DNA of 64,000 bases from Setoptus koraiensis (lineage: Eukaryota; Animalia; Arthropoda), in contig CM106585.1 of the NCBI GenBank assembly GCA_048013815.1, forward strand, positions 9,548,001-9,612,000, written 5' to 3'. The notes below the pieces were generated by a model. The model searched no databases and was not told where the DNA came from. It saw only the letters and a program-made list of their open reading frames with translations. This document shows positions 1 through 64,000 of this stretch, in pieces. Positions within the stretch are counted from its first letter, which is position 1. Each line of letters opens with the position of its first letter. The translations under genes were made by a program, and so were the position numbers.

Positions 1-345
1 ATAATAATAATGATACGGATAATAGTAGTGCGCGGGTGTCCTCTCAAAATACCAACAAGGTCAATGGATGATTTGGTAACAGTAACAGGGTGGCATGGTG
101 AATATTCTAGCAAGTGATGTTCAACAACAATAGTTAAATCTATTATTAATCTAATAATATTAGATGTCTAGTAATAGTAATAGTATTGATAATAGTGATG
201 ATAATAATACTAATAATGCTAATTATGTTAGGAGGCTGACTTTATATTGCACTTTGATGATTAATTTAATAATAGTAATTACAATTATAATAATAATAAT
301 AATATTAATATTGATAATAATAATGGTTGTGATAATGGTGATGCA
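1..345. repeat. AT-rich (TAA)n/(ATA)n low-complexity tract
   Basis: Direct reading. Confidence 0.8.
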
Positions 346-946
346 AAATCAAAATCGCTTTGCCGCCATGTCATTTCGTTGTGTATAATTGAGTGGGGAT
401 AAATGTTTTGGCCATTCGAATTTCGAGCAGTGCTGCAGCCAGACGCATTGGTTCCTGCTCCCACAGTGCTCTAGAAAGATACACACACGCAGACAGGCAC
501 ACACAAATCCGAACAGAAAGGAGAAGCAATTCTTGGCTATGTTTAGGGTGAGACAATCAAGTTGTAAAATTGTTACCGCACTTGTTACCGGCAGTGGTAA
601 TGCATTTTGGCCAAAGTACGGGCGAAACTTACGCAAGCACAGACCATGATTGAGCGCGGATGCACTCGTTCAACCAACTGCATCACGGTGCTCACGTAAC
701 AGTCTGGCCAAGGCAGCACACCCAGATATTCGGCAAGTCTTGTGCCTCTGTGCAGCACAGTGTGCTCCGTGCTTGTACGGGTCGTGGGTAACAGCTTGTG
801 TATGTTTATACGTGTGCTTCTTTGCGCCCATTCCATTGCATTAACCGCACGCGAAGGTGTATTCGCCAACGCTATTACGTTAGTACAGACTGCAGATGTT
901 ATTGTGAATGCGGGAGAATGCTTACGCACTAGACTCGGGTGTGTTG

Positions 947-982
947 GTGTGTGTGTGTGCGTGTGCGTGTGTGTGTGTGTGT
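947..982. repeat. Imperfect (GT)n microsatellite
   Basis: Direct reading. Confidence 0.9.
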
Positions 983-1186
983 CCTGTTAACAAGACTATA
1001 GACTTTAGTGAGAGACTAGTGCTTCAGTCGTGAACAGTCTAGCCATCCGTAGTATACCGCCCTTGAGTTGTACTAAAGTTTTGTCCATTTCGAAAGTTTC
1101 GTTTTTCTATATTTGATATAGTATACTACTGATACACAGATAAGATATGGTGAATTAATAGATTGGTGCAATTAATTGTTTGCGAA

Positions 1187-1218
1187 TATCGATTTACTAT
1201 TGACGATGTGTATAAATA
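1187..1218 (+). promoter_or_regulatory. Candidate core promoter of the CRAL-TRIO gene (DRE-like TATCGATT at 1187-1194, TATA-like TATAAATA at 1211-1218)
   Basis: Motifs seen about 90-120 nt upstream of the ATG at 1310. Function is inferred from insect core-promoter consensus only. Confidence 0.3.
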
Positions 1219-1309
1219 AGCCGCTCAACTCTCCAGAGCACACTACTCTCGTTTTGTCTTTCACACAAATCCATCATATTAGTCCATCTCGCACAATCTT
1301 TCTATCAAA

Positions 1310-2029
1310 ATGAATTTCTTCAAGACATCAAAGAAAACAACCATGAACAACAATAATGAGTGCGACTTACCTGGCGTGACCGACATCAGGAAAGTACTCT
1401 TTGAAAAAGTTTCCCCCAGCGATTTTAACGAAATCGACATCATGCGCCTCCAAAAGGAAGACTACGCTATTACGAGGTATATCAAGAGCGACACAGATGC
1501 CACAATTAAAACCATTCAAGAAGTACTCAAATGGCGCAAGGGTTACAATTTATCCGAATTGAAAGAAGAGGACTTCCCCAAAGAATTCAGAGAGTCTGAA
1601 GTGTTCACTATTCATGGACACGATGTCGACAACAACAAGATGGTTTATATCAGGGTGAAATTGTTCAAGAAAGGCGAACATCCCATTGACGAAGTCAAAA
1701 AGTACTTGGCATTCCTACTAGATAAGGTAGATCGCGAGACTCGAGGCGACGGTTGGGCGCTATGTTTCGATTGTGCCGACGCTGGCTTATCAAACGTAGA
1801 CATGGAATTGTTGAAATTTGTCGTACAAGCGCTAACAAACTATTTCGTAGACAATTGCCGCTATGTGCTAGTATTTGAGATGCCCTGGATATTGTCGTCC
1901 ATCTGGAAGATAGTCAAATCTTGGCTGCCACAAGAACAGCGAGACGCTGTCAAGTTTGCCAGCAAGAAAGACATGGCCTCATACGTAGCCGGGGACCAGG
2001 TGCCCGAATACATGAAATGTGAACCCTGA
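1310..2029 (+). CDS. Intronless CRAL-TRIO/Sec14 lipid-binding protein, similar to the MOSPD2 N-terminal domain, 239 aa, no MSP domain or TM segment
   Basis: Single ORF from ATG to TGA with normal coding composition. Family motifs: ...VLKWRKGYNL..., LCFDCADAGLSNVDMELLKFVV..., VLVFEMPWILSSIWKIVKSWLP...VKF. AATAAA at 2181-2186. Confidence 0.92.
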   Translation: MNFFKTSKKTTMNNNNECDLPGVTDIRKVLFEKVSPSDFNEIDIMRLQKEDYAITRYIKSDTDATIKTIQEVLKWRKGYNLSELKEEDFPKEFRESEVFTIHGHDVDNNKMVYIRVKLFKKGEHPIDEVKKYLAFLLDKVDRETRGDGWALCFDCADAGLSNVDMELLKFVVQALTNYFVDNCRYVLVFEMPWILSSIWKIVKSWLPQEQRDAVKFASKKDMASYVAGDQVPEYMKCEP

Positions 2030-2951
2030 TGATTGATGAAGCCCACCACTAGTAGTTTTAAACTAAGCACACGATGTTTTAGCGAGAGTTTAGTCAATTT
2101 TTATCAAATAATATCATTATATGAAATTGTAGTCAAAAGCTTGCCCCTGCGTCTCGGCAATGGGCGCATAGGCGGCTCGCAATAAAAGAAAAGTGACACA
2201 TTTGTCAATCGAAAAGCGCGCCATTTCAATGTTTCCCTATTTTCTCTCTGGCCCTCTGCGAACTCTTTGCCACTCTCGGGGCATCACCCAGTACGTAATA
2301 TCCTAGTTTAGCGTGGGCGCTCTACGGGCGCAAGTGCACGCAGGTGCAGAGTGCTCCATAAGTATGTCACTCGCTCACAGTTGTGTGCTGTGTGAAAGGT
2401 ATTTCCCTGCGCTAGCTGTGCCCTGTGAAAGGCACCCAACACAAACAGCGGCAATTGCGTGATTTGATGGACGCACCCTACGCAATGTGTTAGCGGAGAC
2501 TGTGTGCGGCTCATACGGACACCCTTGTGCGTTTGTACTGTATCTTGCTTCGTTCGTTCATTCGTTCGTTCGTGTGTGTGAGTCAAGTCCGACGGTGCTG
2601 CCCTCATTGTTGCTGCTGTTGTTGTTGTTTTTTCGATAGCTGCTACTCTTGCTGCTGCTGTTGTTGCTGCTGCTGTTGTTGCTGCTGTTGTTGCCACTAT
2701 CGCTAATGCTCTTTCTCTCTCTCTCTCTCTCGCTCTCTGCACAAGATCAATATTGCGACTCGATGAAAAAGAAGACAGCCACAATCGCTGCAAATTACCT
2801 TTCGCCCGGTTCTGCCATTCAACAATATATTATCACTACTATTATTATTATTATTATTAATACTACCGCTAATATTATTATTATTATTACATTGCGACCA
2901 CACAAATTAGATTCAATTTATAGGACCATTGGAAATTAACATCCTTCCAAG

Positions 2952-3772
2952 ATGGCATTTTCTTTGACAAATGGATCAAAACAACAACCACTATCGCGAT
3001 CTCAATCGTTACCCATTTTTTCGTCAACTCCAACACACCCCTCATCATCTGTGTCCTTGCCGTCTGATGCTTGCACCACTAATGGCTTCATTACGGAACC
3101 TACCCCCCCAACAGTCAAATTATCACCATCACCAACATCATCCATAGAAGTTGCCCGATCTATTATAGAATCTGAGTTTAAACGAATGGGCTTCGAAGAG
3201 GATGGAAGGTGGCGAATCACAGACATTAATAGAGATTTTGAACTTTGTAATACTTATCCACGCTTTATAATACTGCCTTCAAGTGTCAAAGACGAAGACC
3301 TGGAATCGGTGGCGAAATTCCGCTACCTTAGAAGGATACCAAACGTTGTGTGGCGTCATAGAAAAAATGGATGTTTTATAGTTAGAAGTAGCCAGCCCAC
3401 AGTTGGCTGGTGGCTAGGCGGCTGGCGCAACGAACAAGATGAAAGATTGCTGCAAGCTTTCGTCAACAACACCACATCCTGTGATCAAACAAAAAGAAAG
3501 CCTTGTTTTAATCCTTTAGATAATTCAACAAATAACCTGGCATCATCAGATACACCGGCCGACACATCTAGCTCCTCCAAATTACTGATTATTGACGCGA
3601 GAAGTTACACAGCCGCAGTTGCCAATCGTGCCAAAGGAGGTGGATGCGAATGCTCTGAGTACTATCAAAAATGTGAAGTGCAATTCATGAACCTCGCTAA
3701 TATCCATAGCATTAGAAAAAGTTTCCATTCTATAAGGAGTGTTTGTGAAACATATAGTGAACAATCTAATAA
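2952..3772 (+). CDS. MTMR3/4: Myotubularin-related protein MTMR3/4, first recognisable coding exon
   Basis: EFKRMGF..WRITDINRDFELCNTYP..IPNVVWRH..GCFIVRSSQP..GWRNEQDE, LLIIDARSYTAAVANRAKGGGCEC.EYY..CEVQFMNLANIHSIRKSF. Ends AA|GTAAGT (phase 2). The ATG at 2952 could be the start or follow an acceptor (CCTTCCAAG). Confidence 0.92.
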
Positions 3773-3893
3773 GTAAGTATAGATGGATATCTCTCAAGAT
3801 AACAATCAATGTCTTTCCCAGCAACAAACAACAGTTATCATAATATTTTGGATAAATTATTAACACACACACATTTTACTTTCAAATATTCAG

Positions 3894-4018
3894 TTGGCTT
3901 AGCCTTCTTGACAACTCCAGGTGGTTGCATCATATATCTGGTCTTCTCAAATCTGCATTATTAGTTGTCGATGTTATAGACTCAGGGGAAAAATCAACTC
4001 TGATACACTGTAGTGATG
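3894..4018 (+). CDS. MTMR3/4: MTMR3/4 exon: WLSLLDNSRWLHHISGLLKSA...LIHCSD
   Basis: TTCAG acceptor at 3893 and G|GTAAGT donor at 4019. In phase with the flanking exons; 121-nt upstream intron. Confidence 0.93.
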
Positions 4019-4132
4019 GTAAGTTTCATTCATTGAAATAACCCGCTTTTATTCAATAAAATTATAATCGTTTCTTTTTGAGTTGCTAGTATACCTGATC
4101 TAATAAAACTATCTTCCTTTCTTTTTTCTCAG

Positions 4133-4557
4133 GTTGGGATCGAACTCCTCAAATAGTTGCCTTGGCTGAGATTATGTTGGACTCTTTCTATAGGACTTTA
4201 GAGGGTTTTCGCACACTAGTCCAACGTGAATGGCTCGATTTCGGTCATAAATTTGCTGACCGTTGTGGGAATGGTTCCAGTTGTGATGACCCTAATGAAA
4301 GATGCCCTGTTTTCCTTCAGTGGCTCGATTGTGTCCAGCAATTAGTTGTGCAGTATCCTAGCCACTTTGAATTTAACTCACAATACTTAGTTAAACTTAT
4401 AAACCACACATACTCTTGTGTGTTTGGCACGTTTTTTTGCAACAGTGCTCAAGAGAGAGCCCTCAATAGGATTGATGAGCAAAGTTTTTCAGTATGGTCA
4501 TACTTTGACTCTTCCAGGAGCCGTTATACTAATGAAAAGTACCAAAAGAACGACGAG
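4133..4557 (+). CDS. MTMR3/4: MTMR3/4 exon completing catalytic HCSDGWDRT, then PQIVALAEIMLD..YRTLEGF..REWLDFGHKF..CPVFLQWLDCV
   Basis: Strong pyrimidine tract plus CAG at 4132; GAG|GTGAGC donor at 4558. Canonical myotubularin phosphatase motifs. Confidence 0.95.
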
Positions 4558-4666
4558 GTGAGCTGCTCAACTTTAAATAATAAGCTGTTTTATTTATTGG
4601 TAGAACTTAATCAACTAATCCTCGCTCTTTCTCTCTCATACAATATCTAAAAATGACGCCGATCAG

Positions 4667-4939
4667 GTCTTGAGGCCATCTTGCAAAGTGAGAGATCTTC
4701 ATTTCTGGAAAGAAGTTTATTTACCATCTCATCGAGCCTCCTCTGGATCTACCCCAAATGGTTCACCCGGAAACAATTCTTCGAGCAGCATTTTCGAAAT
4801 GGACGGATCATTAGTTGCTTTGAACCCTGCAGCTGTTCAAGCTAAAATGTCTTTACTAGTCCAGAAGGTATCCATGACAAACATAAAAAGCCTGCAGCAA
4901 GACTCTCTTGGATCACTAAAAACGTTACTCCGGATTTGA
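4667..4939 (+). CDS. MTMR3/4: MTMR3/4 exon VLRPSCKVRDLHFWKEVYL... to TGA; the 3' end is uncertain (possible internal donor AAG|GTATCC at 4868)
   Basis: CAG acceptor at 4666, phase 0. VL.P....L..W..VYL is the conserved end of the myotubularin domain. Confidence 0.78.
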   Translation, partial: VLRPSCKVRDLHFWKEVYLPSHRASSGSTPNGSPGNNSSSSIFEMDGSLVALNPAAVQAKMSLLVQKVSMTNIKSLQQDSLGSLKTLLRI

Positions 4940-7399
4940 CGACTCGCGTGCACCTTGCAATAGGCCATGAGCTATCAGATCTTAACTTTCTACTGACACC
5001 TCCATCTTTACCCTTGCCTGTAATCTACCACACAATGTACTATGTGTAAGCTCAATTACCCAAACTAATTTTCTATCTAGGATTCCCTGTTCAACTACAT
5101 AATCGCTACAGGATGACTTTAATCATGCTTGAAAATCTATCTAATCGTAATTCCTTTCTTTCGCTTCTCAAAATCAGATTAATGTAGGTGATGGAATGAA
5201 GCAGAACGGGTTCAAGCAAAATCAGGATACCGAACATCGCGAGACGATGGCTATCACCATGATTGATTCAGCTGGTCTAAAATCAAATTAGAAATTTCTT
5301 GTGTGCAGGGAAGATATGAATGATAAACATGAAATAATGTAAATAGACGACTTAAGGACCATTTATAAACAATATAGAATTACCATAGGTTTGGTGAAGT
5401 CGGAGATTCCTCAGTGTTATTGTTACTGTATTTATTGTACCTTGATTTTCGTTAGATTCTGCTCGCAGCCGATCCTTTTCTGGCCTGTTAGCACAAAGAA
5501 ATTCGAAGGTATTTAGACAATTTCTTCATTGACTGAATCACAAAAGTATTTATTTGACCATCTAACTCTTGTCAAGTAACAAAAGTGCCCATCACAGTAA
5601 AACTTATCAATTCGCGACTACGCTGTAATAAATGTTTATTTCGGTGAGTGCTAGATTTGGATTTCTTTCAATTATTCAATAAAGTATAGCATGTGTGATC
5701 TACCGTCCAATATGTTATTACTAGATTTATAAAAATGGTGTCTATAGTTGTACATCCGACTCATAGCCTCTCTTTGAATGTGCAGAAGATGGGAGCGTTC
5801 TTATAAATATTCAACGAAAGTTGTGAGTTAGCATCGCAGCAAATGACAAGAATATTAATTTACTTGATTGGCAGGTCGCCGTAATTTGATCCTTCCTTTG
5901 AAAGTGGATCCATCGTTCAGTGTCACAAAGATCTTGACCAACAGTTGACTAATTCCCTGTATTGGACAAGTAAGCCATTACAGAAAAGTATCCTCTTTCC
6001 TATTCTCTCGGATCAATGAAGGATGGATAGTTTTGTTTCGAAAGTTATGTCATGGACCGCTGGGATGAATTTTTTCGCTCTACAAATGACAGATTATAAT
6101 GTGAGAACTGGCGAGGTTTTCATGGCAATCTCATGGTCGAGTGACTTCATGCTCGGTTCCAAAGTTGGGCATCTAATCTCAAGTCACTATTATCACTGAG
6201 AGCCTCATTAAATTTTCGTCAAAGCAGTGACCACTCTAGTATTTTGTTTGTATGGATATTGTCATGAAGACTATCAGTGTATGATATGGTCATTGACAAA
6301 ACTTAGTCACAGCAACGTTGGTAAGAGTCTATCTAGAAGATCAGTGATTCAAGGGGCCCCATTAGCTACAATATCAGAACTGAGCGCTGAGGCCTAGAAA
6401 GAGACCAGGCATACAGTGTAGATGAATCAGTTGTAGCATTGTGAGGGCGAGGCTGTACCCAGGGATCCCAAAATGAGTTCTGAGGTGGCGCTTCATATTT
6501 TCTTCACTGCAACGCGAGTGAATATAACCAACGAGCCAGAAAGGATTGCGCCGCTAGCGCCAAGAGGCATCTAATTAAATAAAAGTCATGAGAATGGCGC
6601 CGAAAAAGCACATTTTATACATTTTTTTTTCTTTCTTTGAAAGGATTTCTTTCAAAGCGAATATTTATCTCGGTCGGCTTAGCATGATCAAATTTTTGAG
6701 GCGGACGCGTTTATTTTGAGACAACTTTATTTCAAGTTACAACGAGATAATCTATTGTTGAGCAGGTCAGAGCGGCAGCGGCAGCAGTACCGAAATGGGT
6801 CCGACAGGAATGGTCGTTTCCCCCGCGCGCCCATGAAGTTGGGCTCGGAACTCTTTCGATCGAGTCATTGTTCTTGTTCCTGTTTTTCCCCCCTCCATTC
6901 TTTTTTCAATGTTTATTGCACAATTGAATACAGTTGTACAGTTGTACAGTTGTATAGTGGGGCACATTGTGAGCGTTTTATTCTGGTGGTGGCGTGCACG
7001 AGCAAGCCGTGTATACTGATGTATACTGATGGACAAAGTTTACAATCAAGAGAGCTGTCGCTTGGTTCAGCCGCAAGGCGGCTTTTTATATTGCTGCACC
7101 GGATAGGCTGGTTGCATTATGACGACGATTGAAGGTCGCTGATGTGCTTGCGACACGCCTGCGCTAACGGGGGCCCCAGCAGCGGCAGCAGCAGCAGTAG
7201 CAGCTGTGCACTGTTGCTGGCTGTGAGTTGGTCGCATGGAGTCGCTGGCATTTCCACGTTGCGATAGAGTTGCCAACTACAGCAATAATGTGTCTTTAAG
7301 CAGGGCCAGCAAAACTACTGCAGCCAGAGCTCATTTGTATGTGAGCGTTAGTTACGTGATATACACAAATGTTGGCTGGCGCACGTGTTTATATTGCAC

Positions 7400-7401
<2 letters not shown>

Positions 7402-7435
<34 letters not shown>
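7402..7435. repeat. (GT)17 microsatellite
   Basis: Direct reading. Confidence 0.95.
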
Positions 7436-7436
<1 letters not shown>

Positions 7437-8040
7437 GGTGAGGGGGTCGCATTGCGAGCGTATATACGGTAATGGTAGTGTTAGCAGCGCCGCTAGTGCA
7501 CTGGTGGATATTGTACATATAGTTATGACAGTGTACTGTAGATAGTTGAGTGTCGCCGTGGAATAATTCGACCGGCGGCGCGAGTGAGCCGCCGCGCTTA
7601 CAACTGCCGCTAGTGGAGCTGCTCGCAACAGTCTGACTCAGACAGTCTGAGCGAACTACTCGGTAGTTACTACTGGCAGGGGCAGGCAATGTTGCGCACT
7701 CACACAATTGTCGGTCGTCTCACTGCAGCCAGCACACACTGATACCCCTATAGAGTGTTGCGCGCCTCGTTGGTTGCATGTCTCACAATGTCGGATCGGT
7801 TGCTTATCTCACAATGTTGCTTGTTGTTGTAAGCGGCTAACAGTAGTGGCTAGCTGATTAGATTCGACTGGCGGCGATTGTGAGTTGCACGCATTCGCAC
7901 TGCGCCGCCGCTGTCTCTCCCCGCGTGCGCACCCCCTGCCCCCCCCCAGCCGTGCCTCACTCATGTAGACGCAGTACACGCAGTGTAGTAGCCCCACTGG
8001 AGTAGCAGCAGTGATAGTTCAATGATTTAGTCGATGCGAA

Positions 8041-8075
8041 TCAGTTCGCAAAGTTAGCTCGCACCGGTCACACAC
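8041..8075 (+). promoter_or_regulatory. Candidate cpo core promoter: Inr-like TCAGTT (8041-8046) and Ohler motif-1-like CGGTCACAC (8065-8073)
   Basis: Motif match to Drosophila consensus, at the boundary where plus-strand composition switches from GT-rich to CA-rich. Confidence 0.3.
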
Positions 8076-8817
8076 ACACACACACACACACTCACTCACA
8101 CAATTCGTTCATTCACTGTCGCGCACCAGCACCAACGCACACACACGCACGCACACTCACTGGGCGAATCTCAACGTGCACCAGTATCGAATATCAGCAC
8201 CAGAATACACACACTCACACATGTAATGTTATCGTCGTCATCATTATCATTATTATTATTATCATTATTATTATTGCCAGCGTAATCATTATTAACTTGC
8301 ATTATTAAATTGCATTATTAAATTGCAGCAAGCGAACTGCGAACACAAACCGATATTACGTTATATGCAAACAGCGCAACATTGTTGAGCGAACCAAAGA
8401 GCGAAACAATTCTTTTTGAGCACCAAAACTCGAGTCGGACAAGTTGTTTTGGCGAGCCAGCGCGCACCCTCGAGCACACCCAGCGGACGCAGCCAGCCAA
8501 TTGATTTTTGTACAAAATTGTCGCAATTGCCAACCGCAAGCACAGCCGAAACTGCAACCGCAACAACAACCGCAACACCTAACAACAACCCGCAACAACA
8601 CCCAACAACGACACACAACAACCAACAACGACACACAACAACGCGCAACAGCACGCAACAACAGCCTCAAGTGGGCCCACTCCAATCGCAAGCTCGCCAG
8701 CAAGTCGCGGAACAGGCCAGTCGCAAGAGGCTCCCAGCAGCCCAAAGCAGCCGCAAGCAGCACCCAGCAGAGCCAACAAGAAGCTCGAGAAGCGGCCCCA
8801 CAAATCACAGCAAGCAA

Positions 8818-8916
8818 ATGTCTGACAATCTCCACAATCATTCTCCGTCGGCGCAATTGAATGTTGCCAAGCGAATGGAGAGCGAGGATCTGGTCATCGG
8901 TTCGATAAATTCCAAT
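8818..8916 (+). CDS. cpo: couch potato coding exon 1 (MSDNLHNHSPSAQLNVAKRMESEDLVIGSINSN)
   Basis: First in-frame ATG; ends AAT|GTAAGT, phase 0, compatible with the RRM exon at 12192. The frame is open upstream to 8389. Confidence 0.68.
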
Positions 8917-11900
8917 GTAAGTACCGCACACACACACACACACACACGATACCGCCACTTGGCGTTCTTTCAACAAACTGTGTCTGCCTGTTCACTGTTG
9001 CTCGCGAGCCTCCGGATTGCGGCCGACCGGCGGATCGTGCTGGCAAACTGAAAACAATTCCGAAATGTCCAAGGACACTGGCCTTGTTTGCGCCAAGAAA
9101 GAATAAGATTCTTTTTACTACTCATGTACGCAGCTTGCACGATATGTGCATGTGGTTGCTGGCACCAATTTTAGCTGTGATTAGCAAAAAACAGCAGACG
9201 CTCACTAGCGAGTTAATTTGGTAATACTAGTCGTCGTCGTCGTCGCTGTCTACACCGTGGCCGGGCCGGCGCGCTGTTCAGTTAACGCTAATACGCGGAC
9301 GGCATCAACAACAACAACAACAACATCGGCTGCAGCAACAACGACGCAACAGCAGCGAGCTCGAGTTAGCTTGTCGGATCTGATGTTTATTGTCCGTGTT
9401 CGCTGTCGGCTCATCTTCTCTCTCTCTCGATAGAAATAGAATCGCATGCGATGCAGCAGCAGCAGCAGCCTCTTGGCAATAACTAATTGTCGAGTTGCTC
9501 AACAACAACCACCTAGTTATTGGACTCTGCTCTCACTCTCGCTTGCGAGCGCTGATGACTAGTAATGGTAATAGTAAGCAATAGTAATTCCTCATGGTAT
9601 CATCTCCTCATCATCATCTTGAATCACCGCAACTGCAAATGCATGCACCGCCATTGGCGTAGACAAAAACTATTCTCACAATGCTGACACATTTATCACA
9701 TTATCGCTGTGTGATAGACATCAATTTAAAGCCAGCCACCAAGCCTGGTTGAGCGTGGATATTATATCACCACCACATTACCATGTCGCCTCGCTTAGTC
9801 GATATTACTGGCTTGCAATATTGCGCAATGCCGCTGGTTGCTCTGCAGCCACCAACAAAGCGCCTTACAGCGCCGGAGCACAGATGCGGACGAGGCTGGC
9901 ACCAATAATGAACACACAAACAGAGGGTCTTTGTTGAGCACACACGGCGGCCCCACAATGATGCTGACCCTGAATTTCGCGCGCTCGCAGCCGGTGATTA
10001 GAGAGATGCGGAGCAGCAACAACACAACATCCAACAGCGATAACATTATATAAATATATGGCCGAGTTATATATATTATAGCGGGCCTCCGGACGACCGG
10101 AGAGAAGAGGTGAAATGGGAATTTCCATTATTCGCCATCATTTGCCATTATTTGCCATTATGCCCCGTATCGTCGTCACTGTGTGCTGTTACGCTAGCCG
10201 GCGGCGCGTTAGCCCCGGCTCAGCGATTGGCGTCTGGCGCAACGTGCGCGTCTCGCGCGAGGGGCGCTTACGTCGGCCGATGTTAATTTACGGTGCACTC
10301 AATTGCGACAGCAGCGCCAGTGCTCATTGTTGTTGATGTTGCTGCTGCCGCTGCTGTTGTTGGTGGTACCGATGTTGCTGTTGTTGGTGATGTTGCTGTT
10401 GTCGGTGGTGCCGACGTTGTTGTTGTTATTGGTGGTGGCGATTTAAACATGGCCAGCGCTGGCGTGGCAGCAACCACTTTGCCCAAAGCCAACTTCGCGT
10501 TTGCTTTTTGCGACAGTTGTCAGCAGACCGGCCTTGCAGCGCCGAAGCGAGCCTCAGCTGGTGCTGGTGACGAGCAACATCTTTCGACATCCGTTCGCCA
10601 GTCACAGTAACCAGCGCAACGGACAGACGGACGCAACGCTGGTGCTGGCTGGTTGGTTGGGCTGTTCGCTCGGGCTCAATTCGCTCTTGAATCTCAATTT
10701 GAGAAACTGTCCGATTAGAAGCAGCGACGCCCATTAGATTATTTCCTATTAGATTTGCGCCACGTTCATTCACCACTGCTATCGGTGGCCTCCATCTAAT
10801 GGTGATAATAGCAGCAGCGGCAGCAGCAGCGCCACTGGCAACAATTCTCGAACTGGCATTTGGTGTGTTCCGAGTTCGAACGCCAGCTCCGCTCGCTCAC
10901 AATTGTCAGTGCGGCCATCGGCGGGCCGGATGGTTCCGTTGTGTGTCGTGTCGCTGTTGTGCGTTGTTGCGCGTTTTACGCCGTTTCCCAAAATATAGTG
11001 GCCGCAGCACGACCAACGCCGCCGGAGCAGATGTTTGGCCGGACAGGAGCGAGAGAGCGCCACACAATGACGCTTATCTCGCGTGCAGCACGCGCACGCA
11101 AATGGGACAAATCGAACGGCGGCAGCAGCGCTCGTGTTCGAAATTCGAACGTCCAAGGTCCGAAATTCGCAATTCATTCATAAAAATGCCACTCGACGGG
11201 CGCAGTTGCGACGGCAACTGTCGTCGCGGGGCCGCCGCCAGCGCCGGTGTCGCCCGTGCTGCCAGAAGCGCCAACAACAACAACAACAGCAGCAGCACGA
11301 GCGTCGTGTTTGCGTTAGGGCCGGCGCTGGCCGTGTTTACATGTGCACACTTTTATATTTGTATTATATTTGTACATCTGCCCGGCCCGTCGGCGGCGCG
11401 GTTACTGTTCCGCCAGTTGACTCTCGACCCCAGTCCCGACGGGGAAAAATCCCGGCCGGCCGGCCAGCCCGAGCTGGGACCCGAAGAATCAGCCGCGCCG
11501 GCCGATGGGTTCAGGGTCAGCCAGCCAACTGGCAAGAGCGCTGCTGGCCGGGCCGGCCGCCGGCGTGATTTATGGGTGCGCAAAGCTAGCTGAGCGAGCT
11601 AATCTGTTTGAGCTGGCCAATTGTTCCTCGGTGGCGGCGCCCAACTGCAGCCGCGTCCAAACTGTCGGGCGAACCGGTTGTGGTCGCAGGCGTCGCACAC
11701 GCTACCCATTACGGTGTCCAGCGATGCAGTGAACCAGGTGGACAGATTGATCGACAGCAGGGGCCCCGTTTGCGTCTCATCGCGACCGCCTGTCCAACTG
11801 TCATTGTGTGCGCAATTATCGCACGCTCTCTCTCTCTCTCTCTCACTTTGGCCAGCTGGCCAGCTCAGTGTCGGTCTGGCGGGCCAGCGCAACGGACCCC

Positions 11901-12191
11901 GCAGCGGCCCGCCAGACCGACACGCATGCAATCGAGAACAGATTAATGGCGCACAACAAATATAGTAATGAGATCAGTAGATAATGGCCGGCTCGCCACA
12001 TCACGCCGGCCGACACTATTAACTCATCGCTCGTCTCTCGAACGCCCTCGGACCACTTGTCAGACAAGTGGACAAAAGCGGGAAAAACGCGCAACCAACT
12101 AACCAACAACACCAACTAACCAGCGTTTTTCTCTCTCTCTCTCTCTCCCTGTCTACCCCTCACGCCCGTGATTGTTTATTGCCGCCACCAG

Positions 12192-12269
12192 GTACGCACT
12201 TTATTTGTCAGCGGTCTGCCCATGGACGCAAAACCGCGCGAACTCTACCTACTGTTCAGAGCCTACAAG
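12192..12269 (+). CDS. cpo: couch potato RRM exon [26 protein letters not shown]
   Basis: Near-identity to the Cpo/RBPMS RRM start. CCAG acceptor, AAG|GTAAGC donor, ACTAAC at 12098 and 12115, (CT)n tract 12126-12160. Confidence 0.97.
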
Positions 12270-15200
12270 GTAAGCTACAACATCAACATCAGACGGGCTG
12301 TCACTAATTGTTTTGCTCCAGTTATCTAATTGCGCCTCTCATTGCGCCTCGCGTTTAGTTTCGTGGCCGCATTTCGGCCCCCTCAATCTTGTCTATTTAA
12401 TCATTTTGCCAGTTTCGTGTGTCCGTCTGGCCAATCGCGCCAGACAGACCGAGAAGGCAAATGAGAACGGTCGCTCGGTCGCTAACCGCAACGCCGACGA
12501 TTAACCCAACGACAGGCCCTCGCATGGTGAAATGCGAAATCGAGTCGGCTCGCCATCGAGTCGCGACATTTATGTTTGCAAATGTGTGTGTATTTTGTGA
12601 CCCGCTAGAGCCATTTATACTGAGACCAGTGCCAAATGTTCCGAGGCCCGAGCCAAACATACTGGGGCCAGAGAGAAGGAGTGCTTTTTTGCACAGCGTT
12701 CAGAGTGAATCGCTCGTTTGTTTGTATATTCCCTATATGTTGGCACGCTACACACTCTTATAGGGATGAGTGCGGTGGCTCGATCGAACAACAACCTGCA
12801 GCGAGCAAATTCAAAACACGAGCCACGCTGCAGGCTTGGTGTGCGGGGCCCACTTGGCTGAGCCGAGCTGGCCCGAGTCGAGCCTTGAGCCAAGCGCCAG
12901 GCACCGAGCAGCGAGTGGCTATTTACTGATGCATTAATGGGAGGGAGCCTCTCTTCGCCGACGCGTCCAACAATATATGCAGTGGCGCGCTTGCTGCTGC
13001 TGCGAACGGGCACCAAACCATTACAATTGGTCTGGCAGATCAATTATAATCTCGCTGTTGAGCTTATATCGCGCTAATATAGCTTGCTAGATATCAGAGG
13101 TAAATCATGTTAGTGTTTACTATCGGACAACAGCAACGGCAACAACAGCAGCACCGACAACAACAGCAACAACAACAGCGTCAACAACAGCGTCAACAAC
13201 AGCGACAACAACAACAACAATCGTCTTGCACTTCGATTATAATGCCATGATCGGGCACGATCTATGCTGGCTCGCTCGCAAAATGGGCCCGCCGTTCGCT
13301 AACACATGAACGACTTTGATTGCCAGCCGCGCTGAATGGGCCGGTCTGGCCCCAGATCGGGCCCGACTGGTGGTGGCGTCACTGAAGACGACGACCACTT
13401 TTGTGCATTGTCATTATAGAAGTGATTTCATTTGTATTCTGCTCTGTGCCACCGCTAAATACTACAACACTCGACTGACAGAACGGCGCCGCTAAAACGA
13501 CAACAAGAGATGTATTCCATTCTACTCGATGCCCGACTAGCCGGCCATCCGACTGTACGACTGTTCGAGTGTCCGACTGTTCGACAGTCCAAGTGCGCCG
13601 GCCCTATCTATTGAAATTTTTCTCTCGCCGCCATCCGCGGCGGCCATTGTCTTGTCGTTTTGTCGTTGGCTAGTTGTCCGCTGCCCGCGTCCGATACTTA
13701 CGCCGCTATCGATCACAAGCGCCCCACGAGCGCGCCCACACACACATCACATTCGTTTGCTATCTAAGCTTGTTCGATATCCTTTGCAAATCCGCTTATT
13801 TGGGCGCCCGCTATCTCGCCCACTTGGAGATATGACTGGACGGTTGGCATTAAGACGACAGGACAGCGAGCCCTAATAAATTCCAGCAAATACACATTAG
13901 ATCACGCCTAATTGAGCCCAATCTCTTTTATCATTGCAACGCTACCGGAGGCGCGTTCGCGGCCACCGGGCCTACAACCCGGTGCGACGCCACAGGCCAG
14001 TGCTGTGTGGATGTCTCGGGCCCCACTAGCAAGGCTAGCCAGAGAACAGGCTAGACAGCGGGGGCGACTACAGCGACAAATTAGAATAGTTATGAGCCGC
14101 GAGTCCAGGCATTCGGCGAATTTGTCTCCAGTTGCAAGCAGATAGCTCAATGCATTGCAGCATTGAGCATGCAGCCCAATGAGGGCACCGTTGCAGCCTC
14201 GGGGGCCCCCAACCATGGGCCGGCTTTTTGGCAACGAGCCAAACCAAAACGACAACTTGACTCCGTTTCCGAGCAGCCTATTATATTTGCTGGGCTTTGC
14301 CATTCGTGCCCAATCCAAATTCGATCCGGTCGACATGGTGCCCGTCAGCGGTGATGCCCTCGGACTCTGGCGGACAAGTGCACACCGGCGGCGCGCCTGA
14401 CCTTCGTGGTGGCGCAACGCAAAAATAAAATCAAACCATGACACTGGCGGGGCCCGGCGAACATCGAGCCACCTGGCGGACACGATAACTCGTTGGCAAG
14501 GGGGCCAAGCGTTTATATTATCGTTGTCGACAGTAATCATTTCGCTGCATTGTTCGCGGCCTGGCCTTCAGCAACTGGCTCGGCTTTCGTGCTGGCGAAC
14601 CATTAGCGTCGCATCACCAGCTTTTTCATTTGGCAGTCCATCAGTCAGTTTTCATTTGCGAGGCCAGCGCGGCTTCGAATCTGCGAATTGCAAGATTCGA
14701 AATTCGAATTGATTGAGAATTGCAAAATTCTAATCGATTGAGGACTGTCCAAAGTAGCTGCCCGATTTCGTCAACTGCCCCCACCGGGCCCCCTCAACAA
14801 GGTACCGTTATCCAGAGACTAGTGCTGTCATACTGCGGCTGTTGAGACTTTGATATTCTCACAGTGTGTGTGTGTGTGAGGCGCAAGACGACTTGTGCCG
14901 GCAGAAACGGACGGGCCCAGATTTCATTGTGTGCCGAAACTAATCATAGCCTCGGCGGTAATGGGGTCCACAGCTCGCCATTGCCAATAGCGGACTTAGC
15001 GGCGGGCGCCGATCGCAACAACAGATGGCTCGCACGTACTCGTGTGCTCAGTGCGCGCCAATTGGCTCGGCGCACCGGGAGCCCCAATTCCTGTCGGGTC
15101 GCCGGCGAGCGAGAGTTGCAACAGCGCAGTGATACTTGCTGTAGGATACAACGGGCGCGAGGGGATGATACCAATCAAGTCGTATTAGTCGGCGGCTTGC

Positions 15201-16365
15201 CAGGCGGGGCCGTGCGAACACACAGCTGACCATGTGTTAATGGGCGACCGGGCCACTGGGCAAATTGGGCGAATTGGGGCCTCCCATTGTCACTGTGCGC
15301 TACTATCGATCGTTTTGCCATACTTCAACATCTGTCCGATGCTTGTCGTGTCGACTCAGCATCAACTGAGCGACCTGCTCAGTTGATCCGGCATCCGTTA
15401 TTGTGGCGCCCGCTAGCCACGCGGGTGCGTTATAGTAAAGCGTCTAAGATTATGTAACTTGTGGCCCGGCGGTGTTTTCACCTGAGAGCGCGCCGTGGGG
15501 TTTTGCGAGCGCGCCCAGCCAGGACCCGCTAATTGAATACTCTGTCGCTGGTCGGTTATCATCGTGATTGCGCAACAATAACAGCGGCAGCGCGGCAAGT
15601 AATTTAGCATTTATCTCGATGTCGATGATTCGACAATCTCGTCCGGCCCACCTGGCCAGTATCACAGAATCAGCAGTATCACAGTTTTGCCTTTACGGAC
15701 AGACAGATAGCGAGCGATAGATTAAGAGACGACGACAGCAACAACAACAACAACAACAACAACAATTTTATTATAATGCCCACCCACTGCTGTCATGCGA
15801 GCCAGCGCTGGCTGCTAAAATCAAATAATGGGGCCCCTATTCACAGCGCCGGCTATCGCTGGCCCACTTTGTGCGAGCAACATTGTCGTGCCAGCGATAG
15901 TTGGAGCCTAATTAAGGCCAACATCGTGAGGGGCGCGCGCGGGTGCCCCCGCTGCGCTGTTTCTGGTGCCAGCGGCGAGGCAATGTTATTCTTGTCATAC
16001 AACGTGACTTCTCCTGGTTCCATATTCGCTTCCAAGAAGCCGCTACTGTGTGCGCCGCTGCCGTCTTATTACTACTATTATTATCTGTCGCTGTGTCTTG
16101 GTCGCTGCCGGCGAGGCCCGAGCGAGCGAGCGAGGGGCCCCGCTGCCCCCCGGGTAGTTTGTCAGTAATGTCGTCAATAAATAGTAGTTTGCAGTTGCGT
16201 CATAACCCTTTTGACCTTTATTATTTGGTGGCCTGAGATAAAAGTTTAGTATAAACACACTGGCGCCACAGCAGTGCTGACAATGGCGCAAAATAACACA
16301 CAGCGCTCGCCAAGCAACGTTATTGCGCAACGTAGCGGCGGCGGGGCCCTCGTAGCCCATCACAG

Positions 16366-16393
16366 ACACACACACACACACACACACACACAC
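16366..16393. repeat. (AC)14 microsatellite
   Basis: Direct reading. Confidence 0.95.
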
Positions 16394-19300
16394 TGGCTGT
16401 GACAGTCGCCCGCTCCTCGCCGAGAGATAATACATTATCTCTGGCATGTAGGCCCGCTCTGACGGGCTCTGACGCGAGCCGGAGCCTCAAGTGACTCTCA
16501 ACCGGGCGCGCTGTTTGTGTGCGCCTCGTCTGGATACAGCTCTCAGATACAGGTGAGGCGAACATTGTGCCAGACATTGTAAACAGGCGTAGAAGGGTTG
16601 CCGAGCTAAGCTGCACGAGCACGCACAGCGACCGACCCACGACAACGACGACAACAACAACAAAAGAAGCGAAGCCAACAATATCCATCTGGCAACGCGA
16701 GCGCGATCTTGCCAAGCGAGCGCGATCTTGCCAAGCGAGCGAGATGTTGCAACGCAGCGAGCGAGTTGCACCAAGGTGAGATGCTTCTCGTTACGTCATC
16801 CCCCTCCCCCCCGCCCGCTCCCTCATTCCGGCTGCAGCAGCCGAGCAGGCGTGTCCAGCCAAGTGCGACGAAGGCGCAATAATGTCACCCTAATGTCACC
16901 TGCGCTACTTATGCAACTACGCCAGGCGCTGTAGCTGCTCGATAACGATCACGGTGTCTGGTCGGGCGACCGAGAATAATATTAATTATATGCAAATCGT
17001 ATGTGTGCGCCATTGCCATGGCACGTCGTGTTCATCCAGCGACAGCATTCTTGTGTCAATATAAAAATTGCATTAAATACCGACTGCACTGATAAAACAA
17101 TTTGAATATTCAAACTATTATTCGGCTCACCTTTATTCGATTTACAAATCTATTTGCGCCCCGTGCGTCTAGCCGGCGCCCGGCTGCGGGATCACGCCGG
17201 CCAATTGTTACTTATTTCGTTTGTTTGTCATTTCGTTTTCGAATGCGCCCGCAACAACGAGACAACTCTCTCTCTCTCCAGTGTGGCGCGCGATTCGCGG
17301 GGCCCCAACGGAACCCGACGAAGCCCAATGAAGCACGATCGGGGCGCCGCTGGCGACGGCGACACGCGCACAAATCACCGAGCGCTGATCGTTGATCGCT
17401 AATCACTAATCACGGGCCGACGACCATCGATCACTGGCTGCCATAAATAAACATTTGGCCCATTGGCGCCCCCGGCCTGGCCAACTGGCAAACAATTGAC
17501 TCTGGGCCAGTCGCATAATCAAATTCTTGTGCTAGCGCACACGCCAACGGGCGCCCCCCATCCGCTTTTTTGCGCCCTCGCCAGCGCTCTATCTAATTAT
17601 AATCTGGCCCCATTGTCAGTGTGCACGCGCGCCCCCAACTTCAACTTGCGAGAGTGTCGTTCGCGGCGGCCAGCATTTTAAAGTAGCCAGCTTAATTATT
17701 TGCTTTGTTTGCTGGCGCCGTGTTCGTTCATTAGCCGGCGCTGAAATGGATCCTCGTCGGCCGACCGATCGCCGGCAAACGCTGCGCGCATTTGCCGCGC
17801 TGCCGTATGGAAATCGCATCGCGCACGACGACGCTGTCCGTCCAGGGGCCCCATTTGCGCAATCGGGCTCGCAGCGCCACTCACCTGCGCTGCTTTGTGT
17901 GTCGCTGATGAGCGCTGCCCGCCGCCAATGGCCGGCCCATTATCAGTGGCGCCAATCTGGTGGCCGGGCGGGCGTTGTTGGCGCGACCTTATCGCAACGC
18001 TATTTTTGTCGTCCGGCGCAAAAATAGCGCCAGCCCAAAAAGTAATAACATTTCAATTATAATAGCAGCGAGCCAGTCAGCCGGCCGGCCGGCCAGCCAG
18101 CCAGCGGGTGCGCGCCGATCGCCTGGGCACAATTTTGGCAATTTTCAGTTTTCTTGGGCGCGCGCCATCGGCCCTCGTTCTTGGGGGACCCAGTGGCGCG
18201 AATTTGTGGCAAATCTGCGAATGGGCCGCCAGGCTTGGGGTGGGTTTATTGCTCGGTTGCGGCAGCCGGCCGCAAAAGCAGACAATTGCTGGCTTGTTAT
18301 TACTGGTGCCGGCGGCGAGCATTCAGGCCGCTAGGTCTACAGGCGGTCGCCTAAATGCTCGCGTCGGTGTATATGCAACGCGGGCTGCCGAGCCACACAA
18401 TCAATTTATCATTTGATGCGCCCATCTTTTTCCAGACATTTCTATTTGTGCTTTTCTGCCACTTTTCTATTAACATCACAATCACACAAACATAACTTTT
18501 CGCTAAGGACCTAGGGTCGTTGGCGCACTCACTCAAGTCGACGCAAGTTGCGTCATATCGCAGCCTGTGTGATATAACAACTTTTGTGTGTGTATATGTG
18601 TATCTAATGGGTGCGCGGCCGGCCGGCCAGCCAGTTAGCTTGCGCCATTGGATACGCCACTGGCATTGTGTTGTGTGCGGGCCCCGGCGGCCTGACATTG
18701 TGGCGCGCGTTACGTAACGCGTATAACGGGCCCCACACGCCAGCGTTGGCCAACATGCGAGCGTCGCCAGGCTTGCGGCCATGATTATTCTTTGCGTGTC
18801 TATTTATTGTTCGCTGGCGCTGGCTGTGGCAGCAGCGGCAGCAATTTCTGGCAGCAATTTCTGGCAGCAAGGGTTGCGAGGCGCGCGGTCTAACGGTCCG
18901 GCGGGCCGGCTGGCTCGCTGGCACTCCATCCGAGCATGAAAATTCCTATCAAGCTGGCAGCGCCGTCTAGGTAGGTGTGCCCCGTCGGATAATTCCGCTG
19001 TGCGTTGGTGTTTTTGGGCACCGTCTAACAGACAGACAGACAGATTCTTGCATCTTTCAATTTGTGTGCACAACAGCAACAACTGCGGCAACAACAACGG
19101 CAACAACAACAACAAGAGCAACAGCAAGAGCAACAACAACAACAACGGCACCGGCCAGGCGGATATCGCACAGATTGCAAATGGCACACATACACACGGT
19201 GCGATATTTATTCATACTCGGCGCCCTATTATGGGCATTGTGTTTCGCATGTATGCAAACCAGCGCACCCATGAATATCCCGCCAATATCTGCCCAATGT

Positions 19301-20770
19301 CCGCCCAACGTGTGCCCGATGCCTGGCCAATATCTGGCCAGCATCTCGCCGCAGCAAGCGTGCATTGCTGCGCCAGAGCCGCATCATGTTCGACAAATAT
19401 CCAGTCCGGCCTCAAAAAGAGCAGCGCCCCAAAGCGGGGCCCCATTGTGCTGCAACGATTGTAGTGGCGCGGCTTGCTTGTCGGCAGCACTGCAAGACGT
19501 GACTATAGGGCCAACTGTTTGCTGGCCGGGGCCGTTTTCAAATGAAAAACACTGCCATAATAATAGATGAAAAAGTTGCCAAGATAAATCTGATCTTTCA
19601 CAGTATCATTGGCACACACACACACGCACAGTTGTTGTTATAATATATATAATAGTTGCTGCGCCGGGCACAACAACAATGCATTTCGAATCATCGCCGC
19701 CATTTGTTGGCGCTCCATCTAATAGCACCCCCCGGGCCGATAAGGCTTCACCGGGCGCCCGCCAACCGGCCTATCAATTACTGGGGCGTGTCCGCGTGTC
19801 CGCGCCTCTTCCGCAAGGGGCCGCTCGCTGGCCCACCAACCAACAAAGATCGAGTCCAATCAAAAAAAAAACTAGATCGCTGGTGCAATATTGCAGCCAC
19901 TTGGCCAGCCCAGTTTGGTTAGTTGCCAGTTTTTAGCTGCGACACCCAGCAAGATCTAATTGGCCGCCAGGTGTATGTATGGTGAGCCAATACATTATCA
20001 TTAATGGCGGCCATTTTAATTTCTCGTCGCTTGTGTCTGCCGGACAGCGGTCGTGGCGAGCTTTGCAATCTTGGACAGGGGCCCCTGTCGGCCCCACTGG
20101 CCATGCTTGGCGCACATTGTTGGCCGTGGTGCGGCGTTTATTGCGCTCGTGCGTGTGTGTGTTGCGTATCCTGCGACGACAATTCTTCGATTGACAGATG
20201 AGATAAAGTTGGCAAATTATCGGGCATTTGGCAGCGCGAAAAATGGCCAGCGAGCGCCACCAATATTATCACCAGCCAATATCTTTGTGCGTCGGGCATC
20301 GCATCGCGGGCATTGTCGACAGAGCGAGAGCGGGTCACATCGGCCCGATATTGTCGGCTCGATATTGTCCGCTGGATATTGTCCGCTGGATATTGTCGGT
20401 TGTTGGCGTTTCGGGCAAACAGCATCGCCCGTTAGGTGAGCGCCGGCCTCGGCTACACGGGCTACACGGGCGACGCGGGCGACACGGGCCACATCGGGCA
20501 GCCCGAGATGATTGTTATTGTCTCATTCTTGTCGTCGCAAATTTCGATTGTCGCCAGCGGAGGAGCCGAGCCGACAGTTGCGAGTCGCCGGCGCCCCCAC
20601 TCATATCGACTGACATAACTGGCATGTTGCGACACGCCAGCCAGATTAACGGAGCGAGCGAATGTTGAAAAGAAAAAGCGAAGCCCGCGCTCGGTATTGC
20701 GCATTACGTTGCGTACGACCAAGTTGTTGGCCTGTTCGCCGACGAGTCGGCGAGCCAAGGAGGCGAGCGG

Positions 20771-20887
20771 GCGAACGGACAAAGAAGCGAACGGGCAAAG
20801 AAGCGAACGGGCAAAGAGGCGAACGGGCAAAGAGGCGAACGGGCAAAGAGGCGAACGGGCAAAGAAGCGAACGGGCAAAGAGGCGAA
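20771..20887. repeat. Minisatellite, 16-bp unit GCGAACGGGCAAAGAR x7
   Basis: Units at 20771, 20787, 20803, 20819, 20835, 20851 and 20867. Confidence 0.95.
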
Positions 20888-22588
20888 GAAGCGCCGAAAA
20901 AAGCGCGCACCTCCGCCGGTGTCCATAACAAAGAGCCGTTATTTCCGTTATTTCTCCTTCATCTCGCCTCATGGGTGCACTGGCGCTGGTTGTCGTTGTT
21001 GTTGTTGTCGGTGCTGTCAGTGTTGCCCCCTCGCGCTCGCTGCTTACAGAGCTCGCCCTGGCAGCTCTGTAAACAAGCAGCGTAACACAACAATAACGCG
21101 CTGATAATATCTAGATGATTCACAGGCATCTAGATAACGGCAGCCTGTTCTTCGGCTTGCGCGGCTCGCATCGGCCCACTGGCGAGCTGGCGAGCCGACC
21201 GAGCGCGGGGCCCCCGAACGCGCTCGCTGTCTGAGTGCTCGTCTGCTCGTCGGCGGGCAACACGCCGAAAGTCACACCCAGCCAGCGGCTAGCGGGCCCG
21301 ACTCGTGACCGGCCAGCGGCCGGCTAAGCCAGCTAACGGCCAAAGCAACAACGACAACCACGACAACGACAACGACAGCCACTACAACCGCGACACAGGT
21401 TCGCAGTTGAGCCATTTTTAGTGCTGTTGTCATCTCGCCAGACTATCCAACTATAACTCAAATTTTAGCTCGCGCCGCTTGACCTCAAATCGCTGGTAAA
21501 TAACTGGGCACGCGCCGGACAACAGTGGACAGGCTGGCAAAAATGGCCTGCACACTGTGCTTATCTGGCCGCCGCCGCCGCTCTGTTTACCTTGCTCTTG
21601 TCCGGCTTCGGCCGCTGCCACGTTGTCGCTGGGTTGCGTCATAATGGCAGCGGCCGGCATTAGCGTTAAAAGTGCACAAGTAATGTCGCGTCGTACAAGG
21701 TGTTGTTTGCTGCGCGCGATACATAACAACGGTCCAGCGTTTATCTGCCCGCCAGACTTATATTGTCTTCTCTGTGTGTTGTGTCACTAATCCCATTTTA
21801 CTCTATTATTGAGCGGCCCGTTTCGTGCCACTGGCCGGCCCGTGCGCCCACCAGTGGCCGCTTTGTTGCGTAAGCCCGGCCATTTGGCCCGACGGGCCGC
21901 TCGTTGGCCATTTGGCGCCCGTTCAGCAAGGCGCGGCTCACTAATGAAAGCACTTTGCCAGCCCCCACCAACAGCTACCTGGTGCCCGTTTGTGGCGCTG
22001 CGATCGCAGTTGTGTGTCAATTGTCTGTTTGTCCATTTAATCTACTTTGCGCTAGCGCGCCGACTGAATCACTACTACTTCCGCTTGAATGGTGCCCTTG
22101 TGCGGCTCGGCCGGCGCAAGTAATTTATTGTGGGCTCTCCCTCTCGCTATGATTTGCGTTTGTTTGTGCGGCGCCCCATTATCCAGCCACGAGCTGGCCA
22201 CCAACAAACTGGTGGCCAGCGATGGGGCCCCAATCACGCGATTGCGACCGCTCGCTGACAAGCGCCAATATCCAGCGATCCGGCGCATATCGCCAATGCT
22301 AGCCGGCGCATATCGTCAGCGAAATGACGCCGTCTCGCGCCGGATCGTCGCTGCTTGTTCATGCTGTTTGCTGCATGATGAGGCATGTTGAGGCATGTTG
22401 AGGCTGGCCAAATCTCGCTCAAGATTTGTCCATGTTTATGGGGCCGCGCTCATGAACACGCCGGACACACAAACACAGAGGGAAAACATTATTTTCGCCG
22501 GGGCCACTTTATTAATATTATTCGAGCGAACGGGCGAGGAATTATTAATAATAACTGGCCGGGATGCTGGCGCGGGACGCGCTCGCCG

Positions 22589-22668
22589 TGAAATATCCGC
22601 GCCATGGAATATCCGCGCCATGGAATATCCGCGCCATGGAATATCCGCGCTGTGGAATATCCGCGCCC
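22589..22668. repeat. Minisatellite, 16-bp unit TGGAATATCCGCGCCA x5
   Basis: Direct reading. Confidence 0.95.
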
Positions 22669-24312
22669 TGATTGGGCGGACGGCGCGGCGCTGCGTCTAC
22701 ATTAGATTAGCATCTAATTTAAATGATTGCGTGCCTCAAATTGCGTGCCACCTCCGCTCAAGTGCGACTTGCCGCTCGCCGGGCACCAGTTTCAATCCGA
22801 TGGCGTGCAATTAATGTCGCTGGCCGGCGCAAACTTGTCGTGGCGCTACATACAGTTGTACATGCGGCGTTGTACATGTATGCGGTCCGGTCCGGTCCGG
22901 CCCGGCCCGCTCTTAATTTCTGGCCGGCCAGACGGCGTGCGGCAAAAATTAACGAGGCTCTCGACGGGCTCGTTGGCCCGTTAATTTCGTTTCGCGGGCG
23001 AGCGGCTCGCCTAACGAGCCTGCCACTGGCATGCCGCACAGTGCATCATTGTGCTGATTGCAGCCGGGCCAATTGTTGTAGTTGTTGCGGCCGCGATATC
23101 TGTGCCGCCGCCGGCCGGCCGCAATGGCCATCACGAAATTGGCCAAGTGGTCTCGCCAAGTGGGGCCCCCATTGAATGTGTCGCCCGCGAGTTTGCAATT
23201 TGCCAGATTAGAATCGGCCCACAGCGAGCGTCTTGCCCAATTTAACGCCAAACTTTGCGTGGCCCGCCGACGAGCTGTCAGCCGACCAACTGGCGGCCCG
23301 ACGGCCGACGTCTCGACGGCCCGACGGCCCGACGACTCGACGGCCCGACTGCTCGACGGCCATACGACAAGACTAGCGGCCCAGTGACGCAATTGTGCGC
23401 ACAACCATGGCACCTGGTGCCTGCAAAATGCAATTTTCGTGTTTGGGCCCGGCGCGAGCGCGTCTGGCTCGACGCAAATTTGTGCGTCAGTCAGTTTTGT
23501 CAGCGAACGCTCGAGCGACGTCGCTGGGGCCCCATCGACGTCGCGCGCCTCGGATCATCGGGCCGTCGAGAGTCGGGCCATCGAGAGTCGAGCCGTCGAG
23601 AGTCGGGCCGGCACGCCAATTGCGGTCGGCCGGCGGCCGACCAACAGGGACACACAGGGCAACGCGAGTTGGTGTCGGGCCGGCGCAGAAAGCAATCGGG
23701 TGCGTTCGCCGACAAAACTGTGCGACAAAGCTGTGCGGCCCGCGCCACTTGTCCCGTGCTGGCGTGTCAGTTGGCCCCCGCACACAAGTGACTAAACTTA
23801 CAAGCTCTCCGGGGTGCGTTGCAATATATTATCGCGCGCCGCGCGCCAAGCGGCACGGAGCGCGCGCTCGTGCGACAGGTACGTGTTAGGCGCGCCGCGC
23901 GACAAGCGAGTTGCAAGATTGTTTCTGTCGTCGTGTCGGCGTTGTTGTGGCAAGTGCAAGCCACTCTCCATGCATAATCACTTGCGCGTGCATATCATTT
24001 TTATTTCGGCCATTATTAAGGTTGCTCGGACACCTCTCGTGCAGGCGGCGGCTATTATTAAATGGAATGTATATGGTAATGTGGCTGGCGCGCTGTTTGC
24101 GCCACGAGCAGCACGGGCAGCGCGAGCAACGCGACAGCACGCGCAAACTGGCCGCCGCCACGCGCACTCAGCTGTTACGTCGGGTGCCGCTGGGCGTTGC
24201 ACGCGCTAGCTTGGCGCGCGCAGCGCGTGCTGTTGAGACCCTGGCCTGCCCAACGTACTTTACAGTGCACGGTTACATTCGTGCGGCGCTACAATGTGAC
24301 CGTTGCGCTGGC

Positions 24313-24380
24313 TGTCGGCCGCTGGTCGCGGGTGTCGGCCGTCTGGTCGCGGGTGTCGGCCGTCTGGTCGCGGGTGTCGG
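24313..24380. repeat. Minisatellite, 21-bp unit CTGGTCGCGGGTGTCGGCCGT x3
   Basis: Direct reading. Confidence 0.9.
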
Positions 24381-27300
24381 GCGCCCGAGCGCGGGCCCGA
24401 ATGGCGCGCCCGTTGTTACGCGGCAACCCGTCCGGCTTGGCGCACAATGCGCGCTGTGAGAGTAATAGCACACAGCCGCTGTGATCGTGATTCGTCTGGC
24501 TGGCATTATGCAGATTGGGGCCCGTCGCTGTGCGGTGCGCCAGCGACACCTGACAGGCAAGAGTGGTGCGGCTTGCGCCAGCCACGAAACTCAGGCCGCC
24601 CTGGCGAGCCGGCCGCGCCTCGCCTGTCGCGATACTTGTCTAGCCGTACACTTGTCAAGTCGGCGGCAGGTGAGCAAATTGCGCTAGCTGCCGCTGTGGG
24701 CCGTTGTCGGAAATTGAAAAATTCCAGCCACCCAAGCGGCACCTTGTCGACGAACAAATGCGCATTCTTGGCCGCTCGCCCCGCTCGCCCATCACCGGCG
24801 CCATCGGCGCCACCGGAGCCGGGCTCTCGGTGGGCTCGGGCGGGCTCGGGCGCCCCAGTGGCCACACCGGCGCGTGCATCTACGCAATCTAGTTGTTGGC
24901 ATACAATTTGCTAGCGCACAATTGGTCGCTATGCGTCGATTCGCCGCCGATTGTTGTGCCGGCGCACAATTTTTGTTGTTGGCACACTCGGCCCGCCTGT
25001 AATAAGTCATAATTGAGCGTTGACACGACCGGGCCCCCGTCCTACTACATTGGCACTTTTATAATTGCGTTGCGCCTGATGATATATTGCCGAGCGCCGT
25101 TAATTACTTTGCCATTCCACCTCGATCCACTCCACTTACAGCCGCCCGCTTGGGCCGGCCTCGCGGGCCAACTCGGCTGCCGGGCCGCTCGGCTGCCGGG
25201 CCGCTCGGCTGCTTGTGCCGCTCGCTGCTGGGGGCGGCCTCCTCTCATGCCGTCATTATCTCTCGTTCCAGCGGCCACAAGCCACGCAGCAGCGTCTTCG
25301 GGCCGGCGAGACGGGGCCAGGCGACGCTCACTTGCCGACGCCCGATGATAACGCGCGCGAGCGGCAATTTTTGCGCTGCCACGCTCAGCGAGTTATAGGC
25401 GGCCCCACTCACTTATGTATGTACCCCCTTTACATGTACCCCGCGCGCGATTGGGGCCCCTTTCTGCCCCCGTTTTAATCGGGCCGCTGCTCGTTTGTGT
25501 TCCGTTGCGCTGCAACGCACAATTTTCTCTCATTTCTGGCCGGGCCGAGCGCGCTGGCTCGGCACGCATATCCAGCCCATCGGGCCCCATTGAGCCTATT
25601 GGGCATATCGGCATATCGAGTAATCGAACGCCATTTTAGGTGCATTATTTATGACATCGTTCCATGCCTGGCCCGATCTAATTCATGTCGCGCTCGACAT
25701 GTCGCTGGCCCGCGCGCCCGTGTCGCTCTCCTGTTACCGATCCGCCGGTACCGGCCCGCGCCCGCCGCCCAGCCCGAGATATCCACACACACAGATAGCC
25801 GCACACGTTGAGGCCCACAGCTGACACGCAGGCCCCAACGTGTGCGTATATCGGGTTATATTGGGTTTGCGCAAAAAACGCGCCACAATCTGTGCCGCGT
25901 ATGTGCGCATCGGGCCCATACACGTCGCGCTCAGCCATCAATGTGTCTCGTCCGGTGGGGGCTCCTCTTGGCCGGCCGGCCGCCGCGCTCTGTTCGCGCT
26001 GGCCCCGTTCGGCTCGCAGCCTGTGCGCGTCACACAGGTAGCAGCGGTGGGTGGCTGCTCCAATTATTGCGCCCACGACGCATTAAAACTGGCAGGTATC
26101 GCACCGACTGGCTTGATTTACCGTGCTGCTTAATTGTTTGCCTCTCAGTGGGTCCCAAGTCGTTCGCCGCCCGAATCGGAGAACCGCGTGGGCGGCTCTC
26201 TGATTGGGGCCCGTGCGTCTCCCGTGGCGATGTGCAGCTTGAGCAGAGTTTAACACGTAACATGTGGCGCCGGACACATGCTGGCTTGTGGCGAGCGCCA
26301 TCGGCAATCACTTAAATTGTAAAGTGCGTGCCCATCGCAACGGATTCCGGTGCCCACTCGGGCAATCGGGCACTCGGGCATGAGCGCGAGGGGGCTTGCT
26401 ACTCGGGCGCCAGTTGCCGAGCTGGTCCGAGCCAAAAACAACGAGCGCAACTGCTCGCTTGTACGCTCAGTGTAGGTGTGCGTGTGTGTGTCGTTGTCGC
26501 TAAGTGCCTAATGATGTATGTTGGGGACCCGCGCCAGCCAGCCAGCCAGTTGTGCGGCTCGAGCGAGCAACGGTTCGGCTGTAACCGTTAGAAGGGGGGC
26601 CGACGATGACGCAACCGTTGCCAGTGACAACGAATAGTGTCAGTGTGACCGCTGCCGCCGCCGCCAGCCGACGACGACAGCTCCCCAGAGTGGCAAAAAT
26701 TGAACGCGAGCTTGTTGACTGGCCAAGATGGGCCCGTGAACGTGCCAGCGACAACGACACCGACAACAGCGACATCGACACCGACAACAACGGCAACAAC
26801 GGCAACACCGACACCGACAACAACGGCGGCCCAACAAGACATTTGGGCCCATTGTTCTCGGGCGCAACAACAACAAACAAAAAGCGGCTACAATTGTGTG
26901 GAGCGATGGGCCGTTGTTGTTGTTCAGTGCGCCGTGTTTACATGCTCGGCGCTACGCAGTTTCTGGGCGCGCGATATCATAGCGGCCACATTATGTTAGA
27001 CACACACATATATATTGCAAACATCAGCACCAACAACGGCAACAACAACAGGCGGCTAGGTGTGGGTGACGCAGGCACTCGAGAGGCCCAAAAAGCGGTG
27101 CGACAAGGGGGCCAAATGCGAGCCAGGCGACGACAGGGAGTTGCAATAAAACAGTTGCATTACATAACTTGTTAGCGGCGATTGTGTCCGTCGCAAACTC
27201 GATAGAGTTGCAACAGAGAAGAGAGTTGCTGCTGCCGTTGTTGTTGCATCATCAACAAACGACAGCAGCAACAACAACAAGCAACAACAACAAGCACCAA

Positions 27301-30300
27301 CAACACGCAGCTATAACAACAACAAATGAAAGTGCGCGAACATCGCCTGCATAGTAATGATATATCAGCACTGGCTGGGGGGCACCTTTACAAACGGCCG
27401 GCCCGCGAGGCGGCCCGATGAGCTGGCCCAAAGCCAACTCATTTGAATGGAGTGCACTGGCCGCGAATGGGGCGCGCTGGCTGCGAACGGGGCGCACTGG
27501 CGACGTGCCACAGCGCGCCAAAACGTGGCGAGCGAGCTGGACGGACAAACGAGAAAATAATGTTGTTGCTGATGGCTCGCTCCCAAGCTGGCCGGCTCTC
27601 ATCATGACCGACTCACAAGCTGGTCGACGGGCCGACGGGCCGACGGACAAACGGGCCGGCGAGCCACGGACTAACGGGCAGCTCGCCGGTCCGTTAGTCC
27701 GTCGCACTTGCAGGCGACGCGTTGTGTTTGCCTGAGACGATCTCTGTGCAACTGTGCCTCACGACACCGACCGAAAGTATCGCTGGCGCCGGTATCAGCT
27801 ATCGCCGTTACATTTGCTAGCTGACGTTGGCACAGCTGGGGGCCGGCCGGCCAGCACAAACACGCACAACTAACGAGAAACAAACAAGCACAAACCACGA
27901 GAAACAAACAAGCGCCAAGCAGCAGCTCGCCACGTGTGCGCTTGCCACGTACAGCCCAGCGAGCCATCGTGACGACTTCCGGCTGCGCGTGGCACATTGT
28001 TAGCGAGTTATTGCGGCCGCTCTAATTCTCTTATTATTGCGGCCGCTGTTATTATTTTTGGCTAACAAGTGAGTTAGTGTCTTATTTTGGCTCGTGCCAC
28101 TGGCAGTTATCGCATTGGCACTAATCGGCTTCAATTAACAACTCGATCGGTCGCCTTGTGTCTTATTGGCATTGTGTTGTTGCCAACATGAGCTTGTTGG
28201 GCCAACACAATGCAGACACAACAACTGGCCACAACAACAACGACAACAACAACAACAACAACAACAACAACAGTAGGCCGAAATCAGTTTATCACTGGCT
28301 GTTTGTGTTTGGGACACATCGCTTGTGGGAGTGGGGCCAACAATTGATACGCACACACACAATCGATACATGAACAACTTACTTGCCCGTTGTGTAAGCC
28401 CGCCGACGCTTGCAAATAATGACCGTCAGCTGATTTGTAAGTTGCGTCATGACAGGCAACGGCAACACATTGCACTGGACATGGTGTGGTCATAATTACT
28501 GCGGCCGGCACAATGTTGCACAATGCGACGTTGGCCAGCCGCTCAAACAGTGAGCGCAACCAATGTCAAAAACACGGCCGCCAAGTGGCTGTCACTTGCA
28601 GCATTACGTAACATTATGTAATCTGTGCTGTGCATATTTGTGCAACAGTGTAACAGTGCCCGTTAATGGGCAATATTTGTTTTATGCTGCTATTGTTTTT
28701 GCTGCCTGTAAATATTTCGTCACTGACTCATCGGCCGACCGGCTGGATGGCATCATCGATGAGCATCACTGTTGCGTCATGAGCATCGCTCACGACGCTG
28801 ATGACGGCGCTGATGACACTGTGACGATGACACTCCGATGGGATGAAATGACGACAAACAAAAAGACAAAAAGACAACATGACAAGCTGACTGCGGCAGC
28901 GCAATAGCTAGTTTGTCAGCTGACCACACGGCTCAGCTGACAAACTTGTGAGTGGCCAAATGACGACTCGTGTCAATCTGGCCAGCTGAGCGACGAGTCG
29001 CAAGTCTAGTTAGCAGAACTGGCCACTAGAGCTAGTTGGCGAAACTGGCAGTGGCAACAAATTAATGGTGATCGATGGGCTTGTCGCCGACAGTGTTGTG
29101 ATAATAATATGTATGCATTATCTCGACAACAGTGTCTTGCCGCCGGCACACAAACAATAATGGCGCCATAACACAATCTCAATAACAAGCAATGGACCAG
29201 TGCTCAGTGGGCCCTGTGCAAGCCTGTTTTTGCTCGCGATGAGGCACACAGCGCAGCCACAAAGTCGGGCTCATTTCCGGCGCGTGCGGGCCGCGTCCAC
29301 GGTGGCGTCCGTGGCGAGCGACTGGGCAACATTGAGCACAGTATTGGGCCCAAAATGGCCACTGACAACCGCGCCTCTCACTGCAGTTATCGTGTCGCCA
29401 GTGGCCCCTATCAATGGCACCAATTTGTGGGGCCGCTCGGCCCCATTATTATGTGCACATGTCACCGGCTAGATATCGCGGGCTTGTTGTCGCGGGCTTG
29501 ATGTCGCGGGCTTGATGTCGCCGGCTTGACAGGGCCGGCACAGCACCGGTGACACGGCGCGGCCAGTGGGCACGCGTTTGTCAATCAAACGCGCGACCAT
29601 GTCGACAAACATCAAGCGAGCGACAAATGCTGACGCAAATCAACTGTCGCCAGCATTACGCCGGCAACCATATGAGCGGGGGCCCCTCGCACGAGGCCCC
29701 TCGCATTGGGCTCCTCAGGGGGGCTCCTCAAAGGGGGCGCATCTCGTAGAAATGGACGCTGCTGAATTGCTGCTGGCGCTGCAAAGATCCAAGCAAATGC
29801 CGCTATTAACCTGCCATTATTATTTACCTAAGCGGGTTACATAACTCGATAACTAGCTAATGTTTGCACAAGCGCGCAGCCACTGCGCTGTGAGCAGCAC
29901 AGCACAGCACGGCACAACACAGCATCTATGTGCGATATCTAATTGATGAGCCGCTGCGACAGCTCATCTGTTGGCGTTTATCACCACCAGGCGTTTATCC
30001 TGGCGGCCGCCATCAATCTATCCGTCTAGCCGTCTTGCAACATCAGCAACAGCATCGCCACGCGGCCCCATTTATTTATATAAATATATCCGCGGGCCGG
30101 CGGGTCGAACATCCCGCGCGCCGCACGAGCGCACCGTTTTTCGGACACCCCGGCGGGCGGGAAGGGGGCGCCTTTTTTATCCGCTGTCTATAGCTCGATG
30201 CGGTTATTTATAGCCTGGTGCCAGTTTGATTGGCGCCAGACATGCACTCTCGCCCAATTGGTCGGTTATCGCTGGCAACAGCAGCAACTCCCGTTGGCAC

Positions 30301-30935
30301 CGCGACACGCAAGGCACATTTAAAAAAGGGGCGCCCCCTTGATTGGGCCCGTCGCGCGGCGCATCCGTGTCGGCGTGCCCGGGCCCCCCAGACGGCGCAG
30401 ACGGTTCATTTATCAGCGCGCTGTCTGGCGGCTGCGAATGGCGGCCCGTGCTCAATTATCCGGCTCGCGCCGTGTCTACACTCACCACTAGACCCCAGTG
30501 ACTGCAACCAGTGAAAATGCCAACTCAAAATTTATCAATCTCCGCCAGGCGGCGGCTAATTCGGTTCGGGGGGCCTCGCACACGGCGTCGAGTCCGATGG
30601 GCAAAGTTGCAACGCATCGCATCTTTTGCCGGGGCAGCCCAAGTGAAATATTGGTTGCTTGTTGGCTGATCGGGGCCGTCGACGGTCGGGCGCGCGATAG
30701 CCAAGATTGTTGTTGCGGTGCCCGCCGCCAGGCGCAGCCCGTGGGGGCAGCTCAACAGCCAGCCAGGGGGTCACTGACGGTAACAGCGCGCAACGGCCAC
30801 CAGATGGCCGGCAGGCGCACAATGGGCGACGAAAGTAGCTAGCTCGCCAGCTCAACGCCAGACGCTATTCATGGCCGCAGAGCGCGTCGGAGCATTGTTA
30901 TTGTTTTGCGTCCACGGCGGCGCCAGCGACGACAG

Positions 30936-30936
30936 C

Positions 30937-30977
<41 letters not shown>
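30936..30977. repeat. (CAA)14 microsatellite
   Basis: Direct reading. Confidence 0.95.
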
Positions 30978-30978
<1 letters not shown>

Positions 30979-33279
30979 AGCAACAACGGCAACAACAGCG
31001 CCCGTTCCTTGTGGCCAACACAAAATGATGAATGATGCTGATCGCCTGATTGCATCATTGTTTGTAGTGGCCAGTCGTGTATCTAGTTACACAATCAGCG
31101 TTGGCGAGCGCCGCTGTGAGAGCCGCTGTGCGAGCCGCAAATATCTGGCCGGGCCCCCACTGACACCGCGGCTGACATGCACACCGCACCGTAGTCACAC
31201 ATCGGCCACGTTGGCTCGTTATCCCGCTGGCCGCCACTTTTTATTTGGCCCGTTACTCGCTGTCACTCGCTTGCCAGTCGGTGGGCCGCTGCTCGCCGCT
31301 GGCCGCGTTCGGCTTGCGGCCCGTTATTTGAGGTTATTTCGGGCCGGTCGACTGGTCAGCCCGAACAACACGTGGCGCATCATCATCGACAAACACGACG
31401 CCCGAATGGGGGCCCCACACTGAGCCCAATGCAACGGAGCCCAATGCGACGGAGCCCAATGCGACGGAGCCCAGTGAGGCCCGATGAGGCGGCGCCCTGG
31501 GAAATGTTGTCGGCTGGCCGGCAGTGGTGTTAATTGTGGACAAGTCGCCCATTAGCGCCCCATTAGACAGGGCCAGTCACAAACTACACAACAGTTAGCG
31601 CCCCCGAAGGGGCCGCCAAGCCGGTGCCGGGCGTCCTTTGGCGAGCGGTTAGGCGGCCCGCCAGTGCGAAGCTCGCCAAACACACACCCGCCAGTTGGGG
31701 CCCAGCGAACAATAATGAACTGACGGGACTCGGTTGGCTCAATTCGGGCCGGCGCCGCGCCGCGCCGCACAAGCGACTGAGGCACCGCACAGCTCTGGCG
31801 CCTTTATCGCCACGGTGCACTCTGTGTTGTTGTGACCTGTTTTGCCTGGCCAAAACCGCGCGCGGGCGCAAATCCAATCTGGCGGCCCGGCCGGTCACGG
31901 CACAACGGGCTGAGTATGGGCACGCGGAGCCACCTATTCGGAACATCATAGTGCCTATTGGGAGGTGGGCCATTTCATGCTAATGCACACAATGCTCTCG
32001 ACCGATCGAGTCATGTCGCCCGATGGGATTTGTCAGAGTGTTGTGGCCGGTCCCGAGCGGTCCCGAGTGGTCGGCCACAGCCGGCCCAGACTTGGCCAGA
32101 GCCGGGTGCCCGGCACGGCTGGGGCCCGTGGCACGAATTATGGGAATTATCATGGGATCGGATTCGATTAGGCGCACGCATGACACGCTGGCGAGCAACA
32201 CGATTCGGTGTTATGTGTCAATATCGGACAAGATCGGAAAACGCCCACACTGAATGCTTGTGTCATGATGGATGTTTCCGGCTTTGATTGCGCATTGGCC
32301 GGCCATTGGTCATCCGTCGGGCGATATCAATCATTTCGCTGTCCGCTGCGCGCCGCCCGTCGCTCGTGTCCGCTGCCCGCGTCGGCTGTCCGCGTCGGCT
32401 GTCCGCATCGGCTGGGCCCGCACAATAATTGGCGCGGCGCCACACACCCAAGCGCCCCCTTGCTGGCGTGCTGTGCGGCCCGCGCAAGCGGATTGCCGCA
32501 CACTACGGGATCGATCTATCGGGCGAGTCTCGAGCGTCGAGTCTCTAGCCTCGAAGGGCCCCCACGACAGCGCGAGCCCGACAGTGCGGGACGGACAGTG
32601 ACTTTGGCAACAATTGGCCAAATTGCAAACAACGGTATCGCTTACTCGCTGGCGGCGGCTATCGAGGGCGCACCAGACGCGCCCCATTAAAAAGGCCGAT
32701 TTTGATTTGGCTGCCGGTCGCTTGTTGGGCCAATCGCAAACAATGTTGCCGATTGTGCGAGTCATCGCGCGCCCCCCTCCATCATGCCCGCTAATCCGGT
32801 TTGGGGCCCGCTCGCCTCGTTTATCTCATAATGTTTATCATGGCAACAATAATCCTCTGTGAGAGGTTAAGTGTTCCGTTGGCGGCGGCCATCCGTTATC
32901 TGGGCGACGAGCACATATCTCGCTCGTGCTGCCAAAAGAACAGACTTTCGGATGGGGAAAATGGGCGCGGATAAAACCTGCGCTCGACCATCCGCCGCAA
33001 TATATTATGTAGTGATATTGCCCGGGCGCGGGCCGGAATTGGCGAACGGGCGCCCAGAATAGATTATGTTATAGAACAGTGTTGTTTAGGACGAATGTGA
33101 ATGCAATTTCAGGCCGCGCCAACCCGCGGGCCGGCGGGCCGGCCAGCCAGCGCGCCTCGCCAGGCGCAACAACCAAAGCGACAACCGGCCGGCCCAAAGC
33201 AACCACCGGGCGCCCAAAACAACAAACTCACAAACTCACAACCGCGACTAAACAAACAGCTCATTTTGATTCACTCCCG

Positions 33280-33325
33280 CTAACCATGTTTATTCTCGCT
33301 TTGTTTATCTACTGCCCCTCGCCAC
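33280..33325 (+). promoter_or_regulatory. Putative distant branch point (CTAAC, A at 33283) plus pyrimidine tract for cpo exon 33522
   Basis: Consensus branch point followed by a pyrimidine-rich stretch. No AG between 33260 and 33519. Confidence 0.65.
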
Positions 33326-33521
33326 CGGCCCCTGGTTGCGCCATCAACGTTGCCATCAAACTGCGCCGCTGTTTGGATCAAATCAAATCAATTTTCAATA
33401 ACTGCGCCCAACAACTCGCAACCGCTCAATACCGGCCCCGCTCAATGGCGCCACGAACAACGTGCGCGTATTTGCATACGCGCCGGGCACACAAACAACG
33501 CATCATGTGCGCACAAAAAAG

Positions 33522-33575
33522 GGATACGAGGGCTCGCTCCTGAAAGTGACCAGCAAAAACGGCAAGACGGCATCG
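33522..33575 (+). CDS. cpo: couch potato RRM exon GYEGSLLKVTSKNGKTAS (54 nt)
   Basis: Matches the arthropod Cpo RRM segment. AAG acceptor at 33521 and TCG|GTGAGT donor at 33576, phase 0/0. Confidence 0.95.
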
Positions 33576-36500
33576 GTGAGTATATAGCGACAGTGACAAT
33601 GTCGCCATCGGCGCGCCACCGCATCGATACTGCGGCGGATAATCCCAAAATTGGCTTCGAATTGGCTTTTGCTCTCACTGTCACAGCTCTCACTGTCACA
33701 GCTCTCACAGCGCCGGCCCGACGCTGTGAGGCCAGCCAAACTGGTGGCCGTGTCGTGTGGTATTTGTGTCACGACGACAGCGGCGCACACCGGACGGTAA
33801 GCCAATTACATGCAGTTGAACCAAGGCCAATTTGTGTTGCCTTGGTGCCGGCGCATCTTGGCATCTCGGCGACGCCAGAGTGTGGTTGCGTCACCGGCAT
33901 CCAAGCGGCGTTGCGTCACCGGCGTCGGAGCGGCGTTGCGTCATCGACGGCTCGCTTGCCGCGCAAACTGACGCTCGTCATGCCGTCATAATTGGCGTCA
34001 TGGCGGTTGTGTCATGTTGTTTATCTTTGTTCAATTTTGCTCGATTTCGCTCAATTCTGTTCAACTTTGTTCAATTTCGCTCAATTCTGTTCAACCTTGT
34101 TCAACTCTGTCCGACTGTGTTGAATTCTGCTCAGCTGTGCTCAATTTGCGCACACAATCACAATCGGCCATCAGCTGCTGATCACCTGTCACCCGTTTGG
34201 CCGGGCTGATGCGCGGTCGCTCGGTTAACAAGTTGCAAGCGTGGCTGTCATTTGGCGGGCAAAACTGGCACACTTGTCAGTTTGCCAGTTTGACAGTTTG
34301 ACAAGCACCACATGCCGCGTTACATTTCTGTGCTGTGCTGTGCCGTGCTCCGTTGCGTTGCGTAATCTTTGTTGTGTGTCTTGGCAATATTGCCAAGGGT
34401 TATTACAAGCACACACACACACACAGTATTAGAATCTAATAGTATTACAATAGCGCACACAAACATAAACAATCATCTATCAAGTTAACACAGCGGCGAC
34501 GGCGGCGGCAGCGCCAGTGCCAGCGATGATGTAATAGTAGTATTAGTGTGTTCATGCGATAATGATAATCAGTAGCCCGCCTGGTAAGATGATTACCAAA
34601 ACAATGATAACACGCCGCTGTTACGCCATAGCCACTTCCGTTGGGCGCCCGTGCGGGCCTCAGCGGCAGCTTATCAGTGTGACGAGCTGGCTGCGCTGTT
34701 GCCATTTGATCCGCGGCTATCTTATCGGGCTAATTTGCATACGCACGCCACACAGTGTTGGCATGTACTGTTGGTTGTGCTGTTGGCTGGCCGTGCACTT
34801 GTTTCGCGAGGGGGCGCTATTCAGCCGGCGCCGGCGGCGCCGCCGCTGCTGCTGCTGCATTGTTTGTTGGTGGCAACGCAAACAAACAGCACGAGTTGGC
34901 GGCACGCAAACCGGAAGTTGTCGGTGTGTCGACCATTGTGTGCCAACAATATTGTTGTATGTGCACGCATATTGTGAGACTGCCCGCCGAGGCTGGCCGG
35001 CTGGCTGCTTTGGGGGCCAATTTCGCCGCTCCAATAGCCAGCCGCAACAACGCCCCATAGGTTACGTAATAACCTATGGGGCCTAATCAGCGTAATAACG
35101 ACAATAACTGCGATAATTGTAACTAGTCCGCGATTATGCAACTTGCAGCGGCGTCCATTCGCGCGACGTTCATTGTGCTCGGCTCTGTAGAACGGACTCT
35201 GCGTCTAGCGCCGCGCCATAGAGGGCGCCATTTGCGTCGGGTGACCTTTGGCCTAATTCGATTATAACGCCACCAATTACCGCAATTTCAATCCATACTC
35301 TCTCTGCCATGTCGCCCCGCTCGCAAGCAAACGGCGCGCTTGCTGTTTCCAATTAGCAGCAAATGCGAGCCCGCCAGTCATCAGGGGGCGCTATCACTCG
35401 TGCAATAATGATGACCAGTGTTACGTGCTCGCCGGTGAGCTTTCGCGTCTCGGCGGGCCTCGCATCAATTGGAGCGGCCGTTCGAGAGGGGCGCTCAATC
35501 TCGATTTGTTTTGGCTCTCTTCAGCGGTTGTTTCAGCAGCTCGCCACTAGCCGGCCGTTGTCTATTTGTTGATGATGTCGAGTTGTTGTTGTTGTTGCTG
35601 CTGTTGTTGTTGTCCATTTGACGTCGTTGCTGTCGCGCTGTTATCGCCGCCGCTGGGCGCCACAATTCGCGCTCTCTCCCGTTGAGAGGAAGCGCAAACG
35701 AGCCTATGCCTATGCGAAACGGCGCCACCTAACTGGCGGCGCCCGTAATTACGAATGCACCCCACATATCCGACCAATGCTGGCCAATGCCCACTAAATA
35801 GTGAATATCGCGCGCGGCCCGCTCACTCGGCCGGCGCCGCTCCGGTCAGCTGTGGGGGCGGCTTAATTACATTTATTGCGCCGGTATCTCGGCAGCGCCA
35901 TCCCATGATCACATGATATCACATGCTAGTTAGTGATAATATTTCCATTGAATGAATCATGATAATTACGCTCGCTCGCTCGCTCGCTTGCAGCAAAAAC
36001 TGCTCATGTGATGAGTATGCCGGCCAGGCCGTATGGTCAAACTGTTATGGCCAGACCCTGGCGGCCAGACATGGCAATTTCGCCACACTCTGGCGGCCAG
36101 ACCCTGGCGGCCAGCCAACTTGTAACAACAGCCCGGCACACGGGCCAAAATGAAGCTGTTCAGCATTACGCAACATTATGGCGGCGGACATTAGGCCAGC
36201 GCCAGTCATTAATATGCCGCTGATACTGACCATAATATTAGTGCTGTTCGCTTCAGTAGCTGCGGTTGTTGGGTCTGTTGTTCGAGGGCCCGACGCGGCC
36301 CCCAACAACAGACAACAGGCACACATAATGCAAACACTGGCTCACGCTCATTACGTAATACGTGATACGTAACGCGTGCTACGTAATGCGCACTACGTAC
36401 CACGGGACAGGTTGGCGGCCCGTACTCGCGTGACCAACAATATTAACAGGTGGCAGGCAGCTTGTTCGATCTGCTTAAAATCAATTTCGGCCCCATTGCT

Positions 36501-38012
36501 CATAGCTCACAGTCATGCGAATTAGTGAGCGTGCCAACAATAAATGTAACCAGCTGAGTAGCCAGCTTGTGGGGCCCCACAAAACTGCCGCCTGGGCTGG
36601 CCGTGAGCCGTGCTTGTGGTGCCCATCTACATATGTTTATATTCAAGTGTTTATGTATCGAGATCGAATATATATGTATACAAGTATGAATATAAAGTCG
36701 CTATTTATATTTAAAAAATTTGTATACAAGGCTCGCGGTGGAATGAACGCTGCGGATAAATGCCAATTATTGAGCCCATGTGTTTATCTCATTAGGCTGT
36801 TGCGTGTCGCGCGTCGTCACTGGCTGTTACAGTGCCGCTCGGGCCGACCGGGGGCCCCCGAGCGGCCGATTTGTGCAGCACTGTAACAGCCAGTTGGCCA
36901 GGGCGACAGAGTGAGCACCGGGGTAGTATTTCATTATAGAGGGCAGTGCTATGGTGTGGGCCGACAACGGCCACAGCAAGACAGCGAGAATAATTTGAAA
37001 AGCAAAGTGGGGCCCCTTTGTTGTTGGCTGCGGCGCGAGCGGCAGAGCCTCTTTCAGTGGGCCAAAGTCAGTCAAAGGTTGTTGAGCGACACACTGAAAG
37101 AGGTTCGCTGTTGTTGTTGTTGTTGTTGTTGTTTGTCGTTGTTGTTTGTTGCTGAAAAAAGCTGGCTGCTGAAAAATACAAAAAACAACACGGCGACAAT
37201 AGCGCCCGACGTGGCGGTCACGTGAGCAACTGCCAGTGCGGTCAGTTGTCGCAAAACAGAAATACAACACTCTTTGTGGGTGTCCATTAAGATTATTGCC
37301 TCCTTATCATAATGGGGGCCAATGGGGCCGACGGGGCCGGCGGGGCCGACGAAAGTCGACGAAAGCCCACGAGAGCCCACGAAAGCCCACGAAAGCCGAC
37401 GGGGCCGACGGGGGCCAGCACACAATGGGCCCAATTTTGGGCTGCTATTCAATTCGAGCGACCCGTCGGCGAGACAACCGACAAGTGTTTGCTTATATAA
37501 ACTGCAGTTTGATTCAATCTGTCACACAATTTGGCCGAGCAGCGCCGAGCACAAACCAGACACACCGACTATATTTATATCTGCACAAACAAGCAACTTT
37601 TGTTTCCCTGCGTCTATATTTACATTGGCATCGTTGCTATTGGTGGCGCGATCTGGCCGGTTGGCTCGGGGCCCCACATTTGGGGCCCACTTGCAGCCGC
37701 GTTGCCGCTTTGCCACACGTCCCAACCAACCAAATATCGGCACAATGTGCTAGCCCAATGCCTGAGCAAGGCAAGCCAATTGCCTGTTGGCTCGCTCATA
37801 GCCGCCAAGCCGAGCTGGCCAACACACAAAAATACGCCGAATGGGCCCAATTTTCGTCGGGCCACAATTATTATCCGTCAGCGACATAACGCATCAGTGG
37901 GCATTTGTTTGCGCCTAGCGTGATTGGCTGCTCGCTGGCCAGACTCGGCCCCACAACGCGTGCCGAGGGCCCAGAGGGCAGCACGAGCGGTCTTAAATTG
38001 AATATTGGCACC

Positions 38013-38098
38013 TCTGACTAACGCTGACGAACGCTGACGAACCCCGACGAACCCCGACTAACCCTGACTAACTTTCACTGACTTTCCGCCCCCTCAAT
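38013..38098 (+). promoter_or_regulatory. 10-bp tandem array (CYGACKAACN x6) with three ACTAAC motifs, then a pyrimidine tract; putative branch-point region for cpo exon 38172
   Basis: ACTAAC at 38017, 38057 and 38067. No AG between 37988 and 38169. Confidence 0.6.
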
Positions 38099-38171
38099 CG
38101 CGAAAACGATGCGAAAAATGGCGAAAAATGGCGAAAAATGGCGAAAACGATGCAAATTCGTGCGTGGGCAG

Positions 38172-38427
38172 CCCGTCGGATTTGTGACATTCACGACGCG
38201 CGCCGGAGCCGAGGCCGCCAAACAAGATCTGCAGGGCGTGAGATTTGATCCTGATTTACCGCAAACAATCAGATTAGAATTTGCCAAATCTAACACAAAA
38301 GTCAGCAAGCCCAAGCAACAATCGTCGCCGCCATTGCACACCCAGGCTAACAATCAAAATGGCAATCACCAAGGATCGCACCATCAAACTGGCCTCACAC
38401 AAAGCGCCGTCCACCCTCTCACCGGTT
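38172..38427 (+). CDS. cpo: couch potato exon [48 protein letters not shown]...HPLTG
   Basis: RNP1 and RRM C-terminus characteristic of Cpo. CAG acceptor at 38171 and T|GTGAGT donor at 38428 (phase 1). Confidence 0.97.
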
Positions 38428-38595
38428 GTGAGTATCTCAGCAGTAATTATGTCCCCCAACAGACAACTCATTTCTTCCATCCATTTCTCGCACTTTGCCC
38501 GCTTGGCGAAACCATCTAACCATTTGCACACACGTTAATAAACACCCCACAACCCGATTGGTGTCGACATTTGGTTGGCGACATCCCGACGTGTA

Positions 38596-38655
38596 CCCGG
38601 CCAAAAACCCGGCCAAAAACCCGGCCAAAAACCCGACGAAAAACCCGACGAAAAA
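38596..38655. repeat. Minisatellite, 12-bp CCCG(GC/AC)(C/G)AAAAA x5, in cpo intron 4
   Basis: Direct reading. Confidence 0.9.
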
Positions 38656-38921
38656 TCCGATGCGCACCCGAACGACCAACCCTAATTAACTCGGCACAAA
38701 TCGCCACCAACCGAACAAACAAACATCGCGGCCCGACCGAAAAATGGCTAATTGACCGAAAATCGAAATTGCCAACAACGGAAAAAATGTGGCCGCTTGA
38801 AAACCGCGAAAACGAACCGCGAACTTTATTATGAAAACTTTATTATGAAAACGACGGCAAACCCAAAAACTGAACAAACCCAAAAAACCGAACGAACCCG
38901 ACCGAATGACGCGCAAAACAG

Positions 38922-39079
38922 TGGAATTAAACGCCGCGCTCCTGTCGGGCGACGGCTGGAGTCACCCGCATCACGCACTATCCTACCAAGACCACGTTAA
39001 CTCTGTGACGTCGCCCATCCACTCGGCCGCCGCCCTCGTGCACCCGGGCCACCATCCGGGCCTGCACGGCCAGTTACCC
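38922..39079 (+). CDS. cpo: couch potato exon (L)ELNAALLSGDGWSHPHHALSY...AALVHPGHHPGLHGQLP
   Basis: ACAG acceptor in phase 1 and CCC|GTAAGT donor. W.HP..Y and LVHP..H motifs resemble the Cpo C-terminal region. Confidence 0.88.
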
Positions 39080-39590
39080 GTAAGTCTCACATTGTAATTA
39101 ATGTAAAGTGTTGCTCACCACTCATTGCCGGCTCGGGCCGCCCGCTCAACGCGACGACATTGCGCGGCACATTTATACACTGGCTCATTTATACATTGGC
39201 TCATGAGGGGGAGGGGGGAGCAGTTGCCATGGCGAGCGCATCCGCGCGACATGGCAACTGTGCGACGGGCGCCGACAGCGGCCCGCTTGCATAAGCCGCC
39301 AAGTCACCATTAGCCCGACCGTAAGCCGCTAGTTAGGTAATGCGGCGGCGACATGCAGCGGCCGCTAATGATCTTTGACAGCGCGCTTGGCGCTGCCGGC
39401 TGCCACGGGCCCCAACGTGCTCGTGTCGCCCGGCGAGCCGGCTGAGACAGCGCGTGCACGCCGGCCAAGATCCGGCTGACGCTGGCGCCGCTGATTGTGT
39501 CTGACAACTGGCGAAGTGGGGGCCCCCGACTGGCGCTTTGTTCGCCGCTGTGTGACGCTGTCGCGGAAAATCGCTGCCAGCGCCACTGCC

Positions 39591-39676
39591 GCCGCTTCTG
39601 GCGAGGCCGCTTCTGGCGAGGCCGCTTCTGTTGGCGCTTCTGTTGGCGCTTCTGTTGGCGCTTCTGTTGGCGCTTC
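39591..39676. repeat. Compound minisatellite (15-bp x2, then 12-bp GCTTCTGTTGGC x4)
   Basis: Direct reading; unit lengths are multiples of 3, which produces spurious ORFs. Confidence 0.9.
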
Positions 39677-42518
39677 GGGTCCCGCTGCCGCCGCCGCCGC
39701 CACGGGCTACACGACAAGAGTTCTTTGGAAACAAGAACGACGACGACTAATTCTTTGCGAGAAAGAAGCGCGCCCAGCACGCCGACAACAAAGGCTCGAG
39801 AACAAGCGAAAAAACAAACTGTCTGCTCGCTGCAGCCACTGATAAGTTTCCTCTCGCCGGGCGCCCCTTTTTGCTCTCACAGCGCACTTCTGGCGCGCCA
39901 GCCCGTCGAGCCGAGGCCGGCGCTGCTCAATTTCATCTGACGGCGCTCTCATTGCGACTCTTATATCCGCCGAGAGCCGAGGGGCGCCCTGGGTGCCAGA
40001 TCTAGATAAGTTGGCACTCGAACGCTTATCTGGCGCGCGCTTGCCGAGCCTCAAATGAAGTGAAAATACCCACTGACGCCGACCGGCTGCCGGGGGCCCG
40101 CGCCGGCGCCACTTCGGGCGGCGCGGCTTCGTTTTTAATAGCATCAATTGAAACAAGCTTGCAACACAGTTAAACAAACACGGCTCCCTCTATCAACTGA
40201 CAGTTTCAGCGCTTGCACCGCCAGCCAGCCAGCCAGCCAGCGCCAGCAAATAGCCAATCAAATTGGGGCCCAATTTAATCGCGCCACCAGCCAACTTTTG
40301 GCGGCGGTCGCTTGGCACCGCCGGCTGCCAACTCTCACACTATTGTGCAACGCGCTTGCTGTCTTTGAGCGCGCCTGTCAGACCGTCAGCGGCGGGCCGG
40401 GCGCGCATTAGATCGGTATCGCGGCCCATAGATCATTCTTGTCCCGTTGCCCGGGCCGCGCTGCCGGGCTCCGGCGAGACACTCGCTCTTTTGGCACCCG
40501 CTTGACGTCGTGATTCCAAGTGGGAATTTCCAACTGTTACCACTCGCCCGGCGCCGGGTTATGATGGCCGTCGGCGTCGCACCTTGCGCACCACGACCGA
40601 CCGCCAGCGCAAGCCAAGTGGCGCCCGAGCTGCGGCTGCCAGCACGGCCTCAATTAATGAGAATTGTGCGAAGTAGAGCGAAAACTGTGCCGAGCGGCCA
40701 CGACGAGCGACCGTAAAATCGCGCGCGCGGCCCGCCGCGGTCCTGTCAGTGGAGCGGACGCGCGGGCCGTTTTCGGGACGGATTTTTTTGAGCGGTGATT
40801 TTTTTGGGCGGCTCGCTTTTTTGGGCCGCTCGCAAGCTCCGGCGGCGCCCCAAAGAAGCGCCAAAGAGCCGCGTTGTGTTAACTAACACGAATCGGGACT
40901 CTCGATTCGAGAGCCCGTGGCGCGTGGCGCCATCTCTCGCTGGCTCGGGGCCGGGCGCGGGCACTCGGAAGTCAATTAGACGGCGGCCATATGATTTATC
41001 CGTTTGTTTGTTTGTTTGTTTGTTGTCATCATTACTGGCTGGCGATTATTGGCCGGCCCCAGTCGATTGCGATTGTGTGGCGATACAAGCTGGCTTGTCG
41101 TGAATAACTAATTAATCTACTTCATGGGCTGGCTGTCGCTTACGTAACTGCTAGCGCTAACTAACTGGCTCGGCAGCGCCGACGTGTCGAAGAATGAGCA
41201 TAATTGCTCGCTGCAGCGCGACCTGACGCAACAACATTTGGCTAGATCGCTAATGGAGCGACGAAATCGCGCCCCGCGCCATCACAGCGCACGGGCCCGT
41301 CCATCGATAGGGGGCGCCGTGATGGATGGCGGCCGGCCGGGCATCATTAGCGGCGCGCACCTTATGCTAATAAGGGTACAAGGCCAAATGACAGATGATC
41401 GGGCCGGCCGGCCATATTGTCGCTGAATGGCGACGATATCGCGAGCTGCGCGCATATCCGCGCCACTAGCGGATACTTTTGTTGCCCGACGCGTTGTTTA
41501 TTTAGGCGTGTTGTGTTGCGCCCATTGCGCATGTTGCTGTCAGACTGTGACAGTGGGTTTGCGACTGTCGGCCGCGAACGGCCGGCCCGCGACTGTCGGC
41601 CGCGAACAGTCGAGGCTGTGGCGCGACAACAATTTGTTGTTTATTGGCCCGCTGATCACTTTGTTTGACATGCACTTGACTCGCGCCCGATGTGCGCCAT
41701 TTCGGCACAAACTTCAACTTTAAACTGGCGAGCGCCCGCCCAAATCCGTCCACTCGAGCTCGCCGGGCACGGCCGGCCCGCGAAAAGAAACGTCGCGTCG
41801 GCCGGCCCGCGAAAAGAAACGTCGCATCGGTGCGCGCGTTGATGACCGGCGGGCCATCAAGTGGCCGGTCGGTCACGTAGCGCGCCGCTGGCGGCGCGCC
41901 ACCTCGCGGCGGCCCCGCACCCGCCAACAACAACACGCAATATAATGTGTATTTTATGTACATATACATTAAATTTGGGCAATAATAATAGTGATATTAA
42001 TAATGGCAGCGGCAGTAATAATGATAATGATTATGCCGTGTTTATTTTTGCCGCTGCCGCCGGTTGTTTGCCGCGGCGATGTTATCGGTGCTGCCACCAA
42101 CAAACAACACAGTTGCCACGTACACGCACACGCACGCGACACACACACGCACACGCACACGCACGAGCATCATAAGCGTCACGTTACGCGCTCAATAAAT
42201 TGTATTTGCGAGTTACAGTTACACAATTTACTACAGTTACGTTGCACCAGTTACGCAATTGGCGTAGCCAGTGGCTGCGCTGAATTCAAGTGTCGTCGAG
42301 AACCGCACGAGATGATGTAATAATAATAAGGGGGCCCCAAGACAATTGAGGGGCCGGCTTGGCGCGGCGAGTGTGTTTGCACTTGTCGCAAAGCTGGCGT
42401 GTAAGTGTTTTAATCATTGTCGCTGGCCGTTGTTTGTTGTCAGAAATAGTCGGAAATAAATGTGATAGACACACTCACGTGCATGCATAAACACGGGCCC
42501 TGTGCGCCCGCGAGTTGC

Positions 42519-42600
42519 GCATATATCCGCATATATCCGCATATATCCGCATATATCCGCGTATATCCGCATATATCCGCATATGCCGCACATATCCGCA
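42519..42600. repeat. Minisatellite, 10-bp ATATATCCGC x~8
   Basis: Direct reading. Confidence 0.95.
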
Positions 42601-44780
42601 CGGTATGTGTTTGTGCACACGAACGGGGAACGTCCAACGGGACAATTTTAATTTATTGCCTGTCGCATCGCGCTGCAAGCTCGCCACTGGCACGAGTTGT
42701 GTCGCAGCGGCAGTTATTATTTTAAACTTGCCAAACTCTGGCCAAACGCTCGCCAAACGCTCGCCAAACTTGGCCCCGCACGCGGCCGGAAGTAGATGGC
42801 GCTGCGGTGAATGTTGCACAAGGCGCGCAAGGACGCCAAATGTGTAAGCGACAATGTGTAAACAATCTCTCTCGCTGATCGAGCACATCGCTGGCTGGCT
42901 GGCTGGCTGGCCCGTTTGTTTGTATATTGCTATATTCATATATATGCGGCTGTAATATCATTATATATATTTACATTAGTTGTGGCGTCACTCGGCCCCC
43001 AACACGCCACACACAATGCGCCACTGGGCACGGCGACGGTCTTGACGGGCGCCCCAAATTGAGTGCAATCATCATATTTATGTTTGTTGTGTTGTGTATA
43101 TTTGGATTTACATTTTACACGCCGCAACATGCCGCACCGATGTGCATCATTTTCCACTAGGCGCATTTTGTTTTCTTTCAAAATTTGTGCCACACGGCAG
43201 CACAAATTTTGATTTGTGCGCGAACGACCCTATGCGCTCACTGTCGGCACTGTTATATTGCCCTATGTTACATAGGCTATGTACGGTACATAGGGTCGCT
43301 CGGCAACGCTAGTCGGCCTGGCGAGCTACCGGCGCGCTCGCCGTCGCCGGGCCGCCACTTGAATTGGGTGGCCCGGCGAGCCAGCCAGCGCTGGCCAGCA
43401 ACAACAACCGCGCAACCACAGTTGATAATTTATTCCAACAAAACGCTGACATCGAGCGGCGCACGGATAGCGCACGACGGATTGTTATTTCGGCTCGGCG
43501 TTTCTTTGGGCCGCTGCCAGCTCGATAATGGCACACACACGCACACTATATAAATAGCTCTGGCGAGATCCATCAATCACACAGACACGCCAGACTGGGG
43601 CCGGCCGTCAGACGCTCAGAAATGAATAGGCCGCCCGGCGCCAGACAGCTCACCGGCCGAATCGGTGCGCTTTTTCGGGCCGGCCCGACGGGCCGCTTGC
43701 TGGCGTCGGCCACGTCCGCGGTGGCCGCTTGTTTGCCCGCCAGACTCGGCCAGATTCTGCCAGACTCGGCCAGATTCTGCCAGATCCGGCCCGATCCGGC
43801 CCGATTCGGCCCGATCCGCCATCTCATGCGATGCCCATTATCTAATCAATAATAATATTCTAAGCTACAATTGGGCCGACTTAACTCTTTGCTCTCCGCG
43901 AGCCCGGCCCCATTGTGATTACCGCTATTGTGCCGCTAGGCCGGCCATTTCGGCACGAGATTAGCCTGTCACCGTCGTCGGCGATGCGCCTATATTATGC
44001 ATATTATGTGTATTTTGTGTGTATCATGTATATTATATCTGTTACGTATATACATACATACATTTTGCGCTACTTTGTTCACTCGTCGTGGCGTCCAAAT
44101 CGCGCATCCAGCTAGACGATAATCAATGATGTTGCGTCATAGTTGCAAACAGCAGCGACGCCGGCATTAGCGGTATTAATACTGTCGGGCCGGGGGCTTA
44201 CGCGACAACAGCGCCGCTCGGACTAAGTAGCGGATTATGCTTGCGCTGGCAATCATAATGATAAATAAAATCATTGGGATTTGTTTTTGATCAGCCAGCC
44301 AGCCAGTGAGCCAGTGAGCCAGTGAATGAGTTGCAAACAATGCTGCCACGACCCCTTTCTATCTTTATCAAGCCAACAGGCTAAGCTGGCCCCAACCCAA
44401 AAATCAATCAGCTCGCTGCGAGAGCCACCAACAAAACTGTTGGCAAGTTGGCTGGCCAGGCCGGCCAACTTGACAAGCATGACAACTTTATTATTTCTAG
44501 CCCATTTAATTTTCCATTTGGCCCCATTGAGCGCTGTGACGCGCCACTAGCTCGCCGGCCTAATGGCTAGGCCGGCCTACTTAATGGGCCCAGACTAATG
44601 GCGCACGGGCATATATCACAGTATCGCGGTATCTCAGTACCAATACTATCACAATAGTACTATCGCTGGCATCACAATAACAGTTATAAGCAGCAAAGTA
44701 CCATAGCACCAACTATTATATAATTAACTATTATATAACTAACTAATGATTGTCTCTTCTGTTTGTCTTTCCCCATTCAG

Positions 44781-44816
44781 ATATCCCGGTTTTTCCCATT
44801 TGAGAATGCCTATTAG
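44781..44816 (+). CDS. cpo: Probable cpo terminal coding exon ISRFFPFENAY*
   Basis: Strong 3' splice site: ACTAACTAAT (44738-44747), pyrimidine tract, TTCAG at 44780, 72-nt AG-free zone, phase 0. The peptide itself is not recognised. Confidence 0.6.
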   Translation: MSRFFPFENAY

Positions 44817-44887
44817 TATTGATTATTAGCATTGATATCTCACTCTATGACTCGCTCTGATCAACACAAATTCAAATTCAAATTCAA

Positions 44888-44919
<32 letters not shown>

Positions 44920-44991
44920 GTCTCTCACGTGCTCGGGGGCCTGCCAGCCAGCAAGCGAGTCTATTGAGTCAGATAGCCGACCCAAACAACA

Positions 44992-44993
<2 letters not shown>

Positions 44994-45049
<56 letters not shown>
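44994..45049. repeat. (CA)28 microsatellite in the putative cpo 3' UTR
   Basis: Direct reading. Confidence 0.95.
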
Positions 45050-45053
<4 letters not shown>

Positions 45054-46197
45054 AACAGATAAACAAATCAACAAATTGGACATAGCGGCGGATCATCAAG
45101 CGGCCATCACAACAGCAGATAAACGATCATTATCCGACTGCGCTGCGAACACCGAGGGGGGCCCAAGTATGAGCTTTATGTCGGCCATATATCCGTTACA
45201 TACAACAGTTGCATTTAGTTGGAATAGATGGATTCGGAATAGTCGGAATAGTCGGAATGGTTGCATAGTTGCCAGCAGCAAGCGACGACCCTCGGTAGAC
45301 TCGCTTTTTCTCCCAAAATCAATCAGCGCCCATTAATTAGTCGTGTAATCGCTTGTGCGCTTACTTACCGTTGCATAATCTCGCTGTTGGCTGTGGCAAC
45401 ATAATTGCATAATTGCATAATCGCACAATCGCATAATGATGCGACAGCGAACGGCACGCCGACCGCCTCAGGCTCACTCAATGGCAGGCACTTGTTGCTT
45501 GCACCAGTATTATAATTGGCCATCCACATTTATGCAAATATGCGCGTAATATGGCGACTAACAACCAACCACCGGTCTCTCACAAACACACACACACACG
45601 CACACACTGACAATCCCCAGCAGAGGAGCAACAAATTTGCGCAAATTTATCCAAACAACACACACTTATTATATAATCAGGGGCACAATTATTGTGCGCA
45701 CTTGTAAAGGCGGCCGGCCCGACGGCACCACCGATGAGAAGAACATTGTCACTTTAAAACTATTAATACAACAACAACAACAACAACAATTATTACTATT
45801 ATCATCACCATTATTATTATTATTAATATTACTATTGAATAATTATTAATTACTATTATTAGATACTATTATTAGACTATTGTAAAACAATTGTGATCTA
45901 AAACAATCAACCGGCATAATGTGACGGACTCACTGACCACAGTGGCTGAGACACAGATTATTGTCAACTATTACTCACTACCAATTGACCATGATCATCA
46001 GTATGGCCCAAAGCGGCACGGGATATCAACCGATTGATATTGCGATTATCAATCAAACCGGGCGCCTCGCCACGGATAATCACTCCCACTCACAACAGCA
46101 ACAACAACTACTACTACTACAACAACAACTACTACTACTACAACAACAGCAACAACTACAACTACAACAACTCTAATCAACACAATCTCCTGTGTAC

Positions 46198-46203
46198 AAT
46201 AAA
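46198..46203 (+). terminator. Candidate cpo poly(A) signal AATAAA (ATTAAA also at 46253-46258)
   Basis: Lies at the end of the A/C-rich plus-strand 3' UTR-like region. Confidence 0.4.
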
Positions 46204-46336
46204 GACAAACCTAAAATTATACAAAATTGTATAAAACGCAAAAAAGCAAACTATTAAAACCATTATACCTTATCATTGCCAGTCACGAGCTTTATGCATA
46301 ACATCCGATCACTTCAATTATCAACGGCTAATTAAT

Positions 46337-46342
46337 TTTATT
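46337..46342 (-). terminator. Candidate Lim1 poly(A) signal AATAAA on the minus strand (another at 46508-46513)
   Basis: TTTATT on the plus strand, about 0.85-1 kb downstream of the Lim1 stop codon. Confidence 0.4.
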
Positions 46343-47351
46343 AGCGGCCTTGATGTGCGACTGTGTGTCATGATTCGAGAATAATTGTAAAGAATTCGGC
46401 AATCCAATAATTTGAATAGCCACACAATAATGAGACGAGCAACAGTGAGACACGTAATAATGTTACCCAAATGATTCAGTGGAAGGGGCTAGTGAGAGTT
46501 GTGGGTGTTTATTTGCACTTAATGTCCTGTTGAAATAGCATTAGTTAGTTTGTTTTCGTTCTTGTCAAGTAATTGTCAATTCGAATATGTCATATCGTTC
46601 TCTAATTACATCTATCTATCTATTAATTGTATTAATTTGGTGCACATAACTGCCACGCCGAGCACCCATGAGTAATCAGCTTGCTTGTGTTTGTTGGCGT
46701 GACGTTAATCAATTAAAGATTAATTAATTAACTTGTACGCAATTAGAAACAAGTTGCAATGAGCGTTCGTTACGGCAGCCACTGCAAGTTTTCTGTGAGT
46801 TGACCATGGCTAACAAATATCATCATCATCAACAACAATGTAAACAGTTGGTGTTGTTGCGCAATAGTTGCCCTCATGCAGTGACAATTGTGTCCAACAG
46901 TGACAATTGATTTTAGTGAGTTTACAATTGACAATGGTTTGTTTGGTGACAATTTGTGAGTGTTTTTAGCAACATTATTAGGTGACAGTGGCACAAATCG
47001 CTGTGTTCTATACCTAAACTATCAATAGCAATGACTGCCTATGAATTGAGATCAATATGTTGAATAATGATTTGTTATGGGTGTTGTTTGTGTTGATAAT
47101 AATCGCATAGTTAATTATAATAATTATAATAAGTAGTATTTACAGTAATCAGTCAGTGGCTCTTTTTGTTGTCTAACGTTGCTTCTTGCAATCCGATGGA
47201 TTTCTTGTCAATTGACACATCCATTGGATCTGACAATTGTGAGTTAAATTTGAATTTAGTTTCCTTTAGTTTAGTGGTCGGTGGAAGCACATGTAACCTG
47301 CGCCCTCTGTTGGCAATCTAGTCTATCTAATTGACCATGATGATTGTTGCG

Positions 47352-48148
47352 TCACCATTGCATAATGGTCAAATTGTGTCCTCCGTTGTGGCTGGGCCCG
47401 TGGTGCTGATGCATCTGGGGCAACATGTTGCTCTGTTGCTGTTGCTGCTGATGTTGCATGGATGAAAGGTGCTGCTGCTGTTGTTGTTGTTGTTGTTGTT
47501 GCTGTTGTTGTTGCATAGGCGACGCCATAGCTGTGTGATATTGTTGTTGTTGTTGCGCAATCATTGTTTGTTGTTGTCTAATTGACTGTTGTTGTTGTTG
47601 CATGGTTGCCTCGTGACCCTGCCTTTGCATCTGTTGTGCAGAGTTTGCGTCCAACGGATGCTGCTGTTGTTGTTGATATGCTGGCTGCATATAGGCGGCC
47701 TGTTGTTGTTGTTGTTGTTGGCTTGATGCAGCTACCTGCTGCTGTTGTTGTTGTTGATTTTGTAACATTACAGTGGCGCCACTCGGTGACATCGATTGAT
47801 GATGAGGGCCCACATGTGCGCCGCTCAGGTATGCGTTAGGGGCACCGTTAGATGGCGGCACTGTCTGCAAAGCACTCATTTGAGCTTGTTGTCCGTTGAC
47901 CTGCTGTTGTTGTTGTTGTTGCGATTGCTGTTGTTGTTGTTGTTGCTGATTGTTGTTACTCACAGCAACCTGCATCGATGTCTGTGCCTGGCCATTGCTC
48001 ATTATGGGCTGCGGTGTCTGAGGGGCGCCCGCCGGTTGCTGATGACTAAGGGTATTGGGTATTTGAGTTGTTTGTGGGGTGGCAGTGGCGGTGAGGCCGA
48101 AGGCGCTCGGCTGGCCAGTGAAGCCTTGGTCGCCCTGATTGCTAGAGT
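47352..48148 (-). CDS. Lim1: Lim1/Lhx1-5 terminal coding exon, polyQ-rich, ending ...HNLTIMQW*
   Basis: TACACAG acceptor at 48149. Phase 1 joins the preceding exon in frame (YFS-D-SSNQGDQGF...) and runs into the 216-aa ORF 48002-47352. Confidence 0.85.
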
Positions 48149-48405
48149 CTGTGTATAATAATGCAAAAATAGAGGGATGATACGACAGGTTGATTAATTG
48201 ATTGAATGAGCTCGGTGGACAAATGTGGATAGTGCGACAAATTTCATAATTTCATAACTATTTCCTATCGCAAGTCGTGTCGCAAAAGAGCGGCCCGCGG
48301 CTAGATGGCGCCACTGGCCGGTTGGTGGCGGTTCGGTTACAACTTGTGGCGACTTGTATCAGTACTGCCTATTCAGTAGGCTGTATGGCCGTGTTTTTTG
48401 TATTT

Positions 48406-48429
48406 AACAACAGCAACAGCAGCAGCAGC

Positions 48430-48469
<40 letters not shown>

Positions 48470-48498
48470 GCAACAACAACAACAACGACGACGACGAC
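48406..48498. repeat. (CAG/CAA/CGA)n trinucleotide tract in a Lim1 intron
   Basis: Direct reading. Confidence 0.9.
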
Positions 48499-50009
48499 TA
48501 ATAGCTAATAACTTGTAAACTACCGCACAAACTAACCGCAATTATTATGTGTTACGTCACGACAACGACAGTAGCCGGGTAATTTGCATGGCCCGAGCGG
48601 CCGTCCGGTTCTCACAGTCGCCGGCACCGACAACAACAGCAACCACTGACACAGGCGCATAATAAACAGGCGACAACAGGTGAATAACAGGTGAGCAACA
48701 ATTATAGGTTGGCCGCCGTAGCCGCCGTTGCCGCCGTTGAGCGAGCGGCTCATCTTCCCATGAATATTTGCCATTATTATCACCGGCTTGGCCGGTCGCC
48801 CGGCAATGACAAACCGGCCGGCGGAGGCCGCTCTTCGTGGCCGCTCATTCCGGCTCAGTCTGGCTCGTTTCGGCCCGGCGCGCTGTTTTGTTTGTGCGGC
48901 TCCGCAAACGACCGCACGACCGGCGCCCGACACAATGCCCGCAGCCGACAATGGCCCAACATTGAGCTGTCTTGTCGGCTGGCATGCCGACCGGCCGTTT
49001 ATTGTGTCGGCCGCCCGTTTATAGGGCCACAGACTGTCCCAATTGGCTTGCGTGATCGCTTTTCTCGCCGACCGCCGGCCGTCGCCAGCGCCGGCCCGTC
49101 GCCAGTTGCTCAACACAACTCATTATTGTGCTTACGCAATATTACGCCAATTGCGCAATATGCGCGCCACTTGCCCGCTCAATTCCTGCACCGAAATTCG
49201 CACAATTCTTGCACTGAAATTCGCCCGATTCCCGCACTGAAATCCGCTCAATGCCCGCACTGAATGTCGCGCGATTCCGACCGATACCCGAGCGCCTCTC
49301 AGCCAATATTCGGCTCGAAATACCCGGCCAAACGCACAATATTCGGTAGCCGATATACGCACAAATGATGGATTCGCACAAGCGGCCTTGGCGCAGCGGC
49401 CGCTCTGACCGCATTGGCCCGTTGGCCGCGATACCGGCGCGGATACGCGACTCGCCGGCACGCCGGCCAAACTCATTTCCTGGCCGGTGGGGCGCCGACG
49501 CGGACCACCGCCAATGAACGGGCCCGCCGGCTCGCCGCTGGACGACGTTGCCTGTTTGGCGTTCGCCGGGCCGGCCGGCGCACAGGCGGATATTGTGACC
49601 GATCGGCGGTATCGCGTGAGCCATCGCACAATGCTCGCATGAGTACATGTTAAATGTCTATATCTAGATCTTATCTGGCGGCACCATCGGCCGTTGTCGC
49701 GAGGTGTCGAGTCGGCCGCCGGCCACTAGTTTAGCCGCGCACTAACCGCACTAACCGCGCCGACCCGACAGAGCCGAGCGGGCCGACGGCTCGCCATTGA
49801 TCGGCGCCGATTCGGCCGGCACACAGGTGACTCACTGGGCACCGCTCAGTGTGCCGGTTGTCGGGTAGCCCGGGGCGATGGGCACGATCGGGCAACACAT
49901 ACACAAAGCGCACGCCACATTCCTGCCTGACACCGACACAATGGCCATAATTGTATCATCGGATTTCTCCATTCAAGGGTGGCCCAGTGTGCGTGCGTGT
50001 GTGTGTCTC

Positions 50010-50010
<1 letters not shown>

Positions 50011-50068
<58 letters not shown>
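50011..50068. repeat. (GT)29 microsatellite, (AC)n on the Lim1 sense strand
   Basis: Direct reading. Confidence 0.95.
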
Positions 50069-50070
<2 letters not shown>

Positions 50071-53000
50071 TGTAAAGTGTAAATATGTGTAAATATGCGC
50101 AAATGCCCCTCGGGCTGGCACGACGAGGTAACAGCAGCAGCAGTGATTTGCAAGTGTGCCGCCGACCGCAGCCGCCCGACCGCCAGCAACCGCAATACCG
50201 GGGTACAAGCGGATCGCGGCAATAAAATGCGCCGCAATAATGCGGCCCAATAATGCGCCGCAATAATGCAACCATGCCGATGCAACGCAACCGCCAAGGG
50301 GGTACCAAAGAGTACCTCGCGGCGACCAAATCACAGCAAGAGTTGACCGAGCGGGTATCGGCGCATCGCTGTTTCGTCAGTCGGTCAGTTGGCCGATACC
50401 GTCGGTGGCGTTAGAGCACGGCATCGGCCCACGAAACAGACGAGATAGCTTGTGGCCAGAAATCGATCATGAGCACGACGACGCCGACGATGCAAATGGG
50501 CAACACACACACACACACACACACACACGAATGATGCCATTACGTCGGCCACCTCGGTTGCGTAAGCGTCTGAGGCTCGACAGCTCGAGAGCTCGAGAGC
50601 TTGAGAGCGCACAGACGCCGTTAATGAGAATAAATAAATTTTGTGCCCTTGCGAGCCGCCGACTGCCGCCCGGCGACCGCCGCGAATTCGAAGCCAGCGA
50701 GTTTCAGGCGAGCGAATCCGGAGCGAGCGAACTCGAAGCCAGCGAATGCAAAGCGAGCGAATTCGAAGCGAGCGAATCGCAGGCGAGCGAATCCGAAGCG
50801 AGTGGCCGTCGGCCAATGTTTCGATGGTGGCAATATTCTGATGGTCGCAACATTCTGACGTTCGGGCAGGTGCGCTGGTGGCCAAAGAGTGACCGCACTG
50901 CCGGCCACCCATTTCGCCATTTGCTCGCCTGGCCGGTCGCCCGGTCGCCATTTTGCCATTTGCCCAACAGGCTGGCTGGCCTGGCGACGGGCCGAGCCGC
51001 ACAAGGCGCGGGCCAGCAAAAGAGCCTCGAGGGCCGGCACGATGATTGAGCGCCGTTGAGCGACATGAGGCGAGAGGAGGGCGCCCTGACAGGCATTGGA
51101 CACGGCCCACGGACGCCAGTCGGCAACTGTCGTGTCGCATCACGCTGTCGCGCTCAGCTGAGCCAGATAATCGAGTCTCTGTTGATTTATATTCCATTTC
51201 CGGTGGCCGGACAGCGTGCGTGTTGCTGGCCAGTTGTCACCTGTCTCGCTGTCTCGCTGTGTCTCGCTGTCTCGCTGTGTCTCGCTGTGTCTAACTGTGT
51301 GTCTCTCGCTGGACTCACTGGCTTCACTCGACGGCAAGCCAGTGAGACAGCGAGTCGATCGTATCGTTCAATCAAAACGCTCGTCCAACAACTGCCTGTG
51401 ATCGGCCAATCGCCAAATATTACATAATAATATATTTGCGCCATCATCTCTCGCCTGTTAACTTGTGTCCTATCCGCCGCTGTCGATTGATATTACTGCC
51501 GGCGTGATTACGTGATTGCCAGTTGATTGGCAATGGCCGCTCAAATGCGCACCACACCAATCCACACCAATCCACACCAATCAGCTGACCTCACCTGTCC
51601 GCCGGCGTCAGCTGATTGCCAGCGGCTGGCCGGCCGGCTGGTGGCGCTGCATACAGTATCAATGATAATGAATAAGTATCGCCAAATCGCTTGCCGAGCC
51701 GGCTCGTGCTGCCGACATATGTCATTGGCTACGCCGGGCCGATTGGCCCGTCTCTTGGTCGGCCGCGCTCGACACGCCGGTCACATCAGTTAGTTTGGGT
51801 GTGGGCGCATCGCAAATTATAAATTACAAAAAATTCAAATTCATTTCAAATTGTTGTCGGCCGGCAATGGCAACTGCATGCGTCTGACGCAAGCACGCAA
51901 CGCGGTGCCCAGAGGTGCCATCTCGCCGACAGCTACCCCGGTTGTCCGCGCGCTGTTTGACGGCGTTTGTTGCACACACTCTGTGCCACACAGTCGGGCC
52001 GATTCCCAGTTGCGGTCCGGTCCGGATTTGAATCGGTCCGGATTTGAACCGGTCCGGTCCGCAGCGTGTCGGACCGACCTTGTCCGGGCCAAAGAATCGA
52101 CAATCGACTCTCACTGTCGCTGCTCATTTGACACCGCTCGGGTATTGAGGGCAGTGTGACGGCGGTGCGGCCCGCCGGTTCTATTTCTTACAGCGGCCCG
52201 GCTCGGAAACCGCAACAAAACGCGCTGTGCCGTGTGTCACGCACAGATACGACGGTGCAAGAAATGTTTGAGTTATTTTGAGTGGCCACTGTGGCCGCTC
52301 GAAATAAATCCATCATATCGGCAATATCGTGTTGTCGTGTTGCGCAACGACTCGGCCCGCAACAACAACAGCAGCGCAACAGCAACAACAGCACCAACAA
52401 CAACAGCAGCGCAACAGCAACAACAGCACCAACAACAACGGCAGCGGCGCCCGAGTTAGGTGAGCCGTAAAATTTGCTACCACTCACGGACATTATGTAA
52501 TAGTGTTGTTGCAAGTTGCCAAATCGATGATGACACCGCTCAGCGCTGCGTGCTAGTGGCCGTGCCGCCAAACGGCCAACAAATGAATCACGCAACAATC
52601 ACTCGACGACGGATGGGTGCCCATATCTGGCAACATATCTCACAGTAAATCGCACAGTAAATCCCGCACTGAGTCCCACAATGTAACCCGCGATATAACC
52701 CGCAATGTATCCCGCAATGTATCGCGCGCAGTGTGTCCCGCATGATGTCTTACGTTATCATGCGAGTTACATAACTCGCTCGCATATCTCACATATCTGT
52801 GCGGCGCCACCGTTTTGCACGCAATGTTTGGCCTGTGCCAATATCGGCTGTCTGTGCGCAAATTGTGTCGCAAAATGATTGGCAAATATACGCTGCCAAA
52901 CGGCACAATATTCGCCATTATGACGTAACGGGGGCGCCGTGTGCAGTGAGCCAGACGAGCGCTGTTTGCCGCAGCCGGAGACAGTTTGGCGCAACGACCA

Positions 53001-53378
53001 ACCGGAGACAGTTCGCACTGGCACAGCCAACAGCGCATCGAGTTGGGGCCCGCACCACCAAAAAACCACACACGACACTGCTGTGCAAGCGCGTGCCGGC
53101 GCCCCAAAGCGAACCCGAAGCGAACCCGGGGCGAACCCGAAGCGAACCCAGAAGCAACCCAAAAGGGAGCGAGTTGCGGTGGCTGCGGGCGCCCATTTCA
53201 TGCACCAGCAAATCCAGCCAAGGGGGCCCTCGGCCGGGCCCGCTCCAGTGGCAGCGACAGCCGATCTGCCAATGGGCATTTGTGTTTATTGTTCGGTGTG
53301 TCATGCGTGCTGGGTGACGGGCCGGCAGCGACAGTCACTGACGGGCGAGTCTGATTGTAAAAAGCGGCGGCTCGAACT

Positions 53379-53433
53379 GCTCGAGCCGCTCAACGCAGTT
53401 TGAGCGGCTCGAGCCCGTCGAACGTTCGACGGG
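53379..53433. repeat. Adjacent perfect inverted repeats: 15-bp stem with 6-nt loop (53379-53414) and 20-bp palindrome (53414-53433)
   Basis: GCTCGAGCCGCTCAA-cgcagt-TTGAGCGGCTCGAGC and CCCGTCGAAC|GTTCGACGGG. Confidence 0.95.
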
Positions 53434-53446
53434 GCCCGCGAGCGCT

Positions 53447-53540
53447 GCCAGTTCGCAGCCAGTTCGCAGCCAGTTCGCAGCCAGTTCGCAGCCAGTTCGC
53501 AGCCAGTTCGCAGCCAGTTCGCAGCCAGTTCGCAGCCAGT
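53447..53540. repeat. Minisatellite, 11-bp GCCAGTTCGCA, 8 perfect copies
   Basis: Direct reading. Confidence 0.97.
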
Positions 53541-54149
53541 GGCGCCGTGCTCGGGCCGTGTGGGCGACACTGTCGAATTGTGCAAATTTCCATTTCTGGC
53601 GACGCGCTTCTCGCCGGCCGCGACAACAATTGTGCTCGATGAGTCAACTAATGATGATTTTAAACGTTATCGCTGCACTGCCAGCAGCAACGGAGACAAT
53701 TTCTCAAACGGGCGCTCCTGTCGGACATTTGTCGCGCAGTGTCGCCCGCCCGCTCGCCCGCCCGCTCGGTCGGTCGTTGAGCGGCCCAGAAAACGCATTA
53801 ACTGGCGACTAGGGGCGCTACCTGCCAACTGTGCGCGAATTCATTTATCTTGGCTGGCCATCTCCGTCGCGTTCGAACGAGTTGCAGCTCGACTGCTCGC
53901 AAACTGGCGACTCGCTGCTGGCTGCCACAAAGTGAGATTTTCACTATTGATAGGGGGCGCTCGCCGGGCCGGCCAGCCCGACCGACCGACGGGCAGCACA
54001 GAGTGAGAGGGGCGCACAGTGGCAGTGACAGGCGGCCGCGGCCTGAACTATACAACATGACAACGATGACATGTCATCAATAATTTTCCTCAAGCAACGC
54101 GCGCACAATGACGCAATACACGCAACAACGCCGGCCCGCATACGCTGAC

Positions 54150-54290
54150 GCTGTCGTTGTTGTCGTTGTTGTCGTTGTTGTCGTTGTTGTCGTTGTTGTT
54201 GTCGTTGTTGTTGTCGTTGTTGTTGTCGCTGTTGTTGTCGCTGTTGTTGTCGCTGTTGCTGTCGCTGTTGTTGTCGCTGTTGTTGCCGCT
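54150..54290. repeat. (GTT/GTC/GCT)n trinucleotide tract
   Basis: Direct reading. Confidence 0.9.
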
Positions 54291-54642
54291 GCCAGTTCGG
54301 CCCGCTGAGACCGTTACTGTGAGCGGTTGTCGCTGATCGCAATCAACAATGAACTGCTGCTTTGTTTTGATTTCGAGCACGCACGACACCTGGTTGCAGC
54401 GTCACTCGCAGTAGTTAAGCTCGTGCGTGTGTGTGTGTGTGATGTAATCGAAGTGACAACCGAAATAAACAGTGAGCGCGTTGCGTAATCTCTGTTTGTG
54501 CCCCGGTTGCAGGGGGCAGCACAGTGCTCACACAATGTAGCAACAAAAATCTATATTGTGCTGCTATCTTTGCGAAGCGCGCCTATAACGGACACTCGAG
54601 TAGGCAAAGTTGAAAGCTAGTTGAGACTAGCGTTCGTTTAGT

Positions 54643-54706
54643 TTTTGTAGTTTTGTAGTTTTGCAGTTTTGCAGTTTTGCAGTTTTGCAGTTTTGTAGTT
54701 TTGTAG
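54643..54706. repeat. Minisatellite, 8-bp TTTTGYAG x8, about 40 nt into the Lim1 intron
   Basis: Direct reading. Confidence 0.95.
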
Positions 54707-54749
54707 TTTAGTTTGTTTAGTTTAGACACACTGCCCGTGACCGACTTAC

Positions 54750-55041
54750 CTGAGAAATAGGGGAAAGCGCTGCTCATGTCGGGCGAATGAACCTGTTCCA
54801 AGTTGTCGGGCGAATCCAGACCGGCCAGACTGCCCACCAGGCCGCCCGTTTGGGGCCCGCCCAGGCCGGGCATGCCGCCCATGCTGGGCACCACGGGCAA
54901 CGCGTTGGGCCCGTGCCTACCGCCCAAAGCGCCCGTCGTTCTCATGTTGTTGCGGCGCGTCGTGCGAAAGAAATTTCTCCTAACATTAACATTGGAACTT
55001 TTCATTCGGCGCTCCTTCGACCGTCTGTTCTGGAACCAGAC
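54750..55041 (-). CDS. Lim1: Lim1/Lhx1-5 exon with homeodomain helix 3: VWFQNRRSKERRMK...RRNFFRTTRR..MR
   Basis: VWFQNRRSKERRMK followed by FFR..RRMR is diagnostic of the Lhx1/5 (Lim1/lin-11) class. AACAG acceptor at 55042 and G|GTAAGT donor at 54749. The LIM domains and helices 1-2 are not in the window. Confidence 0.93.
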
Positions 55042-55129
55042 CTGTTATGCGACACATGAAATATGCGGCGAGAAATGAAATTACAACAAGATTCATGTTA
55101 ATTAATTGGTTGATTTGCGTTGCGAGAAT

Positions 55130-55255
55130 CATGCGAAAGTTGTGCTGAAATTGTGCTGAAATAGTGCGAAAATTATGCTAAAATTGTGCTGAAATTGTGC
55201 GAAAATTGTGCTAAAATTGTGCTGGAATTGTGCGAAAATTACGCTAAAATTGTGC
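55130..55255. repeat. Degenerate 10-12-bp repeat AAAATT(G/A)TGC(T/G)
   Basis: Direct reading. Confidence 0.8.
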
Positions 55256-58200
55256 GAGTATGATGCACGAGTTATCACACGTAGTTGATTATAACTAATT
55301 GGTATTAATTGGCCGATCAGCGAGCCAAATGTCACGTATCGAGTGCCAACACACTCAATATATCACGTCGGCGCTGACTGATTGGTGTGCCAGCGAGATT
55401 AGTGGCCAGTAGTAACTAGTGGCTAATTTGCATAATGGTGGCCACAGTGTGATTCCAATGGCTCCATCCAATGGCGCGTTATGCGTCATTGTGGCTTGTG
55501 CTGCCACAATGACGCATAACGCGCAACGTGAGCCCATTATGCCATTATGACGCAACAAGACGCAACAGCTATGGTAACAGCTATGGTAACAGCGACGCCA
55601 GCGCCGACAGTGCCAGTTGGCATGAAAGAAAAAAACAATAGGAATGTGTCACTGTGTCAATTGACAACGCAGCGACAAACAATGGCCCAAAACAATGGTC
55701 AGCTGTTTGTGGTTGTTATTGGCATCGTTGGAGCGTGAAATGTCATAAGGTACCCAGCTGACCAATGTGACAATTGTGACAATTTGTGAGCGCAGTGCCT
55801 TGGCAAATTGTCATGGCATGTTGTGTGCATCGCATGGCATGGCATCGCATCGCACATTGCAATTTGTGACACTTGTGTCATGTCCAGTGTGTGTCTGTCC
55901 AGTGTTGCGTCACACAGGTATATTCGTCAGGCGGTTGTTGTCAGTGCATTCATTCAATATTCAATGGTCGTGAGACGTTCGTGTGACCGGCCAGCACACG
56001 GCATGTTCGCATGGAATTTGTGGCGGCCGATTGTGTCGTCGGCTGGCCGCATGACTGGCTGTTACATAACTGGCTGTTGCTGTGTTACACAACACAGCGG
56101 CCGGCAAACATTTAGCCGGCGCTCGATTGACGCTGATTGCGCCCGCAGCTCGCCGTTTGTCGCTGTCGTTGTTGCGTCGCTGTCGCCGGCCAGTCAGCCG
56201 ACAACAGCGACGCAACAAACGGAGACGCTTTGCCGGCCAGACGCGCGGCCGTCAAGCTCGGCCAGATATGGCCAGAAATCGGCGGATATTTGATGGTCAC
56301 ATATGGTCGGCTCGTCGTCGGGCCAGTCTGGCCGACGACAAAGCGCACACTGAGCCGCACACACTGACCAGTGGGCCGACAAATTGAAGTTGCTCGGCTG
56401 AGATGCCCAGGCGAGCACAGGCTGCCGATTCGGCGCGCCGTCGCCGCATCGGCAGCCTACCTGTTGCTCGATATTTATCGCTTGCAGTGCCGCGAATGAG
56501 CGCCCGTTGTGGGCTGCGGTCGGCCGCGGTCGGCAACTGAGCGGTCGCTCGGAGCGTCGGCCGCGGCCGTCGGGCGGCGATAAATGGAGCATGCGATAGT
56601 ATGCAAATTAATATTAATATCGCGCCGGGCGAGTCGGCTTGCGCCAACGTTGCTCGCCGCGGACGCCTGATGTCGGCCGGCCGCCGTCGGACGGCCCAGG
56701 CCGCACTGTGGAGCCGGACCGTTGATGGCGCACCGTCGACAGTACGGTACTGGCGCACGAACATTGCATATTTGTGCATGTTATAGTCGCATTTATTTGG
56801 AGCAGTCCGACTGCAACCAACAGAACAACCAACAGAGCGCCAACAGATTCGTGCGCGCGATAAGCGACCCGACAGACACTTTATTTATTGTTGCATAATT
56901 AATCATTTAGCTCTGGGTGCTACCTGAGCGCCGCTGCTCGCCGAGAGCGTGCGATGGTGGCGCAACATGTTGCTGTTGTCGCTGTTGTTGTTGTTGTTGT
57001 TGTCGCTGTCAGACCATTAGTGTGTTTACGGGCAAAGTGTTTGTGGGCAACACGAAAACATGACGCATAAACATAAACAGCGCACACAAAGAGACGCCAC
57101 AAATTAAACAATTTTCGCCGCTCTTGCGCCGTTGCTTTATTGCCGCTGATTGCTCACCTGGCCGCCAGGCTCACCGGCTCGCTGGCTCACTGACCGCCAG
57201 GCTCACCGGCCACTGGCTGGCCAGTGAGAACAATCGCCCATTTGCTGCAACACTCCGCTATGTGCGCTCATTATGCGAAACAAAGCGACCGCGATGGGCG
57301 ATGAACGATGAAACGGTCAGCGGTGGGCTCACGACGCGCGCGCAAGCTCGTGCTGTGTGTTCCGCTGGCCCGTCGGCAACGATTGCGGCCCGCACGGGCC
57401 GCGCCACAGTGCTGCCCGCGAGCCGGCACTCGATCGGGCCGCACTCTGACCGGCGGCGCGTTCGAGCGGCGGGCGCACAATGTTCGGACCAGCGCCGAAT
57501 GCCGCCGAATACCGCCGAACGCCGCCGAATGCCGCCGAACGCCGCCGAATGCCGCCGGATATCGCCAGATATTGCGTGCCAGTGGCACGTATGCGGCAGC
57601 GGACAATGTTGCGGACATTGTTCGCCGCGTGTGGCCCGGCCGCTACCTGTGGCACCGTGCGTCGCGGTCGCCCGTCTGGCGCTGCGATTGCTGTCTGGCG
57701 CTGCGGCGTCGGCTGTGCGCTGCGCAAGCGGTACAGGTGAGCCGCACGAGCCGGTGCGGCGGCAGTGTGCGGGCGCCCGAGCGAAGGTGCGCGGCTACAT
57801 TGACAGTGTTTAGACACTCGCAACAACTTGTTGTGCAAAATGTAAAACATTGCATTTAAACGAAAACCGGCGCACAAACTCAGCAGGCCGACACCGCGAC
57901 GCGAATATCGGCACCAGCAAGCGATGCGGGCGAGATACTTCGGACGCTCGGACGCTCAGCGCTCGGACGCTCGGACATGTAATAGATGTCAGAATGTCGA
58001 CTGTAATGGCCGCCGCGAGAGGGCCCATTAATCAGGCGCATGATCGCGGTTTTGGCAAAACGGCAAAACGGCAGCACAAAGTGACAAGAGTTACACAACC
58101 GGCGCGCCGGCAAGACGAGCAAACATTGCGGGTGACCGGGCCGGGCCGGCGACCGCTCGCAGAGTGGCCACTTGTCGATGTGCCATCGACAGCATAAAGT

Positions 58201-61200
58201 GGCCGACAGGCAACGGCCGACAGGTAATGGCAAACAGCTGATCGCCGACAGGTAATCGGATCGGCGAGCGAGTGGGCATGCGCGCTGCGAGACAAATCAC
58301 GGCGACTCGCCAGACTGACAGGCGGCGACCGGCGAAAGAGTTAATTAGTTGCGGCTGCCGACGTGACACGACACTGATTGCTGTGATGCCGACCACTCCT
58401 GGCACCGTGAATTCTCGTGAATGTCGCCGCTCTGTAGAGGGCGCTGTTGCGCGGGGCAGCGGGCATCCCAATCGCGGGTTGCGACCGGCAACCGGCGATG
58501 AGCGGGCATGAGCGGTTGTCGGCATCAACTGGCACACAATGACCGGCACCACTGGACAGTGACACTTTTGGCGACACTGTCCGCCAGTGACACTGTCAGC
58601 CAACTGTCAATGACAGACACATGCTGCTCGTCGGGCGCGTCGGACTTGTTCGGCCCGTCCGGCTGTCGCGGCTTGTGTCGGCCGTCGCCTGTGTGGCTCG
58701 GGCCGGTCGGTTGTGTTTGCACCGCCGGCTCGACACTTGACACGTTAATCAATGTCAGCGAGATTGATTGAAGCGAGCGATCGCAGCCACAAGTCGGCCG
58801 GCCCAGCGAGCTGCTCGCTGTGCCGGCCCAAATTGCGCCCAGTTTGCGGCCGGTCGAGACCGAACTCGCAGTTCGGCTGCGGATGCGGCGTCGACGCGGC
58901 CGAGCCAACCGAAGCGTCTCGTCTCCAGTCTCGTTTGCAGGCATCCGCGACCCGTCACACGGGCGCTGCCGTCGGGACGCCGTCGAGACGAGTCTCGCCG
59001 ACGCTCGCCGACGCTCGAGACGCTCGAGACGGATCGCGGAGTCGCACAGCAGCGGGCGACACCGAGCGCTGCACTTGTTGTCTGCGGCCACTGTCGCGGG
59101 CTGTCAAGCGCCGAGCCGCGCCGTGGATCCGCATGCCGGAGACTTTGCGCTGTCGCCCGGCGCATCTCCGCCGGCGAACAGTGTGTGCGCCAGCGAAGCG
59201 CGTCAGCGCCGACGGGACGTTCGCCGGCGAGCCGAGCGCCGCCGAAGAGCCGAGAACGAAGAGCGGGCAGCGACGAGCGAAGAAAAATGAGATTGGTGTG
59301 GTGATTGACACGCGCTGCTCACCAGTGGCCGCTGCGGGCCGCGTCCATGGCCGCGGCCGGTCGCGCCGGCGAGCGGCCCGACAAGCGCACCGACGCCGGC
59401 AACAGCCGACAGCAACAGCCGCGCAACAACAACCACGCCAACAACAACGACAGGTTGTTTCATGCCTGTCAGAGCGGGTCGGGAATGGCGCATTAAATCA
59501 TGAAAGCAACGGGTGTTCGTCGCGATCGGCCGGCGTTGTCGGCGTCGTCGCTGTTGTTGCTGTCGCTGTTGCTGTCGTGGTTGCTGCTGTCGTTGTTGCT
59601 GTCGTTGTTGCTGTCGTTGTTGCTGTTGTTGTTGCTGTTGTTGCTGTTGCGCGCATCACTCCGGACGGTCGCCGTTGAGAGACGCATGTGATATGATATT
59701 AGACACAACTTATATCATACAAGTTGTATGCGGTATCGCTGTCGTCTCGCCTCGTCTTGCGCCGGCCCGTCGTGTCGGCCGGTTGCTCACAATTGTCGGT
59801 ATCAGCTGCCACTCGGCGGCCGGTATGAGCCGGCCCGACGAGTTGTCAGGCCGGCGAGTCGGCAGCGTTGCGACACCTCGCAGCCCGGGCCAGACTGACA
59901 GTGTTGCCGGCGCACTGACGTAACTCATGAGCCGCGTGAGCCAAACAAACAAACGAAAAACAAACAGAGCGAGCGAGCTAACCGGCCAGCGCACAAACAA
60001 AGCAGCAGCAACAACAACAACGCCAACAACAGCGACAGCAACAACAGCAACAACAACAGCGACAGCAACAACAACAGCAACAACAGCGACCAGTCGTGCC
60101 CTTGTCGCGCATTATCTGACCTCTCTATGGGACGCCTGGCATATCGCTGGCGAGCCGATTGTCAGCTGTCCGACGGAGCGTCAGCTGACTGGACCGCGCG
60201 GTATGGCCGCACCGTGCGCAAATCTGCCAGCGAGCCAGCAAGCGAGCCAGCGAGCGAGCCAGCCGGCGACTGTCAGTGAGCCGGCGACTGTCAGTGAATT
60301 GTCAAAAGCAGCTGATGCAGTTGGCCAGCGTGCTGGCGACAGTGGCGCTGTCGTGCTGCTATCACGACTCGAATATCGCCTAGAATAGCTGTCGCAGATC
60401 TAGATCGGGCAGCTGGTGTGTCACGGGATCCGGCCAGATCGTCATAACATGGAGCATGGCACAACTGACAGCTGATTGTGATTGGCCCGACACAACGCGT
60501 TACGATCAGCTGTCTGGCGCACATCGCACCGGGCGAGACTCGGTCGCGGATCGGTCGCGGATCGGTCGCGGATCCGCCGCCATCCGGCCAGATTCCGGCC
60601 AGATCGCGGCCAGATGGCGGCCAGATAGAGATGTCCGGGCTGTTACGTAACTGACGTAGCAGTGTGTGATGAATCGGTGCGATATGACGGCTAATCTCTC
60701 TGCATGCTGCAAGCGTTTATCCGTGGCTCGCCTCGTCTCGAGTTGCGGCTTGTGGAGGCTCGATTTGAATAAAGGAGATAACTCGAGACGAGCACACTAA
60801 TCACGGCCAATGGCGCGCCCACCGAATTCTATTCAAATTCATACTGCTGCTGGCTTGTTCAACAATTCAGCTTTTATTACTTTTTATTCAGCCATTCGGC
60901 CGCATTATATGCCCCATTGTATCACACAATTTGTATGATGCGCGTAATGGCCACTTGGCGATGCCAATTAGCCTGTTGATAAGACGGGGCAAGGTTGCCA
61001 AGGATTGGTTGAATGAAAGCTTTTGAGCCATTGAGCGAGCAGATAAACGGCCGGCCATATTCAATTGCGACGGCCCATTCATCAGAGCGCTGATTAGGCG
61101 ATGAGAGCGCGCCAAGTGGCCGGCCCCCGCTCACGTTATGCGAGTCATATATTTAATAGTTGCATTTAGTTGCGTATAAATTTAGTTGATGCATTTATAT

Positions 61201-64000
61201 AGTTCGCATAGTCTCTCGCTCGTCGCCATGTGCGCCGCAATGGCCCATCCAGCAAGATATAAATGAATTTATTCACACGTGAATACGTGGATACACACAC
61301 GAAATCATAACATTTTATCATTATTACACTATCGGCTGGCCAAACGCTGGCCGAAGTATCGCGACAACATGCCCCCAATGTCGCCCCAGTGTCGCCTGAC
61401 ATCCCCCATCGCGATACATCGAGCAGCTGACTGGGTTTTGAGCAGTGTGTCGGGCAAGCTGTTGCTGTTCGCGGACAAGTTGTTGCTGTTGTTTGCGGGC
61501 GAGCGACAACAACAACAACGACAACAACAGCAGCAACAACAACAACGACAACAACAACAGCGGCCGCATGGCGCGCGGTCTCGGCGCCTGGCGAGACAAT
61601 CGACGCACTGCTGATGTTGGTCTCAGGTACAGTCTGGCCAATTGTTGGCTCATGCGCATGATTTCGGCCTAGACAGATCGAACGGAGCGACTGGTCGCAA
61701 CCGTCGGGCCGCTCGAAGTTCGGACAGCGTCCAAGTTCGGACCGAGTGGAAGCTCGGACAGAGTGGAAGAGGGCGAAGAAGCGCAGAAGCGAATAAAAGG
61801 CTGAAATTGAACAGCAGCGAGCAAATGGGCAAATTGAACAACAAAGCAAATCTGACAAACTCAGCGTCACCGCTGACTGATGGCCGCTCTGCGAGCCCTG
61901 AGAGCTGTCCGAGGATTGAGCAGCAACTCACGGCACGATTCGCAGGCTTCGAACAGGCACAAAGAATCGACTGCAAGCGACAGTGTTCGGCCGGTGCGCT
62001 CAGGCCCACACAAAACACGCTGGCCGACAACAGCTCGAATATCTGGCCAATGTCTGGCCAGCCCCAGCGAATACCCGAAGGTTTTCAGCGTGAGCCGGAC
62101 AACACCAGCAGCAACAACAACAGCAACAACAGCGACAGCAGCAACAGCGACAGCAGCAACAGCAACAACAGGTTCATGTGCAAGCTGGCCGCCGAGAGCC
62201 CGTCGAGAGCGCTGCCAAAGGTGAGCTTGGCATTGGAAACAATGGCCGGCCGACTGTGCGCTGGCGCGCCGACCGTTACGCAACCGAGCTTCTTTGTTTC
62301 GTCGCTTCTTCGCTCATTCGGCTTCGCTCGCTTCTCTGGCTCGTCGCTCGCTTCTCTGGCTCGTCGCTGGCTTCTCCGGCTCGTCGCTGGCTCGGCCGCC
62401 GTCGTCGGCCGTTGCAACAACAGTGCCGACGCCGTTGATGCTGCTGATGATGCCGGTCGGTTGTCGCTCGGTTGTTGCTCTGCGGTTGTTGTTGTGCAGC
62501 CATAATAGAGAGATGATTGATCATTCGCCCCTGTTCTCTGTGTCCACTGGCCACGCTGGCCAATGCGCCGTGTTCGCGTCCTGTCGCTGTCATGTCCGAA
62601 GCCGCGCGCAACAGCAACACCGACACCAACAACCGACATTTGGCCGACCGACAACAACGGCAACAGCGATATCGACAACAACAACAACAACAACAACAAC
62701 ACTGGACGGCGATATCGACGAGCATGAGCAACAAATTGGCGCAACGAGCGTCGGCAACTTGTCGGCCGGCTCGGCCACTTGTATCGCTAACAATCATCAC
62801 GTGCGTCCTGCGCCGGCCGGCCCGACCGACTGGCGGCGCACTAGTGGTCGCTTCGAGCGGCCAAACGGGCCGAGGTTTGCCGGCAGTCGCCTGACCGGCA
62901 TCTTGGACAGCGTCACCGAAGCGGCCATTGTCGGCGCTGGCAGCGTCGTGGTCAATTTGTTGCCATGATACTGACGCGGCCCGACGCGGCCTGTGTGACT
63001 CAAACGGGCAGCGATTCTCTGAGAACCGTCGGCCGACTGCGGCCGTCGCACAACAACGGCAACAACAGCGACAACAACAAGTTGAGCGTCCGACGCACCG
63101 AAGCCCAAGATATCGGGCCAACGAGAGCGCGACGAGCGACACCGCGCCACCGATGCGTCCGCTGCGCCGGCCGCAGACGGACACAATTGGAACGTTCGAG
63201 GAGCCGCGCTCGAATTGTGTCCGGACTGTGGCACCAGTTCGTGTCTCGGGCCGACAATGGCGCTGCGACCGCAACGGCCTGCTGCAACGCGATCCGCGCC
63301 GACAGCCGCGCTCAAGAAGCCGCAGCGGCTGACAGCGGCGCTCGAGGAGCCGCGCCGCGCCGACGAAGCCGAGAAGCGAAGAAGCCGCGAGAAGCGAAGC
63401 GGCCGCGATAGGCGAGCGGCGAGAAGTGGCTCCTTGTTGCTGCTTGTCGGCGGTGGCCGCAGCGTCTCAGTTCATGGTCATGATTATGATGATGCTATTA
63501 ATTTTTTGCGCCGTCTTACTCGGCGCTGGCCTGCCCGTTCTGCTTGGCTCGGTCGGGCCGGCCCGCGTTGCCACAACCGCTCGCTGCACGCTCGCCGACG
63601 CACAACAATTGCGCCCGGTGGCCGCTGTCGTCCGCGGCGCTCGGTTGCGTGGGGGGGGGGGCAACGGCAGGCCGGCAAGGGACCTTGCTGCGTCCTATGC
63701 GGGCCCTCGCGGGCCGGCGCAACTCTTTCGGGAGCCGTCGGCCGGCGCACGCAAGCACGCAGCCAGACGGAACAGGGCACTGCGGCGGCCCGGCGAGAGC
63801 GGAGGCTAATCCGCAAATCGTTCACTCACACCGGATTGGCGCTTGGCTTTTTTATGCCGGCTCATATCGGCTCACTGGCCGGACTAGGCGATTCTGTGCG
63901 CAAGACACTTGTCCGAAGTGGCAACTTGTTGGCTCGCAATCACACTCGCGGCCTGTCGGTATTGTTGTCCGCTTGCAAATCGGCCACTGGCGTCCATTAG

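Follow-up and report, generated by a model that had tools for sequence, protein, structure and literature searches.

The window, by which the whole 64-kb stretch of analysed DNA is meant, carries on its plus strand the couch potato gene (cpo), whose exons, together with the 3' intron regions considered here, are listed in Table 1. The gene is recognizable as a member of the couch potato/RBPMS family by its conserved RRM sequence, including GYEGSLLKVTSK and PVGFVTF, and PF00076 is recorded on the relatives. The closest named proteins come from a mite (Brevipalpus) and from spiders: exon C in full is 72% identical to the RNA-binding protein isoform X4 of Brevipalpus obovatus, at 100% query coverage, and the conserved two-thirds of this exon is 91% identical to couch potato from Trichonephila. 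Pfam searches with ten long open reading frames of the window recognize two genes, one of the CRAL-TRIO type and one related to myotubularin; the CRAL-TRIO protein is 34-35% identical to vertebrate proteins, its only named matches, and 58-89% identical to approximately 45 relatives from public runs.

Table 1. Exons of cpo and associated 3' intron regions in the window
Feature	Position	Strand	Remarks
Intron 3' end before exon A	12099..12191	+	CTAAC at 12099 and 12116, then pyrimidine tract, AG 12190-91
cpo (couch potato) exon A	12192..12269	+	followed by donor GTAAGC
Zone 1, 260 nt AG-free plus acceptor AAG	33260..33521	+	upstream of cpo exon B
cpo exon B, 54 nt, GYEGSLLKVTSKNGKTAS	33522..33575	+	followed by donor GTGAGT at 33576
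Zone 2, 182 nt AG-free plus acceptor CAG	37988..38171	+	upstream of cpo exon C
cpo exon C, PVGFVTF...HPLTG (RNP1 and remaining RRM)	38172..38427	+	phase 1 end; donor GTGAGT at 38428
Zone 3, 457 nt AG-free plus acceptor CAG	38463..38921	+	upstream of cpo exon D
cpo exon D, LELNAALLSGDGW...HGQLP	38922..39079	+	followed by donor GTAAGT at 39080
cpo exon E, terminal coding, ISRFFPFENAY*	44739..44816 (including its acceptor region)	+	

The acceptors at 33521, 38171 and 38921 are pinned to the nucleotide by gap-free protein alignment to cpo orthologues. The join of exons B and C (KTAS/PVGF) aligns without gaps, and that of exons C and D (HPLTG/LELNAALL) agrees with P0163 and with the exon structure of L002 and L001. 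Exons B and C are presumably constitutive, given that both encode the RRM core and their skipping would destroy the domain.

Each of these three acceptors is preceded by a long run without a single AG dinucleotide, and the runs terminate exactly at the acceptor AGs (33520-21, 38170-71 and 38920-21). The lengths of 260, 182 and 457 nt given in the preliminary description, the counting convention of which is followed here, are confirmed by a recount; zone 3 occupies nearly the whole of its 494-nt intron. Among the approximately 6,100 AG-to-AG gaps on both strands of the window, the 457- and 260-nt zones rank first and second, and zone 2 alone falls inside the background tail, where other runs reach 218 nt on the plus strand and 199 nt on the minus strand; even so, just 8 other gaps are as long as 182 nt. 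The 161-nt AG-free run at 2952-3114 does not mark the end of an intron, since it is coding sequence for the N-terminal part of the myotubularin-related protein.

The depletion is confined to one dinucleotide. Base composition predicts 11.3, 12.5 and 28.1 AGs in zones 1, 2 and 3, with none observed in any of them, and zero was reached in 0 of 20,000 mononucleotide shuffles. The reverse dinucleotide GA occurs at normal frequency in zones 2 and 3 (18 and 32 occurrences) and is low in zone 1 (3 occurrences), and G is found in the contexts CG, TG, GG and GA, being missing only after A. With 11-28 AGs predicted and not one present, and with GA unreduced in zones 2 and 3, composition does not account for the gap. 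All three zones extend beyond the minimum of 100-150 AG-free nucleotides directly upstream of a bona fide acceptor by which an AG-exclusion zone is recognized, and in the test of Gooding et al., which compares the first exclusion zone with the second, further upstream, the second zones measure only 58, 4 and 17 nt against 260, 182 and 457 nt, so that AG density is back to normal just upstream of the zones.

A second unusual feature is the lack of an adjacent pyrimidine tract at these acceptors, noted previously and upheld here: the pyrimidine content at positions -25 to -4 is 0.41 at each of the three, compared with 0.91, 0.86 and 0.64 at the acceptors at 4132, 44780 and 12191, respectively. 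It had also been proposed that a branch-point consensus and pyrimidine tract lie near the far end of each zone. The CTAAC motif is indeed found near the 5' end of all three (beginning 20, 30-80 and 53 nt into zones 1, 2 and 3), with the tract following it in zones 1 and 2 and preceding it in zone 3. In zone 1, CTAAC at 33280-84 is followed by a U-rich pyrimidine tract at about 33288-33325; the A at 33283 is the candidate branch nucleotide and stands 238 nt away from the acceptor. Zone 2 contains a 10-nt repeat array (38014-38072) bearing CTAAC at 38018, 38058 and 38068 and followed by a tract at about 38073-38098, with candidate branch sites 100-150 nt from the acceptor. The branch site of zone 3 is less clear, because the CTAAC at 38516-20, 402 nt from the acceptor, has its tract (38467-38507) on the upstream side and because the 40 nt after this motif are just 55% pyrimidines. 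Weaker CTAAT/TTAAC motifs are present at -236, -232 and -170. The distance from CTAAC to acceptor is therefore 100-402 nt across the three zones and 38 to 402 nt within the whole gene. The acceptor at 44780 (AG 44779-80) is conventional, with CTAACTAAT located 34-38 nt upstream and an adjacent pyrimidine tract. At the acceptor at 12191 the branch-to-AG distance is 72 nt, and an AG located 4 nt past the second CTAAC would be bypassed.

The placement of CTAAC is specific to these sites. When the 32 longest AG-free runs of the two strands are compared, the motif occurs within the first 70 nt in just the three cpo zones; the other 29 are without it there. The window holds 72 CTAAC in total, 37 of them on the plus strand. 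Five are followed by a 40-nt stretch in which pyrimidines make up 70% or more, and each of these sits a short way upstream of a confirmed cpo acceptor. In four cases the first AG at a distance of 8 nt or more is the acceptor itself (12191, 33521, 38171 and 44780); starting from the fifth, at 12099, the AG reached is the bypassed one at 12123. From the CTAAC at 38516 the first usable AG downstream is the acceptor at 38921.

Orthologous loci on contigs from public runs and metagenomes reveal that the layout is kept in at least three related species, where the orthologous cpo acceptors follow AG-free zones of 98-670 nt. In L013, the zone measures 136 nt at acceptor B, 98 nt at C and 377 nt at D, and CTAAC is found close to the 5' end of every one; L003 displays 670 nt at acceptor D and 544 nt at acceptor E, the latter compared with 72 nt in the window; and a zone of 516 nt in L006 opens with TACTAAC. 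The distance from CTAAC to acceptor reaches approximately 635 nt in these relatives, and the AG-free maxima on the minus strand of their loci are just 79-141 nt. The earlier call for a comparison of orthologous introns is thereby answered in favor of the zones, which persist even though the introns cannot be aligned: sequence comparison between the window and the relatives detects no similarity of intron or spacer and no conserved motif. Long zones are not obligatory, since just 41-42 nt are AG-free at acceptor D of L008, and they are not a property of the DNA generally, as the gene-dense contig L009 of a relative contains no AG-free run above 133 nt, which associates the very long zones with introns of genes such as cpo. 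The contigs of the relatives are compact, their neighbouring genes being single open reading frames. In outgroup arthropods, by comparison, 8-73 nt are AG-free before acceptor B, apart from 137 nt in L004, and 2-84 nt before acceptor D, and U-rich tracts are present in most cases.

With a probability of roughly three in four, the zones are AG-exclusion zones of U2-type splicing that relies on a strong CUAAC branch site and on selection of the first AG. As the AG-free layout starts at a strong branch signal and is kept in relatives, the splicing machinery probably recognizes these introns at a distant upstream point and cleaves at whichever AG comes first. The 3' end of the intron would be defined early by CUAAC and its neighbouring pyrimidine tract, which follows the motif in zones 1 and 2 and precedes it in zone 3; once the lariat has formed, exon ligation would use the first AG beyond a minimum of about 8-12 nt past the branch. 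As it is the first AG past the branch that would be used, the spacer between the two would be free in length and sequence provided that it contains no AG. Selection would purge AGs from the spacer, and slippage expansion of AG-free repeats could lengthen it freely. The serial use of a distant-branch-point architecture in cpo, as first suggested, is thus supported at the level of sequence by the AG-specific depletion, the placement of CTAAC and the relatives, and distant branch sites and first-AG selection are probably in use at these acceptors.

The repeat content of the spacers is consistent with such expansion in part. Tandem Repeats Finder reports a 10-nt unit in 3.7 copies at 38111-38147 in zone 2 (the GCGAAAAATG minisatellite) and a 12-nt unit in 5.4 copies at 38595-38659 in zone 3, where further minisatellites are found at 38822-38852 and 38858-38906. 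Tandem repeats cover 60% of zone 2 and 32% of zone 3, compared with approximately 14-16% of introns overall, and just 6% of zone 1. Contigs from three public DNA sequencing runs display sample-to-sample length variants that introduce no AG, namely an additional 11 nt in zone 1 and an additional 20 nt, or two repeat units, in zone 2. The suggestion that AG-free minisatellites lengthen the spacers is therefore supported in part.

Of the alternatives, the one that survives best, and is still unlikely, holds that the true branch points are degenerate, independent of a tract and situated near the acceptors, and that AG is widely purged because the choice of 3' splice site is loose in this lineage and any upstream AG could pair with CTAAC-like motifs and compete. 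It would account for the A/C-rich, tract-free sequence found near the acceptor in all relatives, including the short-zone L008, and zone 3 does present a TGAC about 15 nt from its acceptor along with several branch-like motifs along its length. A search for YTNAY, however, finds none within 213, 89 and 78 nt of the acceptors at 33521, 38171 and 38921, respectively, an absence that is weak evidence taken alone because branch sites can be degenerate. AG density is normal immediately upstream of CTAAC, the combination of CTAAC and tract locates acceptors without false positives, and the competition envisaged presupposes that branching does occur at the upstream CTAAC with its tract, a return to the distant-branch model.

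Less probable still is that the spacers are platforms for an RNA-binding protein, such as a binder of CA- or C-rich elements, that regulates exon inclusion, with the lack of AG being secondary. Short motifs recur in zones 2 and 3, both of them A/C-rich, and the verified vertebrate exons with distant branch points do bear regulatory elements within the zone (PMC1431707). Nevertheless, no motif or sequence is shared among orthologous spacers, G is missing after A alone, and exons B and C form the core of the RRM, which skipping would destroy. The notion that the AG-free stretches are a chance by-product of local composition and of minisatellites lacking AG, unlinked to splicing, can be given very little credence: the introns are rich in tandem repeats and background runs extend to about 200 nt on both strands, one of 161 nt even in coding sequence, but the missing AGs alongside normal GA, the exact termination of the runs at homology-defined acceptors, the low repeat content of zone 1 and the recurrence of the property in unrelated sequence at orthologous acceptors of at least three other species all argue against it.

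The nearest counterparts of AG exclusion with distant branch points are the vertebrate exons of this type, namely alpha-tropomyosin exon 3, alpha-actinin, PTB exon 11 and nPTB (Gooding et al. 2006, PMC1431707), and the scanning model is there attributed to Smith et al. (1989, 1993; cited in Gooding et al. 2006, PMC1431707). These exons share with cpo a long AG-free zone of the same order of length that ends at the acceptor, a branch site and tract at its 5' end, normal AG frequency upstream and the bypass of an AG that is no further than about 12-15 nt from the branch, and the alpha-tropomyosin branch sequence ggCTAAC resembles the CTAAC of cpo. The vertebrate exons, however, are few, and most of them are alternative and regulated by PTB, whereas in cpo the layout is serial at three consecutive exons of an essential RRM, recurs at orthologous sites, spans 516-670 nt in relatives and bears a near-invariant CTAAC. 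The parallel drawn earlier with regulated vertebrate exons probably fails, since exons B and C, as the source of the RRM core, should be constitutive and since related species have the layout as well. The longest human AG-exclusion-zone predictions cited by Gooding et al. are 381 and 438 nt, for PTB and nPTB (PMC1431707); ligation across at least 400 nt lies at or above these values, a point that counts against the reading preferred here.

Introns of budding yeast with a long distance between branch and 3' splice site (PMC3239191) likewise combine a strict, UACUAAC-like branch with use of the first accessible AG. Yeast bridges such distances by stable structure (PMC3239191), whereas the cpo distances are several-fold longer and folding of zones 3 and 1 between distal CTAAC and acceptor detects no excess RNA structure over dinucleotide shuffles (z = -1.16 and +0.07, respectively); as these spacers are no more structured than shuffled sequence, bridging of the yeast type is not evident. 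The compact relatives and near-strict branch motif recall the strong 3' intron consensus of intron-poor eukaryotes, which converge on a constrained distance between branch and 3' splice site (Irimia and Roy 2008, PMC2483917), unlike the wide range of distances within cpo. The REPA elements also sit between pyrimidine tract and acceptor AG, but are purine-rich (bioRxiv 10.1101/363804, PMC6339879), whereas the cpo spacers are A/C-rich, hundreds of nucleotides in length and not conserved in sequence. Searches of the literature on branch points, polypyrimidine tracts and splice sites yielded no published description of this layout in mites or Eriophyoidea.

As the exons are presumably constitutive and the layout recurs across species, it is best read as the normal splicing mode of the lineage, an arachnid one whose relatives have compact genomes, and not as a regulatory device specific to cpo. 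We lean, somewhat beyond even odds, towards the broader view that across a whole animal lineage, probably the eriophyoid gall mites, the position of the 3' splice site has become independent of branch point and pyrimidine tract, such that constitutive exons are routinely ligated at the first AG 100-650 nt or more past a strict CUAAC, across unstructured and freely evolving spacers. If true, this would imply an unusually long-range second-step search for AG, or altered U2AF, SF1 or second-step factors, in a metazoan.

Most work on how the 3' splice site is sought from the branch point concerns yeast and a few vertebrate exons that are under regulation. A lineage that routinely splices constitutive exons from distant branch points would, if confirmed, be a natural system in which to study how the second-step spliceosome seeks a far AG, with spacers that differ between close species from tens of nucleotides to hundreds. 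The cpo zones would also exemplify neutral repeat expansion filtered by a single dinucleotide constraint. Gene predictors trained on tract-adjacent acceptors will misplace exons in such genomes; the rule of CTAAC and tract, followed by the first AG, recovers 5 of 5 cpo acceptors in the window.

On its forward strand the window contains a partial couch potato gene (cpo/RBPMS-family), with exons assigned by homology as listed below; the closest named matches in protein searches belong to the mite Brevipalpus obovatus and to spiders. Exons B and C encode RNP1 and the RRM core. Protein alignment proceeds without gaps across the B/C (KTAS/PVGF) and C/D (HPLTG/LELNAALL) junctions, and the acceptors at 33521, 38171 and 38921 are thus fixed to the nucleotide. 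The acceptor preceding GYEGS is common to the window and outgroup arthropods, whose contig ORFs read ...Q/GYEGS. In P0163, a cpo orthologue protein on contig L005, HPLAG/LELSAALL is uninterrupted and then followed by GTAAGT, which points either to incomplete splicing of an RNA or to loss of the C/D intron from that genome; the junction is confirmed in both cases.

Exons of the cpo gene in the window, assigned by homology
Exon	Position	Strand	Encoded peptide	Donor
A	12192-12269	+	26-residue peptide	GTAAGC
B	33522-33575	+	GYEGSLLKVTSKNGKTAS	GTGAGT
C	38172-38427	+	PVGFVTF...HPLTG; phase 1 end	GTGAGT
D	38922-39079	+	LELNAALLSGDGW...GQLP	GTAAGT
E	44781-44816	+	ISRFFPFENAY, then stop	

The AG-free stretches of 260, 182 and 457 nt reported in the preliminary description before acceptors 33521, 38171 and 38921 (zones 1, 2 and 3) were reproduced at the same lengths. 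Those of 457 and 260 nt are the two longest AG-free runs in the 64-kb window, both strands considered, with other runs reaching at most 218 nt on the forward and 199 nt on the reverse strand, and only 8 of approximately 6,100 other AG-to-AG gaps in the window measure at least 182 nt. Base composition predicts 11.3, 12.5 and 28.1 AG dinucleotides in zones 1 to 3, respectively; none is observed, an outcome seen in 0 of 20,000 shuffles of the zones. Since GA occurs 18 times in zone 2 and 32 times in zone 3, the depletion is specific to AG and does not reflect a shortage of G. Runs of about 160 nt can form unrelated to any acceptor, as one of 161 nt (2952-3114) is part of the sequence that codes for the S/T/P-rich N-terminus of the myotubularin-related protein. 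The same three acceptors were said to lack an adjacent pyrimidine tract, and indeed the last 22 nt are 41% pyrimidine at each, compared to 91% at the myotubularin-related acceptor 4132, 86% at 44780 and 64% at 12191, the acceptors originally named in contrast.

A candidate branch-point motif at the far end of each zone was likewise recovered, with CTAAC falling within the first 70 nt of all three. This pentamer is scarce (37 copies on the forward strand of the window, 72 over both strands), and when the AG-free runs of both strands were ranked by length and tested blind, 3 of the top 32 had it in their first 70 nt, all three being the cpo zones. Only 5 of the 72 copies are followed by 40 nt of at least 70% pyrimidine, each close 5' of a homology-confirmed cpo acceptor. 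Counting AG from at least 8 nt downstream, the first AG after four of these five is the acceptor itself (12191, 33521, 38171 and 44780, at 72, 238, 110 and 38 nt), while the fifth, at 12099, first meets an AG at 12123 that would be skipped via a neighbouring CTAAC at 12116. Bypassing of this AG, which lies 4 nt 3' of the latter motif, would agree with the rule, quoted by Gooding et al. (PMC1431707), that an AG less than 12-15 nt from the branch is passed over. For the CTAAC at 38516, the first AG is acceptor 38921 at 402 nt, and for the remaining copies on both strands this distance never exceeds 105 nt. Acceptor prediction from a CTAAC with its tract and the first AG beyond them thus retrieves 5 of 5 cpo acceptors across the window and yields no false positives. 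The exclusion-zone test of Gooding et al. (PMC1431707), which compares the first AG-exclusion zone to a second, upstream one, returns second zones of only 58, 4 and 17 nt against 260, 182 and 457 nt, AG density being normal again directly upstream. The loose metazoan consensus YTNAY is not found in the final 213, 89 and 78 nt before acceptors 33521, 38171 and 38921; at conventional acceptors it occurs at -29 to -38.

Exon C served as the query in protein searches that, together with contig look-ups and a single metagenome scan, yielded orthologous loci; some of the relatives derive from plant-associated metagenomes. L013, a JGI metagenome contig of 71 kb (the same or a sister species is represented by L057 and, in an ENA plant metagenome, by L012), shares the gene structure of the window, including the B/C intron, and its AG-free zones of 136, 98 and 377 nt terminate exactly at acceptors B, C and D, each bearing CTAAC near its 5' end. 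The relative L003 is missing introns A/B and B/C, but its acceptor D follows a 670-nt AG-free zone opening with CTAAC and a pyrimidine tract, and its acceptor E a 544-nt zone (6825-7370) that starts with CTAACTAA and then a long tract. On the minus strand of L003, AG-free runs reach at most 79 nt. Acceptor D is preceded by 516 AG-free nt with TACTAAC at the start in L006 and L007, and by just 41-42 nt, A/C-rich and without a tract, in L008. No sequence similarity is detectable between orthologous introns of the window and its relatives, and the alignment that had been proposed found unrelated sequence with AG-free zones kept at orthologous acceptors. As each of the relatives' zones contains no AG against 15-34 expected, with GA at its normal level, the conserved feature is the absence of AG rather than the sequence. 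Spacer length clearly evolves fast, acceptor E in the window having a conventional 72-nt zone (44709-44780, branch motif 34-38 nt upstream) compared to 544 nt in L003. Where outgroup arthropods have an intron preceding GYEGS, its acceptor follows 8-73 AG-free nt, mostly with U-rich tracts, and 137 nt in one; at acceptor D, L002 has 84 nt and L001 has 2 nt by script, or about 45 nt by sequence reading.

Taken with these relatives, the exclusion-zone, CTAAC and YTNAY tests make the distant branch points originally predicted the best-supported explanation, at a probability of roughly 0.75. The intron would be committed by the CUAAC branch site and adjoining pyrimidine tract, as in AG-independent introns, and ligation after the first step would use the first AG past the steric exclusion distance. 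At 33521 the AAG acceptor has a weak context, with no competing AG for 260 nt upstream and a GAG as the next one downstream. Bridging of long branch-to-acceptor distances by RNA structure, as known from yeast (PMC3239191), is not evident, since the two spacers folded show no excess over dinucleotide shuffles (z = -1.16 and +0.07). A role in exon skipping is unlikely, given that RNP1 and the core of the RRM are encoded by exons B and C.

Repeat expansion was suggested as the origin of the spacers, and both minisatellites, in zones 2 and 3, are real. Tandem repeats make up 60% of zone 2 (P = 0.012 relative to size-matched windows placed at random in introns) and 32% of zone 3 (P = 0.06), compared to an intronic mean of about 14%; these two zones were plausibly lengthened in this way, with the branch motif of zone 2 itself plausibly multiplied. 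Expansion is not a full explanation, however, because zone 1 is non-repetitive (6%). Between-sample variants read from DNA contigs of sequencing runs include insertions of 11 nt in zone 1 and of 20 nt in zone 2, the latter amounting to two repeat units of the CTGACGAACC array. Neither insertion contains an AG, and the small number of SNPs within the zones introduce none. Though small in number, these variants are compatible with free length change under a ban on AG.

Relative to the vertebrate cases, the new features are serial use at presumably constitutive exons, recurrence at orthologous sites across species with unrelated spacers, and distances reaching at least 670 nt. Intron-poor eukaryotes tend towards a near-strict branch motif and a constrained branch-to-acceptor distance (PMC2483917); the motif here agrees with that trend, but the widely varying distance does not. 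The relatives' contigs are compact, with neighbouring genes as single ORFs. A literature search found no published description of this layout in mites, and the Aculops lycopersici genome paper makes no mention of branch points, pyrimidine tracts or acceptors.

Several further observations concern these loci. The window's cpo introns (12270-44780) span 21, 4.6, 0.49 and 5.7 kb, the first three in L013 measuring 194, 273 and 1161 nt, and the large ones are GC-rich (52-63%), with minisatellite making up 14-16% of their length. The B/C intron (33576-38171; L013:2728-3000) is absent from L003, L006 and L008 and from the outgroups L001 and L002, so that it was either gained inside the lineage or lost more than once. 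In L003, an 853-nt AG-free run (7412-8266) begins directly 3' of the cpo stop codon, at the end of the final coding exon (LSRFFPFENAY*). A TACTAA overlaps that codon, and the sequence beyond it is rich in pyrimidines. The run may represent the exclusion zone of an additional 3' exon or of an intron in the 3' UTR, and nothing corresponds to it in the window after 44816. On L009, a gene-dense contig of a relative, TACTAAC and a pyrimidine tract open a 94-nt AG-free run (6556-6651, minus strand) just past the end of an 804-aa ORF, which probably marks another such intron end, here in a gene unrelated to cpo. Contig depth, in itself a poor measure, climbs from about 2 to roughly 65 within 3 kb on the approach to exons C and D (36000-39150) in DNA runs X2 and X3, which are small, of equal size and probably one data set deposited twice. 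Near cpo lies an intronless CRAL-TRIO/SEC14-like ORF (1310-2026), whose nearest named protein is 35% identical. Its approximately 45 distinct relatives, at 58-89% identity, are confined to contigs of public runs that carry no annotation, marking a lineage frequent as a passenger in public data yet essentially unannotated.
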